From a phage: a stretch of 64,000 nt of DNA. The notes under the pieces were generated by a model, which worked only from the letters and a program-made list of their open reading frames with translations, made no database searches and was not told where the DNA came from. How positions within the stretch are numbered: position 1 is the first letter of the stretch; the number at the start of each line of letters is the position of its first letter. The position numbers and the translations under genes are program-made. The stretch lies in the sequence record PV730300.1. The stretch is one strand, 5' to 3'. Positions 1-64,000 of this stretch are shown here, piece by piece.

Positions 1-831
1 TGGGTTTACGTTATTGATGCTGACTTCGATGCGAACGTTGCAATTTTCTGTTCAGATAACGGTATGTTCTCTGTTGGCTTTAAAGTTGACGGACTGAATG
101 TTGAAGTTGAAGAGGTTGCTAAACCTGTTGTTCGTGTTACTGATTATCAAGTTGTTGATGGTGATGTAATGATCTCCATTGATTTCTTTGAGGACGTTTT
201 AGACGATGCTTTGAGTAATCTCGTTAAGAGTTCCTTGAAACAAAGTCAAGTTAAAGATTATTTAGTGAAAGCTCACGCTAAAGCTAATACAAACTCTGTG
301 GATGCAGAGGCTAACCCCGCAGGTGATAAATCTGCAAACACAACTGGAATCAATAAAGGAGAAACCCCTTTGGAAAATATCAACAAAGAAGAATTCCTGA
401 AATCTGCTGAATTCCAAGAACTGATGAAAGCACAGATCGCTGAAGCTGTAGAAAAAGCAGCCGCAGATGCACGTGCAGCCGCAGAACTTGAAGCACAGGA
501 AAAAATCGCTAAGGCAGAACAGGAAGCAGAAGAACTTCGTAAAGCTGAACAAGCTCGTATCGAAGAAGAATATACAACTGTTGTTAAATCCTATTCTTTC
601 GTAGAAGAAGACAAAGTTGAAGCTCTCGTTAAATATCTGGTAGACAATAAAGATATCGCTGAAACTATCGTCAAAGCATTCGAAAAAGCACGTGCAGAAG
701 TGGACGCAGTTAAGAAAGAATTTGGAACAGAACGTGGTGTTGACGTGATCAATACTCAACCTGTAGCTAAATCTTCTTCTGAACTGATTAGTCAGAAAGC
801 TGCTGAACTTAAAAAAGCCCAGAAACAATAA
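1..831 (+). CDS. Head scaffolding / prohead maturation protein, C-terminal part (5' end lies outside the window)
   Basis: Reading frame is open from nt 1 into the listed ORF 64..831; Ala/Glu/Lys-rich predicted coiled coil (AEAVEKAAADARAAAELEAQEKIAKAEQEAEELRKAEQ); sits directly upstream of decoration and major capsid genes as in lambda-like head modules. Confidence 0.4.
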   Translation, partial: WVYVIDADFDANVAIFCSDNGMFSVGFKVDGLNVEVEEVAKPVVRVTDYQVVDGDVMISIDFFEDVLDDALSNLVKSSLKQSQVKDYLVKAHAKANTNSVDAEANPAGDKSANTTGINKGETPLENINKEEFLKSAEFQELMKAQIAEAVEKAAADARAAAELEAQEKIAKAEQEAEELRKAEQARIEEEYTTVVKSYSFVEEDKVEALVKYLVDNKDIAETIVKAFEKARAEVDAVKKEFGTERGVDVINTQPVAKSSSELISQKAAELKKAQKQ

Positions 832-850
832 TCTTAGGAGATTAAATTAA

Positions 851-1249
851 ATGGCTAAAGGAATTACTTTATCTAACTCTCGCCAGGAATTCGGACACCT
901 GGTTCTGGGTGGAGTGTTTAGCTCTGACCTTGGACACTGTGTACGTGAAGTTAACCTGGTTAAAACAGCAACCATGAAAATTGGTTCTATCTTGAAAGCT
1001 GACAACACTGAAGCTGCTAAAGCTGAAGCTGCCGATGCTGCTAAAGTTCTGATTTGGACTGATGCTCTGTTCGGTATTGACGATGTAGCAGTAGGTGACA
1101 CTTTCACCGCAGTTGTTGGCGTACGTGATCTTACTCTGAACCGCTTTGCAGTATACTACAAAGATGGCTCCCTGGTAGATGACGCTGGCGTAGCAGCACT
1201 GGAAACACATGATCTGAAACTGACCGAAAAAGTCGTTTTCACTTCTTAA
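851..1249 (+). CDS. Head decoration protein (lambda gpD-like)
   Basis: 132 aa ORF with SD, between scaffold and major capsid gene; Gly/Ala/Val-rich beta-type sequence with gpD-like pattern (LIWTDALFGIDDVAVG). Confidence 0.4.
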   Translation: MAKGITLSNSRQEFGHLVLGGVFSSDLGHCVREVNLVKTATMKIGSILKADNTEAAKAEAADAAKVLIWTDALFGIDDVAVGDTFTAVVGVRDLTLNRFAVYYKDGSLVDDAGVAALETHDLKLTEKVVFTS

Positions 1250-1270
1250 TTTTAATAGGAGATTAATATA

Positions 1271-2272
1271 ATGCCAGCAGTAATTTTAGATCAGGTTGTA
1301 GATTTCAGCCCTATGATCGAACTTCAGGATTCCCCTGATACACTGATTGCCAGCCTGAATCTGTTCAGTGTTGACTATCATTCAACTACCGCTATTGAAA
1401 TCGGTAAAGAAAAAGCTGAAGATGCTCTGATCTCCGCTCGTGAGCGTGGTGGTGAGCGTAACTTCCTGAGCATGAAAAATCCAGAACTGAAAGCGTTCCG
1501 CATTCCGTTCTTCCCTCTGGATAAAAACATCAAAGCTCAAGATATTCAATCTTTCCGTAGCTTTGCAATGGCAGGAATCAATGACTCTCTGCGCACAGAC
1601 GCTGAAGTTGTTAACCGCTATATGTCCCAGATTCTGCGTGACGTAGCAAAAACCAAAGAGAAAATCTTTGCAGAAGCAGTTATGGGTCGTGCCTATAACG
1701 GCGTAGGTGGTGCAGCTAACTCTGCATACAACTGGTATACCGAATGGGGTGCTACCCAGAAATCTGTTGCTGTAGACTTTGCTTCTACCACTGTTTCTCC
1801 AGCAGCCACTATCGAGAAAGAAGCTCGTGCTTACATCATCGATACTAAACAAGATGGCTCTACCGCTACTCGTATCGTAGCTCTGTGTTCTCGTGAATTT
1901 TTCGCATCTCTGGTTAACTCTCCATTTGTTCGCCAGGCATATCAGTATTTCCAGGGAACTCCTAACCTTCTGCGTGACCGCCTTAGCGGTAACATGGATG
2001 TTCAGGTGTTCGAATGGAACGGTGTAACTTACATTGAAGATATCCACGGTAACATCCCTGCTGGTGAAGCATATGTTCTGCCTATGGGTATCGAAGGTAT
2101 GTTCCAGGCGCACTACGCTCCTGCGGATACCCCAGAACTGGCTAACACCCAGGCTCGTGAACTGTATACCTTCATGATCAGCCAGCACCGCACTATTCAG
2201 CTTCAGTCTGAATTCTCGCTGCTCGCAGTTAACACCCGTCCAGAACTGGTAGTTAAACTGACTACGGCTTAA
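1271..2272 (+). CDS. Major capsid protein (lambda gpE-like family)
   Basis: 333 aa; C-terminal block LANTQARELYTFMISQ...RPELVVKLTTA resembles lambda gpE C-terminus (LGNTQARGLRTYG...DEFVSVQLA) as I recall it; high-expression codon usage; strong terminator immediately downstream. Confidence 0.75.
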   Translation: MPAVILDQVVDFSPMIELQDSPDTLIASLNLFSVDYHSTTAIEIGKEKAEDALISARERGGERNFLSMKNPELKAFRIPFFPLDKNIKAQDIQSFRSFAMAGINDSLRTDAEVVNRYMSQILRDVAKTKEKIFAEAVMGRAYNGVGGAANSAYNWYTEWGATQKSVAVDFASTTVSPAATIEKEARAYIIDTKQDGSTATRIVALCSREFFASLVNSPFVRQAYQYFQGTPNLLRDRLSGNMDVQVFEWNGVTYIEDIHGNIPAGEAYVLPMGIEGMFQAHYAPADTPELANTQARELYTFMISQHRTIQLQSEFSLLAVNTRPELVVKLTTA

Positions 2273-2293
2273 TAGAACTCTGTTAATATTAGA

Positions 2294-2326
2294 GGCTCGT
2301 CCGTGATGGGCGAGCCTTTTCTGTTT
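2294..2326 (+). terminator. Rho-independent terminator after major capsid gene
   Basis: 9-bp GC-rich stem ggctcgtcc/gggcgagcc with gtgat loop followed by ttttctgttt. Confidence 0.7.
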
Positions 2327-2356
2327 ACAATAAGAGTTTACAACGAGGAGATTGAT

Positions 2357-2701
2357 ATGTCAAACCCAGAATTGAAACGTTACTTTAGTTATCACGAAAT
2401 GATTCGTGATTTCGAATCGCTTTCACCACTGATCGATGCTGATAAAACATTAGTATCTGCGCCACCAATGTCTTTCTATCTGAAAGATGGTCGTATTGCA
2501 TTAGGTGGAAACTTCATTCACTTCCTCACGCGTTTGAGAGAAGAAACAGGTATTCTTGTGCATCCTTTTGCAAGCGAAGAACACATGGGTTACTATCTTG
2601 TAAGTTACGAAGACTATGCACCTGTAAAAATCAAAGAAGAAGTTTTAAAAGTAGAAGCGGTAGACACTCCAGCTAAAAAACGTTCCCTTCGTAAAAAATA
2701 A
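2357..2701 (+). CDS. Hypothetical head/neck protein
   Basis: ATG at 2357 preceded by GAGGAG SD; the longer listed ORF start (2303) lies inside the upstream terminator hairpin and is rejected. Confidence 0.45.
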   Translation: MSNPELKRYFSYHEMIRDFESLSPLIDADKTLVSAPPMSFYLKDGRIALGGNFIHFLTRLREETGILVHPFASEEHMGYYLVSYEDYAPVKIKEEVLKVEAVDTPAKKRSLRKK

Positions 2702-2710
2702 GGTGGGCTT

Positions 2711-3259
2711 ATGCTGAATGCGGTAGAGTTGGCACCACTGATCCGAATTCTTGTTTATAACCCTTCTCAAGAAGTATTGCCAGATGCAATGCTGATTCAG
2801 ATCATCCAAACTTGGATTGATATCATAGGGAATGAAGATAAGGATAAGTGTGCAGTATTGTGGAACAGCTTGATTTCTGTTTTAGAGTATTTATGGAACA
2901 ACGATGTTCTTAACAACAGTACTCAAACAGGAGGAGCTATGTCCCGCAGAGAAAAGATGGGTGAAGTCGAAGTTGAAGTTAAATTTAACAACGGTCAAGT
3001 CACTTATAAATCTCCGTGGGAAGATATCTATCATAACTATTTAAATGGTCTTATGGTGATCCCTGGGTGCACGGCAGGACGAGGAGCAACTAGCAAAGTT
3101 CTTATTGGCGGTGTGGATGCTCGTGAGATTGATCGAGTAAACAGCGATCCTAACTCTGTAAATGGTCTTGGTAATGTTGCAAGTGTTGATCGTAATACAC
3201 GCAACGTTAATTATTTGCGAAATTACGGACCTGTTTCTTTTTATCGTAGGGACAAATAA
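2711..3259 (+). CDS. Hypothetical virion protein (head-tail joining region)
   Basis: 182 aa ORF, tightly packed in late operon between capsid and tail sheath genes. Confidence 0.45.
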   Translation: MLNAVELAPLIRILVYNPSQEVLPDAMLIQIIQTWIDIIGNEDKDKCAVLWNSLISVLEYLWNNDVLNNSTQTGGAMSRREKMGEVEVEVKFNNGQVTYKSPWEDIYHNYLNGLMVIPGCTAGRGATSKVLIGGVDAREIDRVNSDPNSVNGLGNVASVDRNTRNVNYLRNYGPVSFYRRDK

Positions 3260-3747
3260 TGGAAAGTGAGATCTTACCAGGTGACGATACAGATTGGGGA
3301 ACCATTATCAAAAAGATGATGGACCTTGAACAAGTTCAAATCGAAGCTGGTTTTTTAACAAACAAAAGGCATCCTGAATCAGATCTCACTATTCCTGCAA
3401 TAGCAGCTATTCAACAATATGGTAATGAAACAAACAACATACCTGCTCGCCCTTTTATAACAGATGGTGCTGTTATCTCACAGAACAATATCGCTAAAAA
3501 GATGAAGCAGGTGTTTGCAAATTACTTACTGAATAATGTCGGGTTAGCTGTTTTTGAGCCTATAGCGAGAGCCTCTAGAGAAGGAATAGCTCAAGCGATT
3601 GCAATGCAACGTTATCGTCCTTTATCTCCTGTGACAATTAAGATACGACAAGATAAAGGCAACTATTCTAATCATATCTTAATAGATACGGCACACATGA
3701 TAAATGCAATCGAAACAAAAATCACAAAAAGCAAGTCTAAAAAATAA
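3259..3747 (+). CDS. Hypothetical neck / head completion protein
   Basis: 162 aa ORF, start overlaps upstream stop (translational coupling). Confidence 0.45.
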   Translation: MESEILPGDDTDWGTIIKKMMDLEQVQIEAGFLTNKRHPESDLTIPAIAAIQQYGNETNNIPARPFITDGAVISQNNIAKKMKQVFANYLLNNVGLAVFEPIARASREGIAQAIAMQRYRPLSPVTIKIRQDKGNYSNHILIDTAHMINAIETKITKSKSKK

Positions 3748-3748
3748 C

Positions 3749-3777
3749 TTGCATAAACTTTGTTTTTGATGTATACT
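3749..3777 (+). promoter_or_regulatory. Sigma70-like promoter candidate (TTGCAT-N17-TATACT)
   Basis: -35 TTGCAT 3749-3754, 17-nt spacer, -10 TATACT 3772-3777; followed by AAGGAG SD and GTG 3793. Confidence 0.3.
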
Positions 3778-3792
3778 AAAAAGGAGATACAA

Positions 3793-4209
3793 GTGTTACT
3801 AGATCAATTTACTCTCCTTGATCTAACTGAATACCAAGGTCGTAGACGAGTCTACAAAGAGGCCGTTGGTTCAGTTATTGCTAACTTAGAAAGTAGTGTA
3901 GAATATGAACCATTTACTATTGAAGCTGCAAGCTTACAACCGATATCTGGTAAAACACTGAATGCACTACCTGAAGGTTACAGATCTAAGGCTCAATATA
4001 GTTTCTGGACTAAAACAGAAATGAAGGGGTTACAACAAGGAACAGAACAGTTATCAGATCAGATATTGATAGATGGTAAATGGTATTCTGTTTATTCCCT
4101 TAAAGATTGGACCAGAACATCTTTCTTAGTCCATCATCACTGTGTTGCAATATTAGACGATCAAAACAACTCCTGGTCTTATGGAACAGAAGGAGGAAAC
4201 TTTGGCTAA
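3793..4209 (+). CDS. Hypothetical tail completion / neck protein
   Basis: GTG start with AAGGAG SD at 3782-3787; listed ORF start 3760 (TTG) is less likely. Confidence 0.45.
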   Translation: MLLDQFTLLDLTEYQGRRRVYKEAVGSVIANLESSVEYEPFTIEAASLQPISGKTLNALPEGYRSKAQYSFWTKTEMKGLQQGTEQLSDQILIDGKWYSVYSLKDWTRTSFLVHHHCVAILDDQNNSWSYGTEGGNFG

Positions 4210-4840
4210 TATTTACCAACAAATAGAAGCATACGAAAATGCCATCTACTTAAATATAGGTGGCTTCCTTCAAGAATTAGTGGGGTTGCCAGTCTATGTT
4301 ATGGATAAGCCATTCATTAAACCGGATACTCCTTACCTAGCACTACGTATTATCACTTCCAGCGATTCTGGAGGTTGGTCTTACCGAAGCTCTATTCAAA
4401 ATGATATGTATTCCTACGAGATGGATAATACCTACGAGATTGAACTTGTAGCCTATCGTGGAAGACCTACCACTTTGATGAGCTATGTTCTGGCTGCTCT
4501 CCGTGGTGCAGAGGAATTAAAATACAAACATCTCTATTCTAAAGGTCTTGGTTTTTTAGGAGCCTCCAATATAGCTCAAGCCAATACAATTGTAGACGGA
4601 GATAAGACTGAATTAAGAGCGCGTATGGTTATGACGTTCAACACTCGTATGAGTATTGAAGATATTGCTACTACACCAATAGAAGCAATCAACATGCACA
4701 TCCGTTCATTCAGAGATAGTTACAATGATCCTATCCCTTTAGATTTAATTCTAAACAGGGTTTATGCAATTACTTTGGTTCCAGGCGAATACTCGTCAGT
4801 CAATCAAAATGGATCATTATTTAACAACCCTACCGAATAA
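4202..4840 (+). CDS. Hypothetical tail terminator / sheath-associated protein
   Basis: TTG start at 4202 with AGGAGG SD (4191-4196) overlapping upstream stop; alternative ATG 4181. Confidence 0.45.
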   Translation: MANIYQQIEAYENAIYLNIGGFLQELVGLPVYVMDKPFIKPDTPYLALRIITSSDSGGWSYRSSIQNDMYSYEMDNTYEIELVAYRGRPTTLMSYVLAALRGAEELKYKHLYSKGLGFLGASNIAQANTIVDGDKTELRARMVMTFNTRMSIEDIATTPIEAINMHIRSFRDSYNDPIPLDLILNRVYAITLVPGEYSSVNQNGSLFNNPTE

Positions 4841-4874
4841 ACTCATTGGAATTAAGTTTCTAACAGGAGCATAA

Positions 4875-6248
4875 ATGGCAACTTTTCGTGAAAAGGTAGC
4901 AACCGTAACTTTACTGTATGGTGCTACATCAATTCGTGAAACCCAGTTCGATATTCCCCTGATCCTTACAGGTCAGAACGTAACTGGCGAAGCGATTCAA
5001 TATTACTCTTCTTCCGATGCACTTTTGGAAGCAGGTTATGGATTAAATGATCCAGCGTATATTATGGCAGTCAAACTGTTTAACGGTTTGTTCCCACCAG
5101 ATCAAGTCATGGTTGGTAAGCGTGAAGTTACAAACTTTACTCTAACTCCAATCGTAGAAGATAGTGCAACTTACACAATTACCATCAAAAATGGTACCAA
5201 GAAAAAAGAATTTAAATTCATTGCTGATGACACTGCAACTGCACAAGAGATTGTAGTTGGTCTGACTGAAATGATCAATGCAGATCTTGTTTATGGCCCA
5301 CTGTTTACAGTAGCTAACAACGGCGCTGCAATGACTTTCACTCCAGTAGAAGGTAAGTTTGGTTCTATTGACAGCACAGGTTTCACTCAAGAAACTGTCT
5401 ATGCTAATGCTATTACGGAAGATATCGCTGCTCTGCATGATATTGATAGTAGCTGGTTCTGGACCCTTTCAGATTCCCATGAAACAGAAGATGTTCTAGC
5501 TTTGGCTGCATGGGTAGAAGAGAATGATAAAGTTTACTTCTTCTCTAGCTCTGAACCTGGAATTAAAACGAAAGCAGAAGATAACGTTCTGGAACGACTG
5601 AATGACCTCGGTTATAATAACACTTGCTTTGCTTTGTGGATGACCGATGCAGATTCTGTATTCCCAGAAGCGGCAGTTGTTGGTGCAATCTGTTCTCGTC
5701 AACCTGGTTTAACTACTCTTCACGGTAAAACACTGGTAGGTGTAGAGATCGAGAAACTGGATCAGACTTCGGAAAACAATATTGTTCAACAGAACGGTAA
5801 CATCTATCGTAAAGAGCATGGAACTCTGTTCTATCGTGATGGATTGATGGTTAGCGGTTTCTTTGTTGACTATGTTGTTCATGCTTTGTGGTTTAAAGCT
5901 CGCACAGAAGAATCACTGTTTACACTGTTTAAACAACAGTCTATGCTGGGTGGTGGTGTTCGTGCTACTTCAAACGGTCTGGCTTTGATTCGACAAGCTG
6001 TTCTGGCTAACCCGATCCAAGTAGGTATCCTCAACGGTTCCATCGCTAATGAAGTTGTTACTTCTGAAGAGACTGGTTTGCGTGTCGATCTGAAACCTAT
6101 TGTTTATATTCCTTCTCGTGCCGATATGACTGATGCGCAAATCAATGCTCGTCTGGTCGATGGGATGAAGATTGAATATGTTTACGCTGGCTTCTTCCAT
6201 TACGTTAAAGTTCAGGTCAACGTCCTGACTAACCGTACTGCAAACTAA
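4875..6248 (+). CDS. Contractile tail sheath protein
   Basis: 457 aa ORF immediately upstream of a small tube-size ORF, the chaperone frameshift pair and the tape measure gene: canonical myovirus order; identity is by position and size, not by a motif. Confidence 0.6.
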   Translation: MATFREKVATVTLLYGATSIRETQFDIPLILTGQNVTGEAIQYYSSSDALLEAGYGLNDPAYIMAVKLFNGLFPPDQVMVGKREVTNFTLTPIVEDSATYTITIKNGTKKKEFKFIADDTATAQEIVVGLTEMINADLVYGPLFTVANNGAAMTFTPVEGKFGSIDSTGFTQETVYANAITEDIAALHDIDSSWFWTLSDSHETEDVLALAAWVEENDKVYFFSSSEPGIKTKAEDNVLERLNDLGYNNTCFALWMTDADSVFPEAAVVGAICSRQPGLTTLHGKTLVGVEIEKLDQTSENNIVQQNGNIYRKEHGTLFYRDGLMVSGFFVDYVVHALWFKARTEESLFTLFKQQSMLGGGVRATSNGLALIRQAVLANPIQVGILNGSIANEVVTSEETGLRVDLKPIVYIPSRADMTDAQINARLVDGMKIEYVYAGFFHYVKVQVNVLTNRTAN

Positions 6249-6253
6249 TACGG

Positions 6254-6280
6254 CGGGGGTTAAGCCCCCGTTATCAAAAT
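6254..6280 (+). terminator. Weak terminator / RNA-stabilising hairpin after sheath gene
   Basis: cggggg-ttaag-cccccg hairpin followed by a poor U tract (ttatcaaaat). Confidence 0.35.
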
Positions 6281-6294
6281 AAAGAGGATCTATA

Positions 6295-6774
6295 ATGGAT
6301 AAAATGCTTACTGGCGTAATGGCCTACGACCCATCTCAAGTTATCCTTTCATTAGGTGGTTGGGAACCGTGGGGTTTTGCGGCTGATACTAAAATCGTTA
6401 TTGCTAAATCTAACGATATTATCAACCCTTATGCAGGGACTGATGGCGACGTTTCACTAGCTTTGAGTCGTAACCGTTTGGGAACACTCACAATGTCTTT
6501 GCAACGCACATCTCCAGCTAACGAAGTACTTGCAACATATGCACAAACAATGTATTCTACTCGTCAAGTAGCATTCAGCGTTTACTTGGAAGACCCACGT
6601 GGCTATTACATTAGCACGATTGGATGGATTCAAAGTCAGCCTGAAGATACTATTGGCGAAATGATTACAGAGAACCAATGGGTTATTGGTCTTAAAGATG
6701 CAAGCCTTCTGCGTAATGAAGTTGGTGTAGGTTTGAGCACCCTTAACTCAATCTCTGCTCTGACAATTCAATAA
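6295..6774 (+). CDS. Tail tube protein
   Basis: 159 aa ORF directly after the sheath gene and before the chaperone; size and position typical. Confidence 0.55.
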   Translation: MDKMLTGVMAYDPSQVILSLGGWEPWGFAADTKIVIAKSNDIINPYAGTDGDVSLALSRNRLGTLTMSLQRTSPANEVLATYAQTMYSTRQVAFSVYLEDPRGYYISTIGWIQSQPEDTIGEMITENQWVIGLKDASLLRNEVGVGLSTLNSISALTIQ

Positions 6775-6781
6775 TAAATAA

Positions 6782-6803
6782 AGGGCAGAAATGCCCTTTT
6801 TAT
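6782..6803 (+). terminator. Rho-independent terminator after tail tube gene
   Basis: agggca-gaaa-tgccct hairpin (GNRA loop) followed by ttttt. Confidence 0.7.
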
Positions 6804-6819
6804 CATTAGAGAGGAAAAT

Positions 6820-7302
6820 ATGTCACAAGAACAAGATAACACAATTCAAAAATATGCTCGACCAGAAGAAGTAGTTGAGATTCCGTTAGATGGAAACAGA
6901 TCTGTTACTTTCCGTATTATGAAGTGGAGTCCATCTAAAGTGTTTGACAGGATTCCAGAATTGGGTAGTGTTCTGGTTGTTCCTATGACTATGTATAGCA
7001 CAGCAACAATGTCCGCAGACGAAGACCTTGAGTCACGTATTGCTATGGCACTGATCCAACTTTTTGCGGGTTTGGAAGAAAAGAATTTAACTGTCTTTTT
7101 GCGTAAAATTTTAGATGAGGTTTATACTCAAGACGGTTATAACGTTGCAGAAAATTTTGATGAATTATTTATGGCTCACCCAGAACTAGTGTTAGATCTT
7201 ACTGCTAAAGTTCTGGAGGTAAACTACGGCCCTTTTTTCAAACGAGGTTTCGGAAAACTGTTCACACAGCTTCAGGCGATGACGAGTTTAGCAGCAAATT
7301 AA
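6820..7302 (+). CDS. Tail assembly chaperone (gpG-like)
   Basis: 160 aa acidic ORF upstream of the tape measure region; contains slippery heptamer near its 3' end with an open -1 frame continuing to 7568. Confidence 0.55.
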   Translation: MSQEQDNTIQKYARPEEVVEIPLDGNRSVTFRIMKWSPSKVFDRIPELGSVLVVPMTMYSTATMSADEDLESRIAMALIQLFAGLEEKNLTVFLRKILDEVYTQDGYNVAENFDELFMAHPELVLDLTAKVLEVNYGPFFKRGFGKLFTQLQAMTSLAAN

Positions 7303-7568
7303 CACCTGCGATTGAACATGCTATCGACACAGCAACGAAAACCCTTACTTTGAAGTGGTATGAGGTTATTCTTTGCAAAGTCGTTAAAGATACCTCGGAA
7401 ACACTGAAAACATTGGATAACTACGGTGTAGATTATCTTTTAAAACTATATGAGTATTTAACATACGAAGAGTATGTTGAAGCCATGTATGTTAAAGACA
7501 CTTCAATAAAGAGAAAACATCAAAACCAAACAAATAAAATGTCAGATTTGTTTAAGAAACTTGTTTGA
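6820..7568 (+). CDS. Tail assembly chaperone G-T fusion product via -1 frameshift at 7233-7239
   Basis: Predicted fusion of about 250 aa (G frame to 7239, then -1 frame to 7568); conserved position immediately upstream of tape measure gene. Confidence 0.45.
7233..7239 (+). other. Programmed -1 ribosomal frameshift slippery site (T TTT TTC)
   Basis: Zero-frame codons CCT TTT TTC (7231-7239) give heptamer U UUU UUC; the -1 frame is open from 7209 to a stop at 7566-7568. Confidence 0.5.
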
Positions 7569-7593
7569 CTTTAAAACGTCACGGTGGTATACT
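7565..7593 (+). promoter_or_regulatory. Sigma70-like promoter candidate (TTGACT-N17-TATACT) upstream of endonuclease-like ORF
   Basis: -35 TTGACT 7565-7570, 17-nt spacer, -10 TATACT 7588-7593; followed by GGAGG SD (7610-7614) and ATG 7621. Confidence 0.45.
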
Positions 7594-7620
7594 TCTTTTA
7601 TTGAATAGAGGAGGAACATC

Positions 7621-8937
7621 ATGCGTGGCGTTTTAAATATTATAGGTCAAGACCCAAACAATCCAGACAAAATTCTGGTTACATGCTCTATCTGTTCAGA
7701 AGATAAAGAACTTTATCCTCAACCTTTCAGCATGTTCAAAAGTAACTTTGGTAGGCAAACACCTTGTGGTTGCTCAAAATGTCCAAAACTAAGTGAAGAT
7801 CAAGCCTACATTGTAGCAAAGAGAGCTACAGAAGCTTTAGGATACACTTTTTTAGGTTGGAGTAAAGAATACACAGGCTCAAGTTCTACAAAAATCCGTT
7901 GTGTTTGTCCTGAACATGGGGAATGGAACACTGGTATAATTTCAACGATTCGGAAGGGTGTGGGTTGTCCAAAGTGTGTAGATCCTAGGAAAAGAAAAGA
8001 TTTAGTAAAAGCTGAAGATTTCTTGGCAACAGGCTTCTTTGAAGATGGGACTACTTTTACCAAATCTGAAAGAAAAGATAAAAATGGTTGGAGTCCTTAT
8101 TGGTTTGTTACCTGCCCTACATGTTCAAATGATAAGTTTGTAAAAGCTGGACTTTGCTCTGGTATCTTTGAAGGCATGAAGTCTAATCTTTTGAAGGGTG
8201 CTAAACCTTGTCGTTGTTCTTCAAGGTATGTATACACTGAAGAGCAATATATTTTACGAATTAACACTGAAACACCTTATAGCTTTATTCGTTGGATTGG
8301 GAAGTTTAAAGGTAATCGCTCAAAAGTTGTAGTTTTTTGCGAAGAACATGGCGGTGAGATAGAGATGACTGTTTTTGGTTTGTTATCGGGAAACCGTTGT
8401 ATTACTTGTCACGGACACAAACCGAAACCAGAGACTGACATGAAAGAACAATTGAAAAAGGTTTGTGAGGAACGTGGATACACTTTTGTAAAGCTTATTG
8501 ATTACAAATCAAATAAGAGTTCTTTTCAATACTCTTGCAAAACCCACGGCATCCAACAAATATCAATCACAAACTTTATACACGGTGAACAAGGTTGTCC
8601 AGAATGTAGAGGTAAAAATCAGACCTATGCTTATATTCACCTGGTGGAAGATGAGGGTCTTGGTATTATTGGTCTTAAATTTGGAATAACAAAAAATCCA
8701 AGAATAAGAATAAGGCAACAGAATCGACTTGCTAAATATAAACTACGCAAGTTTAAGTTATATAGATTTGAAACTGTGGCAGCTTGTCGCACCGCAGAGA
8801 AAGAAGTGAAAGACGTTTTACCTTGCGGAGTTTTCTCCCAACAAGACATTCCAGACGGGTGGACAGAGACAACTTATATCTACAACCTGGAAAACATTAT
8901 GAAAATCTTTGAAGATAATGGAGGAATACTTTGTTAG
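7621..8937 (+). CDS. Homing-endonuclease-like protein: five tandem zinc-ribbon modules plus C-terminal T5orf172 (GIY-YIG-like) domain
   Basis: Repeated Cys-pair modules (TCSICS...TPCGCSKCPK; IRCVCPEHG...GVGCPKCV; FVTCPTCS...PCRCS; VVFCEEHG...RCITCHG; YSCKTHG...GCPECRG); C-terminal YAYIHLVEDEGLGIIGLKFGITKNPRIRIRQQN matches the T5orf172 pattern as I recall it; strong SD; lies just upstream of a group I intron core. Confidence 0.6.
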   Translation: MRGVLNIIGQDPNNPDKILVTCSICSEDKELYPQPFSMFKSNFGRQTPCGCSKCPKLSEDQAYIVAKRATEALGYTFLGWSKEYTGSSSTKIRCVCPEHGEWNTGIISTIRKGVGCPKCVDPRKRKDLVKAEDFLATGFFEDGTTFTKSERKDKNGWSPYWFVTCPTCSNDKFVKAGLCSGIFEGMKSNLLKGAKPCRCSSRYVYTEEQYILRINTETPYSFIRWIGKFKGNRSKVVVFCEEHGGEIEMTVFGLLSGNRCITCHGHKPKPETDMKEQLKKVCEERGYTFVKLIDYKSNKSSFQYSCKTHGIQQISITNFIHGEQGCPECRGKNQTYAYIHLVEDEGLGIIGLKFGITKNPRIRIRQQNRLAKYKLRKFKLYRFETVAACRTAEKEVKDVLPCGVFSQQDIPDGWTETTYIYNLENIMKIFEDNGGILC

Positions 8938-8989
8938 AAATTAACGCCTTAACTTAGGGGCTAATGTGTAGTGATACACATTATCAACT

Positions 8990-9250
8990 TTGTGAATTGC
9001 TGGGACACCCTTAGAGCCACACTACCACTGCGAATCGAAAGATGAAGCCACGGTTTGAAAAGTGTGTGGATTGGGTAATCAGCAGCCAAGCTCCGTTTAG
9101 GAGAAGGTTCAACGACTATCCCGTAAGGGAGTAGGATCAAGTGGTCCGAAGCGCAAAGCGTCTCATGTAGATGAAGATATAGTCTAATCTGTAGGGAAAC
9201 TTACAGCAGCGAAAGCGGGGAAGAATTAACGAATCTTCCCGAATACAATG
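8990..9250 (+). ncRNA. Group I intron catalytic core (P3-P9)
   Basis: Recognisable conserved elements: P-like aattgctgggaca (8996-9008), Q-like aatcagcagcc (9077-9087), R-like gttcaacgactatc (9107-9120), S-like aagatatagtct (9174-9185); gactat/atagtc give 6-bp P7; GNRA-loop hairpins at 8964-8981 (GTGA) and 9189-9206 (GAAA); no long ORF. Confidence 0.7.
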
Positions 9251-9264
9251 CAAAAATTAGTAAC

Positions 9265-11220
9265 GTGGTTACGTTTAAGGTGGACAAGAACAGTCTCAAG
9301 GAAGCAAAAGATGCCGTGTTGAGTGTTCAGAAGTTTGCAAATAAAATGCAACCCACTATGAACATGACCAAGTTTAGACAACAAATGAAAGAGATTGAGC
9401 GTGAACTTAAGAAAGCTCAAACTCAAAGTCAAAAACCTATGCGAGCACCTACTCCCGCTGGAGCGGGTGCTCCTGTAGGTGGATCTGGCAGACCTAGAAC
9501 TCCTAAAACCCCGCAAGGAAGAGAAGAAGAAAAAGCTCGTAAAGCGGCTGAACGCGAAGCTAAAGCAGCAGCACGTAGGGAAGATTTAGGTAATCTTCGT
9601 TTGCAGAACTTTAACTACCGAGCAAAAGCATTTAGTAAAGCCAGTCCTGGCGCTATGCAAGAAGCTAGAGACGTTATGGGTAAAGCTGTAGAGCAATATA
9701 AGAAGGGTGAAATAACTCTTCAACGTATGAACCAAGCTCTTGCTCACCAGTTAGATGCTTTACGCAGATCTCATCGTGAAAAGAATGCTGAAATAGAAGA
9801 CGAGGTTCGCGGTCGTCGCCGTATTCGTAGAGAGCTAGAAGCAGAAGCTAAAATGCGTATACGTATGCGAAACCGTGAACTTAGAGATATAGAACGCAAC
9901 CGTAAGCGTGAATTAGCTCAGCAAAAACGTGATCGTGATCGTCGATATGGACAATTAAAAGAAGGTGCAGCAGGTCTTAATCCACGCATGATTGCATCCT
10001 CTTTGATAGGTGCTGGACTGTTTGCAGGTGGTTCTGTAGTTGGTAACACTTTGATGAATACTAACGAAAGAATTAAAATGGTTAGTCGCGGTGCTGAAAA
10101 CGTCCAAACGAATGCTAACTCTATTTTAACAATGACCGCATGGGGTGAACAAAACGGTGTAGACTCGGCAAATATCATTAAAGCAATAGATAACATTAAA
10201 GACGTTCGTGAACGTCTAGGTAATACCATGATGAACACCAAATGGAACGCAAAAGAAGGGAAATGGAAAGGTGGTGATAACGGTATTACTGATATTATGA
10301 ATGCTTTTGGTTGGAACCCCGATCAAATAAAACATTTGCAAAATGACCCGTTAGCTTTTATCCAAGCCACTGTTAATGAAGGCGAACGTCGAGGCATGAA
10401 CTCTGCTCAAATCGGGCGACTTCTTGAAAACCTTGGTGATGACCTTATGCACTACCAACGTATGTTTAGTAAAAACGGCGAAGGGTATAACGAAGTATTG
10501 AAAATGCTTCAAAGAACAGGTGCAACATTAACTCAAGAACAAATAGATGCTTCTAAAGAGTTTACTCGTTTTGCTGCAACAGTTCAGCTTGTAGGTCAAG
10601 GTATGCAGAACCATTTCCTGGAAGGTTTTGTAAAAGCTTTACCTAAAGATGATTCTTGGTTGGATAATGTTAAAGTGCTAGATCAGTTCGCCAAAGATTT
10701 AGGTGAAGAACTTGGTAAAACAACAGTTCAACTTGGTGGTTTTGCTAAAGAATTGGGAGATGGTTTCGGATCTTTTACCAATTGGCTTAAAGAAACATTC
10801 CCCGATACCTTCGGAGACAACACAGATCCTAATAAATCTATGGCACAAAAAGCATATGAGGCAACGCAAAGTGGAGACAGTAACCCTGTAGCAGATTGGT
10901 TGTACAATTTAACAGGTATTGATACACAAGATATTGGTCGTATGTGGAGAGGAGAGCAAACAAGGACACGTGCTTTTGGATTTGGTAATCCTCTTGAGGA
11001 TTTACGTGAATCAGCCTATACACCTAACGTAAGTTTGGCTCGTAATCAACCTGTTGTTGAGAATACGGTAGCAATACCAAGTGATCTTATCAAAGTTACG
11101 ATCAGCCCTTCTTCCGAGTTTGGAAATATTCTTGATGCAAGAATTCAAAACAGCGGAAATAGCATTTTCCAACGTTTGTCTCTTTCAACTCTAAGTGGAC
11201 AATCTAACACTGGTGGTTAA
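9265..11220 (+). CDS. Tail tape measure protein (probable 3' exon; true 5' end unresolved)
   Basis: 651 aa, charged helical N-terminal region, follows the chaperone frameshift pair; listed GTG start has no SD and the frame opens only at 9175 inside the intron core. Confidence 0.6.
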   Translation: MVTFKVDKNSLKEAKDAVLSVQKFANKMQPTMNMTKFRQQMKEIERELKKAQTQSQKPMRAPTPAGAGAPVGGSGRPRTPKTPQGREEEKARKAAEREAKAAARREDLGNLRLQNFNYRAKAFSKASPGAMQEARDVMGKAVEQYKKGEITLQRMNQALAHQLDALRRSHREKNAEIEDEVRGRRRIRRELEAEAKMRIRMRNRELRDIERNRKRELAQQKRDRDRRYGQLKEGAAGLNPRMIASSLIGAGLFAGGSVVGNTLMNTNERIKMVSRGAENVQTNANSILTMTAWGEQNGVDSANIIKAIDNIKDVRERLGNTMMNTKWNAKEGKWKGGDNGITDIMNAFGWNPDQIKHLQNDPLAFIQATVNEGERRGMNSAQIGRLLENLGDDLMHYQRMFSKNGEGYNEVLKMLQRTGATLTQEQIDASKEFTRFAATVQLVGQGMQNHFLEGFVKALPKDDSWLDNVKVLDQFAKDLGEELGKTTVQLGGFAKELGDGFGSFTNWLKETFPDTFGDNTDPNKSMAQKAYEATQSGDSNPVADWLYNLTGIDTQDIGRMWRGEQTRTRAFGFGNPLEDLRESAYTPNVSLARNQPVVENTVAIPSDLIKVTISPSSEFGNILDARIQNSGNSIFQRLSLSTLSGQSNTGG

Positions 11221-11227
11221 TAAAATA

Positions 11228-11254
11228 CCTCGCTTCGGCGGGGTTTTTTCGTTT
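11228..11254 (+). terminator. Rho-independent terminator after tape measure gene
   Basis: cctcgc-ttcg-gcgggg hairpin (UUCG loop) followed by ttttttcgttt. Confidence 0.65.
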
Positions 11255-11257
11255 CCC

Positions 11258-11287
11258 TTGACACGAAGTTTCTATATGTGTTACAAT
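11258..11287 (+). promoter_or_regulatory. Sigma70-like promoter candidate (TTGACA-N18-TACAAT) followed by leader hairpin
   Basis: Perfect -35 TTGACA 11258-11263, -10 TACAAT 11282-11287; 7-bp hairpin ggaagat/atcttcc plus tttt at 11298-11320 in the leader. Confidence 0.4.
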
Positions 11288-11346
11288 AATCAATATGGGA
11301 AGATCTTGCATCTTCCTTTTGGCATTATCATTACTACGAGGTTATC

Positions 11347-12054
11347 ATGGCAGCAATGACTCCACAACAGTCGGTGAGAGCCGTCTATAAGGCAGAACAG
11401 GAAATCAACTCTACCGAGAATAAAAATACCTCGGCATCTACCGTAAAGGGTGATAATGGTTTCTGTATTTTAGCAAGTGTTTATAATAGTTCAAGCGATC
11501 AATACATTCAAAACTTTAAAGCAATTACTTTCGATTCAGTCCCTGAAATAGGTGTAACTCGTGAAGCAGATGTTACAAGTTTTCCTGTGGAATCAGGATC
11601 GGATGTAAGTGACCACGTTCAAATAAAAAACAACAGATTTAAACTTTCAGGTATAATTACCGAAACACCAATTCGGCTTATGCGAGATCAATTATACAGT
11701 GCAGGTGTAAATGGGGCAAGGATTTCTCAAGCAATAGAATATCTAGATCAAATATTTGAGTCAAGACAACCAATAGTTCTTTTGACAGAACACAGAACTT
11801 TTGAAAATGTTATTCTCAAAGGCTACTCTTATGATTATAAATCTGAATTTGCTATGCAATTTGATTTAGAGTTCGAACAAATCCGTCTAGTCTCTAAGGC
11901 CACCACTAACGCTATCGCTGTAAAAACAGCACCAAATAAGTCAACTGGTGGTGATGTGAAAGGACAAGTTCCATCTGGCGGTCCTAAAGTGGATAACCCA
12001 ATTACAAGAAACACTGCGTCATCTACTGGAACACCAACTAATACGGGGAATTAA
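11347..12054 (+). CDS. Tail / baseplate structural protein
   Basis: 235 aa ORF immediately after tape measure gene with AGG-rich SD. Confidence 0.4.
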   Translation: MAAMTPQQSVRAVYKAEQEINSTENKNTSASTVKGDNGFCILASVYNSSSDQYIQNFKAITFDSVPEIGVTREADVTSFPVESGSDVSDHVQIKNNRFKLSGIITETPIRLMRDQLYSAGVNGARISQAIEYLDQIFESRQPIVLLTEHRTFENVILKGYSYDYKSEFAMQFDLEFEQIRLVSKATTNAIAVKTAPNKSTGGDVKGQVPSGGPKVDNPITRNTASSTGTPTNTGN

Positions 12055-12056
12055 TA

Positions 12057-12470
12057 ATGGCAACATATTCTAAGACAACCCGATCTACAAGCAACTCTGG
12101 TTATAGTGCAGTATATTTAGAAGATCATTCAACATACTTTGCGTGGTATTTGAAAACAGAGGAATATCCAGATCAAACTTATACGGTAACTTTAGATGGG
12201 GTTGATTACGACATTCGTTTAAGGTGGAACACTAGGGACGAGTCTTGGCAATGTCAAATAGGGCTGTCTGGAGACGATCCAAGTATTACTTTTAAAGTTA
12301 CAAATGGTTTAGATCTTCTTAAACCTTATAAATATCTTGAAAGTGTGCCAGATGGTCAATTATATATAGTAGATACAGTCAAGATTAATGGTCGTCCTGG
12401 GTATACAACTACAGGTCGAGATAAACGTTTTGTATTGGTTTATATTGATAACAAACCTAATCAGGCGTAA
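12057..12470 (+). CDS. Tail / baseplate structural protein
   Basis: 137 aa ORF, tightly coupled to neighbours. Confidence 0.4.
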   Translation: MATYSKTTRSTSNSGYSAVYLEDHSTYFAWYLKTEEYPDQTYTVTLDGVDYDIRLRWNTRDESWQCQIGLSGDDPSITFKVTNGLDLLKPYKYLESVPDGQLYIVDTVKINGRPGYTTTGRDKRFVLVYIDNKPNQA

Positions 12471-12479
12471 GGAGATAAT

Positions 12480-13490
12480 ATGGCAGAAAGAGAGTATACA
12501 AAAGCTCCTGCCCCTAATTTAAACAGGGCATACAAATTATTAATTGGTTCTGCCACAAACACAATACAGAAGAGAACTAAGAACTCGGCATTTAAATCTA
12601 CAGTAGATTTGGATACCAAGTTAGGGACAACAGAAAAATCCTCTTCTAATTTGTATTTGTTGCAAGACCATCAAATAACCTTCAGTATTAAGAAAGATAA
12701 TAACAAAGATCCTAACCAAGCAGAGATTGTAGTTTATAACCTTTCGGATGATACTGTTAACTATATAAACCGTGGTATCCGAAATAACTTGGCTGTTGCT
12801 TTAGCGGTAGGATACGAAGGTGAAGAGTTGGTTATGATCTTCAAAGGAACTATCCAGTGGGTTAGTGATACTTTTGACTCGGTAGACAGGAAAACCACTT
12901 TACACTGTTTAGATGGCGGTATTAACATTGCAGAAGCAAGAACAAGCCGCAGTTATCCAAAAGGAACTAAAATAAAACGTGTTGTGACAGATTTAGTAAA
13001 GGATTTAGGAACTACAGAAGGTAATATACACGTAGATAATGATCAAACCTTATCCTCAGCAACAGCTATGTGTGGAAACACTTCACATTACCTAGAACAT
13101 ATTTGTAAAAGTATTGATCACAATGTGTCAATACAAGATGGATCTGTTTATGTCACTCCTCGTTCACAAATGTCTAGTGCACGTAGCGCCTATATTAGCC
13201 CTGAAACTGGTCTGATAGGAAGTCCAGAACCATTCCACAACGATATAAAACCTACTAAAAAAGTTACCAAGTCCTCTAAGAAGGCAAAGAAACCTACAGA
13301 TGGTGTTAAATTCAAATGCCAAATGAATGGTGCAATATTACCAGAAAAAACAATCTGGTTAAAAAGCCGAGATTATGATGGTCCATTTAAAGTTGTTTCT
13401 GTTTCTCACAATGGTGATAAAGAGGGTAAAGAGTGGGTTACTGAAGTGGAGTGTGTATCCGTGTCTGAAATAATGACTAAGGAGAAATAA
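12480..13490 (+). CDS. Baseplate hub-like protein
   Basis: 336 aa ORF directly upstream of the spike gene; position-based call. Confidence 0.4.
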   Translation: MAEREYTKAPAPNLNRAYKLLIGSATNTIQKRTKNSAFKSTVDLDTKLGTTEKSSSNLYLLQDHQITFSIKKDNNKDPNQAEIVVYNLSDDTVNYINRGIRNNLAVALAVGYEGEELVMIFKGTIQWVSDTFDSVDRKTTLHCLDGGINIAEARTSRSYPKGTKIKRVVTDLVKDLGTTEGNIHVDNDQTLSSATAMCGNTSHYLEHICKSIDHNVSIQDGSVYVTPRSQMSSARSAYISPETGLIGSPEPFHNDIKPTKKVTKSSKKAKKPTDGVKFKCQMNGAILPEKTIWLKSRDYDGPFKVVSVSHNGDKEGKEWVTEVECVSVSEIMTKEK

Positions 13491-14224
13491 TGGATGCATT
13501 GAATTTTGTCACAGCAATGCGTGGCTTAATGACAGAACAATTAGCAGAAGTCCATACAGCCCTGCCAGTCCGTGTGACTGGTGTTAATTATGGTGCTAAG
13601 ACTGTCACCTTAGAATCTATTGTTAAAAACACACGATCTAGCGAAGATGAAATAGATTACCCTACTTTTGAAGATGTTCCTTTTATGGTTAATGGTGGTG
13701 GGACAGGAAGAATCTCATTCCCTATTAAAGCTGGCGATTTAGGAACTGTTATATTTTCTGAAAGAGATCCTTCTAATGCACTGCAAACTAATGGGGAAAC
13801 CTCTTCATCATCCACTTTTATGCAACCTTGTGGATTATACCCTATTTGTTTTATTCCCAAAATAGCTACAGGAACAGATTCAACAGAAGCTGTAGATTCT
13901 GAAAAGGTAGTTATTTCTAATAACAAAAACACGTACGCTTCTTTCGACCCTACAGGTAATATCTCAATATGGAATAGTCAAGGGATGAAAATAGATATTA
14001 CTACCTCCGGTATTACTATTACAGATGGCACAGGGACTTTGGATCTAAAAGGTGGTAATTTAACTTTCAAAGGCGGCGTGGCAGATATCAATGGTCTTAA
14101 AATAGATCAGAACGGTTTGATGACAGATGGCAATGGCATCGGATTCCATACTCACACGCACACGGTTCGTAACATTCAGAGCGGTAACTCAAGTGCCGAG
14201 TCCTTAAAACCAACAGGAGCCTAA
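13490..14224 (+). CDS. Baseplate central spike protein (P2 gpV / Mu gp45-like)
   Basis: 244 aa; Gly/Thr-rich beta-helical C-terminus ending in His cluster GIGFHTHTHTV, resembling the metal-binding spike apex of gpV-type proteins. Confidence 0.55.
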   Translation: MDALNFVTAMRGLMTEQLAEVHTALPVRVTGVNYGAKTVTLESIVKNTRSSEDEIDYPTFEDVPFMVNGGGTGRISFPIKAGDLGTVIFSERDPSNALQTNGETSSSSTFMQPCGLYPICFIPKIATGTDSTEAVDSEKVVISNNKNTYASFDPTGNISIWNSQGMKIDITTSGITITDGTGTLDLKGGNLTFKGGVADINGLKIDQNGLMTDGNGIGFHTHTHTVRNIQSGNSSAESLKPTGA

Positions 14225-14225
14225 C

Positions 14226-14852
14226 ATGGGAATCCCTTTTGACTTAAAACTTGGGCCAAACAACGACCTCATCATGGATGATGGGGATTTGGTCCTCACT
14301 ACAACCAGAACAGAAATTGCAGCACAAACTCTTGGGATAACTCTGAACACGTATCGTGGAGAGTGGTTTTTAAATACTAACTTCGGTGTTCCTTACTTAC
14401 AAGAGATTATTGGTGTTGCTAGAAAGAAAGATATTGTAGACAGAATATTTTTAGCAGAGATTGCCAAAAACGTTTACATAGATACAATAAACAGTTATAA
14501 ATCTGCTTATGATATGGACCAACGTTATTATTCAATGACAGTTATGGTCACAGTTGGAGCAGATACAGTAACATCTATATTCAATACTCAACCTTCTGAA
14601 GAGTTTATTTACCCTGAAGCTGGCGAAGACAATGCAGCGATCATTTGTGAAGCTTACAGTATTGTTGAGAATTCGAATAGACTTTATCGCTTTATCAACT
14701 TTGTTGGTTTGCCACGTGATACCTACTCTACTTGGTGGAATGAATGGTCTACAGAGTCAGCAGTGGAAAGAATCATGGTTAACGAAAAAGGTGATGCATT
14801 AGCTACAAACAATGATTTCGGTATAACAGCTATGACAGGAGTAGAAGAGTAA
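14226..14852 (+). CDS. Baseplate wedge protein (gp25 / gpW-like N-terminal domain)
   Basis: N-terminal RTEIAAQTLGITLNTYRGEWFLNTNFGVPYLQEIIG fits the gp25/gpW-family pattern as I recall it; follows spike gene. Confidence 0.45.
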   Translation: MGIPFDLKLGPNNDLIMDDGDLVLTTTRTEIAAQTLGITLNTYRGEWFLNTNFGVPYLQEIIGVARKKDIVDRIFLAEIAKNVYIDTINSYKSAYDMDQRYYSMTVMVTVGADTVTSIFNTQPSEEFIYPEAGEDNAAIICEAYSIVENSNRLYRFINFVGLPRDTYSTWWNEWSTESAVERIMVNEKGDALATNNDFGITAMTGVEE

Positions 14853-15325
14853 TGGCAGATTTAACTACGATCAAAATTTCTGATCTTACACAAACAACCT
14901 CTGTGTCTGATACAGATTTCTTTGTAACAGATCAGGCTGGAATAACAAAGAAAACTTCTTTGAAAGTGCTGTTGAGTGGTGCAGGGGTAACTAGAAACCG
15001 TCTGAATGCACGGGGAACAGTAACTAGCACCTTGGTATTAGATATTAGTTCGGCAGAATATTTTTCAGCAACTTTATCTTCTGCAACGTGCACAATTAGT
15101 TTTACTAATATTCCAGTAGCAACAAATGCAGTTTTAAACTTTACTTTAGCTTTGCGTCAAGGAAGTGGTGCAAATAAAGTCGTATGGCCTTCTTCTGTAA
15201 AATGGAGTTTTGGTCGTTCCCCAGTTTTGAGTTATCGTCAAGGTGCAACAGACACTTTTGAGTTTATCAGTTATGATAATGGAGCAACTTGGACAGGTAG
15301 CTTAGTTTTAGCAGGAGTTATTTAA
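14852..15325 (+). CDS. Baseplate / tail structural protein
   Basis: 157 aa ORF with overlapping stop-start to both neighbours. Confidence 0.4.
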   Translation: MADLTTIKISDLTQTTSVSDTDFFVTDQAGITKKTSLKVLLSGAGVTRNRLNARGTVTSTLVLDISSAEYFSATLSSATCTISFTNIPVATNAVLNFTLALRQGSGANKVVWPSSVKWSFGRSPVLSYRQGATDTFEFISYDNGATWTGSLVLAGVI

Positions 15326-18201
15326 TGTCAAGAGTTAAGCACAATATTGACAACACGTTTCAGTTGATTGAAGGGTTGGTTCAGTTTTTGGAAAGAAATA
15401 CTGGGCTTACCATAGATCCTACGGTTCAGCATTACATTATCAACCCACAAAACGTATTGGCGAACAACAGACACTTTATTAACTGGACAGCGCAGGAAGG
15501 GCAACCAAACGGTGACGCTACTACCGAAGGTCAATCTGTGCTTATCACTGGTTTTGCTTATGCATATTTGGCTACAGGGGATAAAAAATATCTTGAATCT
15601 GCCGAGAAGTATTGGCAAGCCTATATAGATCACTTCTTCGGGGGCCAACCTATTCCTGATCCTCCGGCTAAGTATCGTCCCAACTGGATCATCAATGGTA
15701 AAGAACCACGTTTAGCACATTACCCTCTCACAGATGATGGGTATCCTACGCACGGCGGGTTCAAAGGTAGCATGATGACTTGGATTAACGGAAGGACTGT
15801 TATTCCTAAAGGTGCACCGCATTGGGGGGAATACTTAGATAAAGCTTGGTTTGCTTTCAATGGCAATCTTGGTTGGAACTCCGTTAACGCAACAGTGTAT
15901 GCAACTAACCCAGATGGTTCAACCAACTGGAAAGAATATGGAGATCAGTGGGACGTTGAATGGATTATAGATCGTCTAGGACGTAAAGTTGACTGGGATG
16001 GTAACATTTTATCCACTGGGCATAGCTTTGCAGAATATGGAACAGTGCAACTTAAAAACGCTTCTGTGAACGGTGACTATAAATTCAACTACGCTACATG
16101 CAACCCTGTAGAACACGGTGGATATCTGCTTAAGCGTAATGAGATGTGGCATAACCGTCCTGTAAACGTTCCGGTAGAGTTAGGTTATCAAGACAATGCT
16201 TCCGATGCTGAAACGTGGTGGTGTGATGCAAACTACTTGATGTATCAGATCACAGGAGAGAGAAAATACTGGCTTTGCTGGCAATCTTCTTTATTGTTGT
16301 GTCAAGACTACTCAAACATTGATATGTTTGATAAATTCTTCCGTAGATCTACGACAGCAATAATTCCTTTTACAGATGGTATCTCGTATGATTACTCATA
16401 CCCATCTACAGCAATACCTAAATATTCTCGTGACGAATTAGGATACACAGTAATTCGCCAAGATGTTTCAGCACAAACAACTCTAGAACAACAGGCAGTT
16501 TGGTTCAGAGTAGATCAGAATTCAAAACTGCGTATTGAGTTTCAAGGTGTAGATGATGCAGGGGAAGGTGTTCTTTTCCGTCCAGAGCTAGAATTAAGCA
16601 AAACTAAGAGTGAAACAGACACAGTGACATATCGTTGTGGCTTACCTCTTGGTGCAGCTAATATGACTAAGATGGATATACCTTTATCTAGTTTTATGCG
16701 CACTGAACCTCCTGGAGGTGGTGTATATATTATTGCTGAACCTAGAATCATTGTTGACTGGGGAAGCAATACTGTGATACAATATAAATATGCAACTGGT
16801 ATTGCTGGGACAAATAGTGATCAGATAGTTTCTGCTAATATGGATTCAGATGGTGGTTTTACTATTGGGTTTTGGTTAACACCAACTAAAACAACCAATT
16901 TAAAATCTATTACGTATCGTTCATACGCAGATGATTTTAACATCACTATTACGGATTCCGCAGGTTGGAGATGGTGGGCCATGTTAGAAAAAACAAATTC
17001 TGCATGGGTTACTAAAGCTTTAAGTCCTGCTGATTTCAAATTAAGTACTTGGCAACCTAATCACAATGACACAGAGACAAAACCTTCGTCAATAAACCTG
17101 ACTGCTGTTGATCAGATGAACATTGCATTGGATTCTGAACCTGCAAATGGCTTGACAGGGGCAATCGACTTTTATTGCGTTAACGATATCCCATCTTTGT
17201 ATTCTTCAGCCGCTGGTGATGATTACACAATGTATTTCAGGGTTACAGTTTCATCTGAAAATCCTTATACAGCAAAACTTGGAGATTGTACAATACTGGA
17301 CTACAAACTTGACAGTTTGAATTATACTCCAGGAATCATTCCATTTTCCAATATTAGTGATCCTAACACAGCATTATATGATGGTTGGCGTGGTATTCCT
17401 TACCCAGGTTATCAGTATCCATCCTTATATTGTTTTAAAGGGAGAGATATTGACTGGGTTCGTATGAACAACAGTATAGACTTTTTATATGATTCACAAA
17501 TGTGGTTTTATAATAAGTTTGCCCCTGTAATGCCTGGGCCAATGGCACAAGCTTATGTTTGGGATCGTTGGGATGCTCATAAATATGGAAACAAAAATGA
17601 GTTCACAATGTATCATTGGAACGATAAAGCTTGGGATGGTTATGAAGCAAGAGCATTCTTCTGTGCGTGTCATACGGTATACGAACTAAAGCGACGAGGA
17701 GCCGAAGTTCCTGAAAAACTTTTAACAGTTTGTAAAAACTGGATCAACTATCTGAAATGGTTCCAAGATAACAACGAAGGAAGAACACCAACAATATTTT
17801 ATCCCAATGGAGAAGTGGCTGCGCCTGTAGATGACTTTACAAGTCACATGTCTGCGCTCTTTATGGCGGGATGTGCTATAATGGGGATGGCTGGATATGA
17901 TTCAGAAATTCCTAACATTAAAATAGTAGCAGACCGCTGTTTTGAACTTATTCAGGAAAACTATATTGTTCTTGGTCCTAATCACGTCATGAATGGTTGT
18001 TGGAGTGCTGCTCCTAGACCAGACAGTGATAACGGAGTCTTCTTTGGCTTCCACGCTGGAGAGTTGTTACGTGGTTTTGGGTTGTATGCCTTATACAAAA
18101 AACTTAATCCCCAAAATGCATTACCTGTTTTGGATTCGAGCAATATTCCTGCACTTACTGTTTTGACAATGGCAAACATTAGTGTGGACGTTACCAAGTA
18201 A
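15325..18201 (+). CDS. Large baseplate or fibre-associated structural protein
   Basis: 958 aa, Trp/Tyr/Asn-rich, within baseplate cluster; no motif recognised. Confidence 0.45.
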   Translation: MSRVKHNIDNTFQLIEGLVQFLERNTGLTIDPTVQHYIINPQNVLANNRHFINWTAQEGQPNGDATTEGQSVLITGFAYAYLATGDKKYLESAEKYWQAYIDHFFGGQPIPDPPAKYRPNWIINGKEPRLAHYPLTDDGYPTHGGFKGSMMTWINGRTVIPKGAPHWGEYLDKAWFAFNGNLGWNSVNATVYATNPDGSTNWKEYGDQWDVEWIIDRLGRKVDWDGNILSTGHSFAEYGTVQLKNASVNGDYKFNYATCNPVEHGGYLLKRNEMWHNRPVNVPVELGYQDNASDAETWWCDANYLMYQITGERKYWLCWQSSLLLCQDYSNIDMFDKFFRRSTTAIIPFTDGISYDYSYPSTAIPKYSRDELGYTVIRQDVSAQTTLEQQAVWFRVDQNSKLRIEFQGVDDAGEGVLFRPELELSKTKSETDTVTYRCGLPLGAANMTKMDIPLSSFMRTEPPGGGVYIIAEPRIIVDWGSNTVIQYKYATGIAGTNSDQIVSANMDSDGGFTIGFWLTPTKTTNLKSITYRSYADDFNITITDSAGWRWWAMLEKTNSAWVTKALSPADFKLSTWQPNHNDTETKPSSINLTAVDQMNIALDSEPANGLTGAIDFYCVNDIPSLYSSAAGDDYTMYFRVTVSSENPYTAKLGDCTILDYKLDSLNYTPGIIPFSNISDPNTALYDGWRGIPYPGYQYPSLYCFKGRDIDWVRMNNSIDFLYDSQMWFYNKFAPVMPGPMAQAYVWDRWDAHKYGNKNEFTMYHWNDKAWDGYEARAFFCACHTVYELKRRGAEVPEKLLTVCKNWINYLKWFQDNNEGRTPTIFYPNGEVAAPVDDFTSHMSALFMAGCAIMGMAGYDSEIPNIKIVADRCFELIQENYIVLGPNHVMNGCWSAAPRPDSDNGVFFGFHAGELLRGFGLYALYKKLNPQNALPVLDSSNIPALTVLTMANISVDVTK

Positions 18202-18209
18202 GGGGTAAA

Positions 18210-20363
18210 ATGAAACAAGCTATATTTACTGTCACGCGAGACAAGAGAGTAAATGCGAGTTCATTTAACTACACGACTGTTGACGGAACAGCAGTCGCTG
18301 GTAGAGATTATATTGCAAAATCGGGAACACTTGTGTTCCCTGATGATGCTGATTCTGCTACTATTGTGGTTGAAGTATTTGAACGACCAAAGAACTCAAT
18401 AGATCTTAACTTCTCCCTCCAAGTTTCAGGGATTAGTCAAAATAACATGATGGTTGAAACAACCATCAATTGTATTATAACTACTATCCAAGAAAATACT
18501 ACTCCAATAACTTGGACTACAAAAGACGTTAAAATGTTCTCTCCTATGTATTGGACAATAGATTCTCAAGCAACGGAAAGTTGTTCTATTGTATCTCATG
18601 GAGACTCTTTTACTGCAAGATTTGTAAACAGAACAACAGCAGGTTTGGCAGGGGTTATCTGGAGCACAGTTGACAAATATGACCATAAAGGTGTTGGGTA
18701 TTTACCCCACACAGATTTAAGTTCAGAGAAACTTTGGTTTAAAATGGAAATTAGTCAAAACATGCCAGGTTTTAAAGAAGAACCTTTGGTGCCGACTTTG
18801 ACTGTAACCCTCCTGGATAAAAGTGTTCATTATGTCAGTTTAGGATTCTATGCTTCAGATATTTCAGAAGATGGTAAAACAGCCACAATCAAGCTAGATT
18901 TTGGTAATATCTTTTCTGGCCCTAATAATGATATTCCTTTGGATATGAGTGCCGTAGACAATATTTTCTTCTCTTTGATTACAGCAAGGTATGAAAAAAT
19001 AGAGGAGATTGTACCTATTGACAGTCAAGAGGCTTGGTTTACTTTCACTCTTCTTGAACCTACTTCTGGTTATAGTATGATGAAAGTCAGCAACCTTGTC
19101 CAGCCTGAACATGATATTCGCATGTGCACATCTTATGATGATATGTATAACCTGACTCCAGAGAGAGTTATTTATAATACATATGCACTAGGTTATCGTG
19201 GAATGATTAACCATTACAACGGAATGTCTCACTATTATGAGTTCTCATGGAACGGAACATCTTGGGCTTTAAATAGATCTGTTTTCCTGAATCCGGCTAC
19301 AGAAGCTTGGCTTAACAGTTTCCATTCTATAGCTAATGAAAATGGCTACACAATAATGAACTCTTTGAGTTTTGAGTTGATGAGCACAGTTTGTCCTGTT
19401 GAATGGGTCCAGCATGATTGGAACGATGCTCTTGCAGCAACAGGGTATAAGCCTCCTAGTTACGTGTTGTCTCCAACTATTGACGAAGGCATGGAATATT
19501 TGCAAAATGTTATTAACAAAATAGCATCTATTTCTCAAGCTAATAACATTCCAGTCGTCATTCAAATTGGTGAACCTTGGTGGTGGTATAATACAGCAAG
19601 TAAAATGCCTTGCATATACGATTACACTACCAAACTGGCATTCAACACAGAAACTGGCTTATTTGCACAAGATGCAGGAACAATAGATAATTATAAAACA
19701 GGAACGCCGTTTGACGAATACTATGCGTTTTTGTCTCGTAAACTAGGATTAAGAGTTACAAAGTTTGCAACAGACACTAGAGCAACTTATCCAGGAGCTA
19801 AAGTAACATTGCTGCCATTCTTACCATCAATTATCGGCAATGGTTTAATGGAGAAAGTTAACTTTCCGTCTGATTACTACATTCCTGAAGCTTTTGATTT
19901 TTATTGTTCAGAGTGTTACGACTGGCTTCTGGAAGGTAAAATGATGAAAGCATTTGATGCAATTACCATACCACATGAAAAATTAGGTTTTGAATATTCT
20001 GATATTCACTATCTTGCAGGTTTTGTTCCAGATGCTACTCTTGCCCCTTTGTATGGCTTTGATCCTGAATCAAACTACCGCACGTATCTTTGGAAAATGA
20101 TTATAGGTAACATAGTGTTGAACGCCAATAAGTTTGACGGACTTACACAATATATATGGGCCTATCCTCAAATAATGCACGATTCTATCACGGTAGTTAA
20201 TTCTCAATCCCAAGTTTTCTATATGGGTAACGTGCCTTTGAACGCTTATTTACAGGATATCACTCTTAAGCAGGTAAATGTTGAGATTGCCACCCTAAGT
20301 GGAATTACATTAGCCACTAAATCTGGAGAAGATTTAGTAACAACACAAAAATTTTATATATAG
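18210..20363 (+). CDS. Large tail structural protein
   Basis: 717 aa ORF with SD in baseplate/fibre cluster. Confidence 0.45.
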   Translation: MKQAIFTVTRDKRVNASSFNYTTVDGTAVAGRDYIAKSGTLVFPDDADSATIVVEVFERPKNSIDLNFSLQVSGISQNNMMVETTINCIITTIQENTTPITWTTKDVKMFSPMYWTIDSQATESCSIVSHGDSFTARFVNRTTAGLAGVIWSTVDKYDHKGVGYLPHTDLSSEKLWFKMEISQNMPGFKEEPLVPTLTVTLLDKSVHYVSLGFYASDISEDGKTATIKLDFGNIFSGPNNDIPLDMSAVDNIFFSLITARYEKIEEIVPIDSQEAWFTFTLLEPTSGYSMMKVSNLVQPEHDIRMCTSYDDMYNLTPERVIYNTYALGYRGMINHYNGMSHYYEFSWNGTSWALNRSVFLNPATEAWLNSFHSIANENGYTIMNSLSFELMSTVCPVEWVQHDWNDALAATGYKPPSYVLSPTIDEGMEYLQNVINKIASISQANNIPVVIQIGEPWWWYNTASKMPCIYDYTTKLAFNTETGLFAQDAGTIDNYKTGTPFDEYYAFLSRKLGLRVTKFATDTRATYPGAKVTLLPFLPSIIGNGLMEKVNFPSDYYIPEAFDFYCSECYDWLLEGKMMKAFDAITIPHEKLGFEYSDIHYLAGFVPDATLAPLYGFDPESNYRTYLWKMIIGNIVLNANKFDGLTQYIWAYPQIMHDSITVVNSQSQVFYMGNVPLNAYLQDITLKQVNVEIATLSGITLATKSGEDLVTTQKFYI

Positions 20364-20371
20364 GAGTAAAA

Positions 20372-22012
20372 ATGTCAACTACAATTACTAATTTACCTGA
20401 AACATCAAAAGTTAATGGTTCTGATTACCTGGTTTTAGACCAACCTGATAAGACTGTTAAAAGCACAGTTTCCAACTTTCTTACTGACACTGGGGTGGTT
20501 TTAGCCACCCAGTTGAAAGATACAGATGGAGCAGGTTTAGTTAACACATCTAGCGGAGATTCAGTCCAAACCGTTATTGATTATCTGATAGATACTGACC
20601 TGGCTCATCTTAGTAATCTGGCTACTGCCAAAGCGTCTACCATTAAAGCCAACAACATTAATATTGCTTATAAATATGGTAATGTTTCTTATCTCTCTAC
20701 CGGCACTACTGGTACGCCTTCAACTGGTAACGCACATACTTTTTATGATGCAACTGGTAAGGGGTTTAAGATAAATGCACCGCAACGGCAGAAAAACACT
20801 TCTGGTGTAATAGCATTCTCGGAAGTATGGACTAAGTTAGATTTAGACCCTACTCTATTCGAAAAAGCAATATCGCTAGGAATTGGTACATTCATGTTCT
20901 ATACCTGGACAGCGCCAGTACAGACATATAAAGATTTCCTCGACCTTGCGAGTATTTACGGATTTGATGTTATTTTACAGGCAGTACCAAATAGTACGTA
21001 TTCATCCGACCTGGACGCGGATTTCGCTAAACTGTCTCCTTTATTCGACCATGACGCTGTAGTAGGGTTATACCTATTCGACGAGCCGAACTTGTCTACA
21101 TACCCTCTTACCCGCCAGGGTGAGATTATTGCTAAAGCGAAAACACTTAGTAACCTACCGCTGTACGCCGCTAGTAATGCAGAAGTTAACGGGGAATCTC
21201 TACCACTCCATATGGATATTGATTACGTATTTACATCCCAGTACGCGCATTTCATAGGTGCAGTTGGTATCCGTCGATACGCTGCCTCTATGTGGTCGGC
21301 TATGGAGGAGGAGGGGATGAGGGCAGGACGTATCATCCCGTTACTAACAGCGTATTGGTATGAGAACGAGGCCCCAACTTTAAAATCCGCACAGATTACA
21401 GCGGTTAATAACTTCATCTGTAAAAACTTTTCTAAGATTGGCATGTGGGCTTTCTATGCTAATAAAAATGGGCACTTTCTGGAAAACGATGACCAGATAT
21501 ATAATCTCGTGAAACAAAGTCTTGCCATCCGCAAGAGTAAAATAAAAGACTGTAAGTTGATACGTACACTATTCCGAAAGGCTAACGCCCTGCCCGCTAA
21601 CTGCTATAAATACCAGACAAAACCAACTGTCGTAGGGGATGTGTTCTGGCTAGATCCTGCATCAACCGCTACATGGAACGACCCCGCAGGAGTTATTCGA
21701 ATTAAGACAGGGGAGCAATTCGCCATAAACTTTGGGCGACCAGTACGTCTGGAGGCGATTATAGCAGCTTTCACCGACAACAACGGTTCAAGTAACAGCG
21801 CCACCCTGTCCCTCACTTTCAACCCAACTATCGCATCTGGTAGGGTGTATGATACTACTGTCACAAAAGTAGGCGGCGGCGATTTTGAGTGGTTTTTTAC
21901 GGATTTATCGAACCCACCACATTTAGTTACTACAGTGGCTATAAAGGTTGTATCGTCTACTGGCTCTGACTATCTGATATTGGAGCGTATTGGTTTTGTA
22001 GTAACTGAGTAA
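20372..22012 (+). CDS. Tail fibre / tailspike-like protein
   Basis: 546 aa; N-terminus (TNLPETSKVNGSDYLVLDQ) resembles fibre/spike attachment domains; followed by strong terminator. Confidence 0.45.
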   Translation: MSTTITNLPETSKVNGSDYLVLDQPDKTVKSTVSNFLTDTGVVLATQLKDTDGAGLVNTSSGDSVQTVIDYLIDTDLAHLSNLATAKASTIKANNINIAYKYGNVSYLSTGTTGTPSTGNAHTFYDATGKGFKINAPQRQKNTSGVIAFSEVWTKLDLDPTLFEKAISLGIGTFMFYTWTAPVQTYKDFLDLASIYGFDVILQAVPNSTYSSDLDADFAKLSPLFDHDAVVGLYLFDEPNLSTYPLTRQGEIIAKAKTLSNLPLYAASNAEVNGESLPLHMDIDYVFTSQYAHFIGAVGIRRYAASMWSAMEEEGMRAGRIIPLLTAYWYENEAPTLKSAQITAVNNFICKNFSKIGMWAFYANKNGHFLENDDQIYNLVKQSLAIRKSKIKDCKLIRTLFRKANALPANCYKYQTKPTVVGDVFWLDPASTATWNDPAGVIRIKTGEQFAINFGRPVRLEAIIAAFTDNNGSSNSATLSLTFNPTIASGRVYDTTVTKVGGGDFEWFFTDLSNPPHLVTTVAIKVVSSTGSDYLILERIGFVVTE

Positions 22013-22022
22013 TAATACATTC

Positions 22023-22048
22023 CCCTCTTAGGAGGGGTCTTTTTCTTA
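22023..22048 (+). terminator. Rho-independent terminator
   Basis: cccctc-ttag-gagggg hairpin followed by tctttttctt. Confidence 0.6.
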
Positions 22049-22067
22049 GAAAAACAAAGAGGTACTT

Positions 22068-22220
22068 ATGAACGAATTATTCTCCCAAGGCGGTATTGCC
22101 CCAGGTATTACTGCCATTGGTCTTAGTGCTGCCGGAGTATTAGTTCACTCTGCTGGTAATGTGGACCTTGGGGAATTAGCTGCATATCGTGATTTAAAAA
22201 GTAATGAGAACGCACTATGA
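22068..22220 (+). CDS. Small membrane protein (1 predicted TM helix), 50 aa
   Basis: ATG with AAGAGG SD; hydrophobic stretch IAPGITAIGLSAAGVLV; stop overlaps next start (ATGA); below the 60-aa ORF track cutoff. Confidence 0.35.
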   Translation: MNELFSQGGIAPGITAIGLSAAGVLVHSAGNVDLGELAAYRDLKSNENAL

Positions 22221-22459
22221 GAAAATTTTTAATAGGTATGTTCTGTACATATCCTGATAATAAAGTCAGTTCTACGAAAGTCTGGAACGCTGTAGGCATG
22301 TCGGTTATGACAGGCATGTTTATCTTTTTAGGAATAGAAAAAGAAATTCCTGAATGGATGGGTTGGGCTTTTGTTTTCATGATAACTCCTTCTCGCCTCA
22401 TGAAAAATCTTATTGATTTACGCTGGGGCAGATCACAATCTACCAAAGAGGATGACTAA
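22217..22459 (+). CDS. Small membrane protein with two predicted TM helices and charged C-terminus (holin-like topology)
   Basis: 80 aa; hydrophobic segments VWNAVGMSVMTGMFIFLGI and WMGWAFVFMITP; C-terminal RWGRSQSTKEDD. Confidence 0.4.
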   Translation: MRKFLIGMFCTYPDNKVSSTKVWNAVGMSVMTGMFIFLGIEKEIPEWMGWAFVFMITPSRLMKNLIDLRWGRSQSTKEDD

Positions 22460-23946
22460 TGGACGAATATGGTTTGACAGATGCGGGATTTGTAATCCCG
22501 ACTTTTGACGATGTTTTAAACAACTACATGACAGCAGTAAAAAACACATTTGGTGCAGATGCAGCCACTTCGGAAGATACTGTGATCGGACAACTGTTTA
22601 GAATAATTGCATACACAGATTACACATTGTGGGAAGGTATGCAAGGTGTTTATAATACTCAAACACTGGATGGTGCAGAAGGTATTTATCTTGATGAAAT
22701 CTTTTCTAAACGCGGTTTCTATCGAGCAGGTGCAGCAGCAAGTACAGGTTATGCATATGTTAAGAGTAATAACAAAGCAGCTTGGACTTATGAGCTAGGC
22801 ACGGATATTTACTTCAACTCTGATAGTGATATGAACTACTATGTTAGCACACCAACCATGTTGAATGCTAAGATTGCAGCTTATCAAATCTCTCGTGCTA
22901 ATGCAACTGCTACAGGTGTTCCAAATATTACTTTTTATGCACAAAGTGCGGTCGATGGAGGACTAAACAGCAAAACACTTGCACCTGGTTCTTCTACATT
23001 TATAACCGATCTTGAAACTTTTATCAAGGCAAATTTAACAGAAGCTGATCGTAGTCTTGTATTTTCTGATTCAGGTAACTTATCAATTGGTTTTACTTCT
23101 TTAACCAGTGATACTCCAGTGGGGCTGGTAACTCCTATTAAATTTTATGCTAGTGTTCCGGTTGGAACCAAGTGGAGTGAGATTCCGGTAGTTGCAGCAG
23201 AGAAAGGATACAATCCTGTTGGTGTGGAGTCTATTACAGGGATATCTTCTACCTTTACAGGTTATCTTGACAGTGGTAACTTCTATTCATTTTCTCCTGG
23301 TCGAGATGTTGAGACAGACGCAGAATTCCGCTCTCGTTTCAATGACAACGTTGATGAAGCTAACGCAGGGACACGAGCAGCTATTGTGAAAGCTCTGTTG
23401 CTTACAGATGGTGTTACTAAGGTGAAGATTTATGATAACCCTACGTTACATGATCAAGAACACGCTCCAGCTATGACTTTCCAGACTATAGTTTATGGTG
23501 GCAGTGCAGAAGAAATTGCAAATGTTATCTATAAAACCAAACCAATCAACACTTTGACACACGGAACAACTAACATAACAGTTACAACAGAAGATGGAGG
23601 ACAAGAAATTATTCGCTTCTCCCCTGGTGCTTCTGCTACGTATTCTGTAAAACTTGTTTATCAAACTGTCAACGGAACAACTTTAAGTGGAACAGAAAAA
23701 CAAAACATCGTAGAAGCTTTACAAAACCTGCAAGCTTACTTTGAGTTAGGTTCTTCAGTAACGAACGATCAAATCAAAGGTGTTATTTATGCAGCACTTG
23801 CTTTTGGACGCTTGACTTCTCTTCGTGTTTATGTTAAACTTAATACTGAGGATGACAGTAAATATACAGAGAATAATATAGTTCCTGCTTATAATGTTGT
23901 CCCTTCTTTTGACCTTGATAACATTTCTTACGAGTATGGAGTGTAA
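22459..23946 (+). CDS. Baseplate J-like protein (gp6 / gpJ family)
   Basis: 495 aa; position between baseplate genes and tail fibre; Gly/Asp-rich N-terminal region suggested as Baseplate_J-like; not motif-confirmed. Confidence 0.5.
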   Translation: MDEYGLTDAGFVIPTFDDVLNNYMTAVKNTFGADAATSEDTVIGQLFRIIAYTDYTLWEGMQGVYNTQTLDGAEGIYLDEIFSKRGFYRAGAAASTGYAYVKSNNKAAWTYELGTDIYFNSDSDMNYYVSTPTMLNAKIAAYQISRANATATGVPNITFYAQSAVDGGLNSKTLAPGSSTFITDLETFIKANLTEADRSLVFSDSGNLSIGFTSLTSDTPVGLVTPIKFYASVPVGTKWSEIPVVAAEKGYNPVGVESITGISSTFTGYLDSGNFYSFSPGRDVETDAEFRSRFNDNVDEANAGTRAAIVKALLLTDGVTKVKIYDNPTLHDQEHAPAMTFQTIVYGGSAEEIANVIYKTKPINTLTHGTTNITVTTEDGGQEIIRFSPGASATYSVKLVYQTVNGTTLSGTEKQNIVEALQNLQAYFELGSSVTNDQIKGVIYAALAFGRLTSLRVYVKLNTEDDSKYTENNIVPAYNVVPSFDLDNISYEYGV

Positions 23947-23948
23947 AA

Positions 23949-24578
23949 ATGGCAGTGAGTGTTGACCATGTAACAACTTGGGCCAGTATCAACGAAGATG
24001 TTAAAAACCTTCTGATTGAAGATTTTAAATCTTCTCCTAACATTGTCAAGCTCCTCTACATCGTATCCAGTGAAAAGCAAAAGATAGATCAGGCAATGAT
24101 CTATCTTGCTAAACACCGCTTGATCTCTACAGCCACAGGCAAATACCTAGATATTCTAGGGGAAGAAATGGGGATCGAACGTAATGGCTCTGATGATGAA
24201 GAGTATAGAACAATATTAAAAATCAGGGCTTACCGCGTAGCCTCATCGGGGACTCGTGGTGACATAATTGATATCTTCGCCCGTTTCACAGGAACAGAGC
24301 GTGAAACGCTTAATACTTACGTAGGTTTGAATAAAACCTTTGATGTGTTTTTCTACAACCTGTGTCTTCAATCTGATCAAGCTTTAGAGCAGTTGCTAAG
24401 TGTTTTCCCTATTATTAGTAGCTACCGTCTTGGAGCAAAAGCAGGATCAGCTTTTGGTTTTAGTTCTTATTATGCTACCAAACCGCCTCATGGTATTGGT
24501 GGTTTAGGTTCCCTGTACATGGAATCTACTGGGGATGAAACAGGACGCATGTGTACGCTTCTCAAGCAAATAGATTAA
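23949..24578 (+). CDS. Baseplate protein (gpI-like)
   Basis: 209 aa ORF immediately downstream of J-like gene, as in P2/Mu-type baseplate operons. Confidence 0.4.
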   Translation: MAVSVDHVTTWASINEDVKNLLIEDFKSSPNIVKLLYIVSSEKQKIDQAMIYLAKHRLISTATGKYLDILGEEMGIERNGSDDEEYRTILKIRAYRVASSGTRGDIIDIFARFTGTERETLNTYVGLNKTFDVFFYNLCLQSDQALEQLLSVFPIISSYRLGAKAGSAFGFSSYYATKPPHGIGGLGSLYMESTGDETGRMCTLLKQID

Positions 24579-24587
24579 GGAGTTTAA

Positions 24588-25649
24588 ATGGCGAAGCCAA
24601 TATATTATCCTGACTGGGCTACACAAACTGTAACGCTCCCAGGAACTTTAAACACAAACAAAATTAGACCTAAAGAAACCATCCGCACAGTTGGTATGGA
24701 TTATGGTCAAATCATGACTTGCGAAGAAATGAACTGGATTCTTAATAATATCGGTTTATGGATTCGCTATTTGGTGGATGACTTTCTTCCAACTTTACCT
24801 AATACCTACTTGCCTTTAGTGGGAACTAAGATTACAATGGCAGGTGATGCTACTGGTGAGGCTACTTGGAACGGTAACAAAGAAGTTACTTTATCTATCC
24901 AAGTTCAAGATAACAGTCATAATCACTTGTCGGCAAACATTACAGATGCCACTAGTTCAACAGTAACACCAAACGTGTTGGTAAAACGTGATGCGGGTGG
25001 TGCTATTTATGGTGGCGATGTTTATGTTAACGGTACTTCCACAACAGATCCTGCAACACTGTTCTTCAAAAACTTCGCAGGACAAACAAATGGTGAGATT
25101 TCTGCCGAGTATCAAAGCGGAGGTCAGCTTTACATCTATCGTAGAAATCCTAGCACAGGTAATGTATCGGCAGGTGTTCGTTTATATGATGCAGGTTATG
25201 TTCTAATAGACAGTCCAAGATCAAACAGTGGGCAAGATACTTCTAACGGAAACGCTTTAGTTCGCTTAGATTATCTGAATTCTCGTTTGACTTCTCTTCA
25301 GAACACATTGCAGACGAATATTAACACTGTTCAAAACAACCTGAATAGTGTTAACAACAACCTCTCTTCTCGTATAAACAATGTAGAAAGTAATCATCAA
25401 AGTCAGATTACAAATAACTACAACTATGCTAACGGAACCTTTGTAAGAGATATTCGTTATACTAGCCAAGGTGTGTATTATCCCCCAGGGAACGAGGTTT
25501 CTTGGACTTATATCTGTTCTTCTGGTTATGTTCTTTCTGGTATTATCGTACAGGAAACAGGACGTAGCTCTGCGGATAACATCGGTGGGGTTTACTTCAA
25601 ACGCCTCCAGCGCAACGTTAACGGAAACTGGTACGATATTGGAGGCTAA
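24588..25649 (+). CDS. Tail fibre protein
   Basis: 353 aa; Asn/Ser/Thr/Gly-rich with heptad-like NNLNSVNNNLSSRINNVESN segment; followed by putative assembly chaperone. Confidence 0.45.
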   Translation: MAKPIYYPDWATQTVTLPGTLNTNKIRPKETIRTVGMDYGQIMTCEEMNWILNNIGLWIRYLVDDFLPTLPNTYLPLVGTKITMAGDATGEATWNGNKEVTLSIQVQDNSHNHLSANITDATSSTVTPNVLVKRDAGGAIYGGDVYVNGTSTTDPATLFFKNFAGQTNGEISAEYQSGGQLYIYRRNPSTGNVSAGVRLYDAGYVLIDSPRSNSGQDTSNGNALVRLDYLNSRLTSLQNTLQTNINTVQNNLNSVNNNLSSRINNVESNHQSQITNNYNYANGTFVRDIRYTSQGVYYPPGNEVSWTYICSSGYVLSGIIVQETGRSSADNIGGVYFKRLQRNVNGNWYDIGG

Positions 25650-26195
25650 ATGATATTTACAAACTTTAAAAAATATATTCCTGAAGACCCTGAACTAAAA
25701 GAATTGGTAGAAGCAGAGAACATTCTTTTTCTTCGTTGCGATCAAGGTTACGATTGGTATGATTTACGTAGCACAGAGTTCAATAACGATAAAATGAAAG
25801 TCGTTTTTGATGATCAAAATCGTATTGTGTTTTGGAATACTGATCCTACACTACTTTGCCCTGAAGATCTTTCTATAGCACAAGTAGACTTTAATATAGA
25901 TACTTTTGAGGATATTAGGAACAAGGTTCTGGATTTAGAAACCTTAACTCTTAAGGATAAAGAGTATTCCCGTGAAGAGTTGATGACACAAGCTAGTGCA
26001 AAAATTCGCTCTTTACAAGAAACAGCGGTAGCACTTATAACACCTTTACAGTATGCTAAAGATTTAGAAATGGCTACTGAAGACGAATTAGCTTATCTTA
26101 AAAATCTTCAAGTTTATGTAGTTAAACTAAATCGTGTTCCGCTTCAAAAAGACTATCCTTACGCTATAGATTGGCCTACATTACCGACAGAATAA
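25650..26195 (+). CDS. Tail fibre assembly protein / chaperone
   Basis: 181 aa acidic ORF translationally coupled to the preceding fibre gene. Confidence 0.4.
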   Translation: MIFTNFKKYIPEDPELKELVEAENILFLRCDQGYDWYDLRSTEFNNDKMKVVFDDQNRIVFWNTDPTLLCPEDLSIAQVDFNIDTFEDIRNKVLDLETLTLKDKEYSREELMTQASAKIRSLQETAVALITPLQYAKDLEMATEDELAYLKNLQVYVVKLNRVPLQKDYPYAIDWPTLPTE

Positions 26196-26204
26196 GGGAT
26201 CACT

Positions 26205-26540
26205 ATGGAATTTCAAGAAGCATGGGGACTTGCAAAGGATGCAATAATCCCTTTAATCGGAGTCATCTGGTTCTTTTTCAAACAAAAAATGGATAAATTC
26301 GGCTCTGATCTTGAGGAAATGGAGGAGAAAAGTCGAGAGCTAGAGAAGAAGTTGGTCTTTGTTGAATCAACTTATGCAACTAAAGCCGAACTTACCCAGA
26401 TGCTAAATCAAATTAACTCTACATTAATGGCAAATAATAACACCCTTGAGCAAAAAATTGAAAAGATTATGGACCTCAAGAATGCGACTATCCAAATGAT
26501 GCTAGATGACATAGTTAAACGTACACAGAATAAGGGGTAA
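26205..26540 (+). CDS. Membrane-anchored coiled-coil protein
   Basis: 111 aa; N-terminal hydrophobic helix AIIPLIGVIWFFF then Glu/Lys-rich predicted coiled coil. Confidence 0.4.
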   Translation: MEFQEAWGLAKDAIIPLIGVIWFFFKQKMDKFGSDLEEMEEKSRELEKKLVFVESTYATKAELTQMLNQINSTLMANNNTLEQKIEKIMDLKNATIQMMLDDIVKRTQNKG

Positions 26541-26543
26541 TTA

Positions 26544-29500
26544 ATGGCAACATTCCCAACATATCCAGCAACGTCTCTCGAACAGGGCGTAGACCTGGTT
26601 ATTTTCTCATCTAACCAACTCCATGATGTTATTAATGGAAGTGCTACAGAGAGTATTGAAACAGAATCAGGGTTGATACCAACCCTGAGAAAAGCCCTTG
26701 TTGACAACTTTTTCTTTAAAAGCCCATTGGATTGGGCGCAAGGCACAAACGAAACAGTTTTTAACCAACTTCGTTATTTCCAGAATGGAGTATTGAGCGG
26801 TTATTACTATGCCCCTAACGCTACATTGGTTAACCCAATCCCTATGCAAGGGACTCCAGTAGGAGATAACAACTGGGTATTGTGGGGACTGAAAACAGAA
26901 CAACTAGCAACAGAAGTCACCCCGTGGGTATACTCTGGTGCAACGGGTTATGAAACAGTAATTAGTCCTCCTTACATCTTTGATAGTGCTATTGTTACGA
27001 TCAATGGTGTTATTCAGGTTCTGGGGGAAGCTTTCCGTATAGAAGATAGTAAGATCATCTTATCTGAACCTTTGGGACACGATCCTGCAACAGGACTGCC
27101 AAACAAGCTTTTTGCTTATATTGGTAAAATCGTAGCTTCAGCAGATACAGATCCTAACCTAGAGAATCGTCTTGTTAGTTTAGAAACAAAAACGGAAGAA
27201 CTAACAGAAAGCATGGATAAAGTCCCTCTGCAAACTATTGCTCGTAAATATGGTTTGTTAGATGATGAGGTGGCTTACGCAACAGCAGGTCAATCGTTAA
27301 CAGGGATTAAAGCTCTGTATGATCCAGTAGCACAGTCTTCCTACACATTACCTCCTAACATCACAGGAACTTTAACATCCTTATCTGTTTCTGGAGTAAT
27401 GACTTATTCTGGTGGGTCTGTAGATCTTTCTGCACTAGCTGTTGAACGTGGACAGTTTGTTCATTTGCCTACAAGCTTTGGTAATAACGTAACTCTGACA
27501 GCTAAAAATCAGACGATTGGACGTGGTGCTGGTCGTTATCGTTGGGCTGGAAGTTTACCAAAAAGTATTTTGGCCTCCGATACATTGGAGACAAGCGGTG
27601 GATTAGGTCCAAATGCATGGGTTCTGACCAATACAGAAGGACTGTTAACCCCTCGTGGTGGAACATACAACGACTTATTCGATGTTGTCTACTTGTCAGA
27701 ATTTGCTAACAACACAACAGCATATACCACACCAGAAGCAGCTTTCCAAGCAGCACTGTTAGCAGCAAAAGCTTCTAAAAGCAAGATTCTCGATGCTTAC
27801 GGTTGTGATATGACTTTCACGACAAGCTCTTTTGATATTCAAGGTATCACTTTGCGTGGGGGTGTGTTCCGTGGTCAACGCGACTATCGTGTGCAAAATG
27901 CTACAGTAGAAGGCACAACTTTCCGTAACTCTCGTGTTATGTATTGGGGTGGTGCTGTGCGCATGTTCGATTGTTTGTGGGACGGTGCTCCTCGCGCAGG
28001 TCAAGTTGGTAGCTTGGTATTCCAAGGCAACCCAATATCAGGTACTTTTGAAATTGATAACTGTACTTTTAAAAACGGGTTGTATGGCATCCTTCAACAA
28101 GGAACAGGGGAACCAGTAACACGTGGTGTCTTCCGTAACCTTACCTTCATGGACATGCAAGGTGATGCAATAGAACTGAACGTCATCAATAAACATTATG
28201 ACGATGGTTGTGTGATTGAGAATATTTACCTGTCTAATATCGATGGGACTAACGCTCCTATTCCTCTGTCCAACTGGGGTATCGGTATCGGTGTAGCTGG
28301 TAAAGGACCATATGGTTACGGAATCCCTGATGATCAATATTGCAAGAATATTACAATTCGTAACGTTTTTGCAAAACGTTGTCGTCAGATTGTCCACGTA
28401 GAAGTTGGTCGTAATATCTCTATCGAAAACATTCATGGCGATCCAGACCAGACCGTATCTGTTGGGACAGGTTTGGCAACTGGCGCAGTTGTAATGTATG
28501 GAAGTAAAGATTTTACGATTGACGGTGTTTACGGAGAGCCTAAAACAGACGGTAGCACACTTGCAAGTAATATCCGTATGATTTATTTGGAGTGGGGAAC
28601 TAACGCAGTTCTGGATGAAGAGGGTAATCCGGTAGTTCCGGCACAGGGCAGACCTTCAAATCCATGCTTTAACTATTCTGTTCGTAACATTCACACCAAA
28701 ACTGGGCGTGTTTTTGCGGGAGTTTCCGCTGGACCAGGTTATGAAAACAGAGTTAGCTTTGAAAATATTCGTTGCGCTGCATTGCAGTTGTTCGGTATAG
28801 CTTCTTGGCTTTCAATGTCTAACATCACCTGTAATATCTTCGATTGTGTTGGTCAACCTGAATCTGGTCCAGGGACATTTTATGATGGATTCTTCCGTAG
28901 AGAAAAATCTGTTCTTGAAATGGTTAACGTAAACTGTTACCCAGATGGCAAGACGATGGTTACTGGTCGTCCACAGTGGAGCCGTTGCCGTTACTCTGAT
29001 ATTCATCGTGTCAACTGTAATGTTGAAGCTAATATGTATACCAATATCGCAGGTGGTATTGGAGCTATTGTAGGGACAACGGGCAAAGTTTATTACTTAG
29101 AGCCTAATCCTAGTCGAAACATTGATGGAATGCATTTCCCAACAGGGAAAGAGTTTGACAAAGGTGATATGATAGTCAAGGCGGATAATACGTTCTTCCT
29201 TGTAACAACAAGTGGGGCATATATTCCAGATATCCCAGCTTTCGGTATTCGAGCTACACAGGCAGGAGATACCTTCCTAACACAGAACTTGACTCCTAAC
29301 GGGACAGCAACAAATGCTTCTTGGTTGTATCATTACCCTCTGTCAGCAGGGACACGTATCCGTATTCCTGGTGCTGGCGTAGGTGGAGCAGATTTGGACA
29401 CAGTTATTACTCGTGCACCTTATCAAGATAATGATACGTGGACTAACCCAGTTAAAATAGACATTGCAGATCCAATTGTAACGCCTACAAGTGCTGGAGT

Positions 29501-29597
29501 TAGAATTAAAACCATACCTAATGATTCCAGCAATGTTTCTGTAGGTAATACTGCGGTTATTCGCCCAACGCCAGTAGTAGATGTGCCAACAACCTAA
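26544..29597 (+). CDS. Tailspike protein with right-handed beta-helix (pectate-lyase-like) repeats
   Basis: 1017 aa; repeated N-x-T-I-x-N-h segments (NITIRNVFAKRC, NISIENIHGDP, VRNIHTKTGRVFAGVSAG) suggestive of a parallel beta-helix. Confidence 0.5.
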   Translation: MATFPTYPATSLEQGVDLVIFSSNQLHDVINGSATESIETESGLIPTLRKALVDNFFFKSPLDWAQGTNETVFNQLRYFQNGVLSGYYYAPNATLVNPIPMQGTPVGDNNWVLWGLKTEQLATEVTPWVYSGATGYETVISPPYIFDSAIVTINGVIQVLGEAFRIEDSKIILSEPLGHDPATGLPNKLFAYIGKIVASADTDPNLENRLVSLETKTEELTESMDKVPLQTIARKYGLLDDEVAYATAGQSLTGIKALYDPVAQSSYTLPPNITGTLTSLSVSGVMTYSGGSVDLSALAVERGQFVHLPTSFGNNVTLTAKNQTIGRGAGRYRWAGSLPKSILASDTLETSGGLGPNAWVLTNTEGLLTPRGGTYNDLFDVVYLSEFANNTTAYTTPEAAFQAALLAAKASKSKILDAYGCDMTFTTSSFDIQGITLRGGVFRGQRDYRVQNATVEGTTFRNSRVMYWGGAVRMFDCLWDGAPRAGQVGSLVFQGNPISGTFEIDNCTFKNGLYGILQQGTGEPVTRGVFRNLTFMDMQGDAIELNVINKHYDDGCVIENIYLSNIDGTNAPIPLSNWGIGIGVAGKGPYGYGIPDDQYCKNITIRNVFAKRCRQIVHVEVGRNISIENIHGDPDQTVSVGTGLATGAVVMYGSKDFTIDGVYGEPKTDGSTLASNIRMIYLEWGTNAVLDEEGNPVVPAQGRPSNPCFNYSVRNIHTKTGRVFAGVSAGPGYENRVSFENIRCAALQLFGIASWLSMSNITCNIFDCVGQPESGPGTFYDGFFRREKSVLEMVNVNCYPDGKTMVTGRPQWSRCRYSDIHRVNCNVEANMYTNIAGGIGAIVGTTGKVYYLEPNPSRNIDGMHFPTGKEFDKGDMIVKADNTFFLVTTSGAYIPDIPAFGIRATQAGDTFLTQNLTPNGTATNASWLYHYPLSAGTRIRIPGAGVGGADLDTVITRAPYQDNDTWTNPVKIDIADPIVTPTSAGVRIKTIPNDSSNVSVGNTAVIRPTPVVDVPTT

Positions 29598-29603
29598 TGG
29601 AAC

Positions 29604-29630
29604 AGAGGGGGATTCCCCCTCTTCTTCCAA
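29604..29630 (+). terminator. Terminator-like hairpin after tailspike gene
   Basis: 8-bp stem agaggggg/ccccctct with 3-nt loop, followed by tcttcc. Confidence 0.45.
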
Positions 29631-29658
29631 TAGAATGGTCTAATGATAGGAGAGATAA

Positions 29659-31683
29659 ATGAATTTAACAAGACCTAATAGTGCGATAGCCGATCTGGTA
29701 GAAGCTACTTATCGAAAACGTCGCAGCTTTGAGGCAGGTTTTACATTACGTAATTCCCGTGAAGTTTTGCTGTTAGCAGCAGAAGGGAATTATTACCAAT
29801 GGAAAGGAACTTTTCCTAAAGTAGTTCCAGCAAACTCTACGCCAGCCACCACAGGTGGTATTTCTTCCCTTGCATGGCAAAGTGTTGGGACCGCTGATGA
29901 TATAGCAATTATCAATGCCAAGTTTACGGCAATGCAGCAACAGATTGATGATCTGTCGGAAACAATACCTGAAGCTGGTAAATCGGCTTATCAGATCGCA
30001 CTTGATAATGGTTTTGTTGGAACAGAAGCACAATGGCTTGCTTCTTTGAAAGGGGATACTGGTGCTCAACTTAATATTAAAGGATCATTAGCAAGCACTA
30101 GTGAGCTACCATCTACAGGTAACGTTGCAGGGGACGGTTATATCGTAGGCGATGTAATCTATGCTTGGGATGGTTCTGTTTGGAAGCTTATTTCTTCTCT
30201 TGGACCAGAAGGGAAATCAGCTTATGAGGTATGGTTGGCAGATGGTAATACAGGATCTGTTTATGATTTTCTTACCTCTATAAAAGGTGATAAAGGTGAT
30301 GTTGGTCCTACAGGGCCACAGGGAGCACCTGGTGTTAACGCCAACGGTTTTGATTATCGTGGAGATTTGCCTTCTACAAGTAACTTACCACAACCTAACT
30401 CTGAAAACGTAAGCCAAGCTTATTCTATCAATGGTAATCTTTATGTCTCTAATGGGACAGCTTGGGTCAACATGGGTAATATTGTTGGTCCTCAAGGTCC
30501 ACAAGGTGAGGCAGGTAAAGACGGTCTTGATGGAACAGATGGAGATGAAGGGAAATCTGCATATCAAAGTTGGCTGGATGCTGGTAATGAAGGGACAGAA
30601 GTAGATTTTATTGCCTCACTTAAAGGTCCAAAAGGAGACAAGGGTGATCAAGGAGAGCGAGGTCCACAAGGTGAACTAGGTCCACAAGGACCAGTGGGTG
30701 CAACAGGATCAGGCTTAGAGATTATCGGGGTTCTGAACAGTGAAGCTGAACTTCCTCCTACTGGAGAAGTAGGTGATGCATATAAAATTAATAATGATTT
30801 GTATGTTTGGATTCAAGATGCTACGGAATGGATGAATGTTGGCAGTCTTGGAGGAACATCAATTACAGCTAAAGGTCATGTTCCGAACAGTGAAGCTCTC
30901 CCTGTTTATAATAACTATGGTGATGCCTATTTAACTGAAGACACTAGTAATCTTTACATCTATACCTACGATCAAGACACCAATTCCGCATCTTTTGTTG
31001 ACATGGGAAGTATTAAAGGCGACAAAGGTGAAAAAGGGGATAAAGGAGATAAGGGTGATCCTGGAACAAACGGAACCAACGGTACTAATGGGACCAACGG
31101 TAAAGACGGCGCACAGTGGTTTGTAGCAACAACTAATCCAGTCGCAGGTGATGGTGTTATCAATGATTACGCTTTCAACACTACCACTGGAGCAGTGTTT
31201 AAGAAAACAGATTCTTCTACGTGGACACTTATAGGAACTCTTCCTAGTATACCAGAAGCACCTCAAGACGGCTTGACGTATGGTCGTTCTGATGGGAACT
31301 GGATCGAAATATCAGGATCAGATCCTACAGAAGCTATAACACCAACTAAAGTTACAGCAGGTTTCATGGAACTTGAAACAACTACTGCCAACTCTGGAGC
31401 ATCTTGGACTCCTTCTGGAACTTCCAATATGTATGTTGTTACAGTAACTGACGCTCTGACAGTTGGAGCATGGCCTGGTGTCACTGGCTCTACAAAGCCT
31501 AAAGCGTTTTCAGCAATGATTTATTTGATTCAAGATACAACGGGACACACGGTTACACTAGATGCGTCTTATGGAGCACTGAATGATACAGAAATAGCAA
31601 CTACTGCTAACGCAGTAACAATTTTGCAATTAACGTATCCTGGTGTGGGTAATGTCGTGGACATGGTTGTTGTAACACGATAA
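29659..31683 (+). CDS. Tail fibre protein with collagen-like Gly-X-Y repeats
   Basis: 674 aa; GDKGDVGPTGPQGAPG, GPQGPQGEAGKDGLDGTDGDEG, GPKGDKGDQGERGPQGELGPQGPVGATG, GDKGEKGDKGDKGDPGTNGTNGTNGTNGKDG; three copies of KSAYQxxLxxGxxGTxxxFxxSLKG module. Confidence 0.55.
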   Translation: MNLTRPNSAIADLVEATYRKRRSFEAGFTLRNSREVLLLAAEGNYYQWKGTFPKVVPANSTPATTGGISSLAWQSVGTADDIAIINAKFTAMQQQIDDLSETIPEAGKSAYQIALDNGFVGTEAQWLASLKGDTGAQLNIKGSLASTSELPSTGNVAGDGYIVGDVIYAWDGSVWKLISSLGPEGKSAYEVWLADGNTGSVYDFLTSIKGDKGDVGPTGPQGAPGVNANGFDYRGDLPSTSNLPQPNSENVSQAYSINGNLYVSNGTAWVNMGNIVGPQGPQGEAGKDGLDGTDGDEGKSAYQSWLDAGNEGTEVDFIASLKGPKGDKGDQGERGPQGELGPQGPVGATGSGLEIIGVLNSEAELPPTGEVGDAYKINNDLYVWIQDATEWMNVGSLGGTSITAKGHVPNSEALPVYNNYGDAYLTEDTSNLYIYTYDQDTNSASFVDMGSIKGDKGEKGDKGDKGDPGTNGTNGTNGTNGKDGAQWFVATTNPVAGDGVINDYAFNTTTGAVFKKTDSSTWTLIGTLPSIPEAPQDGLTYGRSDGNWIEISGSDPTEAITPTKVTAGFMELETTTANSGASWTPSGTSNMYVVTVTDALTVGAWPGVTGSTKPKAFSAMIYLIQDTTGHTVTLDASYGALNDTEIATTANAVTILQLTYPGVGNVVDMVVVTR

Positions 31684-31687
31684 CAGA

Positions 31688-31713
31688 AGCCCCGAAAGGG
31701 GCTTTCTTTTTAT
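31688..31713 (+). terminator. Rho-independent terminator
   Basis: agcccc-gaaa-ggggct hairpin followed by ttctttttat. Confidence 0.7.
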
Positions 31714-31724
31714 GGAGGGTTTAA

Positions 31725-33485
31725 ATGTTTCCAATTCCAATATTTACTATTATGACTAGCACTGGTGTCGTTCCTCTGCCAGCAGGTATTGTTAAAAAAG
31801 TGATTACTTTAGATTACCCAGATAACGCTGGTAATTCTAACAACAGTTTAGCAATTTTGCTTAATGATGGTAGATTGTTTACTCAAGGCGCAAACCTCTT
31901 TGGTGAGATTGCAGATGGAACTCGTAGTGCACGATTCAATAATTTCCACTTAGCTTCTACTGTAGTAGCGGACGTGTTTACCGCAGATCGTTGTTTTGTT
32001 ATTAAAACTAACAGTGGTGGATGGCAATATTCAGGATTGACAGCAGGGTTGGTAGGATCTATAGCAGCAGGTGGTACGGATGCATGTGTAACTACTTGGA
32101 CCAGCTTTCCATCTGTAATAACAGGGACTATTTCTTTAGCCAATCTTAAAGAGGTTAAAGGAGGGTATAACAATACTCTCTGGTTAATGAATAGTGGTGT
32201 TCTTTATGGATCGGGTCAAAACACAGTAGGTAGTTTAGGTGCAAGCACTACTAACGAAGTTTCTACTCCTCGTCAGATAACAAGCGCAGCAGTTGCTTTT
32301 GATGCAGGTTACAACCAATGCTCTTATGTCAACAATGTGGGAACCTTGCGTGTTTGTGGAGCTAGTAAAGGTTTAGCAGGTAATAATAACACAACAACAG
32401 CTTTTGTCAATGCCAAGATATCCACTACTGAAACAGTGTATGTCAAAGATTACATCAATACAGTTTCCCAGACAATAGTTGTAGGAGATACCTCCGGTGG
32501 CACGGGTACAGTAAACTACTTATATGTTAGATCTAATACAGAAACAACCTACACTAAACTGGACACCTTTGCAGCAGGTTTTTCAACATGGAAATTTCCA
32601 CCAAGCCGCCACTCTTTTTTCGTTGGGATCAATAATTCCTTGTGGGCTATTGGTAAGAACTATACGGCAAACTTAGGTTTGGGATATGATTCTGCGAGCG
32701 GAGATCCACTCCAAGTGGGAAAACCAGTTAAACCTGAAGGAGTGGGTTCCTGGGATATAAACAAGCTCACAAGCGTTCATACGCTGAATATGGATATTAC
32801 TAACCAATTAGGTTATCAAGGAACCTTTTTCGTTTATAACGGGAATATGTATTATTCCGGTATTTGGAAAGATGGGAAAGCCTCGTATCTGTTCAATAGT
32901 GGTCTAAACTATAATAAATTCACACCAATAGCAAGCTCTGTGATTACAGGGGATGTGCTGGCGACTAGCTTAACTACAGATTCTTTAGGAATTTGTATTG
33001 TAGGTGGAACTAAACAGTTGACACATTCTGTTAGCCCAGAAGGAGGTAAACTTTTCAATATTAAATACACTTCTTCTGCCCCTGCAAACATGACAATATC
33101 ATCTACTGGTTTAATGACTTTCCATGCAGAAGGTGGTTTTGATGCAGGTATGACAGCCTTAAACGCTGAAGGAACAATTTTATCAGATACCTCTGGAGGA
33201 TATGCTTCAACATTGAGTGTTTACACCCCTAGCTTATCTGCGATGGATGTAGGAACAACACAAACAATGGTAGCAGAAATAACGCCAACAGGGGCAGCAA
33301 GCTTACCTGGTATGGTTGTTGAGTATACCACTACAGATCCTAGTGTTGCTACAGTAGATCCTACAACTGGTGTAATAACTGGTGTTGGTGACGGTGGTTG
33401 TAGGATTGGTTGCACAGCTACGTATCAAGGTGTTGTTACCGCTTCTGATAGTTCTTATTTAACGGTGAATGCTGTTGCGGGATAA
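31725..33485 (+). CDS. Tail fibre / adhesin-like protein with C-terminal Ig-like (Big_2-type) domain
   Basis: 586 aa, Gly/Thr/Ser/Asn-rich; C-terminal TQTMVAEITPTGAASLPGMVVEYTTTDPSVATVDPTTGVITGVGDGG suggestive of a bacterial Ig-like domain. Confidence 0.45.
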   Translation: MFPIPIFTIMTSTGVVPLPAGIVKKVITLDYPDNAGNSNNSLAILLNDGRLFTQGANLFGEIADGTRSARFNNFHLASTVVADVFTADRCFVIKTNSGGWQYSGLTAGLVGSIAAGGTDACVTTWTSFPSVITGTISLANLKEVKGGYNNTLWLMNSGVLYGSGQNTVGSLGASTTNEVSTPRQITSAAVAFDAGYNQCSYVNNVGTLRVCGASKGLAGNNNTTTAFVNAKISTTETVYVKDYINTVSQTIVVGDTSGGTGTVNYLYVRSNTETTYTKLDTFAAGFSTWKFPPSRHSFFVGINNSLWAIGKNYTANLGLGYDSASGDPLQVGKPVKPEGVGSWDINKLTSVHTLNMDITNQLGYQGTFFVYNGNMYYSGIWKDGKASYLFNSGLNYNKFTPIASSVITGDVLATSLTTDSLGICIVGGTKQLTHSVSPEGGKLFNIKYTSSAPANMTISSTGLMTFHAEGGFDAGMTALNAEGTILSDTSGGYASTLSVYTPSLSAMDVGTTQTMVAEITPTGAASLPGMVVEYTTTDPSVATVDPTTGVITGVGDGGCRIGCTATYQGVVTASDSSYLTVNAVAG

Positions 33486-33490
33486 GAAAA

Positions 33491-33518
33491 GGAGCCAAAT
33501 GGCTCCTTTCTTTTATTC
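33491..33518. terminator. Bidirectional intrinsic terminator between convergent plus and minus transcription units
   Basis: 7-bp stem aggagcc/ggctcct with aaat loop flanked by A-rich upstream and T-rich downstream tracts. Confidence 0.65.
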
Positions 33519-34007
33519 AGCGTTCAACCCTTCCCCATGTTCTTGATGCCAAGCTTCATGGTGCAGAGGACACAGCCATAGAACATCTAACGGTTTATCA
33601 TAATCACAATGATGAGCATGAACATCAACAGACCCACACACTTGGCAAGGTTGTTTTATTAACTTTCCATCTCGGAGTGCGTTACCTACAGCTATATGAG
33701 CAGAACGTTTTTTCGGATTCTTTTCGATGTAACGTTTCTTAGCTTCATTAGCCTTATCTTTACCTTTCCCTTTTGCGTAAGCCTCTTTTAAAGCTTTGCG
33801 CTCTGGGGTCTGATCTCTGTTTTTATCATACTCTTTGTAATATTCAGATTTATCTTTACGATTCTGTTTAACATCTTTCTTATTACATTCTTTGCATTTA
33901 TTGACGTGACCGTCAGCCATAGCTTTATGTTTGTAAAATTCAGTGAGGGGCTTTAACACCCCACACTTGAAACAAACCTTAGAAGCAATGCAGGAAGTTT
34001 CGACCAT
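33513..34007 (-). CDS. HNH homing endonuclease
   Basis: C-terminal CQVCGSVDVHAHHCDYDKPLDVLWLCPLHHEAWH (HNH with Cys pairs); likely ATG at 34007 (listed ORF start 34205 overlaps the upstream gene). Confidence 0.7.
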   Translation of the reverse strand: MVETSCIASKVCFKCGVLKPLTEFYKHKAMADGHVNKCKECNKKDVKQNRKDKSEYYKEYDKNRDQTPERKALKEAYAKGKGKDKANEAKKRYIEKNPKKRSAHIAVGNALRDGKLIKQPCQVCGSVDVHAHHCDYDKPLDVLWLCPLHHEAWHQEHGEGLNAE

Positions 34008-34908
34008 ATTGCAGTCCAATAGGGGCAAAAGGAATATCTTCATCGAAGTCCATTGGAGGTTCTTCTTGATTACTTGGAGTTGGTTCTGGTTGTGGTTCAG
34101 GTTTCTTAACTTCTTTCTTCTCTTCTTTCTTAGGTTGTTCTGCGGAACCACGGATGGCAGCAGCAACTTTATCAGACAGAGCCAGAACTTTACGAGCAGA
34201 GTCAATCAGATCTTCTACAGATACAGTCTTAATGGTATGGTCTTTACAAGCATTGAGGATAGCGTGACCAACAGATGCCCCAAGATCATAATCATTAATA
34301 TCAACGCCACGAGATTCAGCAATTTCCGATTTCAGTGTGACAGTTGCAGATTGAACAACCCCAGCGATATCGAAAGCATCGCCTTTAACACCATTACGAA
34401 TCAGTTCCAGTGCACCATTTACTGCGTGACCAGTTTCCAGACCTACAGTATCACGTTTTTTATAGGATTGCTTAGGAGCATCGTTGGAACCTTTATTGCC
34501 AGAAGATTTGTTAGACTTCTGAACACCATCGGTAGACAATACTGTAATACGAGATTTTTTAGTATTGTAGTAAGTCTTACCGCCTTTATTATCAACGCGA
34601 TCAATATCAATACTTACTTCTACACCTTTTTCAATAGTGATCCAATTATCACCTTCTTTGACTTGCAGGTTTTCATAACCTTCTTTCAGTTCAATGTCAC
34701 CAAGAGAAATCCAAACACCTTTCTCATCTGGTTTAGCACCTTTCTCTTTCAGAACAAGAGAAGCTCGGTGAGTTGAAACAATCGTTTTTCCTTCCCAATG
34801 AAAAGTTTTAGGTTCAGCGAATTTATCCAGTTTAACGTAGTCTACGATACCAGTTGCATAAGTTACGGTTTTGCCTTTACGATCAGTTTCAGTATTAATT
34901 ACGGACAT
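33979..34908 (-). CDS. Single-stranded DNA-binding protein-like, with E. coli SSB-type acidic tail motif
   Basis: 309 aa; C-terminal PSNQEEPPMDFDEDIPF closely resembles E. coli SSB tail (PSNEPPMDFDDDIPF) but is followed by 15 further residues that overlap the HNH gene start. Confidence 0.5.
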   Translation of the reverse strand: MSVINTETDRKGKTVTYATGIVDYVKLDKFAEPKTFHWEGKTIVSTHRASLVLKEKGAKPDEKGVWISLGDIELKEGYENLQVKEGDNWITIEKGVEVSIDIDRVDNKGGKTYYNTKKSRITVLSTDGVQKSNKSSGNKGSNDAPKQSYKKRDTVGLETGHAVNGALELIRNGVKGDAFDIAGVVQSATVTLKSEIAESRGVDINDYDLGASVGHAILNACKDHTIKTVSVEDLIDSARKVLALSDKVAAAIRGSAEQPKKEEKKEVKKPEPQPEPTPSNQEEPPMDFDEDIPFAPIGLQYGRNFLHCF

Positions 34909-34924
34909 TATTATCTCCTCTATA

Positions 34925-35317
34925 TTACATTAATTTTGCACAGAAAGAGCGGAGTCTTTCCATATCATCTTGCTCTAACAGGTATTTACCTTTACCTATT
35001 CCAACTCCAATTTCACCATTAGGAAAATGAACTATTTGCACTGGGAAACCTCCGAGTTTAATTGTGGCAGCTTTGCCTTCTTCGTCTATAACGTTTCGGA
35101 TTGTATCTTGCAGTGAAATGAATTCTTTGTTTGTAACAGTGGTTTCAATTATTTCAGATGTTTCAACACGAGCAGTTAGCTTCTTGTTTCCACCTTGAAT
35201 AACCAAAATTTGAAAATAAAAAGAGTTGTCAAGACCTACAACATTTTTCTCAACTAGTGTCAAACTGGTATAGTTTCCATAAACAGTTTCAACAGCTATC
35301 TTAGAACGTTCAGTCAT
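34925..35317 (-). CDS. Hypothetical protein
   Basis: 130 aa ORF in replication module. Confidence 0.4.
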   Translation of the reverse strand: MTERSKIAVETVYGNYTSLTLVEKNVVGLDNSFYFQILVIQGGNKKLTARVETSEIIETTVTNKEFISLQDTIRNVIDEEGKAATIKLGGFPVQIVHFPNGEIGVGIGKGKYLLEQDDMERLRSFCAKLM

Positions 35318-35362
35318 TGAATGCTATCCTATCATAAAATGTTTAATATTGTCAAGCTTTAA

Positions 35363-35956
35363 TTACCAAGGAATATCATCTTCTTCCAATCTGGCATCTA
35401 CTTGAGGTGGACGTGGAACCTTAACCTCTTTCACAAAACGAAGATATGGGAAACGTGTAGCAATTTTAATAACATGTTTGGCATCTTCTCTAACATCTTT
35501 GTGCAAGAAGCAGATCCCTGTTTCCAAGGTTGTTTCAAAATCTTTAGAATAATAACAGTCCTTCCCATCAAATGCAGCCTGGCAGATGGACAGATCGAAC
35601 TCATTTAGAAAGGTTGTCATTACGCTTGGTTCCATAATCATAAGGTTGCAAAGCTGACCATCACGTTCAAACTCAAAAACGTGTTTAAGACCAGTAACAC
35701 CTTCATAATTGTCAGAAGCCTCTTTGTTTCCTAGTTTACGAATATTGGTTCCCATTAAAGCAGATGCAATTAATCCTTGTATTTGTTCTTCAGTCTGATG
35801 TGCAGGAAGGGATGTATAGAAATCCAGATCACGTCCAGCAATATCAAGAATACGCCAATCACGAACAGCACCGCCAGCCAAGACAGAATTAGGATCAGCG
35901 ATCTTTAATACGGTAAGAATCTCTTTGGCAATATTGATTTGTTTTGATTTAGTCAT
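35363..35956 (-). CDS. Pol-beta-superfamily nucleotidyltransferase-like protein (tRNA nucleotidyltransferase head-like) with SSB-tail-like C-terminus
   Basis: LAGGAVRDWRILDIAGRDLDF fits the GG-x-VRD...DxD head motif; C-terminus ends EEDDIPW. Confidence 0.45.
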   Translation of the reverse strand: MTKSKQINIAKEILTVLKIADPNSVLAGGAVRDWRILDIAGRDLDFYTSLPAHQTEEQIQGLIASALMGTNIRKLGNKEASDNYEGVTGLKHVFEFERDGQLCNLMIMEPSVMTTFLNEFDLSICQAAFDGKDCYYSKDFETTLETGICFLHKDVREDAKHVIKIATRFPYLRFVKEVKVPRPPQVDARLEEDDIPW

Positions 35957-36167
35957 TGATACGCTCCACAGTTACTTTTACAACATCGTCCATATTAATC
36001 TCATCCCCCAAGACCTCAATAACACCTTCCTCATAAAGTCGAGCACATTCTTCCCACACTTCAGCTTCCGTCATTCCACCTGCAATCTTATTTGCAAGAC
36101 CTTTAATAACATCTTCATTTTGTTCATCAACAAGAATTGAAACATTAAAGCTCACTAATTTACGCAT
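35949..36167 (-). CDS. Hypothetical small acidic protein
   Basis: 72 aa ORF with AAGGAG SD. Confidence 0.35.
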   Translation of the reverse strand: MRKLVSFNVSILVDEQNEDVIKGLANKIAGGMTEAEVWEECARLYEEGVIEVLGDEINMDDVVKVTVERIND

Positions 36168-36178
36168 TGTTTTCTCCT

Positions 36179-36345
36179 TATACTTCTAAACGGAAAGTTT
36201 CTTTAGATACAAAATCGTATCCACCTTTTTCAAGCCAGTTATTGTAAACCTCATCGGCTTGAGACTCTATCATAAAATACCGAGTGGTAACTTCGTCTCC
36301 GACAATACGCACAATTTTATAGCAAATCATGATACCATTTCCCAT
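36179..36345 (-). CDS. Hypothetical small protein (55 aa)
   Basis: ATG overlaps stop of upstream gene (TAATG); below ORF-track size cutoff. Confidence 0.25.
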
Positions 36346-36536
36346 TAATCTTCCTCCAGATCAATTTCATTGTAACAATGTATGCAGAAACCATCATTGT
36401 GCATATGTTGTTCATAAGACATATCTTTACCACAAGACCAACAACGGATATCCCCATCGTCCCATTCACGTTCTTCTTCACCTTCAAATTCATCTGGTAG
36501 GTAAGGCATACCAAGACAATCTAAATCGTAATGCAT
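36345..36536 (-). CDS. Small zinc-ribbon protein
   Basis: 63 aa with CWSCG...CIHCY Cys pairs and acidic tails. Confidence 0.4.
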   Translation of the reverse strand: MHYDLDCLGMPYLPDEFEGEEEREWDDGDIRCWSCGKDMSYEQHMHNDGFCIHCYNEIDLEED

Positions 36537-36584
36537 ATCTCCTCCTATAAAGGGGCAGAAGCCCCTTATAAAACAATGAGTTAA

Positions 36585-39182
36585 CTAGTGACAGGACGCC
36601 CAGGAATTACCCACATCATACCCAGCAGTAAGCTGAACATTAAGATTGTAAAATTCTCCAGCCTTAGTAACAGCTAAAGCAGCAAGTTCACCTGCCCGAC
36701 TATAAGCTGTAAACCATCCACCTTTGGGAGATTCATGAATGTTAGCCCAAATTTGCCCTGTCTCTTTTTCCTTATTATGCTTCCATTCTTCGACTTTAGC
36801 AAGGCATTCTTTATCAATTTTCTTTTGTTCTTCAGGATCGTCTACTTTCTTCCAACCTAATGATTCAGGTGAAAACCATTTAAATTCTACAAGGTTACGA
36901 GAAACTTCAAGCTGGGCTTCATCGTGATATGCAATCATTTGTTGCACGAAATCTTTATTCTTCCAGTCATCTTTAAAGAAGTCAACACTTAATCCTTCTT
37001 CTTCGATCATGTCGTCATAAATAACCATTGCACGTTTAGCACAGATAACCCCACCACTTTGGAACAGAGAGTTAAGAATCGCGTGAGCAGAACGAGTAGG
37101 AACCTTACGACCGTCAATACCCAAAACATATTGTTTACCAGTCTTAACCCAGAAATCGTTTAAACGTTCTTTAAGACGCGCCAATGGGAATGCAGCTTCC
37201 CAGAAAGCATCGAACACCAATTGACCTGTAAACTTATCGCTACCAATTGTTTTAGCAACCTTGTCGGCTTGTGCACCATAGGTAATACCATACTTAACAG
37301 ATTTAGCAGGACTACGTTCAAATTTACGTCCAATAGTTTCAGTGATACGTTTTGCCATCATTGTGTGAACATCGTTAGGTTTCTCTAACAACAGAGCGTT
37401 ACAATATTCGTGTGGCTCCGGCTCGTACCGCCAACAGTAGTGTGATTCAATTTTTGCTTCCAAAGAGTCGAAGTCGTAGCCGATCTGGAAGTATTTAGGA
37501 ACCTCCACACCAAACAAGTTACGCATCTCCCATCCAAACAAAGATGTGACACGAGGAATATTAGCTACAGATCTATGCTTCATACGAGAGGTTGCAGCAT
37601 CACATGTAGCGGCTGGGGTAGGAATACGACCATCCGCCCTTACTGCGGCTAAGAAACCTTTATCGTATTCTTGATCTTCCTCATCTTCTTCCCAATCAGC
37701 ACCACCACCTAAAATAGAATTCCTACGATGCTTATACGTTAAGTATTCTACAATCTGTGTAGCATAAGGGAATTTCTCACCCAAAGCTTGCAGGTTAGGA
37801 CAGATTTCTTTTTCCTGACCTTTGGTAAAGCATGGGTTAGTCAATACTTTAAGACCGCGACCTTTACCTTTTGCTATACGCTCTTGAATCTTCCTCTCCA
37901 AGGTTTCCGGTGTGCACTCCAGATGATCACAACGATCCTGACAAAAATTAGAAGATAGAGTTTGCTCAACGTAAGCTCGAATACCTTTCTGAAGTTCTTC
38001 CTCGCTCTTTTTAATCTTGGTGCCAGATTTAAGAGTCAAGTCTTTATCTTTATATTCAGACGGTACCCAACCTAATCCTACAAGCCAGTTTTTAATATGG
38101 GTAGTATCGTTCAATGTTGCAGGTATGTTAGGATCACACAAAGGCTCATCTGCTGCAACTGGCAGTTTCCACTCTTTCCCCAACATCACTAACCACCAAT
38201 CTCCATCCCTCTCTTCCAAATGACCATCATGTTTCTTAGCAAAATTGATCATATGGTTAGTTGGCTCTAAGTTCTTTTTAATTTGCAACTTAGGTGGAAT
38301 AAAAGCCTTAAGATAACCTTTTGTTGCTGGTTTAGGTGGCAAAATAGGCTCAACGAGTAAACGAAGACGCTCCATTTCTGCATCCAAAAAAGCAAGGTTC
38401 TCTTCTGCTTGCTTCATGTTAAAAGCAAACCCACGGTGTTCCTGGCGTGTAATAATGTCTGCTACACGTTGTTCAAGTTCAAATGGACCTTCCCATTTAT
38501 CATAATCGCCCCATTCTTCCATAAGGTAATTATATACGCTCGTATTGGCTTTGTTGTCATAGATACAGTAATAAAGCATATCCGCAGCAAAAGTCTTAAA
38601 TCGATCTTCTTCTGGAATCTCTTTACGGAAATCTATTTTTACATCACCACCTGCCTTTCGAGAAAGTGCTGCCAAACTATGTCCTGATTTGCCCTCAATC
38701 TTTCGATCTGGGTTTAACACTTTACTCAAAATCAAGGAGTCAATAAGTTTTACCTTATTTTTGCCCCACGTGTTATATTTAACACTGTAATCTAAGCCAT
38801 AAAACAGTTTTGTAGCCAACCAGTCGTAGTTGATACCGTTGTGAGCCACAGCCATTTCAACCAGATATTCAGGCTTATCTTTAAAATAACCTTCATGATT
38901 AATAAAGTCTGGGAAATCTTTTAGTTGAAAATGTGTGTAATCTTGCGCCACATATTCTTTAAGAACATATGTGTATTTACCATCTGACTCTTCATAAGGA
39001 CGCCCATCAAAGATGTATTTAGGGCCATCGTGGAAAGCTACTATTTCTCCTGTTTCATGGTTCTCTAAGACAATACAGTGCATTTGAAATGTGTCTTTGA
39101 GACGATAAGGACTAGCTAAATAATCGATAGTGTCATTATTCAACAATCCGTTTGCTTCAATATCCCATGTAAACTTACTCAC
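36585..39182 (-). CDS. DNA polymerase, family A, with 3'-5' exonuclease domain
   Basis: Exo motif DIEANGL; Pol A motifs A (DFDSLEAK), B (RSPAKSVKYGITYGA) and C (YHDE). Confidence 0.85.
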   Translation of the reverse strand: MSKFTWDIEANGLLNNDTIDYLASPYRLKDTFQMHCIVLENHETGEIVAFHDGPKYIFDGRPYEESDGKYTYVLKEYVAQDYTHFQLKDFPDFINHEGYFKDKPEYLVEMAVAHNGINYDWLATKLFYGLDYSVKYNTWGKNKVKLIDSLILSKVLNPDRKIEGKSGHSLAALSRKAGGDVKIDFRKEIPEEDRFKTFAADMLYYCIYDNKANTSVYNYLMEEWGDYDKWEGPFELEQRVADIITRQEHRGFAFNMKQAEENLAFLDAEMERLRLLVEPILPPKPATKGYLKAFIPPKLQIKKNLEPTNHMINFAKKHDGHLEERDGDWWLVMLGKEWKLPVAADEPLCDPNIPATLNDTTHIKNWLVGLGWVPSEYKDKDLTLKSGTKIKKSEEELQKGIRAYVEQTLSSNFCQDRCDHLECTPETLERKIQERIAKGKGRGLKVLTNPCFTKGQEKEICPNLQALGEKFPYATQIVEYLTYKHRRNSILGGGADWEEDEEDQEYDKGFLAAVRADGRIPTPAATCDAATSRMKHRSVANIPRVTSLFGWEMRNLFGVEVPKYFQIGYDFDSLEAKIESHYCWRYEPEPHEYCNALLLEKPNDVHTMMAKRITETIGRKFERSPAKSVKYGITYGAQADKVAKTIGSDKFTGQLVFDAFWEAAFPLARLKERLNDFWVKTGKQYVLGIDGRKVPTRSAHAILNSLFQSGGVICAKRAMVIYDDMIEEEGLSVDFFKDDWKNKDFVQQMIAYHDEAQLEVSRNLVEFKWFSPESLGWKKVDDPEEQKKIDKECLAKVEEWKHNKEKETGQIWANIHESPKGGWFTAYSRAGELAALAVTKAGEFYNLNVQLTAGYDVGNSWASCH

Positions 39183-39976
39183 TATTCCTCCTTTCTAATG
39201 TTCTCCAGAACCCACTGAAGTTCTTTTAAACTTAAACTTCTTACTCCCGCAGTTTTACTAGCTTCAGCTTTAAGTAACGGGTAAGCCTCAATGATACGCG
39301 TTTTAAGATCAGAAGTCAAGGCTTTTAAAAAATAGGTAGATGCTTCAGATAAAGAATCTTCTTCTGATAACACTTTACCTGCACTTGCTCCCGCTCTCCT
39401 AACAGCTATATCGTAGTCTTTACTGTTACCTAATACGAATAATCGATTCTCTCCTAAAACAACGGGAGAACGCTTCTCGTTGCGTTTAATCCATACCTGG
39501 AATACACAAGGAACATCCCAAGGTTCTCCATGAAGAATAAAAGATCCTTTTGGACATTCTTCTTCGTAAAGAAGATGCATATGGGGATTTAGTTTGTGTG
39601 CAAAAAAGATTTTTTGAAATGTGCGAGGCAAGATAAAACAAATACCACCTTCGTTATCCAGCATTTCAGCACAATGGTTAAAGAATTTAATGGCAAGACT
39701 AGCATTTTTTCCAAAAGGAGGATTACCGACAAAAGCAGTTACACTACCAACAGACTCAACAGATTGAGCTAAAAAATCTGCCTCAATACAATCTTCAAAC
39801 TTAGGGTCAATATCAAAAGAAGTTATGTTTTTAAAACAAGAAGAGAAAGCTCCTTCTCCCGCAGATGGTTCTACGTAGTTAGCTTCCTCTCCAAAAATTT
39901 CTTTGATCTTATCACATAAGAACCCCGCATAAGCGGGGTTAGTGTAATATTGATCAAGTGTGTTCAACTTGCTCAA
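39182..39976 (-). CDS. DNA methyltransferase (amino-methyltransferase, NPPF catalytic motif)
   Basis: SAM-binding motif VEPSAGEGAF followed by NPPFG; no adjacent restriction endonuclease gene seen. Confidence 0.65.
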   Translation of the reverse strand: MSKLNTLDQYYTNPAYAGFLCDKIKEIFGEEANYVEPSAGEGAFSSCFKNITSFDIDPKFEDCIEADFLAQSVESVGSVTAFVGNPPFGKNASLAIKFFNHCAEMLDNEGGICFILPRTFQKIFFAHKLNPHMHLLYEEECPKGSFILHGEPWDVPCVFQVWIKRNEKRSPVVLGENRLFVLGNSKDYDIAVRRAGASAGKVLSEEDSLSEASTYFLKALTSDLKTRIIEAYPLLKAEASKTAGVRSLSLKELQWVLENIRKEE

Positions 39977-39985
39977 TAGTCCTCC

Positions 39986-40417
39986 TTAGTTGTTAGCGAA
40001 CTCAATAGTGAGGTCAACTTTACCATCATCAGAAATAACCATGTTTTTAGTATTTTTAAAGATGATATCTACTTTACCTTCACTTACACGACAGAAGGCA
40101 ACACCATCTGCAACTTTATCGATATAATATTTGTAAGAAAGAATACCCACTTTACTACGACCAGCACCTTTTGTGAAAGAAGGGCTTACATCGAAACGGA
40201 AACCTTTGGAAGAAACAACACGGTAAGAACGTCCAGTTGGGATATGTTCAATAACAGAAACATTGTTCTCAACAACTTTTACAGCAAACTCTTCAGGATG
40301 ATCCTCAACAATCATATGTGGGATGGCAAATGCCAACGCTTGTTTGTGTTTAATAACACCAGCACCCAGAGCACCAGCAGCTTTAACTTTTGCATTCAGA
40401 TCGATTGTCATACGCAT
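39986..40417 (-). CDS. Hypothetical protein
   Basis: 143 aa ORF between primase-helicase and methyltransferase. Confidence 0.4.
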   Translation of the reverse strand: MRMTIDLNAKVKAAGALGAGVIKHKQALAFAIPHMIVEDHPEEFAVKVVENNVSVIEHIPTGRSYRVVSSKGFRFDVSPSFTKGAGRSKVGILSYKYYIDKVADGVAFCRVSEGKVDIIFKNTKNMVISDDGKVDLTIEFANN

Positions 40418-40509
40418 TTTTACTTCTCCTCTTGTTTGGTTGATGAGACAAGTATAAGTCCCTTCCGCAAAGTTGTCAACAGGTATTTTTAATAAAAGGG
40501 CCGAAGCCC

Positions 40510-42288
40510 TTAATAGTTGCTATCCGTAGGCAAATTAGCAGGATTGTTGAAATACTGCTCTTTGTCATGCAGAGTTGCAGTTCTAATGTCATAGTAAAAC
40601 TGCCCTGCCGGACCAGTTTCCGAGAACTCACGGTTTTTTAGGATAAAGCAATGAGTCGTATTTCGTTCTACAGGGTCTTCAGCGGCTTTATCTCGTTCCA
40701 AAGCCAAGGTAATACCAGCGCCTTTAGCCAAGAAACTACTACCCATTGCATCGTCCTCTGTTAAGTGTTCATTGCCACCATTAGCCGATTTCTTAACGTG
40801 TGAGATGACGATAATAGTTATAGCATACTCTTTCATGATGCGCTTCAACCATGTTGCTAACTCTTCCTGGGCTTGAACATCCATACCAGAAAGCAAATCA
40901 GAATAAGGGTCGATAACAAGAATTGTTACTCCAAAATAGATGATCATCTCCAAAACTTTTTCTTTGATAGACTCCACATCTGCTCCACGATCATCACACA
41001 CATAAAAACGTGGTGATCCATCTTCTCTTTCGTAAAAATCTAGGATTTTTTCTTTATTCTCTTCCAGGATTTGAAATTTCTCTTCCGGTGTTTTCCTATG
41101 TAGAGGAATATGCAGGAACGAGGACAACAGGTTACGAGAATATTTCTTATAAGTTGCTTCCAATGACAGAATACCAAGAGTATGTTCTGGGTGTGCAACG
41201 ATAATATGTTTGGTGATCTCATTCACCATCAAAGTTTTACCGATACTGGTCTTTGCCAGAATGACTGTAATCTCTTCCTCTACTAAACCACCACCCAGCA
41301 TATTTGCAGCAACACGCATAAAAGGAGGCAAGGTAATCATCTTGGATTCCAAGCATTCTAATGCAGCTTCATACAAGACATTAGAAGCATAAACACCTGC
41401 TGGGGTGTATAGACGAGCACTCCAAAAAGCTTTTACGAAATCCTTTGCACGACCTTCTTCCAGATACTGATTGGCATCCTTAAGATCCATCTGCATACGG
41501 TAGACTTTGTTACGAGGCAACACCTTAACAATATTTTCAAATGCCTCATTACCCGCTTTGTCATTATCCATGCAAACAATAATCTTCTTAAATTTTTCAA
41601 AGAAAGGATATTGTGCCTGAACTTGTTTATACATACTGGTTTCACCAGTTGTGCCACTAACTACTGCTGGAAGTTCATATTTGTTGTCCAAGTTTTCAGA
41701 CAGCATTTGATAAGCTGCCAGAGCATCGTGTTCACCACCTGTAATTACCACAGTATGAGAACGGTCTGCAAAACGAATTTGTCCAAAAAGATCTACATCT
41801 TTACCTACTTGACCAATAGGTTTACTGAAATCTTTAGGATGGATACGACGCTTAAAACCAACCAATTCTTTACCGATGGTAGTTGGATATAAACAACTTT
41901 CTACTACCATCTGATCCCCTTCCTGACGGTATTCATAACGAACACCATAGAAAGATGAAACTTTTTCTTTAATGCCTCGATAACCACGTGGGTTGGTTGA
42001 TGTTTCTTGAACAATTTTACGATGAATCTGTTTATTAAATTCCGAACCCACAATCTCCTCCTCTTCTTCTAAAACTTCACCATTTTCTCGTAACCATTCT
42101 ACGCTAGGAATAGTGTATTCACACGCAAAGCACTTAGCACCTTTATGCTCTCCATTAGAATCTAATCCATAAACCATCAAGTTATTACGAGAGCGATCCT
42201 TGCCATTTTTCATGCAGCGCGGACAACCTGTATGCCCTTCCTTGCTAAGATCAACATCAAATCCATATTTAGTTATAATGTGCGACAC
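40510..42288 (-). CDS. DNA primase-helicase (T7 gp4-like bifunctional)
   Basis: N-terminal zinc-binding CPRCMKNG...KCFACE; C-terminal Walker A AKTSIGKT. Confidence 0.8.
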   Translation of the reverse strand: MSHIITKYGFDVDLSKEGHTGCPRCMKNGKDRSRNNLMVYGLDSNGEHKGAKCFACEYTIPSVEWLRENGEVLEEEEEIVGSEFNKQIHRKIVQETSTNPRGYRGIKEKVSSFYGVRYEYRQEGDQMVVESCLYPTTIGKELVGFKRRIHPKDFSKPIGQVGKDVDLFGQIRFADRSHTVVITGGEHDALAAYQMLSENLDNKYELPAVVSGTTGETSMYKQVQAQYPFFEKFKKIIVCMDNDKAGNEAFENIVKVLPRNKVYRMQMDLKDANQYLEEGRAKDFVKAFWSARLYTPAGVYASNVLYEAALECLESKMITLPPFMRVAANMLGGGLVEEEITVILAKTSIGKTLMVNEITKHIIVAHPEHTLGILSLEATYKKYSRNLLSSFLHIPLHRKTPEEKFQILEENKEKILDFYEREDGSPRFYVCDDRGADVESIKEKVLEMIIYFGVTILVIDPYSDLLSGMDVQAQEELATWLKRIMKEYAITIIVISHVKKSANGGNEHLTEDDAMGSSFLAKGAGITLALERDKAAEDPVERNTTHCFILKNREFSETGPAGQFYYDIRTATLHDKEQYFNNPANLPTDSNY

Positions 42289-42300
42289 TTTGTTCTCCTG

Positions 42301-42579
42301 TTAAAATGGTTCGTTAGTCTCCATCATATATTCTGCTTCTAGTTCTTCCATGTGCTTTCTAAATTGGAAAGCAATTTCTGCTACAGTTACATTTAAATCT
42401 TTTTCAAAAACTTCTGTAGAGCCTTCGTAAAAACGAATACCGTCAATTAAAAGCCCTCCGTGGTAATCCCAATCACTTTCACGAGAAAGCGGGTTAGGCT
42501 CTTCATAATAGTAATCCACCTCCACGACTAAAGCTTTCCCGTTACGAGTGGTGTATTCAAAATCAAAAGTGTTAATCAT
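42301..42579 (-). CDS. Hypothetical protein
   Basis: 92 aa acidic ORF. Confidence 0.4.
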   Translation of the reverse strand: MINTFDFEYTTRNGKALVVEVDYYYEEPNPLSRESDWDYHGGLLIDGIRFYEGSTEVFEKDLNVTVAEIAFQFRKHMEELEAEYMMETNEPF

Positions 42580-43523
42580 TATAGCTCCTCAAATAAAAGT
42601 CTACGACGCTCATTCAACACATCAATGTGATAATGAGTCCTGACATACTTAGCTAATGCTAATCCTTTCTCCATGCAAACATCGGGAGCACTTAATAAGT
42701 ATTCCGTAATATCTTTCCACTCGGAAGGTGTTTCAGCAAAGAATAACAGATCTTTAAACTCTTGTGTATGATAATTCTCACGAGGAGAACAGATCAAAGG
42801 TAAACCCTTAGCACCTGCCTCAAGAATTTTAAGATTGCTTTTTGCATTATTAAACACGTTATCAATCAATGGCGCAAGACTGATTTGATGACCATCGTAA
42901 GATTCCATGTAGTTGGCATATGGTCTTACACCTTCATAAACACAAGTTGGTGCTACATTTTCCCTGATTACAGACCATTCACGACTACTTAAAACTTCAG
43001 AATCCCTACGAAAACCACATATTGTAAGATCTTTACCAAAATCGGGCAAGATAGCCAAATCTTGTTTATGTGTTTCACTTCCAGCCCAGACTAATGGAGT
43101 TTTGGAGTAGCGATCACGGGTCAACACAAATTGACCTTCATCGTAAGGAAGTCCATTAGGGATTATGTGCACATTATCATTGTATTGTGAAAGTTCAACT
43201 TGCAAGGCAGGTGTCGTAGTTGTAACAAGGTCACTGTGCTCTAAAAACCATTTTAAATGTTCACGAATACCTGATTCAAAAATACCTTCTAACATGTGTC
43301 CTTTTGGAATAACTAAAGAGTCATCCAAATCCATAACCATTTTAAAGCCTAGGTTTTTAAGGGCTAAAAAGCCCTCTTTACCTTTTGTTGGCACTCCGTT
43401 AAAAACGAAAACGTTGTGTTTAGGTTGTGAAGAGAACTGCCTTGAGTAAGGCAGCACTACCCTATGGAAATCGCAGACACTATAATTGATTCCGTTACGA
43501 TTGTCAAGAATTATTTGTCCCAT
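42579..43523 (-). CDS. Glycosyltransferase, GT-B fold (paralog 1)
   Basis: 314 aa; KSNLKILEAGAKGLPLICS resembles the GT-B E-x7-E/ILEA motif region; paralogous to adjacent gene. Confidence 0.55.
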   Translation of the reverse strand: MGQIILDNRNGINYSVCDFHRVVLPYSRQFSSQPKHNVFVFNGVPTKGKEGFLALKNLGFKMVMDLDDSLVIPKGHMLEGIFESGIREHLKWFLEHSDLVTTTTPALQVELSQYNDNVHIIPNGLPYDEGQFVLTRDRYSKTPLVWAGSETHKQDLAILPDFGKDLTICGFRRDSEVLSSREWSVIRENVAPTCVYEGVRPYANYMESYDGHQISLAPLIDNVFNNAKSNLKILEAGAKGLPLICSPRENYHTQEFKDLLFFAETPSEWKDITEYLLSAPDVCMEKGLALAKYVRTHYHIDVLNERRRLLFEEL

Positions 43524-43530
43524 ACTTCAC

Positions 43531-44478
43531 CTACAAACTTTCAATAACCTGGCGTCGCAATTCGTTTGCATCTGCCAGATTGTAGTGTGTTCGAACATGT
43601 TCCGCTAAGAACAAGCCACGATCTTCCCGATAGTTTGGATTGCGAAGAAGCTTAACAATTTCGTAATGCCATTCTGCTTTATTCTCTGCGTAAGCAACAG
43701 CACGAGCATCTACAGGGTTAAAATAAGGTAACACCTTAGAACAAACAATCGGAATACCTTTTGCCCCAGCTTCCAGGATTTTGAGATTACTTTTGCAATT
43801 ATTAAAATCATTATCTACCAAAGGAGCTATAGCAATAGCATGACTTTCGTAAACACTCATGTAATTATCTAAATCTTTTACAGCAGCTTTATATTTGGCA
43901 TTTGGTAAATTTCTGCGAATCTTAATCCACTCTTGTCCCGTGATGCTCTGCGATGCTTCATATCCCGCAATAGTAAGAAGTTCATCATCGAAAGTATTAG
44001 AGACTAGTCGTAAATCGGGTTCGTGACTAGCACCGCCAGCCCATACAACAGGGGTACCGGATGAACGATCATTTGACAAAGTGAATTGTCCACTATCAAA
44101 AGGAAGTGCATTTCGGATCACAACAACATTCCTATTTAAGTGACGGATCTTATATGCCAAGTATTCCGTAGTCACAATAACCACATCAGCAAGTTTAACC
44201 ATAGCCACAATAGCATGAGTGTTTGACTCGTATAGACTTGCTAAATAATGTTCTGGATTAAGTTGGTAGAAATCATCTAAATCTACAACAATCTTAACAC
44301 CTTGACGTTTCAAAGATAAAACGTATTCTGCACCTTTAGAGTGGATACGGTTAAACACAACAACATCTTTCTTAGGTTGAAGATTATGGTTGTTAAATGG
44401 CATAACAATACGATGATAGTCACAACCGCTGTGAGGTTTTGCATCAATTTTTAGTTTAGACCATTTTTTATTTGACAT
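43531..44478 (-). CDS. Glycosyltransferase, GT-B fold (paralog 2)
   Basis: 315 aa; shares blocks with paralog 1 (CDYHRIVMPF / CDFHRVVLPY; NNCKSNLKILEAGAKGIPIVCS). Confidence 0.55.
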   Translation of the reverse strand: MSNKKWSKLKIDAKPHSGCDYHRIVMPFNNHNLQPKKDVVVFNRIHSKGAEYVLSLKRQGVKIVVDLDDFYQLNPEHYLASLYESNTHAIVAMVKLADVVIVTTEYLAYKIRHLNRNVVVIRNALPFDSGQFTLSNDRSSGTPVVWAGGASHEPDLRLVSNTFDDELLTIAGYEASQSITGQEWIKIRRNLPNAKYKAAVKDLDNYMSVYESHAIAIAPLVDNDFNNCKSNLKILEAGAKGIPIVCSKVLPYFNPVDARAVAYAENKAEWHYEIVKLLRNPNYREDRGLFLAEHVRTHYNLADANELRRQVIESL

Positions 44479-45151
44479 GTGCTAGTGCCTCCTCATAGGA
44501 AATTCGGATTTTCCCATTTTTAATATCCTCTAAAGATGCTTTATATTCTTCCCAGTTAATCCCGATAGCAGCTTCTTTCTCTTCTTTTGTCAGATTAGCA
44601 AAAGGCATAGGATTGTTTCCAAAAACATCGTCTGGGTGGATATAAGCCATGATACGAAGTGGACAAGGTGTTGCCTGAATACCATGATTCAAACCAGCAG
44701 CTTTCAAACGGTGTCCCCATTCGGCATCTTCAAAACCATAACCGTGAGTGTAAGGGCGGAAATAACCCATCTTCTCAACAACGGCACGAGAATACATTGC
44801 AAATTGACACATTGCAAGTTCCCAGAGAATAACTTCTCCTTTGCTTCCAACAACTTTATCTTTGAAGTACTCCGGCATACCAAAGAAATCCCATCCTCCA
44901 GAAACAGCCTGATCTACAAAATATGTTTCCCATCCTTCCATGACTGGGTAGCAATCATCGTCAAAAATAAACCAATAATCATAACCTTCTTCATAGAACT
45001 GGTGCATAAGTTCATTCCTGGCATAAGCTACACCTTTACGATCTGGATCGTTGAATACTCGAAAATCTGCACGTGGATCTGTTACAAGGTAGTCTTTAAG
45101 TGGACGGACACCTACAGTGATAACACCCACTCCGATTTTAATATTTTCCAT
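44468..45151 (-). CDS. Glycosyltransferase, GT-A fold (galactosyltransferase-like)
   Basis: FIFDDDCYP (DxD-type) and GYGFEDAEWGHRL resembling the W-G-x-G-x-E-D motif of GT-A galactosyltransferases. Confidence 0.5.
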   Translation of the reverse strand: MENIKIGVGVITVGVRPLKDYLVTDPRADFRVFNDPDRKGVAYARNELMHQFYEEGYDYWFIFDDDCYPVMEGWETYFVDQAVSGGWDFFGMPEYFKDKVVGSKGEVILWELAMCQFAMYSRAVVEKMGYFRPYTHGYGFEDAEWGHRLKAAGLNHGIQATPCPLRIMAYIHPDDVFGNNPMPFANLTKEEKEAAIGINWEEYKASLEDIKNGKIRISYEEALAHVK

Positions 45152-45159
45152 TTTCTCTC

Positions 45160-45723
45160 CTAAATAGTTTTACTGTGATCATGACAGTGTAATAAATGAT
45201 GTATAGACCGTTGAGGATTTGTTTGACCTAATCTGTAAATGTGAAACAGATACATTCCCCGCATCAATCCTAACCTCTTTCCTTTTTCATGTAAAGTGCG
45301 AGAGAAAATTAAGTCAAATTGGATAGATTTTTCTTCGAAAGGAATTTCATTCCACAGTGATTTCCTAAAAAGCAAAAAGAAACCAGCTAAAGGTGTTCCA
45401 AAAGGAACTTCTTCAACGTTTGTTTTATGATATTCCCGTGCAATTTTAGCATATTCTATGTGATTTAGAATGTCTGGGTCATCATTAATTTGGTTAGAGA
45501 AAAGCTGATAACCACTACCCAGCCTATTACAAGTTGCACCTATTACATCAAAAGGTGGGTTTGACATAATAAGCTCTTCAAGCATAGATGGTTGATCAGG
45601 TAGGAGGAACATTGTATCGGTATCTCTTAAACACACCCAACTATCATCTGGAAGAACGGCAATAGCTTCATTAATAGCCTTGCCGATATTTCCTGTCAGA
45701 TAGGGAGTAATATAATAAATCAT
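45160..45723 (-). CDS. Putative glycosyltransferase-like protein (GT-A-like, weak)
   Basis: 187 aa; LRDTDTMFL acidic motif; adjacent to three glycosyltransferase genes. Confidence 0.35.
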   Translation of the reverse strand: MIYYITPYLTGNIGKAINEAIAVLPDDSWVCLRDTDTMFLLPDQPSMLEELIMSNPPFDVIGATCNRLGSGYQLFSNQINDDPDILNHIEYAKIAREYHKTNVEEVPFGTPLAGFFLLFRKSLWNEIPFEEKSIQFDLIFSRTLHEKGKRLGLMRGMYLFHIYRLGQTNPQRSIHHLLHCHDHSKTI

Positions 45724-45739
45724 TCTCCCCTCCGTTATA

Positions 45740-45931
45740 TTAACTGTCAGCTACAATCCCACGTTTAATCATTTCTTGTTGGATTTGGATCACACGATCT
45801 CGTGCTTCCATATATTCTTTAAAAGATTCTTGAAGATGGTCACGAGCTACGTCTCGTAGCTTAATCAGTTTGTCGTTTGTCACTTCTTGAAGAGAGATTT
45901 CGCCAGTTTCATTGGTCCCAAGCGTTTTCAT
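45740..45931 (-). CDS. Hypothetical small protein
   Basis: 63 aa ORF. Confidence 0.3.
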   Translation of the reverse strand: MKTLGTNETGEISLQEVTNDKLIKLRDVARDHLQESFKEYMEARDRVIQIQQEMIKRGIVADS

Positions 45932-46187
45932 TTACAACCTCCTTAATAGCTACTGCACAGTTCTTACAAATACATTGACCTTTGTTCTTAGAAATTTCAA
46001 TGTAAGGTTCATTTTCGTTTTCTCCGCGTCGTGAGTCGTATATTACTGTATTGAAGCAGACAACGCAAATGTTTTTAATAACGACATATTTTTGCACTTT
46101 CTGTTTAGTGCGAAAATTGACTTCAATGACTTCTCCCATCAGTGAATCTCCCCTAAAATGTTGTTTTGAGACATTACTGCGGAGCAT
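45909..46187 (-). CDS. Small zinc-binding protein
   Basis: Cys pairs CVVCF...CICKNC; start uncertain. Confidence 0.35.
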   Translation of the reverse strand: MLRSNVSKQHFRGDSLMGEVIEVNFRTKQKVQKYVVIKNICVVCFNTVIYDSRRGENENEPYIEISKNKGQCICKNCAVAIKEVVNENAWDQ

Positions 46188-46423
46188 TCTACAGCATCAT
46201 GAGTCCTTGCAAAACGCTCCCACAACACAGCATCTACTTTAAGAACCATACAAGGATAAATACTGTCGTTGATCATATCAATGCTATATTTATCTACATC
46301 CTTTTCATCTTCCATAAACAAAGTAGCGTATGCTTCTAAATGCTTACGGGTGTAGTATACATCCTCTTCGGTAAGACCGACAACCAGGTAACTTGCTACA
46401 ACAACAGTATTATCTTCTTGCAT
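46139..46423 (-). CDS. Hypothetical protein
   Basis: Likely starts at internal ATG (MQEDNT...) just after upstream stop. Confidence 0.35.
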   Translation of the reverse strand: MQEDNTVVVASYLVVGLTEEDVYYTRKHLEAYATLFMEDEKDVDKYSIDMINDSIYPCMVLKVDAVLWERFARTHDAVECSAVMSQNNILGEIH

Positions 46424-46424
46424 T

Positions 46425-46946
46425 TTAACTCCCCTTTGGTAGATAGAAACCATGCACTTTATCTCGATAAACAAGACGCATATCACGTTCCCAGTGTGTC
46501 CTTATATTCCGTTTCTTGAAGTATAGAGCACCTTTAGTAACATCTAAAACAGACCGCAATTCAGGAAAATGTTTCTCTAAATAAAGTAAACGCTCCGCTA
46601 TTGCTTTTGCTTCCTGCCACTTATCTTTCTCTGTTACGTTAAAAGTTTTCGCATATGAGAATTGTCCTTTCTGGAACAAGACTCCTCTGACTGTGTTAGG
46701 GAAGTAGGTATCATTTCTTCTGTTGATTACCACATTCCCAACGGCATTCATTCCTTTTTTACCCAGACCGCGACCTTCTGCGTAAATTGCACAAGCTAAT
46801 AGAATTTTATCATTATATTGCTTTGTACATTTGTGAACTACTTTAGCGGTTTTTACGTTTGCAGCTTCGGCTTTCGCCACAACAGGTGTAAATGTAAAAG
46901 CAGTTAAGGATAGTAACGCAACTGTTACAAAGTTTTTTATCAGCAA
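46425..46946 (-). CDS. Secreted cell-wall hydrolase (SleB/CwlJ-type), candidate endolysin
   Basis: N-terminal signal-like sequence ending AKA-EA; LLACAIYAEGRG...VGNVVINR resembles the SleB/CwlJ hydrolase signature; TTG start with AAGGAGG SD. Confidence 0.55.
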   Translation of the reverse strand: MLIKNFVTVALLSLTAFTFTPVVAKAEAANVKTAKVVHKCTKQYNDKILLACAIYAEGRGLGKKGMNAVGNVVINRRNDTYFPNTVRGVLFQKGQFSYAKTFNVTEKDKWQEAKAIAERLLYLEKHFPELRSVLDVTKGALYFKKRNIRTHWERDMRLVYRDKVHGFYLPKGS

Positions 46947-46978
46947 ATTTTGCCTCCTTTTTAAGTTAACGAATTTCT

Positions 46979-47007
46979 AGTATAACACGATAGAGGCTTT
47001 ATTGCAA
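46979..47007 (-). promoter_or_regulatory. Sigma70-like promoter candidate (TTGCAA-N17-TATACT) for the hydrolase gene
   Basis: On minus strand: -35 TTGCAA (47002-47007), 17-nt spacer, -10 TATACT (46979-46984); GC hairpin at about 47008-47028 upstream. Confidence 0.4.
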
Positions 47008-47046
47008 GAGGGGGGATTTCTCCCCCTCAAAATCATTTGTTAATTA

Positions 47047-47649
47047 TTATGGACATTCATACCATTCTTTTTTACCACCGAAGGCCATCACCACATCACA
47101 AATATCCAGACCAGCTTTACCTACACCATATGCTTTCAGCTTCCATTCCCCATCTTCACGAACCAAGGAAGCCACGTGGCAGATTGTGTTGCCAGCTACT
47201 TCAGGAGCCAGGAAGTCAAAATCCAGAATTTCCACATTGCGCTCGGAGTCGAAGATTTTAAGCATACCTTCAGAAGCATGACCAAAACGTTTCAGACCTG
47301 TATCATCATCAATGGTCAGGACAAAGGCAATCTCTTGTGCATCAGGAGAGATTTTAGCCAGAGTAATATCAATCTGCTCCATGCTGCCAGTTCCATCACG
47401 AACATCGTCACCAGCGAAGGTAGAACGTTCAGGATCAAACTTGTTAGCATAGCAAACCAGGTGACGTGCAGACAGCATTTCAGGATTGCCAGCGGCATTG
47501 TGACGACAAACCAGTGCACTTACATCCAGATCCAGTTTAGAATCAGATTTCCAAGAGAATTCCAGGCGCAGTTCTTTCAGAGCCGGAGCAACTTTCTTCA
47601 GGGAAATTTTTTCGCTAGAGCCTTTTTTCAGGGAAATTTTATCAGTCAT
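47047..47649 (-). CDS. TerD-family protein (tellurite resistance / stress response domain)
   Basis: ISLKKGSSEKISLKK N-terminus, AGDDVRDGTGSMEQ, EIAFVLTIDDDT and REDGEWKLKAYGVGKAGL align block by block with the Klebsiella TerD sequence as I recall it. Confidence 0.8.
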   Translation of the reverse strand: MTDKISLKKGSSEKISLKKVAPALKELRLEFSWKSDSKLDLDVSALVCRHNAAGNPEMLSARHLVCYANKFDPERSTFAGDDVRDGTGSMEQIDITLAKISPDAQEIAFVLTIDDDTGLKRFGHASEGMLKIFDSERNVEILDFDFLAPEVAGNTICHVASLVREDGEWKLKAYGVGKAGLDICDVVMAFGGKKEWYECP

Positions 47650-47664
47650 CTTTTGTCTCCTCTA

Positions 47665-47934
47665 TTATTTAAGTGTAATACCAGTTACAGTCAATTCTAC
47701 TTCCAAAAGCTTAGATGTGTTTTGGATTGATACTAATTGTGCATGATGGTTTAGTTCTACAGCAGAACAATCATTTTCCCCATCATCTACTTTTAAATAA
47801 ACAATGATTTCACTAAGGTCTAAACCATTTTCGTCAAATGCATTTTCATAGACGAAAGTATCTCCTACATCCAAATCTTTAATGGTAAGGCATCGTTTAT
47901 TTACTTTTTGCTCATCAATTTCGAAGTTTAACAC
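47665..47934 (-). CDS. Small protein, paralog of 48956..49300
   Basis: Shared blocks DLDVGDTFVY...GLD...VELTVTGITLK versus DLDVGATFMY...GLD...VDLEVTNITLKK. Confidence 0.4.
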   Translation of the reverse strand: MLNFEIDEQKVNKRCLTIKDLDVGDTFVYENAFDENGLDLSEIIVYLKVDDGENDCSAVELNHHAQLVSIQNTSKLLEVELTVTGITLK

Positions 47935-48163
47935 TTCTTCCTCCTAATGTTATCTCCGGTTTGTATATACGAAGAATTATAGCATTTTCATTTTCTTTGT
48001 CAACCCATTCTTCATAATCGGGCCATACATGAATCTCTACTCTACTTACAATATCTTCCATTCGCACAGTCCCAATGAAATACTCTTTGAGACTGCGTAT
48101 AATGAAAGCTTCTCTCTCGCGCCAATAATTTTCTATGACTTGAGAGGCAAGCTCGTCGATCAT
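47915..48163 (-). CDS. Hypothetical protein
   Basis: 82 aa ORF overlapping stop/start with neighbours. Confidence 0.35.
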   Translation of the reverse strand: MIDELASQVIENYWREREAFIIRSLKEYFIGTVRMEDIVSRVEIHVWPDYEEWVDKENENAIILRIYKPEITLGGRSVKLRN

Positions 48164-48954
48164 TTTTTAGCACCTACTTTAACAACCCACTCTCCGAACT
48201 CTTCAGATAAGAGTTTGTCATAAAGCTCTGAATCTGTCAAGTCTAAATCTTTAATGCCAATAAAACCAACATTATCATAAGCATTTGCCAGTTCTTTCAG
48301 GAAGCCAAACTTCTCATTACCAACGCCAACCATGAACCAATAGATAGGCTTATTCTTATTTTCTTCAATAAGACGACGAACAGCACTAGGATCACCATTC
48401 TCACCATCCGTCTGGAAGAATACAACACCAGGGGTAACGTCAGCACCTGGTTCAGATACAGCTACAACTTTTTCACGCTCTACAGACACTGTTTCAGTTT
48501 TACCAAGCAGACGATTAAAGAAGCCTTTCTTTGGAGCCTCCTCTTGTACCACTTGTTTAGTGGTAATATATTTAGTAACAGTGCCAAAATACTCATCGTA
48601 GATATCCGCCATTACAGGGGCGTAATTTGTTCCACCTCCGATACGAACATTACGCATACATTTACCAACATAGTCATCGTAAACATCTGCTGTTGCTGGA
48701 GTAAGCTCTTGGGAACTCGTATTGAAGGCCCACATATCAATTTGTTGATTATCGTCGAACAGCATACCAAAAGGAAGCAGTTTACCTACAAAATCACTCA
48801 CTACCCCACTAGAATATAGACCATGCATACTACCAGAAATATCTAGAGCACATGCTACACGAAGAACAATCTTACCTTCATTCAGGTTCTTATTCTTTTT
48901 CAGAGAGAAAGCAAGGTTTTCTTGACGTTTTTTCAGGCTGATTTTCTCGGACAT
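48160..48954 (-). CDS. von Willebrand factor A domain protein (TerF/TerY-like)
   Basis: MIDAS motif DISGSM plus GGGTNY; N-terminus KISLKK...FSLKK echoes the TerD N-terminal strand. Confidence 0.65.
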   Translation of the reverse strand: MSEKISLKKRQENLAFSLKKNKNLNEGKIVLRVACALDISGSMHGLYSSGVVSDFVGKLLPFGMLFDDNQQIDMWAFNTSSQELTPATADVYDDYVGKCMRNVRIGGGTNYAPVMADIYDEYFGTVTKYITTKQVVQEEAPKKGFFNRLLGKTETVSVEREKVVAVSEPGADVTPGVVFFQTDGENGDPSAVRRLIEENKNKPIYWFMVGVGNEKFGFLKELANAYDNVGFIGIKDLDLTDSELYDKLLSEEFGEWVVKVGAKK

Positions 48955-48955
48955 A

Positions 48956-49300
48956 TTATTTCTCCTTCTTAAGTGTAATATTGGTAACTTCTAAATCTAC
49001 TTCCACCATATTTGTATCTGGTGGGATGCAATGAGTATAGCCTCGTTGTGCTAGTGATCCATTAATACAAATCGCACTGTTTGTGGAATTTTTAATGAAC
49101 ACCAAGTTACGGTAGGTATCCAACCCTGCGTCTTCATAGGCATCATAATACATGAATGTGGCCCCTACGTCAAGATCTTCGAAAGCAATAGGTAAATCCT
49201 GACACTTTTCTTCTTGAATATTGAATCTAAACACGCATACCTCCTCTACCAATTTTGAAGCCCAAATCGTAAGCTTCCTTAGTGATCTTTTGTAACTCAC
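48956..49300 (-). CDS. Small protein, paralog of 47665..47934 (start uncertain)
   Basis: See paralog; listed start overlaps upstream gene, true start may be near 49234. Confidence 0.4.
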   Translation of the reverse strand: MSYKRSLRKLTIWASKLVEEVCVFRFNIQEEKCQDLPIAFEDLDVGATFMYYDAYEDAGLDTYRNLVFIKNSTNSAICINGSLAQRGYTHCIPPDTNMVEVDLEVTNITLKKEK

Positions 49301-49790
49301 TTATAGGAAGTGTTACAAGAGGATCATCTTCTTCAATTTCCATCTTGTCATCTTCTGTTTCAATGAGAGTATTATGCACTTTGTGATAAGGGTTGTCAAC
49401 ACGTTTAAACTTATTCTTTTCTGTGCTGAAAAAACAATCTGGATCTTCTTCACCATCACCCCAACCTTGATTAGGATCTCCGTCAGATTGTTCTGTAGGG
49501 ATTTCACCTGTAAAGTACTCTTCCAGCACCATAGCGATACCGTCCCTTGGATTTGAGGAATGCATTAAATCACAAACCTTACCCCAATCCATAGCCCATT
49601 CGAACCGTTCACGAACGCCATTTTCATCCTCCTTTCCAGAGAAAACACAACCATAACTATCATAGTTGCCATACATCTCTTCAATAACAGCACCGTCCTT
49701 CAAAAGAAAGAGATAACAAGGTGATCCGTCGAAAGAAGTAGAAAGGGCAGCTTTGCCCGATTCCTTACACAAAAAACTAAAACAACCCAT
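49227..49790 (-). CDS. Hypothetical acidic protein
   Basis: 187 aa ORF, Asp/Glu-rich C-terminal half. Confidence 0.4.
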   Translation of the reverse strand: MGCFSFLCKESGKAALSTSFDGSPCYLFLLKDGAVIEEMYGNYDSYGCVFSGKEDENGVRERFEWAMDWGKVCDLMHSSNPRDGIAMVLEEYFTGEIPTEQSDGDPNQGWGDGEEDPDCFFSTEKNKFKRVDNPYHKVHNTLIETEDDKMEIEEDDPLVTLPISELQKITKEAYDLGFKIGRGGMRV

Positions 49791-49993
49791 TACAAACCCT
49801 CCTTCAGATTATCAAGAGCTACAGTGGTTTCACAAAAGTCTCCATACGTTTTATGATGTTCCAGAAAAGCTTCGGGTCCACCCCAATCATTGTCTTGTGT
49901 ATTCCAGCCATCAATAAAAGCATCTTCAATGATTGTGATCAGTTCTTGTCGGGTTAACTGGATAATATTAGGGTCGTTATCGTAGTTAAACAT
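49790..49993 (-). CDS. Hypothetical small protein
   Basis: 67 aa ORF, start overlaps upstream stop. Confidence 0.3.
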   Translation of the reverse strand: MFNYDNDPNIIQLTRQELITIIEDAFIDGWNTQDNDWGGPEAFLEHHKTYGDFCETTVALDNLKEGL

Positions 49994-50158
49994 CCTCTTC
50001 CTCCTCTAAAATATGGAACCCGTAATTACAATAGTCCTGAAAGGTTTCGTGCGCAAGATCTTCTATATCCTCTTGAGACATATCATCTTCAATTTCGATA
50101 TCCACAACCTCATTGCATCCACACCAAGCAGTTTCAATACTCACTCGTAATATTTTCA

Positions 50159-50353
50159 TTACTCCTCCTCATTGAAGTCAATATCTGCAAGGAGTTGGAA
50201 TTTACGGAAGTTACGACAACCTTCATAAATATAACAATCACGACAAACTGCTAGAACACTTGGGGGATATATGCCTCCCATCGGTGCGAATCGTTTTTCG
50301 TCATCATAACGGACACCAATGTCTTCATCAATTATATAGATACGGATTCTCAT
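50159..50353 (-). CDS. Hypothetical small Cys-containing protein
   Basis: 64 aa ORF (CRDCYIYEGC). Confidence 0.3.
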   Translation of the reverse strand: MRIRIYIIDEDIGVRYDDEKRFAPMGGIYPPSVLAVCRDCYIYEGCRNFRKFQLLADIDFNEEE

Positions 50354-51462
50354 TTACCAAGCCCTCGTTTCACAGCAGCTACCATCCCGTCTTCCAGAGA
50401 TTGAACTTCATTAATATAATCAACACGAGCAGCACGGGCTTCCGTATTGATGCGGTTAGTTTCTTCCAACATCTTAACCAAGTTTTCCTGATCGTGACGC
50501 AGAGTTTCAATATCCAACACTTGACGGTTAGCCAGTGCTGCTGCTTCGATTTGATTCTGTGTGGCAAGATCGCTACCCAGTTTAATTGCCAGGTTAAATT
50601 CATCAAGAACGTTATTCTGCGTCTCTGCTGCTTTCATTTGACGTAAGCTTTCGATATACATTGAGAAGTTAGCAGAGTAAGCAGGAATAACATTATTTAC
50701 TATGTTACGCGCAGATCGCATTAAGCTTGCAGAAACTTTTTGCATACCTTGTACACGCGGTCCCATTTGGACACACAGTAGGCGCAATGCTTTTAAATCT
50801 GCAATACGAATCTCCAGAAGATCCAAAGTATCTCGGATCACTTGTCGCTGTTCTACTGCATCTTCTGGAAGAGCAGCCAAAACTTGTTCTTCTTTTTCAT
50901 AGGTTGCTGTTAGAAGCTGCATATCTCGGTTCAAACTTGCAGCATATTGTCCAATAGCTTGATGTAGCTTTTCAAGATATACCAAGGAATCTTCTTCTTT
51001 GCGAATATCCATTTGAAGGTTCTTTACCAACTCTTCAATACGGTTATTAACATTATCAAACTCCCCGAACAGGTCTTCTTTCATACCCATAACTTTTTTA
51101 ATGAGTTTAGTAATACCTTTGCTTTGTTTAATAGAGTTTGGATCAAGTTGTTTTGCCTGTTTAATCAAAGCTGTGAGTCGTTCACTCATCTGATCGCCTT
51201 GATTACTACGTTGATGTTTTAATACCTCGGCATTCAAGGAACGCAAGGTTGTTCCTGCCTCTGCCCCAATCTCTTCGATCTCTTGTCGGGTCATAGAAGG
51301 CAAAACTGGAACTTCTTGCGGTGCTGCTGGTGCGTAAACAGGACTGGCATCTAACACGCTTGGAGCGAATACAGATTTACTTGCATCTGTTGTTGCAGCG
51401 AATACACTCATTTCAGACTTCTTCTGACCACCAGTAGCTGCTTTTAAAAATGGACTTGTCAT
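50350..51462 (-). CDS. TelA-like toxic-anion-resistance family protein
   Basis: 370 aa, predominantly helical with long heptad-like segments; size and composition fit the TelA/KlaA/YceH family; clustered with TerD, vWA and TerC genes. Confidence 0.45.
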   Translation of the reverse strand: MTSPFLKAATGGQKKSEMSVFAATTDASKSVFAPSVLDASPVYAPAAPQEVPVLPSMTRQEIEEIGAEAGTTLRSLNAEVLKHQRSNQGDQMSERLTALIKQAKQLDPNSIKQSKGITKLIKKVMGMKEDLFGEFDNVNNRIEELVKNLQMDIRKEEDSLVYLEKLHQAIGQYAASLNRDMQLLTATYEKEEQVLAALPEDAVEQRQVIRDTLDLLEIRIADLKALRLLCVQMGPRVQGMQKVSASLMRSARNIVNNVIPAYSANFSMYIESLRQMKAAETQNNVLDEFNLAIKLGSDLATQNQIEAAALANRQVLDIETLRHDQENLVKMLEETNRINTEARAARVDYINEVQSLEDGMVAAVKRGLGK

Positions 51463-52049
51463 TCTTCATTCTCCTCTTCTGCATCTCTTATATATGGTGA
51501 AACACCGTACTCTTTAGCTACTTTAACCCAATCATCCCATTTATACAACCATAATTTTCCTTCAGTTCCTTCTTTATCTGATTTCAACCACATATTAGGT
51601 TGCTTGCCTGGATACATGCGATTAGGTTTACGATTATAACCTCTGACACATCTTGTCGCAAACCTATCTACCAGAACAAGAACATACTTATATTCGTGGT
51701 TCAACGGTTCTTTGGAAGTGGCTTTAGGATTAGCCCCTAATTCTGCTGCCAGTTTTTGCCAATGAGCACCGTGTCTACTAAATTTACCCATACAACCATC
51801 AATAGCATGAGCAATTTCGTGCTTCATTGTATCCACGATCATATCTCTTGTAGAGTTCTTATGCAAGTGCCAATTTACAACAACAATTTTATCTCGGTAG
51901 TTGCACCAACCGAAAGAGTTATTCACTTTGTTTCTAACACAAGCTTTATATCCTGCTTCACGTAACATGTTGTAGTAAACAGGAAAATCTTCTTTTATTT
52001 CCTGCATCACTTCCCACCACAAGAGTTGCAAGTCTCTCTCGGTATGCAT
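51459..52049 (-). CDS. SprT-like zinc metalloprotease domain protein
   Basis: HEIAHAIDG (HExxH) followed by His/Cys-rich segment GCMGKFSRHGAHW; stop overlaps TelA-like start. Confidence 0.5.
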   Translation of the reverse strand: MHTERDLQLLWWEVMQEIKEDFPVYYNMLREAGYKACVRNKVNNSFGWCNYRDKIVVVNWHLHKNSTRDMIVDTMKHEIAHAIDGCMGKFSRHGAHWQKLAAELGANPKATSKEPLNHEYKYVLVLVDRFATRCVRGYNRKPNRMYPGKQPNMWLKSDKEGTEGKLWLYKWDDWVKVAKEYGVSPYIRDAEEENEE

Positions 52050-52052
52050 AAC

Positions 52053-52646
52053 TTACACCTTAAAAGCGAAATACGTGGTCGTGGCTTCAAAATCAGGGCC
52101 AGATAAACTTGCACTGAAATCTGAAATATTTGTAATTAAAAAGCTTTTATGCATACCTAACACAGCCACGCTTTCAATATCTTCTACTAACATTTCAATC
52201 ATGTTAGAAACATGGCTGAACGTAGAGTTTTGTTTTTTGATGGTGTAGAAAGAAAGATTCCCACCTGCTGTATAAGATACCTCTTCAAAATCTTTAATCG
52301 TATATTGTGTGCCATCAGTAAAGAAAATGGTAGCTTTATTAGTAGCACGTTTCTTGTTTTTTGGTCCTTTTTTACGTTTACTGCGAGTAGGCAAACCGTT
52401 TGGAAATACCGTAGCTACAAATTCTTCAGGAGAAACCTCCTTACCGAAATCATAACCGTAAGAAACAGCGTCTATAAACTCGTCGTCTTCATTTTTAAAA
52501 TAATGAAAATAGGGCCAATTTGAGAGATTATCGAGCATCTTATGCTCATCCACAGCAGAGAACGTATCCCTCAAAGCACGTGTGATTTGTAAAGCATTAG
52601 GCAAACTTTTAACACCTGTAATGGAAGTACGAATAGAAATTGTCAT
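52053..52646 (-). CDS. Hypothetical protein
   Basis: 197 aa ORF with SD. Confidence 0.4.
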   Translation of the reverse strand: MTISIRTSITGVKSLPNALQITRALRDTFSAVDEHKMLDNLSNWPYFHYFKNEDDEFIDAVSYGYDFGKEVSPEEFVATVFPNGLPTRSKRKKGPKNKKRATNKATIFFTDGTQYTIKDFEEVSYTAGGNLSFYTIKKQNSTFSHVSNMIEMLVEDIESVAVLGMHKSFLITNISDFSASLSGPDFEATTTYFAFKV

Positions 52647-52660
52647 TGTTTTTCTCCTTA

Positions 52661-53098
52661 TTAACGTCGCTTGCTACGAGATGAACTCTTTTTACTTAAA
52701 GGGCTATTGTAAGATTTACGAGTTGTATAGCTACTATTTGTTTTAAAAGTTTGTCTCGGCTTTTCATAAGTTTTTATCTCTTGCTTAGGCTTACCATAAA
52801 AATTAGTTTTCGGTTTAGGTGTATTATAATGCTTATTAATAATCGTTCTGTTATCGTTATAATCCCCACTGTTACGATTACCACCACCACTCATCATATG
52901 CCCTAACAACATACCTGTAGCAAACTCACCAACACCGCTACTACTAGAACCGCCACCATTGTTGATAATAGTTGTATCTCCGTCAGATCCTTGTTGAGCG
53001 TATTGTTGAGGAGGTTGTTGGTATTGTGCAGGATTTGTTTCATCCTCGCAAGCTGTTAAAAAGATACAACCAATTAAAATCAGTGCTAGTTTTTTCAT
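52661..53098 (-). CDS. Lipoprotein (signal peptidase II lipobox), Gly/Ser-rich with basic C-terminus
   Basis: MKKLALILIGCIFLTAC with lipobox L-T-A-C; ATG at 53098 with AGGAAA SD; Gly-rich segment and Lys/Arg-rich tail. Confidence 0.5.
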   Translation of the reverse strand: MKKLALILIGCIFLTACEDETNPAQYQQPPQQYAQQGSDGDTTIINNGGGSSSSGVGEFATGMLLGHMMSGGGNRNSGDYNDNRTIINKHYNTPKPKTNFYGKPKQEIKTYEKPRQTFKTNSSYTTRKSYNSPLSKKSSSRSKRR

Positions 53099-53285
53099 AT
53101 TTGCTTTCCTCATTTTGACTATTAATACACCTGTGTTTGAAATCTCCAGAGAAGCAATAAAGTTGCTCTCCATCTCGGTATAAACTCACTTTACTGCCGT
53201 TGATTACGCTTGTCAATACAAAAATTACAACAAACAACCCTATTGCAAAACAAATATTTTCAAACACAACCAACAAGTATTTCAT
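53040..53285 (-). CDS. Small membrane protein (N-terminal TM helix)
   Basis: 81 aa; LLVVFENICFAIGLFVVIFVLTSVI; 3' end overlaps lipoprotein gene start in another frame. Confidence 0.35.
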   Translation of the reverse strand: MKYLLVVFENICFAIGLFVVIFVLTSVINGSKVSLYRDGEQLYCFSGDFKHRCINSQNEESKYEKTSTDFNWLYLFNSLRG

Positions 53286-53632
53286 TTTAAAAATACCTCA
53301 TCATCAGTTTCATTATCCCAGAAGAACAAATCCCAACCATTCGGATCATTCCATTTGGCTGCTGGAGAAGTCCATATTTGTTCGATATCAATATTCAAAA
53401 CTTCACCGTTTCGTTTTGAAACAGCTTTAGTTAATTCCCAACGAGATACAGGCTCTACTTCTCCTGAACCACTTCCACAACAAGCTACAACATTAGGAGG
53501 CAAATTAATTGGATCTTTGGTCACAATCATAACGCTTACCCCAGGGTAAACTTTTGAAAGATAATCTAAAACGTAATCCACATCACCAGATAAATCCCAA
53601 ATAAGTTCTTGAATTTCATCAAAATTATTCAT
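53282..53632 (-). CDS. Hypothetical acidic protein
   Basis: 116 aa ORF. Confidence 0.4.
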   Translation of the reverse strand: MNNFDEIQELIWDLSGDVDYVLDYLSKVYPGVSVMIVTKDPINLPPNVVACCGSGSGEVEPVSRWELTKAVSKRNGEVLNIDIEQIWTSPAAKWNDPNGWDLFFWDNETDDEVFLK

Positions 53633-53674
53633 AAGTCTCTCCTATAAAATAGCCTCCCGAAGGAGGCTCATCTA

Positions 53675-54649
53675 TTAAACAGCAGCTTCTTCTTTTTCAG
53701 GGAAGATAAAGCTTGCAATAACACCCAGAGCTAATGTGCCTAGAACAATCATCAGACTTACGTTAGGGGAAATATCATGCGGGAGGAATGACCACTTGGC
53801 ATGAAGTGTTTCACCGAACGGGTGATACATAAGTTTAGCACCAACAAACACCAGAACCACAGCAACAGCTTTCTCTAAGTGAACCAGATATTTCACAGCT
53901 ACACTCAACACAAAGAAAAGTGCACGTAAACCAAGAACAGCCATCAGCATTGCAGAATAAACTAGCAGAGGTTCTTGTGTCACACCGATCACAGCCGGAA
54001 CTGAATCAAAAGAGAAGACAATATCTGTAAGCTCAATAACAAACACACAAAGAAGAGCAGGAGTTGCATATTTAATACCATTCTTAATGGTGATGAACTT
54101 TTCACCATCCAGCGCATTGTGCACAGGCAGAACTTTACCTACTAAACGAACAGCCCAATGCTTAGAGTAATCAATATCCTCTTCTTCGTCACCACCTTTG
54201 ATGATAGCCACGGCAGACCAAGCTACAATCAAACCGAACAACACTTGGACCGACCAATGAAGGTTAAACAAAGCGGTCCCTGCTGCAACAAAAATACCTC
54301 GGAAGACAATGGCTCCTGCAATCCCCCAAAGTAAAATCTTATGTTGGAGATGTGTACTCTTAATTCCAAAGCTTGCAAAAATTGCCATGAACACCATCAG
54401 GTTATCTACAGAAAGACTCTTTTCCAACACATAGCCACTTAAGAAAAGCGCGGCAAACTCTTTACCATGTTCTACCCAAATGAATGCGTAATATCCTAAA
54501 GCTAAAGCAATCCAAAAAACAGACCAAAGCAAAGCAGATTTAATTCCAATTTCTTTATTCTCTTTATGACCAAAGAAATCGATACCAATAGACAATGCCA
54601 AAATACCAACTAAAACAACTACATCAATAATTGGGAAACCGAGTTGCAT
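53675..54649 (-). CDS. TerC-family integral membrane protein
   Basis: Multiple predicted TM helices and the TerC signature EKSLSVDNLMVF. Confidence 0.8.
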   Translation of the reverse strand: MQLGFPIIDVVVLVGILALSIGIDFFGHKENKEIGIKSALLWSVFWIALALGYYAFIWVEHGKEFAALFLSGYVLEKSLSVDNLMVFMAIFASFGIKSTHLQHKILLWGIAGAIVFRGIFVAAGTALFNLHWSVQVLFGLIVAWSAVAIIKGGDEEEDIDYSKHWAVRLVGKVLPVHNALDGEKFITIKNGIKYATPALLCVFVIELTDIVFSFDSVPAVIGVTQEPLLVYSAMLMAVLGLRALFFVLSVAVKYLVHLEKAVAVVLVFVGAKLMYHPFGETLHAKWSFLPHDISPNVSLMIVLGTLALGVIASFIFPEKEEAAV

Positions 54650-54728
54650 TCTTTTCTCCTCTCTTTGCGGGGAACTATTCCCCGCTTCATGTGATATATC
54701 TTACTCTTTTTAAGAACTGTGTCAACAC

Positions 54729-54950
54729 TTATTTTGTTGAATGAGAGGAAAAGATTCCTCGTAATACCGCCAGAATAAACGAAACACAAACCACGGTCCA
54801 GAAGGTTACTGGGACAGTGATATCTGCATGACCCATAACTTCAGCAACATAGTTGTAAGCCAGCAACAGTAACCAAGCTGGAATCAAACTAAGCATAAAA
54901 GCAATAACAAAAAAGCTTACCACTGCAACAATACCTGCAAAAACACCCAT
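54729..54950 (-). CDS. Small membrane protein (two predicted TM helices)
   Basis: 73 aa, almost entirely hydrophobic. Confidence 0.4.
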   Translation of the reverse strand: MGVFAGIVAVVSFFVIAFMLSLIPAWLLLLAYNYVAEVMGHADITVPVTFWTVVCVSFILAVLRGIFSSHSTK

Positions 54951-54962
54951 ACTAATCTCCTC

Positions 54963-55436
54963 TTAAAGTTTATAAATAGTTACATCGTGACCTGTTTTTA
55001 CTAAAGTTTCTTCAATCATCACTTGGATGATAGCCCAATTACCTCCAGCATATCCAGCGCCAATCATAGGTAAGCCGATCTTACATTTTTGGTCACGGAG
55101 AAGCAAATCATTAGCCATAGCTATTAGTGCATCGTAAAGTGCATCATAGTCCAACTGACGACCTTTAGCATTGTATCCGTAACGGTATTGCCCGTATAGA
55201 TTATATACCAAAGGGTCTGATTGTTCGTCTGGCACCCCTAAACTAAAAGAACCTAACTTACTTTGATCACCAGCCATTGTGTCTAAATCTGCCGCATATG
55301 CATAAGGGAATGCTCGTTTAATTTGCGGAGCAATTCCTGCTCCCATGTTACACATACAATTGCAACAATGAGCAATAACAGTTACTTCACCTGCTTTAGC
55401 GGCATCAATAAGATTACCTGTTTTCGTTTTAAGCAT
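54963..55436 (-). CDS. Macro domain protein (ADP-ribose binding / processing)
   Basis: VIAHCCNCMCNMGAGIAPQIKRAFP and IGLPMIGAGYAGGNW resemble the macro-domain Gly-rich ligand-binding loops. Confidence 0.5.
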   Translation of the reverse strand: MLKTKTGNLIDAAKAGEVTVIAHCCNCMCNMGAGIAPQIKRAFPYAYAADLDTMAGDQSKLGSFSLGVPDEQSDPLVYNLYGQYRYGYNAKGRQLDYDALYDALIAMANDLLLRDQKCKIGLPMIGAGYAGGNWAIIQVMIEETLVKTGHDVTIYKL

Positions 55437-55448
55437 TTTAGCTCCTTA

Positions 55449-56276
55449 TTACAGAATGTGTTGTTTTGTGTAACGATCCAAGAATTCAAAGTTTTCAGCA
55501 TACTTTGAAATTCGGTTGTAACCTTCTCCCAAGCATCCAAAGAAAAGTTGCTCTACATAGTAGTGTGGCAATTGACTAAGAATGATTTTGAAGTCTTCAT
55601 GATTTTGGCCCATAAGATATTTAATAGGACGAACAAGACACTGTGCATCACGTTCTTCATTAATCATTTTAACAAATGCTTCTGGTGTATTAATGTAGTT
55701 AAAATTCAGTTTAGCTTCGGTATCTGCTTGATTACCTTCATATTTTGCAAAATACAGGAAGTAAACATCATTTTTAACTTGATTTTCATCAAGAATCTCA
55801 ATCAGTTTGTCTTCATGCGTTCCAGTGATATTTACATCATCAATGAATACAAGCTTCTTATCACCCCAGAATTCTTTGTTGCAGTAGAATGTATCCCCAT
55901 CAATAAGTTTCTTACGACTAGCTTTATCCAAGAAACCATAATCGTTGATATAGCTAACTTTACGATGAATAATGTCCAGTTCTGCTGAACGACCTTGATC
56001 ATATTGTGATTGCAACATGTTAAAGTAATTAATAAAATGATCTGTCATCATTGTTGCAGCATTATGCACATGGTTGTAAGGAGAAGGAATGATAACAAAT
56101 TGTTCCCCAATATGTTTCATTGCCACTTGAGCAAAAAACTGAAGTGCCAATTCTTTACCCATACGACGCGCGGCTTGGTTACTACCAAATTTCAATTTTG
56201 AATAATCTTGGATATCAAAAGTAGCAGTTTCCAGGTCATCAAATTTATTTGCAAAAATTTGAGTTTGATTACGCAT
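55449..56276 (-). CDS. Type I phosphoribosyltransferase-like protein
   Basis: PRPP-binding-type motif KKLVFIDDVNITGTHE (hydrophobic run, DD, then TGxT); not similar by eye to Prs N-terminus. Confidence 0.5.
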   Translation of the reverse strand: MRNQTQIFANKFDDLETATFDIQDYSKLKFGSNQAARRMGKELALQFFAQVAMKHIGEQFVIIPSPYNHVHNAATMMTDHFINYFNMLQSQYDQGRSAELDIIHRKVSYINDYGFLDKASRKKLIDGDTFYCNKEFWGDKKLVFIDDVNITGTHEDKLIEILDENQVKNDVYFLYFAKYEGNQADTEAKLNFNYINTPEAFVKMINEERDAQCLVRPIKYLMGQNHEDFKIILSQLPHYYVEQLFFGCLGEGYNRISKYAENFEFLDRYTKQHIL

Positions 56277-56925
56277 TTACAATTTCTCCTCTTTTAAGTT
56301 TCTCTAGTAAGTCGTTAGGGTTCTTAATATGACAGAAGTTAAATCCTAAGTCAACACATTTTCCATCATATTCTTCACTATCGCCTACGTGCAATACTTC
56401 GTGCCCTAACAGAGGGATCGGAGAATACGTGAGCGTGCGAGCAAAGAATCGCGGATCTGGTTTACAAAGTAAAGCTTCATCCGAGAAATGGGTGAACTCA
56501 AAACAATTCCAACTATCAAACTTACAAGCACGACGCAGGATATCCCCTGATATAAAGTTGGTATTGCTCTTAATACTCAAATCATAACGTCCCGAAAGAT
56601 ACAGCAAGTACATCGGCAGATCCACGGCTACGTGTGGTGGAAACTTAAGGAACCACTGTTCACACTCAAAACGAAGCTTTGCAGACTTCCAAGGCGTTAT
56701 CCCAAGTTCAGAACCAAGTCTTTCCCAGGCGTATGCTGCACACTCGGCTTTGCCTTGAAGTGCTGCATTATCCAGTTCCTTTTTGATCTTCTTATAAGCT
56801 GCTCTTGCTTCCACTTCTGTAATATCTCCATATTTTGCGATAGTCCAGGCTCGCATATCTGCGTAATTGGAGTTTGCTGTGATCAGTGTGTTCCATACAT
56901 CAAAAGAGATATGTTTAATAGTCAT
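56269..56925 (-). CDS. HAD-superfamily hydrolase with non-canonical motif I
   Basis: Motif I FDVWNTL (Asp nucleophile but Trp at D+2, as in DxYGT dehalogenase-type), motif II SIKSNT, motif III CKPDP, motif IV VGDSEEYD. Confidence 0.5.
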   Translation of the reverse strand: MTIKHISFDVWNTLITANSNYADMRAWTIAKYGDITEVEARAAYKKIKKELDNAALQGKAECAAYAWERLGSELGITPWKSAKLRFECEQWFLKFPPHVAVDLPMYLLYLSGRYDLSIKSNTNFISGDILRRACKFDSWNCFEFTHFSDEALLCKPDPRFFARTLTYSPIPLLGHEVLHVGDSEEYDGKCVDLGFNFCHIKNPNDLLEKLKRGEIVNA

Positions 56926-56926
56926 A

Positions 56927-57532
56927 TTAAGCCCACCATGCGTCTAAGTTAAGATTACTGTCCACTACCACTTGTTCTATGTGGTAGCCTTTTATCTGTA
57001 TCCCACTGTTCAAGAGCATATCATACGCTTCATTGAAACGCAACTTATCTTCTGCGGAATATAAGCGAGCATTATAAAATCGGTAATCAATTTCTTCAGC
57101 ATTAGAAGAAATACGGAAGAAGTTTGTTTCTACTTCGGGGTCACTTGCTGAAGTCTTAATGTGAACTTCTCCGTAATTTTCTTTACTTAGATCCATGAAA
57201 AGAACACAGGCAACATGTTTAAACATTCGTTCCAGTTTGTAACGAACAACATTGAAACCTGCATTCTCAAGTTTTTCTACACACTGCAACATTAAAGTAG
57301 TGTCGAGATCGCTTTGATACTTTGTTAACATACGATCACGTTGAGACTTTGTATCCCGATGTAAATCAATTGTTGTGCATTTGGCACCAATAATCTTAGC
57401 TGCTTTCATCAACTCTTCAGAACTAACGTTAGATAAAGTAAGATGAAAATGGGCTTTCCACACTTTTTTAGCAGGGACACCAAAAGATTTATCCCCACTA
57501 TTCGGCATGTTGACTACTACACTATGTTGCAT
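56927..57532 (-). CDS. Hypothetical protein (possible degenerate 2H-phosphoesterase-like, weak)
   Basis: 201 aa; one H-x-T-x motif (HFHLTL) and a second imperfect one (VHIKTSAS). Confidence 0.35.
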   Translation of the reverse strand: MQHSVVVNMPNSGDKSFGVPAKKVWKAHFHLTLSNVSSEELMKAAKIIGAKCTTIDLHRDTKSQRDRMLTKYQSDLDTTLMLQCVEKLENAGFNVVRYKLERMFKHVACVLFMDLSKENYGEVHIKTSASDPEVETNFFRISSNAEEIDYRFYNARLYSAEDKLRFNEAYDMLLNSGIQIKGYHIEQVVVDSNLNLDAWWA

Positions 57533-57547
57533 TACTTATCTCCTCAC

Positions 57548-57739
57548 TTAAAATGGAAGTCTTTGAAGTTCATCTCCTCCGATATCAAGTAATTTAGCAA
57601 CATCTTGATCAGAAAGCAACTCTTTTCTTTGTAAAATATCTACAAGGGTTGCAAGAATGTCCTTAACGTCCCGATCACTGTTCTTCAAAAGTTCTCCTGC
57701 CGTCCCTACTCTATCTCCTACAGCAAAATATGTAACCAT
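57548..57739 (-). CDS. Hypothetical small protein
   Basis: Likely starts at internal ATG (MVTYFAV...) to avoid overlap with nrdG. Confidence 0.3.
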   Translation of the reverse strand: MVTYFAVGDRVGTAGELLKNSDRDVKDILATLVDILQRKELLSDQDVAKLLDIGGDELQRLPF

Positions 57740-57752
57740 GAAACCTCCTAAG

Positions 57753-58223
57753 TTAATCTGATTGCCAACCACTTGCCGTTTTGGTCCATAATCTTTGATT
57801 ATCTGACCCTCTGAAAGGTTTTGTAGTTGGATTGTTTATTTCATACTTTCCGTCTACAATAATGTCAACAAGATTTTTAATATACAAAGGCACTTCCTCA
57901 AAAGTATATCCTGTATACACCATTATATCTTTGCTTGACCCATAAACATCTCTAACCTTTTCTATAAGGTTTTTAACATTGTAAATATTCTGCGGATCTA
58001 ATGGCTCTCCTCCTAAAATTGTTAAACCTTTTACAAACGGTCTTGACAAATCTTTTAAAACTTGCTCTACATTTTCGTGAGTAAACGGTTTCCCATAAGA
58101 ATAAGACCAGGCTTTTTGGTTAAAACAGCCACGACAACCGTGGCTACAACCACTAACCCAGAGGGAGCACCTAACTCCCTCACCATTAATAAGATCTACA
58201 GGTTCGTATCCTGCAAAATTCAA
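57753..58223 (-). CDS. nrdG: Anaerobic ribonucleoside-triphosphate reductase activating protein
   Basis: Radical-SAM cluster motif CSHGCRGC; overlaps stop of nrdD. Confidence 0.8.
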   Translation of the reverse strand: MNFAGYEPVDLINGEGVRCSLWVSGCSHGCRGCFNQKAWSYSYGKPFTHENVEQVLKDLSRPFVKGLTILGGEPLDPQNIYNVKNLIEKVRDVYGSSKDIMVYTGYTFEEVPLYIKNLVDIIVDGKYEINNPTTKPFRGSDNQRLWTKTASGWQSD

Positions 58224-60046
58224 AAATGTTTCTCCCTTTGCAAAACTTCCTGCATTTTACCTTTGTTATAAGGCCGTGAATTAGGGGCAGAAAGATACCC
58301 TGATACACGTCTAACTACAGAAATAGTTTCTTCTTCATGGTTGCCACAATCAGGACACTCAAACCCTTTAGCCGTTGCCTTAAATTCCCCATGAAAACCA
58401 CACTTAAAGCATTGATCCACGGGCTGATTAATACCAAAATAGTGAATATGTTCATAAGCGTAGTCTACTAAAGTCTCCAAAGCTTCTAAGTTATTCTTTA
58501 AGTTTGGTGTTTCGACATAACTTATGTTACCACCATTACTAATCTGTGCAAAACCTGCTTCATAATCCCATTTTTCAAAAGGATTTGTTACCAACCATAC
58601 AGGTTGATGAAAAGAGTTAGTAAGATAGTCTCTTTCTACCAAACCTGGGTATTTTTCATTTAAAGCTGTTGCAAACTTATAGCACAAAGATTCTGCTGGA
58701 GTTCCATAGAGACTAAACGCCAAATTAGATCGTTCTTTAAACACAGCACACACATCTTTCATATGTTGCAGAATGTTTTTACCAAGTTCCTTTTTATCTT
58801 TTTCTTCTGGATAAAGGATTTCCAAAGCTTCGGCAAGACCTACATAACCAATACTAATAGAAGCATAACCACCTTCAAACAAAACACCAATTTCATCGTT
58901 GGCATTTAAACGCGCTAAAGCCCCTTCCATGAAAAGAATAGGGTTTTCAGATGCTTTGGTATGTCTGATACGGTTTACACGTAGCATGTGAGCATCGTAG
59001 GCTATCTCCATATGTTTATTAAGAAGATCGGTGAAAGATTCTCCTTTACTTCTCGCTTCCGCAGCGATCAGAGGTAAGTTGATAGAAACTACTCCAAGGT
59101 TGAATCGTCCATCGTATTTTTCTCCTTGTTCGGTGGCATAGTGAGAAAGGAAGCTTCTGCAACCCATGCTTGTAACCTTGCCATCTGAAGATCCTGTGAC
59201 TTCCATGTTCAGTGGAACAGAGATGAAATCAGGGTAAATCCTTTCTGCACAACATTCCATTGCCAGTTGCTTGAGATCGTAATTCGGGTCACCCGGTTTC
59301 ATATTCACCCCGTCTTTCAGGAAGAACACGACTTTCGGGAATACTGGGGTCACGCGATCCTTCCCAAGACCTCCTGTATGAACCTTTAAATAGTTCTTAG
59401 TGATCATTCGTCCAAAAACAGAGGTGTCCAAGCCGAGGCTGATAGTGATGAATGGTGATTGACCATTCACACTCATCAAGGTATTAACTTGATACAGAAG
59501 TGTTTGCATTGCGTCATAAACAAGACTGTCCACCACTTCCATCGCCCTTTTCTCTAAGTCCTCTGTATTAGGACCACGATAATTTTTGCTGAGATTATTA
59601 AAGATTTTGTTGTAGCTTTTTTCTACGTATTGTTTTAATCCCTCGTCAATATGCGCACAAGTCTGTCCACCATACTGGCTCGATGCTACAGCTTGGATGA
59701 TTTGAGTTAGCACTGTGGTAGCTACTCCAATAGATTTTGGTTTTTCTATCTGTGCAGCACCGATCTTAAAACCATTTTCTAACATATCTTGGTAATTAAC
59801 AAGACAACAGTTTGTAAGAGGAGAGAGCAGATAATCCAAGTCGTGAATATGTCCAAAACCTTCTGTATGCCATTCTGACAAGTTTTTTGGCAGTATCTGT
59901 GTCATTGCCATATGTTTGCTTAAAATCCCCGCCAAGAGATCCCTGTGTGTGTTAACGAGGTGGGAAGGTTTGTTTGCATTCTCTCTAGTGTATGTTTCTG
60001 AAGTGCGATCTAAAAAAGAAAAAACATCTTGGTACAAATCTTTCAT
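58220..60046 (-). CDS. nrdD: Anaerobic ribonucleoside-triphosphate reductase
   Basis: 608 aa; C-terminal zinc ribbon (CFKCG...CPDCG) and glycyl-radical motif RRVSGYL. Confidence 0.85.
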   Translation of the reverse strand: MKDLYQDVFSFLDRTSETYTRENANKPSHLVNTHRDLLAGILSKHMAMTQILPKNLSEWHTEGFGHIHDLDYLLSPLTNCCLVNYQDMLENGFKIGAAQIEKPKSIGVATTVLTQIIQAVASSQYGGQTCAHIDEGLKQYVEKSYNKIFNNLSKNYRGPNTEDLEKRAMEVVDSLVYDAMQTLLYQVNTLMSVNGQSPFITISLGLDTSVFGRMITKNYLKVHTGGLGKDRVTPVFPKVVFFLKDGVNMKPGDPNYDLKQLAMECCAERIYPDFISVPLNMEVTGSSDGKVTSMGCRSFLSHYATEQGEKYDGRFNLGVVSINLPLIAAEARSKGESFTDLLNKHMEIAYDAHMLRVNRIRHTKASENPILFMEGALARLNANDEIGVLFEGGYASISIGYVGLAEALEILYPEEKDKKELGKNILQHMKDVCAVFKERSNLAFSLYGTPAESLCYKFATALNEKYPGLVERDYLTNSFHQPVWLVTNPFEKWDYEAGFAQISNGGNISYVETPNLKNNLEALETLVDYAYEHIHYFGINQPVDQCFKCGFHGEFKATAKGFECPDCGNHEEETISVVRRVSGYLSAPNSRPYNKGKMQEVLQREKHF

Positions 60047-60114
60047 TATTAATCCTTATTTTGTGAGTAGAACTATTATTCTACCTCTTCCAACCGAAAA
60101 AAGCTTTGAGGAAA

Positions 60115-60140
60115 ATCAAAAAAGGCGCAAAGTGCGCCTT
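60115..60140 (-). terminator. Rho-independent terminator (minus strand), likely bidirectional
   Basis: ggcgca/tgcgcc hairpin flanked by A6 upstream and tttaagtttt downstream on plus strand (T6 on minus). Confidence 0.55.
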
Positions 60141-60146
60141 TAAGTT

Positions 60147-61496
60147 TTATCGTTTGGAGAGGAATTGTCTTCCCATGATCTTACCGTTCTTTACAGCGGT
60201 CCCATCGTGTCCATTATAATCCCAAGTTCCATCAATGTTACGCAAGAAGCTATCACGAACAGTGTAGGCTTTACCGTTCTCTACTTTACTTTCTTCAACA
60301 ATGATTGCCATAACAAGCTTATTTTCAATTTCGGTAGTAACCGATTCTTTAATACCCTCTGTAACTTCACGATCATATTGGATATAAACTCGCTCCTCGG
60401 TCACTTGCACGTCTACCACATTTTTAAATGTGTATGTCTGCTGTGTAGTGTAAAGGACACGAACAACACTCTTCTTACCTACTGGCGGCTTCTTACGAGG
60501 CTTACGGTAACGTGGAGACGGGTTAAGTTTAATATAGCCTACAATGTCTGATCCATCTCCAGAGTGGCTCCAATAAAGTGTCTCTGCCAACAAACCTTTT
60601 CCTTGGTCCCCATTTCGAAAAAGAACATCAACAGGACCATCACAAGGGCGTTTACCTCCGATGTGGGCTTGGTATTTTGCTGTTCTTGGGAGAACAAAAT
60701 ATTCTTCAATCTGCCATTCACTATCGTATTTCTCCCATTCAAAGTGGTTGGCTTTGCATACTTCTAAAACACCATTTTTGTAACGGACTTGAACAAAGTC
60801 CTCACAAGGTTGAATACCTGTATTAGGAATATAGGTAGGCTCTGTGTCTTCTGGTTCAAAAGTCTTTTTTTGTTGTTCCACATCTTCCACTTTTCTTACA
60901 TGCTTAGTATAAAACATATCTTTAAACTCCTGTGCTTCAACCTCAACTGCAAATTCATGTTCTCTGACCGCCGGAGGCACAAGACTTCCACACTCAAGAT
61001 GTAGAGCATCCAGACCTGCCATTTTATCGTAAAAGATAACTTTTCGATACTTCTTACCGTCTTCTGGAATAGCAGGGTCTACTCGTTTAAGACGGGAAGC
61101 ATCGCTTTTAGTCCAAAAACTCTTCCCTGTTGTATTATTGAAAGTAGTAATCATTTCTCCAATTTCTTCTTCAGAAAGGTTACTAGTGTCTGTGTAAACA
61201 TCTTCAATTTTTAGCATTTTAGTTTTCTTAAAAATTAAATCTAGCATTGCATCTCCTGTAAAACGTAGTTCATTATCTCCTACTGTCGGCTCTCCATTAA
61301 ATTCATCGGTCCCGACTGTGTGACAGATGTATGGAAAATTTGTGCAACCGTGTAAAAGAGCATATTGTCCTGTAAGTTTAGGATCTGTCTCTTTAGTCCA
61401 ACCATATGCAATCTCAATAGCTTTGCAAAGCCTATCGAACAAGCCCCGATTGTTTGCCGCTGTTACCAAATCTTGCTTATGTGCATATACATTCAT
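60147..61496 (-). CDS. Hypothetical protein
   Basis: 449 aa ORF, no motif recognised. Confidence 0.45.
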   Translation of the reverse strand: MNVYAHKQDLVTAANNRGLFDRLCKAIEIAYGWTKETDPKLTGQYALLHGCTNFPYICHTVGTDEFNGEPTVGDNELRFTGDAMLDLIFKKTKMLKIEDVYTDTSNLSEEEIGEMITTFNNTTGKSFWTKSDASRLKRVDPAIPEDGKKYRKVIFYDKMAGLDALHLECGSLVPPAVREHEFAVEVEAQEFKDMFYTKHVRKVEDVEQQKKTFEPEDTEPTYIPNTGIQPCEDFVQVRYKNGVLEVCKANHFEWEKYDSEWQIEEYFVLPRTAKYQAHIGGKRPCDGPVDVLFRNGDQGKGLLAETLYWSHSGDGSDIVGYIKLNPSPRYRKPRKKPPVGKKSVVRVLYTTQQTYTFKNVVDVQVTEERVYIQYDREVTEGIKESVTTEIENKLVMAIIVEESKVENGKAYTVRDSFLRNIDGTWDYNGHDGTAVKNGKIMGRQFLSKR

Positions 61497-62047
61497 AATA
61501 ACCCTCCTCGTTTTATTGCAATAGATGCCCTAGGCTCTGCGATACCAGTGGCGTATAAATATGGATGACCTTGTGGAGAAGTTCTCATCCCAAACGAACC
61601 TAATTCTAACCCATACATATCTTCCACGTCAAGACCAATATCTGTCTCTATGATTTGAGTTTGAACTTTGTAATACGTCCAAAAGAAATAGCGCATAGTT
61701 TCGGCATATTCTTTGACGGACGCTCCTGGATAAAACTCAATAATTTCCAACTTTAAGAAAATGTTAAAATGAGCATCATCCAATTCTTCTTCTGTTCGGT
61801 AGCAAGGTGTTAGAGCCATATAAGGATGATCTGTTGAAAATTCAAACCCATCTTTCTCCATCTGGAGGAAAGACTGCTCTGCACTGGCTACGTAGAACTT
61901 ACCATTAGGATGCCCCAAGGGGCGATCCTCTTTACCTTCTGGTAATGTATATGCAAGGATATCCGCATCTACAAGATAAGGGACTTCCAACATCTCCGCA
62001 AATCGCCCGTAGTAATCAATAGCTTGAGCAATAACAGCTACGTTCAT
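61493..62047 (-). CDS. Hypothetical protein
   Basis: 184 aa ORF overlapping stop/start with both neighbours. Confidence 0.4.
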   Translation of the reverse strand: MNVAVIAQAIDYYGRFAEMLEVPYLVDADILAYTLPEGKEDRPLGHPNGKFYVASAEQSFLQMEKDGFEFSTDHPYMALTPCYRTEEELDDAHFNIFLKLEIIEFYPGASVKEYAETMRYFFWTYYKVQTQIIETDIGLDVEDMYGLELGSFGMRTSPQGHPYLYATGIAEPRASIAIKRGGLL

Positions 62048-62295
62048 GATCTTCCTCCTGTGCGGAAAGCGCGTTTAGTAATGTTGGACATAATGATTAA
62101 ATCTTGTAAAGTCATATCTGGGAACTGTTGTTCTAAAACTCCCTCAACAGCACCTATAATATCTGACAATTCAACAAGTTGCATTATTTTGCAATCCTGC
62201 GCAACAGCATCAAAAAGTTCTTCTACTTCCTCTTTAATCTTTTCTATGCTGCCGTAAGGTTGTTTCTTAATGTCTGTTATGTGATACCCTGCCAT
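62044..62295 (-). CDS. MazG-like nucleotide pyrophosphohydrolase (small all-helical type)
   Basis: 83 aa; acidic helix pattern IEKIKEEVEELFDAV...LVELSDIIGAV resembles the MazG/HisE-type EExxE...ExxD signature. Confidence 0.4.
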   Translation of the reverse strand: MAGYHITDIKKQPYGSIEKIKEEVEELFDAVAQDCKIMQLVELSDIIGAVEGVLEQQFPDMTLQDLIIMSNITKRAFRTGGRS

Positions 62296-63888
62296 TTAAC
62301 GATCCTCTCTGATTTGATTAATCTTACGAGCAAGGGCAGCTATAAGCTTATCTTCTTCAGATACAGGAGCCGTGCTCTTACCTAAACGATGCATGTCTAA
62401 AATCTCTTGAACAGTCCGGTTCCATTGCAGACATTTAATACAACGTGTATGTGCAACATACAGAAGATTTCGTTCTGATTCTTCAAGACCTACCCACTCA
62501 CCCTTCTTATCATAATTAGAAGGGAAGTCATTTGCAACAATAACCTGATCCCATTCCAAACCTTTTGATTTGTGGGCTGTAGTTAAAGTAACTTTAGCCG
62601 TTGGAGAGTTACGGTGCATACGTAAAGTGTATGCAATATTATTAGCTTTACCAGAAACAACAATGTTTAAAAGTCGTTTTGCATCAGGATCTGATTCTGC
62701 ACACTCTACAAATTCTTCCCAAGAAGTGTAAGGGAGAACTGTCTCATGCTTAACTTTGTCCAAATCACCTCTACGTAAAGCATTAACACTATCAACCATA
62801 GAAATGAAATCTTTGGTATCTACGTTAATAATAATCTCTTCTCCGTTAGCGATTCGGTCCATAGCTTCGAGCAACAGAGTCAAATTCTTACGGAAAATAA
62901 TGGTGTAAGGTTTACTATAATCTACCACATCAGAATGAAAACTTCCAGTGACAGTATCATAACCTTTGCCTACCAGCGGATGCTTCAGAGGTGAGCGATC
63001 AGAAAGGATCGCATTAGCAATGTCCGCAACTTTAGGACCAAAGCGAAAACAAGCTGTCAGAGGCAACTCAACCCCATATGTAGCCGTTTGCTTCATCATG
63101 TTCTGGCTTCCACGGAACTGATAAATACTCTGAAACTCATCACCCACAACAACAATACGTTTAGCCGATTTAGCATTGCGAAGGATAGACAGGAATGCAG
63201 GGTTAACATCCTGGAATTCATCTCCAAAAATAATATCGTATCCTAAATCTTCTTTACTCAATTCAAAGAGTTTCACATAGGTGTCATGAGTCATAATGGT
63301 TTCTGATTTAGGATCAATACGCTCCCGCCAAAGTTGCTTCGCATATTTAACAACTTCGTTAATAAGTTTTTGTTCGTTGATGTTCTTACGTTTAAGATCT
63401 GACATATGCACTTTAGGAAAATGTTTATGTCCAATATGTTCATCGTCAGAAAACTCGTATTTAGCTAAAGTTTGTTTTACCATTAACCCGATCATTGCAC
63501 GAGTCAGTAGCACTTTACCATTCTTATCGATCAAGTTCTGAATCTTGAATTTTTTAGCAATCTCACTACCAGTTCCAGCTACGTTAACATATTGACCTTC
63601 TGGACGAGACAATTTGTGTCGAAGGTTTTGTGGAAGACGCTGGTAGCAGATAGAATGTAGCGTTCGGCACATAACATTAGGCGGCATTTTACGTCGAGCT
63701 TCCTCTGCCATACTTTTGTTAAACGCCAAGTATAGAATACTATCATTTGTGCCATTAGCCAACATATACAGTGTTGACGTTTTACCTGATCCAGATTTAG
63801 CTTGAATTGTAACGAAACGATTTTCTTTATACCCGCTTTCAATAGCGTATTGTTCCTCGGTAGGTGTAAAACTCAATTGTGTAGACAC
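62296..63888 (-). CDS. ATP-dependent DNA helicase, UvrD/Rep-like (SF1)
   Basis: Walker A AKSGSGKTSTL and motif II IIFGDEFQD. Confidence 0.75.
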   Translation of the reverse strand: MSTQLSFTPTEEQYAIESGYKENRFVTIQAKSGSGKTSTLYMLANGTNDSILYLAFNKSMAEEARRKMPPNVMCRTLHSICYQRLPQNLRHKLSRPEGQYVNVAGTGSEIAKKFKIQNLIDKNGKVLLTRAMIGLMVKQTLAKYEFSDDEHIGHKHFPKVHMSDLKRKNINEQKLINEVVKYAKQLWRERIDPKSETIMTHDTYVKLFELSKEDLGYDIIFGDEFQDVNPAFLSILRNAKSAKRIVVVGDEFQSIYQFRGSQNMMKQTATYGVELPLTACFRFGPKVADIANAILSDRSPLKHPLVGKGYDTVTGSFHSDVVDYSKPYTIIFRKNLTLLLEAMDRIANGEEIIINVDTKDFISMVDSVNALRRGDLDKVKHETVLPYTSWEEFVECAESDPDAKRLLNIVVSGKANNIAYTLRMHRNSPTAKVTLTTAHKSKGLEWDQVIVANDFPSNYDKKGEWVGLEESERNLLYVAHTRCIKCLQWNRTVQEILDMHRLGKSTAPVSEEDKLIAALARKINQIREDR

Positions 63889-64000
63889 GTATTTCTCCTC
63901 TCTTAATAAAAACTCTTGACAATCCTCATCATTTCCTTAGCTCTGTTGGCATAAGGTTCTTTTAGATTAGGTGGCAAATGTGCATTAATGTACCCCATTT

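Follow-up and report, generated by a model that had tools for sequence, protein, structure and literature searches.

Comparative evidence for a programmed −1 ribosomal frameshift in the tail assembly chaperone gene of a nepoznato-like Phapecoctavirus and its relatives

The tail assembly chaperone gene of the phage studied here very probably carries a programmed −1 ribosomal frameshift site, from which a short and a long tail assembly chaperone would be produced, a reading to which we assign a probability of about 90% on the strength of sequence comparison. The initial annotation of this DNA had recognised at this place the conserved chaperone frameshift of tailed phages, and this claim is supported by the gene order, by membership of the chaperone in the Phage_TAC_15 family, by the presence of the same slippery heptamer in 47 of 47 distinct loci, by selection acting on the −1 frame, and by the lack of a credible start codon in that frame. 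The mechanism itself is textbook knowledge, and it is missed by the current annotations of the group to which the phage belongs.

The chaperone gene and its two reading frames

The window (the whole stretch of DNA that was analysed, 64,000 nucleotides) shares 99.3% identity, between positions 6200 and 9400, with Escherichia phage nepoznato (NC_052658.1), a Phapecoctavirus of the Stephanstirmvirinae with a genome of 151.5 kb, and judged by its sequence it is that of a nepoznato-like Phapecoctavirus. The genes considered below are all on the plus strand, in the order tail sheath (4875-6248; phrog_205, DUF3383), tail tube (6295-6774; phrog_280, 4e-35, and Pfam KPP10_Orf10), chaperone (6820-7302), −1 ORF and tape measure, the second exon of which (9251-11220) matches phrog_16051, 'tail length tape measure protein', with 1204 bits. 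The same order is found in 16 annotated relatives, and CB7_18, the homologue of the tail tube protein of the window, is the tail tube among the virion proteins detected in phage CB7. Two overlapping ORFs are situated between the tube gene (6295-6774) and the tape-measure gene (from 8931), which is the arrangement that characterises G/GT-type chaperone genes.

The first of these ORFs, the zero-frame, G-like partner (TAC-N), starts with an ATG with the sequence GAGAGGA just 5' of it, and codes for a protein of 160 aa and 18.2 kDa. This protein matches Pfam PF21822 (Phage_TAC_15) with 84.3 bits (1.3e-23; cut-off 22 bits) and phrog_3840, 'tail assembly chaperone', with an E-value of 2.8e-55, with further matches of the same name to phrog_1613, phrog_1688 and phrog_11820, and 'tail assembly chaperone' is also the name given to the gene product in RefSeq.

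Close to the 3' end of this ORF, the zero-frame codons CCT TTT TTC occupy positions 7231-7239, with 7231 as the start of a codon, and the initial annotation had described them as an X XXY YYZ heptamer, every coordinate of which proved correct. The slippery sequence, C CCU UUU UUC (7230-7239), can be read directly from the DNA and contains two overlapping canonical heptamers that are both in phase, C CCU UUU (7230-7236) and the conserved core U UUU UUC (7233-7239), the latter with UUU in the P site and UUC in the A site, both read by tRNA-Phe; a slip on either of the two would give an identical protein. The −1 frame is closed by a TAA at 7206-7208 and, as had been described, is open from 7209 to a TGA at 7566-7568, overlapping the chaperone ORF by 94 nt. 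Its part downstream of the slip, the T-like extension that would form the C-terminal part of TAC-NC, spans 7239-7568 (109 codons and the TGA). Between 7239 and 7302 the DNA is dual-coding, with the chaperone C-terminus KRGFGKLFTQLQAMTSLAAN in the zero frame and QTRFRKTV... in the −1 frame, and both frames are conserved there.

The predicted fusion, join(6820..7239, 7239..7568), has a computed length of 249 aa and a mass of 28.8 kDa, in agreement with the product of about 250 aa and about 28 kDa first proposed, and reads ...VLEVNYGPFF-QTRFRKTV...KKLV across the junction. Its tryptic junction peptide would be VLEVNYGPFFQTR, the zero-frame counterpart being VLEVNYGPFFK, and the stretch 7303-7349, 5' of all candidate starts in the −1 frame, codes for the peptide LTPAIEHAIDTATK.

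In the mechanism that we propose, most ribosomes would read 6820-7302 and release the 160-aa chaperone, whereas in a minority of them the tRNA-Phe in the P and A sites on UUU UUC (7234-7239) would re-pair with U UUU UU; in the clade of the window, a slip one codon earlier, on C CCU UUU, would be equally possible. The shifted ribosomes would resume at CAA 7239 in the −1 frame and end at the TGA at 7566-7568, giving a long form of 249 aa, the first 140 residues of which would be common to the short form and would be followed by a variable linker and the 109-residue C-terminal domain. We infer that the slip occurs, with an efficiency expected to be a few per cent and within about 1-10%, and that its products have a role in assembly. 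By analogy with gpG/gpGT of phage lambda and E/E+E' of P2, the two forms would coat the tape-measure protein, the extension would recruit the tube protein and so let the tail grow to its measured length, and the virion would retain neither form. This role is modelled on lambda, in which the short and long forms bind the tape measure, the tube subunit is brought in by the extension and both forms have departed once the tail is complete (PMC5009743), and it is assigned here because of homology of position and of family. The virion proteome of CB7 is consistent with it, since the sheath, tube and tape-measure proteins were detected there while CB7_19 and CB7_20, the homologues of the chaperone ORFs, are unlisted, as expected for chaperones.

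Conservation of the slip site and coding signature of the −1 frame

Taken from one genome alone, the heptamer is weak evidence and only suggestive, because the chance of finding any canonical heptamer in the 94-nt overlap is roughly 10% by a rough estimate. TTTTTTC itself is depleted in the 64 kb of the window (19 copies on both strands versus 31.7 expected from shuffles), so that an in-phase copy within the 94-nt overlap is unlikely by chance, at about 0.5% (about 11 plus-strand copies per 64 kb and 31 in-phase positions in 94 nt). Two further in-phase heptamers in the gene, G GGT TTG and A AAT TTT, were rejected as candidates, being unconserved and located upstream, 5' of the point at which the −1 frame opens. 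As a background statistic we also measured, in every ORF of 100 aa or more, the length over which the −1 frame stays open past the stop, which was uninformative because long −1 extensions usually are the next overlapping gene with its own start.

The comparative evidence, in contrast, we regard as decisive for a frameshift site as far as sequences can show one. A tblastn search with the conceptual fusion gave matches in two pieces and two frames in phage records, with identities of 98% in Phapecoctavirus, 67% in the phi92-like Justusliebigvirus, 51% in Klebsiella phage 05F01 and about 31% in the rV5-like Vequintavirinae. The loci compared (13 annotated and 43 from IMG/VR) amount to 47 distinct ones, drawn from the Stephanstirmvirinae, the Vequintavirinae and IMG/VR contigs, and the identity of their chaperones to that of the window goes from 100% down to 26%. 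T TTT TTC is present in zero-frame phase within the overlap in 47/47 distinct loci, a count with a mild ascertainment bias since one of the IMG/VR retrieval patterns was the adjacent motif (K/E)V(L/V)(E/K)(V/I)NY(G/A), the heptamer itself being unused. A −1 ORF of 108-149 codons, ending just 5' of the tape-measure gene, is likewise found in all of them, and the same site is present in Aeromonas phage 4L372XY (Plateaulakevirus). The run of six U followed by C does not vary among four or more phage lineages, between which chaperone identity is below 30%.

The pattern of variation around the site is also informative. The T-run has exactly six bases in all 47 loci, never more, and in all 36-nt contexts, 28 of them distinct, the Phe pair is written TTT TTC, while the codon 5' of the run may be Pro (12), Cys (13) or Ser (3) and has T as its third base in every case; neighbouring synonymous third positions vary freely in the same contexts. 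Part of the conservation of the T-run could be due to protein constraint, because Phe-Phe is conserved in the zero frame, but such a constraint would leave the invariant third bases unexplained. By these comparisons, the constraint at the slip site acts on nucleotides, beyond amino acids. In Rheinheimera phage Barba21A the T-run has been lost (the zero frame reads ...HYGCLTSGK...), and an in-phase, lambda-type G GGA AAG is found a few codons downstream, followed by a homologous −1 ORF of 126 codons. This replacement of the heptamer, with the architecture kept, is in our view the strongest single argument for ribosomal −1 frameshifting.

The −1 frame also behaves as coding sequence. The conceptual fusions of 14 loci can be aligned as proteins over their full length, from the first codon after the slip, and the extension has a recurrent layout, in which RFR(K/R) (RFRK in the window) follows right after the slip, then a variable linker rich in Gly, Ser and Asp, and then a conserved domain with the motifs SLxW(Y/F), (T/K)(S/G)E and EYL. 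Beyond the chaperone stop codon, the differences between the window and its relatives are concentrated at the third positions of the −1-frame codons, the counts at the three codon positions being 21/8/41 for phiWec188 (L003), 27/16/51 for PD06 (L004) and 22/8/44 for a third locus (L016). On this evidence, purifying selection acts on the −1 frame, beginning at the slip site. In the +1 frame a stop codon is reached within 6-54 codons. The extension matches phrog_16039, phrog_10409 and phrog_8811, each of unknown function, and it has no detectable similarity to a named family in Pfam, PHROG or NCBIfam, a weak Dodecin match (E 0.05) having been dismissed as chance. Searches with the fusion gave no match in the PDB at E ≤ 1 and nothing meaningful in NCBIfam, and an AlphaFold2 model of it computed without an alignment had a mean pLDDT of 39.9 and was unusable.

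These data bear on three other explanations. The −1 ORF could be a separate small gene, for instance the 72-aa ORF beginning at TTG 7350, expressed by its own initiation or by termination at the chaperone stop and reinitiation, with an incidental T-run. Many GenBank records do annotate a 'hypothetical protein' of 38-122 aa at this place, the 72-aa type occurring in several genomes and corresponding to phrog_16039, the Murica record includes an annotated ribosome-binding site, and in T4-like phages a mechanism different from frameshifting has been suggested to underlie the chaperone pair (Vladimirov et al. 2022, as cited in PMC12846349). However, the annotated starts are at non-homologous positions and use TTG, CTG or other codons. 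The first start codon that the −1 ORF offers is TTG 7350, 47 codons after the frame opens, and no Shine-Dalgarno sequence was found before it in the window, in contrast to the clear ones of the chaperone, endonuclease and tape-measure genes. Among the relatives, too, neither a start codon nor a ribosome-binding site was found to be conserved for the −1 ORF. Conservation of the −1-frame protein sets in directly behind the heptamer, far 5' of any start, and extends over 7303-7349, a stretch outside all annotations. As a separate gene would also leave both the invariant, phased heptamer and the exchange in Barba21A unexplained, we consider this explanation very improbable.

Transcriptional slippage, in which RNA polymerase would lose one U or gain two at the T6 run in some of the mRNAs, is suggested by the homopolymeric nature of the site, and is used elsewhere to reach alternative frames (PMC5009743). 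The bacterial cases described concern runs of about nine A or T (PMC5009743), whereas here the length is fixed at six; moreover, the X XXY YYZ phase and the C at the seventh base are constant, which a polymerase would not need, and the G GGA AAG of Barba21A does not include a long homopolymer. We judge it highly unlikely, to a similar degree as a separate gene. The least probable explanation is that the open frame and the heptamer both arose by chance and that no long product is made: the estimate of about 10% for some canonical heptamer is in its favour for a single AT-rich genome, but it is at odds with a site kept in 47/47 loci, with a −1 frame that bears a coding signature and with the depletion of TTTTTTC (19 versus 31.7), and the comparative data effectively refute it. 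Programmed ribosomal frameshifting thus is the reading that we retain.

Flanking signals and downstream insertions

The −1 frameshift was expected to be accompanied by a downstream pseudoknot or stem-loop, for which RNA folding had been suggested as a check, and none was found, the sequences of the window and of seven relatives being no more stable than their shuffles. When the 47-101 nt that follow the heptamer were folded as single sequences, the z-scores for these eight sequences were between −0.79 and +1.69, and RNAalifold with 10 Stephanstirmvirinae sequences gave −2.03 kcal/mol, with pairs that involve the U-run itself and have no supporting covariation. There was no match to an Rfam frameshift-element family in 7100-9500 at E ≤ 1, a group I intron (see below) being the one strong hit there. 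Nor was a stable stem-loop or pseudoknot of the kind known from dnaX, IS911/IS3 and coronaviruses found at a spacing of 5-9 nt downstream of the heptamer. Since there is no stable or conserved 3' structure, the efficiency of frameshifting may be low. A near-invariant block, CGnGGTTTCGG, is present just 3' of the heptamer, and its conservation is attributable to dual coding, as it is read as GFG in the chaperone frame and as RFR in the shifted one.

The slip signal appears to be the heptamer alone. After the slip, tRNA-Phe (anticodon GAA) has no pairing advantage in the −1 frame. In measurements made in E. coli, the shift-prone classes include all-pyrimidine heptamers that have an A-site UUY codon (PMC4066793). 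Given the lack of a conserved 3' structure, an upstream GGAGG (7215-7219) may help the slip, and this Shine-Dalgarno-like sequence is a candidate 5' stimulator, at a distance of 13 nt from U UUU UUC and of 10 nt from C CCU UUU. Stimulators of this type have been described in dnaX and in numerous IS elements (PMC5009743). A GGAG/GAGG core is found at −18/−17 in 21 of the 28 contexts and only at −27/−26 in one more, and six Certrevirus-like contexts have none; it overlaps the sequence coding for LEVNYG, and because GGAGG also encodes the LEV of this conserved motif, selection on the RNA and on the protein are inseparable here.

The flanks of the site are unusually conserved, both upstream (GGAGG and the nascent ...LEVNYG(P/C)FF) and downstream (the block CGGUUUCG). 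It is conceivable, if doubtful, that they constitute a structure-independent stimulator that sets the G:GT ratio through rRNA-mRNA pairing or through the nascent peptide, and their conservation is equally explained by dual coding together with protein constraint. Should such a stimulator exist, this family would offer a clean natural model in which to study structure-less −1 frameshifting in E. coli.

Downstream of the −1 ORF, the initial annotation had placed an intron/endonuclease insertion that parts the chaperone from the body of the tape measure. The separation by an insertion is confirmed, but two separate elements are involved, and the intron has no ORF. The first element is a free-standing endonuclease gene (7621-8937; Pfam CapR repeats, 2.6e-46, and phrog_681, 'endonuclease', 1e-89), which lies outside the frameshift device, between the stop codon of the −1 ORF and the start of the tape-measure gene, and is lacking in ESCO5 and some 60 further Phapecoctavirus records. 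In ESCO5 only 20 nt separate that stop codon from the TTG start of the tape-measure gene, whereas in the window there is an insertion of 1.36 kb containing the endonuclease gene, the left boundary of which lies inside the −1 stop codon (GTT TAA becoming GTT TGA), so that the extension is unchanged. The endonuclease gene has a promoter-like site of its own (TTGACT-17-TATACT, 7565-7593) and its own Shine-Dalgarno sequence, and its stop codon (8935-8937) overlaps the restored TTG start of the tape-measure gene at 8931.

The second element is a group I intron of 301 nt (8950-9250; Rfam RF00028, 92.9 bits against a gathering score of 50, E 5e-24), inserted 19 bases into the tape-measure gene, after codon 6. 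The first exon (8931-8949), comprising the TTG start and 6 codons, matches the beginning of the ESCO5 tape-measure gene. The junctions were set by alignment to ESCO5, the last base of the 5' exon being U and that of the intron G, and the computed splice product has 662 aa and is identical to the ESCO5 protein at 644 of 663 aligned positions. The RefSeq tape-measure start, at 9280, consequently loses the N-terminus. That a group I intron interrupts the tape-measure gene, and has a free-standing endonuclease gene beside it, is a side observation.

Relation to known frameshift systems and to current annotations

The closest model for the chaperone pair is gpG/gpGT of phage lambda, described by Levin, Hendrix and Casjens (1993) and Xu, Hendrix and Duda (2004, 2013, 2014), as summarised in PMC5009743, where the 2004 paper is cited for the conservation of the G/GT-type frameshift in tailed phages. 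In both systems overlapping ORFs lie between the major tail or tube gene and the tape-measure gene, the second of them in the −1 frame and startless, and a minor long form shares its N-terminus with a major short form (a prediction in the present case), neither being expected in virions. To our knowledge, no 3' RNA structure is required for lambda gpG/gpGT. The two systems differ in the heptamer (U UUU UUC here, G GGA AAG in lambda), in the chaperone family (PF21822, Phage_TAC_15, here, and the gpG family in lambda), and in the phage itself, which is here a 150-kb, contractile-tailed lytic one.

A similar TAC-N/TAC-NC −1 frameshift has been proposed for the Vandenendeviridae (Pakpunavirus Adele) and the Andersonviridae (Felix O1/Moogle group) (PMC12846349, December 2025; PMC4319497), and in phage Moogle it has been annotated since 2015. 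In PMC12846349 the argument is comparative, the site is described by an invariant GTTTTT motif, and the virion modules of these families are linked to those of the Vequintavirinae, a likeness to which the match of the window tube protein to Pfam KPP10_Orf10 also points. As far as these sources go, the systems have in common a poly-T site at the 3' end of TAC-N, a −1 frame that is uninterrupted across divergent genera, a downstream ORF that is routinely mis-annotated as a hypothetical protein, and a purely comparative argument. Unlike the motif so described, the base before the run in the Stephanstirmvirinae is C (CCCTTTTTTC) and not G, which creates the second, overlapping heptamer and means that 'GTTTTT', in the form stated there, is not universal. 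Relative to what those sources report, the new element is that the frameshift argument is extended to the Stephanstirmvirinae, the Vequintavirinae, Plateaulakevirus and Barbavirus.

Phage P2 can be likened to the window phage by position, having a contractile tail and a chaperone pair between the tube and the tape measure, and is unlike it in being small and temperate and in having the tail genes near the site arranged in another order. The slip site of P2 is T-rich. Its gpE/gpE+E' −1 frameshift (Christie et al. 2002) is given 2-3 times the efficiency of that of lambda in the summary of PMC5009743. The cassettes of dnaX and IS elements share with the present site a canonical heptamer and, possibly, a Shine-Dalgarno-like stimulator about 10-13 nt upstream; they differ in having a strong 3' stem-loop or pseudoknot and efficiencies of up to about 50% (PMC5009743, PMC4066793), whereas no structure was found here and the Shine-Dalgarno-like element is missing from some relatives.

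In our literature searches no report of a frameshift was found for the phAPEC8, phi92 or rV5 clades. None of the 19 annotated records inspected includes a joined CDS, and in a collection of 5.8 billion proteins we found no full-length fusion, only chaperones of 158-175 aa covering at most 64% of the query. Both absences are a consequence of gene calling and not of biology, and annotators have either chosen different, non-homologous starts for the −1 ORF from one genome to another or left the stretch unannotated. The finding is of low surprise, as G/GT-type frameshifts were already known, including the 2025 poly-T proposal for related families in the source cited above.

Together, these loci offer well over 40 independent natural U UUU UUC sites without a 3' structure, and one lineage with G GGA AAG, which could be used as training or benchmark data for frameshift predictors, while leaving the understanding of the mechanism unchanged. 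The main value of the finding lies in a correct annotation of the phAPEC8-, phi92- and rV5-like phages. Many of these serve in phage therapy and biocontrol or have been suggested for such use, and all of their records that were inspected lack the predicted long chaperone, the C-terminal part of which is now 'intergenic' or an arbitrary small hypothetical protein. Joining the two ORFs would give the orphan families phrog_16039, phrog_10409 and phrog_8811 a function, as the C-terminal part of the long tail assembly chaperone.

The slippery sequence in Barba21A and in the window

In the chaperone gene of Rheinheimera phage Barba21A (locus L060), the T-run equivalent to U UUU UUC is replaced by a lambda-type G GGA AAG (L060 1824-1830) a few codons downstream, and the homologous -1 ORF is retained (126 codons). 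Over the 64-kb window, TTTTTTC is rarer than expected: the two strands together contain 19 copies, whereas dinucleotide-preserving shuffles contain 31.7 ± 5.6, and none of the 100 shuffles had fewer than 19. The deficit fits with slippery runs being avoided except at the programmed site.

Between the tube and chaperone genes, a terminator-like hairpin, AAAGGGCAGAAATGCCCTTT, is followed by a T-run (6780-6799), and could render chaperone transcript levels lower than those of the sheath and tube. In all the relatives the tube gene is one ORF of about 474 nt, whereas the record of Raoultella phage Ro1 (locus L008, 635-1107) splits it into two short CDSs, 635-829 and 868-1107, both labelled 'structural protein'; the split points to an error of sequencing or to a broken tube gene in that record.

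An endonuclease gene and a group I intron at the tape-measure gene

The tape-measure gene is broken after codon 6 (8931-9251) by an ORF-less group I intron of 301 nt (8950-9250; Rfam RF00028, 92.9 bits). The spliced gene, join(8931..8949, 9251..11220), encodes a 662-aa product colinear with the tape measure of ESCO5, a related Phapecoctavirus that lacks the endonuclease gene. In the RefSeq record of Escherichia phage nepoznato, NC_052658, the annotated tape-measure start is the equivalent of 9280, and both the intron and the N-terminus are missing from the annotation.

Lying 12 nt upstream of the intron is a free-standing gene for a 438-aa endonuclease, which presents five CapR repeats and weak matches to T5orf172 and DUF723. 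This gene (7621-8937) is preceded by a promoter-like site of its own, TTGACT-17-TATACT at 7565-7593. The insertion point coincides precisely with the chaperone extension's stop codon, and the 3' end of the gene overlaps the tape-measure start codon. Such an arrangement, of a free-standing endonuclease with a nearby ORF-less intron, is reminiscent of 'collaborative homing'. Nepoznato is the only phage record carrying the endonuclease gene, and both gene and intron are absent from about 60 other Phapecoctavirus records.

Related introns and nuclease genes in other phages

With the intron as query, blastn retrieved two matching places in NC_052658.1, whereas Rfam identified a single group I intron across the window's 64 kb; thus, the nepoznato genome probably carries a second related intron elsewhere, outside the window. 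Phages of Pseudomonas, Serratia and Pectobacterium carry related intron cores as well, with 71-78% identity.

The short spacer that separates the chaperone extension from the tape-measure gene recurs as an insertion site for nuclease genes. In the Certrevirus phages DU_PP_IV (L014 2199-3077) and CB7 (L011 2200-3181) it holds a CapR-domain ORF and a 38-aa ORF, with the tape measure downstream intact; in Barba21A (L060 2126-2764) it holds an HNH endonuclease encoded on the other strand.

Follow-up and report, generated by a model that had tools for sequence, protein, structure and literature searches.

The stretch of DNA analysed here (the window; 64,000 nt, record PV730300.1) comes from a Phapecoctavirus. 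On its + strand, between genes for tail assembly chaperones upstream and the gene for the tape-measure protein (TMP) downstream, lies a predicted free-standing homing endonuclease gene (HEG) at 7621-8937, which starts with ATG, encodes 438 amino acids and matches PHROG 681 "endonuclease" (1e-89); the open reading frame is present as the first-pass annotation had described it. The insertion point falls after the stop codon that ends the preceding ORF (7568) and before the TMP start (8931), and both neighbouring genes are intact. The dN/dS of the HEG, 0.05 against phage nepoznato and about 0.13 against a more diverged orthologous locus (L003), shows purifying selection on the predicted gene. Nucleotides 7621-8622 encode five CapR-type zinc modules, a predicted DNA-binding region whose cysteine pairs are conserved in homologs; the AF2 model averages a pLDDT of 89.9. 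Using the Pfam profile of the CapR homology domain (PF21817; gathering cut-off 24.2 bits), we found five stretches in the full protein, above the gathering score with 156.1 bits (E 2.6e-46), and each module also exceeded the cut-off alone: module 1 (aa 1-57, nt 7621-7791) with 39.9 bits, module 2 (aa 58-126, nt 7792-7998) with 41.4 bits, module 3 (aa 127-203, nt 7999-8229) with 56.1 bits, module 4 (aa 204-269, nt 8230-8427) with 30.7 bits and module 5 (aa 270-334, nt 8428-8622) with 39.3 bits. The five repeated Cys-pair modules reported from the letters alone are thereby borne out. Read from the sequence, they are of two kinds, CxxC...CxC in modules 1 and 3 and C-x2-H...CxxC in modules 2, 4 and 5.

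The C-terminal part of the protein (aa 335-438, nt 8623-8934) is a predicted T5orf172-like nuclease domain of the GIY-YIG superfamily with the motif residues Y338, K353-x-G355, R363, E393 and E416. The match to T5orf172 itself (PF10544; gathering cut-off 20 bits) was weak: the full protein scored 17.0 bits, and the domain on its own reached 19.3 bits (E 0.0016), just below the cut-off. A search of PDB sequences with a profile of the C-terminal family gave no relevant match, nor did NCBIfam yield anything meaningful. The domain has a confidently predicted GIY-YIG-like fold, a three-stranded sheet flanked by helices, with the tyrosine in strand 1, K/Y-x-G in strand 2, the arginine in helix 1 and the glutamate in helix 2. 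Among 23 and 44 homologs, Y338 is nearly invariant and K353, G355, R363, E393 and E416 are invariant or nearly so; T5orf172 was matched by 17 and MUG113 by 16 of the 44 homologs of the C-terminal domain (E <= 0.01). By analogy (PMC10448857), catalytic roles may be assigned to these residues. The first-pass annotation had proposed HMM searches for both domains and had taken the lack of a nuclease-domain hit as grounds for giving up its T5orf172/GIY-YIG-like assignment. The zinc modules pass this check and T5orf172, at the curated threshold, does not; the negative outcome thus narrowly applies at the Pfam score, but it is overridden by the motif residues, the fold and the family-level evidence.

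The downstream end of the HEG is interlaced with the start of the TMP gene. The TMP Shine-Dalgarno sequence GGAGGA (8920-8925) lies within the last HEG codons (N-G-G-I), a layout also present in L003 and in two further orthologous loci, L011 and L012. We considered whether the conserved C-terminal Gly-Gly codons serve generally as a downstream Shine-Dalgarno sequence and rejected this, since a separate tail carries that sequence in phi92 gp222 and in Pectobacterium DU_PP_I. The comparison with intron-less relatives that had been suggested with the original description gives the gene structure: phage ESCO5 places the TMP start at TTG 8931 and the splice sites after U8949 (5') and after G9250 (3', a terminal G). 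ESCO5 reads TTGTTAGAAATTAACGCCT followed directly by CCAAAATTAGT, and the window carries the same 19 nt at 8931-8949, then an intron, then CAAAAATTAGT from 9251. Exon 1 (8931-8949) is thus the TTG start plus 16 nt (TTG TTA GAA ATT AAC GCC T), equal to the first 19 nt of the ESCO5 TMP gene, and exon 2 (9251-11220) matches PHROG 16051 "tail length tape measure protein" (E 0). Codon 7 is split by the intron. Deleting 8950-9250 gives a TMP ORF of 1989 nt, the length of that in ESCO5, with an N-terminus MLEINASKISNVVTFKVDK that agrees with the translated ESCO5 sequence; the predicted junction of the spliced RNA is AACGCCU joined to CAAAAAUUAG. The HEG stop codon TAG (8935-8937) is built from TMP codons 2-3 and lies 12 nt before the 5' splice site, not 59 nt before the intron P element as had been reported, with P1 beginning at 8946.

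The intron itself (8950-9250, + strand, 301 nt) scores 92.9 bits (E 7.7e-24) against Rfam RF00028, for which the gathering cut-off is 50 bits. The proposed association of the HEG with such an intron, lying in the tape-measure gene, holds. P1 is formed by 8946-8950 paired with 8957-8961, with a U8949-G8958 wobble at the 5' splice site. According to RNAalifold, 23 of 92 pairs are maintained across three lineages through changes on both sides. The covariance-model match, the P1 wobble, the terminal G and the covariation point to a genuine group I intron, which is predicted to be self-splicing. No ORF of 40 aa or more lies wholly inside it on the + strand, and at 301 nt it is too short for an endonuclease gene. 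In unspliced RNA, an in-frame UAG (8955-8957) would end translation.

Upstream of the HEG we confirmed a sigma70-like promoter (7565-7593, + strand) with the -35 element TTGACT (7565-7570), a 17-nt spacer, TG of an extended -10 (7585-7586) and the -10 element TATACT (7588-7593), which had been attributed to the gene on sight and which scored 10/12 matches in our scan, even though the number of sigma70-like sites in the region is not above that in shuffles. The preceding ORF has its TGA stop (7566-7568) within the -35 element. At this position ESCO5, which lacks the HEG, reads TTTAAT...CATACT. L003 (TTGACA-17-TATTAT, 11/12) and L011 (TTGACA-17-TAAAAT, 11/12), two diverged orthologous loci, have equivalent promoters in the corresponding place. 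The GGAGG Shine-Dalgarno sequence is likewise in place, at 7610-7614, 6 nt before the ATG at 7621. In addition, the promoter spacer and -10 region can pair with this Shine-Dalgarno sequence and the AUG in a predicted RNA hairpin (7577-7630, + strand; dG -21.2 kcal/mol, z -5.24), and none of 200 shuffles was equally stable. The fold from the predicted transcription start (7600-7640) reaches only -3 kcal/mol (z 0.39), and the hairpin is predicted to be possible only on transcripts begun upstream of the HEG promoter. Analogous hairpins of different sequence are found in L003 (z -4.5) and L011 (z -5.0), and the combination of promoter and RBS-hiding hairpin thus recurs in three of the four lineages; in L012, where 93 nt upstream are available, promoter and hairpin were not detected. 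We also considered the promoter region as an operator or duplicated homing site, as in I-TevI, and rejected it: local alignments to the TMP start were not above shuffles in three lineages, the best of them being reached by 99 of 2000 shuffles and resting only on a shared 9-mer, GAGGAACAT.

The HEG and the intron form a 1.6-kb block that is present in the window and in phage nepoznato, the only carrier among about 65 records with at least 95% identity, and absent from about 60 close phapecoctavirus relatives, in which the flanks are 99% identical to those of the window and nepoznato. [quoted passage not shown] A second, independent polymorphism is seen between L003 and L258, the latter being 97.7% identical to L003 in the flank and lacking a 1.69-kb block of HEG and intron; in both cases the HEG is thus present or absent at one exact site in near-identical genomes. 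Diverged orthologous HEGs occupy the identical site in three further lineages, with 68% (L003), 45% (L012) and 47% (L011) amino acid identity to that of the window. L003 and L012 also carry the intron, and L011 has a shorter, three-module HEG next to an uninterrupted TMP gene, so that the intron is dispensable for persistence of the HEG in L011. At one locus in related phages we therefore find neither element (ESCO5, L258 and others), the HEG only (L011) and the HEG together with the intron (window, L003, L012); an intron-only allele was seen neither in the loci compared nor among the matches listed. An exact-pattern scan for the junction of exon 1 and intron gave no match in IMG/VR. The same pattern found at least 120 loci in JGI metagenomes, apparently chance matches, since among the matches listed none had the HEG and one had part of the intron core. 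Between window and L003, nucleotide identity is 71% in the HEG and 73-84% in the flanks; the HEG is about as diverged as its surroundings, which fits long residence as well as recent homing. Phage nepoznato has, besides, putative second intron-like and HEG-like places. An HNH gene divides the nepoznato terminase gene, where no Rfam intron match was found at the gathering threshold.

[quoted passage not shown] We therefore favour, with a probability of roughly 70%, the reading that this is a free-standing HEG of the CapR-repeat/T5orf172 type in the spacer between chaperone and TMP genes, which homes collaboratively with the adjacent ORF-less intron; cleavage, its site and the immunity of the carrier we infer. 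Early in a mixed infection, the HEG would be transcribed from its own sigma70-like promoter. This transcript would start inside the hairpin, and on read-through mRNA of the tail operon the hairpin would hide the HEG ribosome-binding site, so that the nuclease would come only from its own transcript. Through its zinc modules, the nuclease would then recognise an extended DNA site around the conserved start of the TMP gene, and it would cut or nick alleles that have neither HEG nor intron in a co-infecting relative. Repair by recombination with the genome that carries the HEG would copy the HEG and the adjacent intron together (collaborative or trans homing), and the carrier genome would be spared because the HEG insertion, the intron, or both interrupt the site.

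Alternatively, the two elements may be independent neighbours, the HEG homing alone (intronless homing) to the chaperone-TMP spacer or the TMP start and the unrelated intron merely lying within the co-conversion tract, neither forming part of the recognition site nor protecting the carrier genome. The HEG of L011, at the same site beside an uninterrupted TMP gene, fits this, as does the wider distribution of the intron: a 19-mer of its core is common to at least 120 unrelated phage introns in IMG/VR, none of which, among the matches listed, has a relative of the HEG nearby, and its closest relatives interrupt the RNA polymerase gene of a Pseudomonas phage, where a different endonuclease ORF adjoins. 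We nevertheless consider it unlikely, since HEG and intron lie 12 nt apart in three diverged lineages with the intron-only allele absent from the loci compared, and since the substitutions between L003 and the HEG-less L258 concentrate exactly where the intron is inserted: the insertion point is nt 19/20, and 6 of the 41 TMP differences fall within nt 12-27. Over the initial 248 nt of spliced TMP, the window and ESCO5 differ at a single base, position 21, the second of exon 2; both patterns would fit activity close to the insertion point.

It is far less probable that the protein has been domesticated and, having lost nuclease activity, only binds DNA, for example as a CapR-like repressor or as a regulator of the expression of tail genes. 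The CapR of PLE, a homolog of the zinc modules, is indeed a transcriptional repressor (PMC8096241), I-TevI is an autorepressor as well (PMC2988022), and the nuclease match is below the Pfam threshold. However, CapR has no nuclease domain, and here such a domain is kept, with a confident predicted GIY-YIG-like fold and with motif residues invariant or nearly so in 44 homologs; the promoter region has no significant similarity to the TMP start that would suggest an operator, and absence of the HEG from most relatives marks it as dispensable, which argues against a core regulatory role. The first-pass annotation had put the ORF 5' of the catalytic core; as an intron-encoded endonuclease, it would lie inside the intron, in P1 or P2. 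The Rfam intron match directly follows the end of the ORF, which speaks for this reading, but the exon alignment refutes it: the ORF body is separated from the 5' splice site by the TMP Shine-Dalgarno sequence, start codon and 19 coding nt (8931-8949), all collinear with intron-less relatives, the ORF stops at 8937, outside the splice sites (5' site at 8949), P1 with its U-G wobble (8946-8961) lies downstream of it, the DNA that it replaces in those relatives is intergenic and not coding, and L011 has the ORF without the intron. A nuclease acting mainly as an inter-phage or anti-satellite weapon that degrades competitor DNA, as ICP1 Odn does against PLE, has precedent in the T5orf172 nucleases co-opted in phage-satellite conflicts (PMC10448857), but can practically be set aside here, as no competitor target is evident and the precise, recurrent insertion site beside an essential gene, with presence/absence polymorphism, is the signature of homing.

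More tentatively, collaborative homing may be extended to the history of the locus: possibly it preserves successive stages of mobile intron birth as proposed by Bonocora and Shub, the intron having been recruited into the recognition site of the HEG as an immunity device, and the early-type promoter and RBS-hiding hairpin of the HEG may prevent ribosomes from terminating on P1 while the late transcript of the tail operon has to splice. The states with neither element, with the HEG only and with both bear on the origin of composite mobile introns. For annotation, the TMP gene of nepoznato-type phapecoctaviruses has been recorded about 16 codons short and its intron left unannotated; the true start is a TTG located within the 3' end of the endonuclease ORF, and the gene needs splicing. 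Furthermore, nepoznato, which carries the block, and ESCO5 or anhysbys, which lack it, are a natural donor/recipient pair of easily grown E. coli phages, which could show whether a T5orf172 endonuclease homes and whether it targets the intron insertion site.

The combination of CapR repeats with T5orf172 is a published homing endonuclease family (Barth, Dunham and Seed 2023, PMC10448857; Netter et al. 2021, PMC8096241). DNA and zinc binding were shown for PLE CapR (PMC8096241), and homing by the ICP1 members of the family is without experimental verification (PMC10448857). As in ICP1 and other members, the HEG of the window encodes CapR/DUF723-type zinc modules arrayed as "beads on a string" at the N-terminus and a T5orf172 domain at the C-terminus, is free-standing beside essential structural genes and is patchy among close relatives. 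Its domain order, highlighted at first as the reverse of I-TevI, is indeed reversed, but it is standard in this family and not unusual (PMC10448857, PMC8096241). At the ICP1 terminase locus, too, a T5orf172 HEG adjoins a short first exon with an ORF-less intron downstream (PMC10448857), the same succession as here. The present case differs in its phage (Phapecoctavirus, E. coli) and its tape-measure target, in identities of only about 30-39% to the nearest annotated phage homologs, in a divergent T5orf172 domain just below the Pfam cut-off, and in the overlap of the HEG stop with the host gene start, 12 nt from the splice site. Collaborative or trans homing is known from cyanophage S-PM2, where F-CphI accompanies the psbA intron, from T3/T7-like phages, where a HEG neighbours the DNA polymerase intron, and from T4, where mobE accompanies the nrdB intron (Zeng et al. 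2009; Bonocora and Shub 2009; Wilson and Edgell 2009, PMC2790892; reviewed in PMC3984707). All share with our locus a free-standing HEG co-occurring with an adjoining gene that contains a group I intron whose ORF is absent (or defunct). Architecture and arrangement alike have been published before (Barth et al. 2023; Bonocora and Shub 2009), and our result is therefore confirmatory and not surprising. F-CphI is Endo VII-like and MobE is an HNH enzyme, whereas the nuclease here belongs to the GIY-YIG superfamily (T5orf172); cleavage at the intron insertion site was shown in those systems, whereas we infer it here; and the HEG-only and neither-element states at the same locus in related phages distinguish the present case. 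T4 HEGs are under promoter and hairpin control (PMC2988022). I-TevI of the T4 td intron combines a nuclease with a zinc-containing DNA-binding region in a modular protein, and its expression is controlled by a nearby promoter together with a hairpin that sequesters the RBS (PMC2988022); the HEG of the window presumably resembles it in both respects. I-TevI is intron-encoded, with an N-terminal catalytic domain, a single zinc finger and a late promoter, whereas the HEG described here is free-standing, its protein has a C-terminal catalytic domain and five zinc modules, and its promoter, situated in a late operon, is of the sigma70 type and presumably early.

[quoted passage not shown] We compared the window with ESCO5, an intron-less relative without the HEG, which defined both the TMP start and the splice sites. 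The annotated ESCO5 TMP begins TTG TTA GAA ATT AAC GCC TCC AAA ATT AGT AAC GTG...; its first 19 nt are window positions 8931-8949, and the window continues with CAAAAATTAGTAACGTG... from 9251. When 8931-8949 is joined to 9251-11220, the product has exactly the ESCO5 TMP length, 1989 nt, and both encode the N-terminus MLEINASKISNVVTFKVDK. The intron occupies 8950-9250 (+ strand, 301 nt), with a group I match at 8938-9206 (Rfam, 92.9 bits vs a gathering score of 50) and predicted splice sites after U8949 (5'), which pairs with G8958 in P1, and G9250 (3'). Among 92 predicted intron pairs, 23 are still paired despite changes on both sides in the three intron-bearing lineages: the window and the diverged relatives L003 and L012. 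The 301 nt, far too short for an endonuclease gene, contain no + strand ORF of 40 aa or more. Since the exon alignment with ESCO5 sets exon 1 (8931-8949) before this predicted ORF-less intron, the 438-aa ORF lies outside it, and its placement within the intron by the first-pass annotation had to be abandoned. Instead, the HEG fills the spacer between the upstream ORF stop (7566-7568) and the TMP start; TMP codons 2-3 make up its stop codon TAG (8935-8937), and its last codons (AAT GGA GGA ATA) supply the TMP Shine-Dalgarno sequence.

Unspliced RNA read from the TMP start meets an in-frame UAG at 8955-8957 in the P1 loop (TTA ACT TAG); retained in all three intron-bearing lineages, this codon would shield the ribozyme core from ribosomes. 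All three also carry CA at exon 2 positions 1-2 vs CC in ESCO5. The second base (window 9252, TMP position 21) is the only base at which the spliced TMP departs from ESCO5 within its first 248 nt, and the left flanks are identical from 7530 to 7566. A9252 may strengthen a weak P10 pairing (U8955-A9252), or may be a co-converted or immunity base. The 7-mer ATTAACG of exon 1 (8940-8946) recurs at 9225-9231 in the loop of P9.2, the intron's last hairpin, probably by coincidence, because the two copies do not covary in L003 or L012. Upstream of the HEG, a 72-aa ORF (7350..7568, phrog_16039) lies in a frame open from 7209 (7209-7568), -1 relative to the tail assembly chaperone gene (6820..7302), and that frame overlaps the last ~90 nt of the gene; it resembles the G/GT-type frameshift extension that usually precedes a tape-measure gene, and no slippery site was found.

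The HEG itself (7621..8937, + strand, ATG start, 438 aa) and its five zinc modules were confirmed. CapR (PF21817) covers five stretches (Pfam, E 2.6e-46), DUF723 being a weak match, and the five segments scanned singly scored 39.9, 41.4, 56.1, 30.7 and 39.3 bits, all above the cut-off of 24.2 bits. Modules 1 and 3 read CxxC...CxC, and modules 2, 4 and 5 C-x2-H...CxxC. PHROGs placed the protein in phrog_681, 'endonuclease' (1e-89). The proposed T5orf172 nuclease (PF10544) fell below the 20-bit cut-off in the full protein (17.0 bits, E 0.0085) and with the C-terminal domain alone (19.3 bits), and the family was upheld by conserved residues and the AF2 model. Residues 321-438 retrieved 562 relatives from 1.84 billion representatives, and the domain sits at the C-terminus of almost all 150 listed. 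Among 44 homologs, 17 match T5orf172 and 16 match MUG113, a member of the same Pfam clan. Y338, K353, G355, R363, E393 and E416 are invariant or nearly invariant in sets of 23 and 44 homologs; assigned by analogy (PMC10448857), they fit the T5orf172/GIY-YIG pattern of Tyr in strand 1, K-x-G in strand 2, Arg in helix 1 and Glu in helix 2. The AF2 model of the domain (pLDDT 94.2) shows the order strand-strand-helix-strand-helix-helix. On the strength of the relatives, the conserved residues, the near-threshold score and this order, we assign the domain to the GIY-YIG superfamily as a divergent T5orf172 type that narrowly misses strict Pfam membership.

The sigma70-like promoter (TTGACT-N17-TATACT with TG, 7565-7593, + strand) and Shine-Dalgarno GGAGG (7610-7614, + strand) reported at first pass are present. 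Sigma70-like promoters at the same relative position precede the HEGs of L003 (TTGACA-17-TATTAT) and L011 (TTGACA-17-TAAAAT), a further diverged relative, with spacers that differ among lineages. The HEG Shine-Dalgarno and AUG are complementary to the promoter spacer and -10 region, and the predicted hairpin (window 7577-7630) reaches -21.2 kcal/mol (z -5.24), with -22.4 kcal/mol (z -4.5) in L003 and -23.0 kcal/mol (z -5.0) in L011; zero shuffles were as stable in any of the three. RNA from the predicted start site (~7600) is unable to form it (-3 kcal/mol, z 0.39). Plausibly, the hairpin would keep ribosomes from terminating 9 nt from P1 on a late transcript that needs splicing. In L012, neither promoter nor hairpin was detected in the 93 nt of available upstream sequence. 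Within the endonuclease ORF, at 7911-7940, is another promoter-like site (TGAACA-18-TATAAT with TG, 10/12 matches).

The window belongs to a Phapecoctavirus. Its 3-kb region shares 99% identity with Escherichia phage nepoznato, and ~60 other records match the flanks only (44% of the query, in two pieces). The nepoznato RefSeq record labels the HEG ORF 'endonuclease', leaves the intron and the 19-nt first exon unannotated and starts the TMP CDS (NC_052658.1, 141320-143260; L001 3981-5921, window 9280-11220) at an internal GTG, 16 codons short. In 6 kb, ~70 of the 124 mismatches between the two phages are packed into 10078-10400, mid-TMP, a pattern suggestive of a mosaic or recombinant stretch. 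In nepoznato, an HNH endonuclease gene separates the two annotated pieces of the large terminase gene (L136 3553-6597, NC_052658.1), and no group I intron there reached the Rfam gathering score. The HEG protein was found on seven contigs from several samples in an unchanged layout, in copies 99.8% identical to the window's (tblastn). L003 has a HEG (P0002) of 68% aa identity and a 301-nt intron at the same site (90% nt identity) between flanking genes of 73-84%, and L012 a HEG (P0003) of 45% with an intron at that site (Rfam, 90.5 bits). L011 encodes a 308-aa, three-module HEG (P0004, 47%) and no intron, its uninterrupted TMP overlapping the HEG end. The HEG differs from that of nepoznato by 2 non-synonymous and 10 synonymous changes (dN/dS 0.05; ~0.13 against L003), and these sequence comparisons indicate that purifying selection acts on it. 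Among 16 IMG/VR relatives retrieved via the chaperone protein, neither HEG nor intron was found (0/16 each); one, L258, lacks the 1.69-kb block and has a left flank 97.7% identical to L003. Endonuclease homologs elsewhere, in phi92 (L014 3109-3122) and DU_PP_I (L015 3148-3161), directly abut the next gene, whose Shine-Dalgarno sequence lies within their final codons; these HEGs repeatedly escape polar effects in this way. Outside this locus, the nearest intron relatives (~78% identity over the core; L013 2501-2721, Pseudomonas phage phPLST PV539788.1) sit between fragments of RNA polymerase subunits in Litunavirus phages, next to an annotated endonuclease ORF that is distinct from the HEG and starts inside the final bases of the matched core; this lineage of introns thus associates with unrelated HEGs.

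Of the 41 TMP differences between L003 and L258, 6 lie at nt 12-27, surrounding the insertion point (nt 19/20), and the following one is at nt 90; either co-converted donor exon sequence or a resistant L258 target would fit this cluster. The TMP start (T/G)TGTTAGAnAT(T/A)AA is conserved at the nucleotide level in most lineages examined, distant ones included, L012 having an extra codon after its GTG start. This candidate target is the kind of site favoured by homing endonucleases. In practice, the locus allows the annotation to be corrected and offers E. coli phages in which T5orf172 homing could readily be tested.

TMP genes are often interrupted (PMC10448857); no description of a TMP intron in Phapecoctavirus was found in the literature searched. 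The promoter/hairpin logic is that described for I-TevI, I-TevII, I-TevIII, segB and mobE (PMC2988022), whereas the proximal promoter here is of the host (early) type within a late tail operon. DNA binding by a CapR zinc finger was shown by Netter et al. (PMC8096241). Barth, Dunham and Seed described T5orf172 homing endonucleases in which the zinc modules (CapR/DUF723/DUF4379) are repeated, so the domain order was rightly noted and its novelty overstated; these enzymes are free-standing and adjoin essential genes, and one in vibriophage ICP1 adjoins the short first exon of a spliced terminase gene, which the authors relate to collaborative homing (PMC10448857; for reviews of collaborative and trans homing, see PMC3984707 and PMC2988022). 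The window element resembles these systems in architecture and arrangement, differs from them in host and target gene, and packs HEG, host start codon and splice site more tightly.

Follow-up and report, generated by a model that had tools for sequence, protein, structure and literature searches.

[quoted passage not shown]

The DNA analysed here, a 64,000-nt stretch of sequence record PV730300.1 (hereafter the window), comes from a phage of the Phapecoctavirus (phAPEC8-like) lineage of coliphages. It holds a complete, 301-nt, ORF-less group I intron (positions 8950-9250) which, as judged by comparison with intron-less relatives, interrupts the gene of the tape-measure protein (TMP) 19 nt after its start codon, TTG. 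A gene predicted to encode a free-standing homing endonuclease (HEG) ends ~25-30 nt upstream of the insertion site. The best explanation of the locus is that two separate selfish insertions travel together, and we put at roughly 70% the probability that the endonuclease mobilises both itself and the neighbouring intron, by collaborative or trans homing. The features of the locus are collected in Table 1.

Table 1. Features of the HEG-intron locus and its surroundings, in window coordinates
Feature	Position	Strand	Remarks
Tail assembly chaperone	6820-7302	+	Pfam PF21822 Phage_TAC_15, E 1.3e-23; phrog_3840, 2.8e-55
Conserved 72-aa ORF	7350-7568	+	phrog_16039, 1.7e-45
HEG promoter, sigma-70-like (predicted)	7565-7593	+	TTGACT, 17 nt, TATACT; TG before -10
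Insertion 1, HEG cassette	7567 to ~8919	+	promoter, RBS and most of ORF; ESCO5/ZCKP1 breakpoints
HEG ORF, 438 aa	7621-8937	+	N-terminal CapR/DUF723 zinc-ribbon repeats, C-terminal nuclease domain
TMP Shine-Dalgarno, GGAGGA	8920-8925	+	native segment common to intron-less relatives
TMP start, TTG	8931-8933	+	
TMP exon 1, TTGTTAGAAATTAACGCCT	8931-8949	+	identical to annotated start in ESCO5, ZCKP1, phAPEC8
Insertion 2, intron	8950-9250	+	bounds from empty-site comparison; RF00028
TMP exon 2	9251-11220	+	junction comparison, family profile
P1	8946-8949 with 8958-8961		U8949-G8958 wobble; GCCU (exon 1 end) pairs GGGC
P2	8964-8981		GNRA hairpin
P3	8988-8994 with 9152-9158		both-sided changes in 3/7 pairs, 9 related introns
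P4	8998-9003 with 9079-9084		
P5	9007-9010 with 9073-9076		
P5a	9017-9022 with 9064-9069		
P6/P6a	9085-9108		
P7	9114-9119 with 9179-9184		6 bp, gactat/atagtc
P7.1	9120-9129		GNRA loop
P7.2	9134-9147		
P8	9159-9173		
P9	9189-9206		GNRA hairpin
P9.1	9209-9216		
P9.2	9218-9240		
Intron terminal G	9250		

An earlier note on this DNA had proposed a canonical group I intron in the tail-morphogenesis region and suggested a scan with the Rfam group I covariance model. The scan yields a full-length match to RF00028 at 8938-9206, covering the model end to end (positions 1-253 of 253) with 92.9 bits against a gathering score of 50 (E 1.4e-22), which is far beyond chance expectation. This is the only match above threshold within the 64-kb window, and the above-threshold score also holds in the phage nepoznato and on assembled contigs. 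Together with the covariation and the protein-restoring exon junction described below, the match bears the proposal out. The minimum free energy of 8940-9260 lies at z = -4.5 relative to dinucleotide shuffles, and the longest plus-strand ORF of the intron amounts to 30 aa. Two additional hairpins that typify the IA subgroup, P7.1 and P7.2, follow the 5' strand of P7 and precede the 3' strand of P3, which identifies the predicted ribozyme as an IA-type group I intron. In three genomes the P7.1 loop is a GNRA tetraloop, of sequence GUAA, GAAA and GCAA, and in distant relatives P7.1 and P7.2 pair at 64-89%, a range for which alignment gaps are partly responsible. P10 can be paired only weakly and ambiguously. 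Two-place matches had hinted at a second intron in nepoznato, which was dropped from consideration, there being no second Rfam match above threshold in that genome. Prompted by the split nrdD of the nepoznato annotation, we looked at the far end of the window (60-64 kb) and detected no intron-like match even at E 0.1; the ORF layout there is unlike the one predicted by coordinate mapping from that annotation.

Much of the architecture described in the earlier note agrees with this fold. The non-coding gap is indeed 327 nt long (8938-9264), the Q, R and S elements lie where they had been placed (9077-9087, 9107-9120 and 9174-9185, respectively), GNRA hairpins are present at 8964-8981 and 9189-9206, the pairing gactat/atagtc forms P7, and gctg/cagc is part of P4. 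The P element, in contrast, is one base off (8995-9007 instead of 8996-9008), and ggga/tccc had to be given up as P3, since covariation favours the pairing listed in Table 1.

Pair-preserving and compensatory substitutions between lineages show that the predicted ribozyme fold is under ongoing selection. Across 62 pairs in nine related intron sequences, 91.1% of the cells are paired, as compared to 31-44% for slid controls, and 29 pairs have changed on both sides; the observed values were reached by none of 500 shuffles. P4 and all but one of the P7 pairs are invariant in this set, and are thus uninformative on their own for covariation. The intron of a second lineage (L012) differs from the window copy by 29 substitutions and no indels. 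These alter 13 base pairs, of which 12 still pair, five of the altered pairs having changed on both sides; a permutation null gives ~10 broken and 0.4 double-kept pairs, with 0 of 20,000 permutations reaching the observed values. Outside the phAPEC8-like phages, the closest relatives of the ribozyme core are introns in the RNA polymerase genes of Litunavirus (the Pseudomonas phages YH6, LP14, phPLST and Pa_WF01), with ~78% identity over ~220 nt, and of the jumbo phages HPP-Temi, PhiPA3 and Serratia 2050HW. The core helices are common to these and the window intron, covariation included, while the host gene differs, the host phages and their bacteria are unrelated to the window phage, and most of these introns have an endonuclease ORF inside or abutting them. 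The earlier note had called a self-splicing intron in a late tail-morphogenesis region unusual, which is overstated: other phages have related introns in genes for capsid and virion-structural proteins, and introns of terminase and lysin genes are described in the literature.

No bounds other than 8950 and 9250 give back the sequence of the empty site. They put the 5' splice site after U8949, the partner in the U-G wobble of P1, and leave a G at the 3' terminus, as expected of a group I intron. Splicing of 8949 to 9251 would join ...AACGCCU to CAAAAAUU... (in DNA letters, AACGCCT followed by CAAAAATT) and restore the reading frame; unspliced, the TMP frame runs for 8 codons and then meets an in-frame stop, TAG 8955-8957. 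The spliced protein (662 aa) starts with LLEINASKISNVV..., identical to the TMP of ESCO5, ZCKP1 and phAPEC8, and matches phrog_16051 over positions 1-660 of 660 with 1230.7 bits, whereas the unspliced ORF 9265-11220 matches positions 13-660 only. As judged by the N-terminus and the full profile coverage, exon ligation would regenerate an intact host gene. The intron had been placed between two genes in the earlier note; instead, it lies inside the essential TMP gene, intron-less relatives using the same TTG start at 8931, and it must excise itself from the RNA, an activity that we infer. Over >200 nt to either side, the flanks match empty alleles at ~99-100% identity, A9252 being the only difference: it is synonymous (TCC to TCA) relative to the intron-less alleles of the same lineage, and the second lineage, as well as its empty relatives, has the same state. 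Three causes, which we could not separate, could each have produced it: co-conversion, P10 optimisation and endonuclease immunity.

The ORF at 7621-8937, taken for the tail chaperone in the earlier note, is in our analysis a free-standing homing-endonuclease gene, absent from relatives, with a predicted endonuclease activity and target. The chaperone is the Phage_TAC_15 gene further upstream, the homologues of which are annotated as tail assembly chaperone in nepoznato, ESCO5 and ZCKP1. In Pfam, the HEG product matches CapR in five stretches (2.6e-46) and DUF723 (6.8e-5), with CapR matches recurring in 30/30 homologues; a combination of CapR/DUF723 zinc ribbons with a nuclease has been reported for the T5orf172 family (PMC10448857). 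The nuclease domain (about residues 335-438) has a GIY-YIG fold of T5orf172-like type. The T5orf172 match itself (PF10544) scores 17.0 bits versus a curated cutoff of 20 (E 0.0085), and among the 30 aligned homologues ten match T5orf172 and seven match MUG113 (PF13455) at E <= 0.01. The domain is modelled confidently (pLDDT >90), and its conserved Tyr, Arg and Glu, catalytic-type residues of GIY-YIG enzymes (Y338, R363 and E416), are invariant across the 30 homologues, down to 28% identity. Foldseek with the whole HEG model returned nothing significant.

The HEG cassette, which is absent from intron-less relatives and is seen as two-piece matches to ~60 of them, takes the place of ~10-12 nt of original intergenic spacer. 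Its left boundary is the stop codon of the conserved 72-aa ORF, which is colinear with ESCO5 to window position 7566; this stop is TAA in empty sites and is regenerated as TGA in the window. The right boundary is approximate because the Shine-Dalgarno region is shared, and the HEG ends in TAG 8935-8937, a stop codon that lies out of frame across TMP codons 2-3. The HEG probably has its own host-type promoter: the predicted element has 10/12 consensus matches, is the best promoter-like site of the region, and overlaps the TGA stop of the 72-aa ORF with its -35 hexamer. The cassettes of L012 and of a third lineage, L023, have the arrangement TTGACA-17-TATTAT/TAAAAT in the same place, and the pattern TTGAC(T/A)-17-TAxxxT is kept in all three diverged cassettes.

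Both elements show presence and absence at a fixed site among near-identical genomes. The uninterrupted 211-nt site is found at an identity of at least 99% in 63 of 65 GenBank records of the lineage, and the only interrupted ones are the two records of nepoznato. ESCO5, ZCKP1 and phAPEC8 are colinear with the window up to 7566 and from 9253 on, and share 8920-8949; in the empty allele, both insertion points fall within ~41 bp. The sister phages anhysbys, ukendt, tuntematon and nieznany, which have the same host, carry an empty site that is 99.5-100% identical. The exact HEG protein is encoded on seven assembled contigs, and at all four exact-HEG loci scanned with Rfam (L007-L010) the same intron scored 92.9 bits. 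Extra copies came only from Logan assemblies, via protein look-up: exact-pattern scans of IMG/VR for the exon 1-intron and HEG-TMP junctions, and of JGI metagenomes for the intron junction, gave 0 matches. In the second lineage, L012, which is phiWec179-like, a diverged pair sits at the same positions (HEG 68% identical in amino acids, intron 90% in nucleotides) and the intron interrupts TMP at the same codon, while phiWec179, 181, 186 and 188 have neither element. In the third lineage a related HEG fills this slot and the TMP gene is uninterrupted, so that the slot is occupied in three diverged lineages. More distant HEG homologues (L024-L027) are free-standing among small ORFs, 0/4 with an intron, which rules out intron pairing as a general trait of the HEG family. 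The co-occurrence of HEG and intron thus comes from two lineages, whose closest relatives lack both, and the third lineage has the HEG only. The nucleotide identity of the HEG between lineages is 71%, as compared to 60-82% for flanking phage genes; a HEG as diverged as its flanks would also be expected if the elements had long been inherited vertically and precisely lost several times. The >200 nt on each side of the insertions contain no long co-conversion tract, so that a recent transfer from a diverged donor is not evident.

In the model that we favour, mobilisation of both elements by the endonuclease, the enzyme would, during mixed infection, cut the chaperone-TMP junction of a sister phage, which is highly conserved and uninterrupted there, and repair of the break would copy the HEG into it and, with the HEG, the intron, since the two are only tens of bases apart. 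This presumes transfer from the carrier to the empty genome. With a cut or recognition site that extends across the point of intron insertion, the process would be collaborative homing and the intron would also protect the carrier genome; if the cut site lies elsewhere nearby, it would be trans homing of the MobE type. Given the ~41 bp that contain both empty-allele insertion points, one recognition site could span both.

The locus might instead be a classical mobile intron, with the HEG in a 5' peripheral loop, the 5' splice site upstream of the ORF, and 7567-9250 forming one composite element. Related introns offer precedents: in Serratia 2050HW and PhiPA3 the core is immediately preceded by an endonuclease ORF, between the halves of the RNA polymerase beta gene, and a related Litunavirus intron has one 3' of the core. 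However, native sequence (8920-8949) with the TMP Shine-Dalgarno, the TTG start and 19 coding nucleotides that match the annotated TMP start of intron-less genomes exactly stands between the two insertions, and it is for this reason that we reject the HEG as a part of the intron. Likewise, every allele of the upstream 72-aa ORF is closed by a stop codon of its own, the minimum free energy fold contains P1 with the final 4 nt of the 19-nt exon paired to GGGC 8958-8961, and L023 carries the HEG cassette without the intron, all of which makes a composite element extremely improbable. That same L023 locus would fit two neighbours that came in independently and are functionally unconnected, the intron being a stable vertical passenger or having spread by recombination or reverse splicing. 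So would the distant HEG homologues with no intron nearby, the closest intron relatives, which occupy unrelated genes (RNA polymerase, capsid) and are accompanied by endonucleases of other kinds, and the far greater divergence between lineages of the HEG (71% nucleotide identity) than of the intron (90%). We nevertheless consider independent arrival unlikely: both intron-bearing lineages have a HEG ~25-30 nt away and every close relative is without both; 65 + 6 GenBank records and the assembled contigs included no genome with the intron alone; an ORF-less intron cannot move by itself; and HEG-initiated gene conversion at such spacing would almost inevitably co-convert the intron (in principle, PMC2790892).

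It is also rather improbable that the elements have decayed or been domesticated, with an inactive ribozyme and TMP made from an internal start, or with a HEG that now acts as a DNA-binding regulator only. Public annotation does put the TMP start downstream of the intron, ORF finders call GTG 9265, one member of the CapR domain family is a domesticated repressor (CapR of Vibrio PLE satellites), and the T5orf172 score is below the cutoff. Against this, the substitution pattern speaks for ongoing selection on the ribozyme fold, a conserved Shine-Dalgarno and TTG lie upstream of the intron with no Shine-Dalgarno before 9265, the 12 N-terminal residues regained by splicing are conserved in the family profile, and the nuclease domain retains its invariant residues and confident model.

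The T4 td intron is the classical phage IA2 intron that encodes a GIY-YIG endonuclease, I-TevI. The window endonuclease lies outside its intron and has the reverse domain order, DNA-binding repeats being N-terminal and the nuclease C-terminal, and the interrupted gene is structural and not one of nucleotide metabolism. Trans homing is exemplified by the T4 nrdB intron, which is mobilised by the neighbouring free-standing MobE (Wilson and Edgell 2009, PMC2790892): there, too, an intron without a working endonuclease moves by the gene conversion of a nearby HEG within recombination distance. [quoted passage not shown] Collaborative homing, according to PMC3984707, is known for the cyanophage S-PM2 psbA intron with free-standing F-CphI (Zeng, Bonocora and Shub 2009) and for T3 gene 5.3 with PhiI I-TslI (Bonocora and Shub 2009). 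The outcome proposed there is the same, both elements being copied into empty alleles, but cleavage at the intron insertion site, which we infer for the window phage, has been demonstrated in those systems, and their endonucleases are Endo VII-like (F-CphI) and HNH, in contrast to the GIY-YIG fold of the window HEG. The window HEG also differs in lying upstream of the interrupted gene and overlapping its start region. The ICP1 terL intron (Barth et al. 2023, PMC10448857) shows an arrangement like that of the window locus: a T5orf172(-like) nuclease with CapR/DUF723 zinc-ribbon repeats, an ORF-less intron in an essential late gene with the HEG adjacent, and a short first exon overlooked by annotation pipelines. 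ICP1 differs in having a V. cholerae host and an intron in the terminase gene, as opposed to E. coli, another phage group and the tape measure, and the window's first exon measures only 19 nt.

Bonocora and Shub reportedly proposed a pathway by which mobile introns are assembled. We regard as tentative, and rather doubtful as a whole, an extended version of our model in which phAPEC8-like phages preserve its stages side by side: the empty site, the HEG alone (L023), and the HEG with an adjacent ORF-less intron (window and L012). The CapR/GIY-YIG endonuclease would here have a target of ~40 bp or less, spanning both insertion points at the TMP start, and the intron would be a self-immunity device of the HEG, more than a passenger. 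The occurrence of the HEG without the intron in L023 indicates that the HEG is independent of the intron, which need not be an immunity device. The 5' splice site is 19 nt from the TMP start codon and 12 nt past the end of the HEG ORF, so near to both that ribosome loading and P1 formation should compete; such competition would make TMP translation dependent on prior splicing.

The pair is an unannotated new example of a known paired selfish element and not a new kind of element. A non-exhaustive literature search turned up no described tape-measure intron and no mention of this one, and the words 'intron' and 'homing' are absent from the nepoznato paper. The TMP gene of nepoznato and its metagenomic relatives is mis-annotated, with the intron and the 19-nt first exon missing and the start placed inside exon 2, and automated pipelines will repeat such mis-annotation wherever an intron falls a few codons into a gene. 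Collaborative and trans homing are known from a handful of cases, and for the T5orf172/CapR endonucleases, a large family abundant in ICP1, phi92-like and other phages, homing is mostly inferred. The locus is tractable, as a culturable E. coli K-12 phage carries the HEG-intron pair and same-host sisters carry the empty site, with a diverged pair and an endonuclease alone at hand as natural variants, and it bears on the intron as an immunity device, the extent of co-conversion and the origin of such pairs. If the reading with a spanning target and intron immunity is true, the T5orf172 family would gain its first functional system of collaborative homing, also the first in a tail gene, in directly crossable E. 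coli K-12 phages.

The DNA belongs to a Phapecoctavirus (a phAPEC8-like myovirus) and shares 99.1% identity with Escherichia phage nepoznato over 6800-9700. In ~60 other GenBank records the flanks are ~99% identical and the match comes in two pieces, spanning 1256 bp as compared to 2901 bp here. Direct sequence comparison with ESCO5, ZCKP1 and phAPEC8 reveals two separate insertions missing from these phages, an endonuclease cassette and an intron (see the table). Between them lies native sequence: the Shine-Dalgarno sequence of the tail tape-measure protein gene (TMP), its TTG start codon at 8931, equivalent to the RefSeq TMP start in intron-less phages, and 19 coding nucleotides, TTGTTAGAAATTAACGCCT. 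Since all three lie upstream of the intron, it is not intergenic, as the earlier note had placed it, but interrupts TMP. Exon 1 comprises 19 nt and ends with U8949, and the last base of the intron is G9250; joining 8949 to 9251 yields LLEINASKISNVVTFKVDKNSL..., the same as the ESCO5 protein, with a synonymous TCC to TCA change at 9252 as the sole nucleotide difference from ESCO5 at the junction. Without splicing, the frame reads LLEINALT and then meets a stop codon (8955-8957) within P1. The spliced TMP (662 aa) spans positions 1-660 of the 660 in phrog_16051 (1230.7 bits), while the gene-finder ORF, starting at GTG 9265 with no Shine-Dalgarno sequence upstream, spans 13-660 only and loses 12 conserved N-terminal residues. 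As judged by sequence, the essential TMP gene can be read from its conserved start only if the intron is spliced out. The nepoznato record (NC_052658.1, gp021, L001:3981) has the TMP start annotated within exon 2, with the intron and exon 1 unannotated, and the paper describing this phage nowhere mentions introns or homing.

Features of the endonuclease-intron locus
Feature	Position	Strand	Remark
Insertion 1 (endonuclease cassette)	7567 to ~8919		
Promoter-like site	7565-7593		TTGACT-17-TATACT, TG upstream of -10
Insertion 2 (intron)	8950-9250		
P1	8946-8949 with 8958-8961	+	U8949-G8958 wobble
P2	8964-8981	+	GUGA loop
P3	8988-8994 with 9152-9158	+	
P4	8998-9003 with 9079-9084	+	
P5	9007-9010 with 9073-9076	+	
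P5a	9017-9022 with 9064-9069	+	bears GAAA-capped extension
P6/P6a	9085-9108	+	
P7	9114-9119 with 9179-9184	+	
P7.1	9120-9129	+	GNRA loop
P7.2	9134-9147	+	
P8	9159-9173	+	
P9	9189-9206	+	GAAA loop
P9.1	9209-9216	+	GAAA loop
P9.2	9218-9240	+	
Terminal G of intron	9250	+	

The covariance-model scan proposed in the earlier note matched the Rfam group I intron model over its entire length (92.9 bits against a gathering score of 50; E 1.4e-22; plus strand, 8938-9206), and this was the sole Rfam family to reach its threshold in the 64-kb window. The region folds better than its shuffles (z = -4.5; 0 of 100 equally good), and the unconstrained minimum-energy fold returns P1, P2, P4, P5, P5a, P9, P9.1 and P9.2. 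Much of what had been read by eye holds: the 327-nt gap downstream of the 7621-8937 ORF, the Q (9077-9087), R (9107-9120) and S (9174-9185) motifs and the two GNRA-capped hairpins, here P2 and P9, are all where they were said to be. The P motif exists as well, one base away from its assigned place, at 8995-9007; P3, which had been proposed to pair ggga with tccc, is formed by other strands. The presence of P7.1 and P7.2 assigns the intron to subgroup IA, the usual group I intron type among phages. As its longest plus-strand ORF is 30 aa, the intron encodes no protein.

A second-lineage copy of the intron, found via its endonuclease, is 301 nt long and differs from that of the window by 29 substitutions and no indels. 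Helices take 18 of these, altering 13 base pairs, 12 of which still pair. Both sides changed in five: one in P2 (U-A to C-G), two in P5a (C-G to A-U, C-G to U-A) and two in P9 (U-A to C-G, G-C to U-G); the one pair lost is the closing pair of P9.2. Random relocation of the substitutions breaks 10 pairs on average and yields 0.4 double changes with pairing kept, and not one permutation in 20,000 equalled the observed preservation. The sole difference from the nepoznato intron, at 9124, lies in the P7.1 loop (GUAA to GAAA); in the second lineage this loop is GCAA, and all three are GNRA loops. When pairs of the proposed structure were counted in nine related introns (MAFFT alignment, no structure fitting), 91.1% of cells were paired, as compared to 31-44% with the partners slid by 1-3 columns; both sides changed in 29 pairs, and 0 of 500 shuffles reached any observed measure. 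Covariation is strong in P3, P5a, P8 and P9; P4 and most of P7 are invariant and hence uninformative alone. These comparisons show a ribozyme that, at the level of sequence, is intact, under structural selection and precisely bounded.

The upstream ORF (7621-8937, 438 aa), previously taken for the tail chaperone, encodes a predicted endonuclease; the tail assembly chaperone lies at 6820-7302 (Pfam Phage_TAC_15, 1.3e-23). A perfect 8-bp GC-rich hairpin with T runs on both strands (6780-6799), a bidirectional terminator-like site, separates the chaperone gene from a virion structural/tube-like gene, and a phAPEC8 terminator is annotated equivalently. Five stretches of the endonuclease match Pfam CapR (2.6e-46); it also matches DUF723 (6.8e-5), phrog_681 'endonuclease' (1e-89) and, weakly, T5orf172 (17 bits, below the cutoff of 20). 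Among 30 homologues, with identity down to 28%, 10 match T5orf172 and seven MUG113, and Y338, K353, G355, R363, E393 and E416 are invariant. The AlphaFold model has a mean pLDDT of 84, exceeding 90 at about residues 335-438; Foldseek with the whole model gave no significant match. The combination of CapR/DUF723 zinc-ribbon repeats with a T5orf172 nuclease matches what Barth et al. (PMC10448857) describe for putative phage homing endonucleases, those of ICP1 among them. By its domains and conserved catalytic-type residues, the intron-adjacent, separately promoted gene encodes a predicted GIY-YIG-fold protein.

The left edge of the cassette is the stop codon of a conserved 72-aa ORF, TAA in empty sites (lacking both insertions) and regenerated here as TGA. 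The cassette carries an AGGAGG ribosome-binding site. Promoter-like sites are not above chance in the region; similar hexamers, again 17 nt apart, occur at the equivalent place in two other, diverged cassettes, which speaks for a genuine host-type promoter. At the other edge, the endonuclease stop codon (8935-8937) overlaps TMP codons 2-3 and is 12 nt from the 5' splice site, with TTG 8931 at 19 nt. A ribosome that starts at 8931 or finishes at 8937 would occupy P1's 5' strand, and so we speculate that translation and splicing may compete on one RNA.

A 211-nt probe across the uninterrupted ESCO5 site matched 65 records: the site is intact at at least 99% identity in 63 and interrupted in two, both of them nepoznato (one GenBank and one RefSeq copy). 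None of the matched records in this lineage carries one insertion only. The exact endonuclease protein is present on seven assembled contigs, and all four loci scanned with Rfam (L007-L010) have the identical intron (92.9 bits). In the second lineage, with flanks 97.9% identical to phiWec179, 181 and 186, the equivalent slot holds an endonuclease with 68% identity to that of the window (P0002, three contigs), followed by an intron at the matching codon (Rfam, 86.6 bits); phiWec179, 181, 186, 188, 190 and PsgM04F lack both. The insertions are, then, jointly present or absent in two lineages. In a third (L023:2440-3480, Logan SRR23967707 contig), a 308-aa relative, 47% identical over the aligned residues 132-436 of the window's endonuclease, fills the chaperone-TMP slot behind a TTGACA-17-TAAAAT promoter-like site; it retains the nuclease domain and is missing the N-terminal CapR repeats. 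TMP is uninterrupted at this locus and no intron was detected: an 'endonuclease only' state. Four more distant homologues are free-standing amid small ORFs, and no intron lies near them.

Records under the names Campylobacter phage B15, Pseudomonas phage PsgM04F, an Acinetobacter phage and a 'Dompiswa' phage are 95-100% identical to coliphage Phapecoctavirus here; their host labels look doubtful, and they may be contaminating coliphages or have mis-assigned hosts. Separately, TMP 10000-10400 is a mosaic patch where the window differs from nepoznato and ESCO5 at ~75 clustered positions and is near Klebsiella phage ZCKP1; the window and nepoznato, both intron-carrying, are thus set apart by a recombination tract that lies ~750 nt downstream of the intron.

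Outside phAPEC8-like phages, the ribozyme's nearest sequence kin are Pseudomonas Litunavirus and jumbo-phage RNA polymerase introns (~78% over the core); in most of them an endonuclease ORF is found inside the intron or adjoining it. These introns split the RNA polymerase genes, with the ORF immediately upstream of the core in Serratia phage 2050HW (L019:470-1835) and PhiPA3 (L021:494-1780), and immediately after it in Litunavirus (L004/L005:2953-3970). Capsid and virion-structural genes hold other relatives, so introns in structural genes have precedents; the earlier note had called one in a late tail-morphogenesis region unusual. In Vibrio phage 1.232.O (L020:1464-2393) the core sits just past the annotated end of a major capsid protein gene, and an HNH nuclease comes after it. 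Most of these introns lack annotation in their records. In ICP1 terL, as here, a free-standing endonuclease of this family neighbours an ORF-less intron, and the N-terminal exon is short (PMC10448857). In nepoznato, terL (L030:3553-6597, outside the window) is annotated as two pieces with an HNH endonuclease between them, and the gene for anaerobic ribonucleotide reductase (L031:37473-41546) as several; neither has a group I intron above the Rfam threshold, and each may be a case of a diverged intron, an intein or a gene split by an endonuclease.

Most likely, we infer, the endonuclease gene and the intron are copied jointly by homing. The endonuclease would cut the conserved empty junction in co-infecting sister phages, and break repair would copy its gene together with the intron ~25-30 nt off. 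As the insertion points lie within about 41 bp in the empty allele, a single recognition site could cover both. If it does, the carrier genome would gain protection from the intron as well, amounting to collaborative homing as in S-PM2 psbA/F-CphI and T3/PhiI, where a free-standing endonuclease sits beside an ORF-less intron (PMC3984707). If the cut is made elsewhere nearby, the intron would simply be dragged along: trans homing of the type of T4 MobE and the nrdB intron (PMC2790892). The endonuclease-only lineage shows that the enzyme does not need the intron, and both modes fit.

Long vertical residence with precise losses is also permitted by the sequence comparison, since the endonuclease and its flanking genes have diverged equally between the two lineages: nucleotide identity is 71.0% for the endonuclease, 73.5% for the chaperone, 60.5% for TMP exon 2 and 81.7% for the sheath gene, with 90.4% for the intron. 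No long co-conversion tract is seen in the flanks. The sole mark is A9252, the state of the second lineage and its empty relatives, for which co-conversion, improved pairing in P10 and immunity to the endonuclease are candidate causes.

The literature searched, with incomplete coverage, held no description of a tape-measure intron or of this one. The pair is previously unannotated and its arrangement is already known; the locus exposes a systematic annotation error, the short exon 1 and the intron being missed. What makes it most valuable is that collaborative homing by a T5orf172-family enzyme could be tested here in a tractable E. coli K-12 system, with natural alleles – empty, endonuclease-only and endonuclease-plus-intron – on hand.
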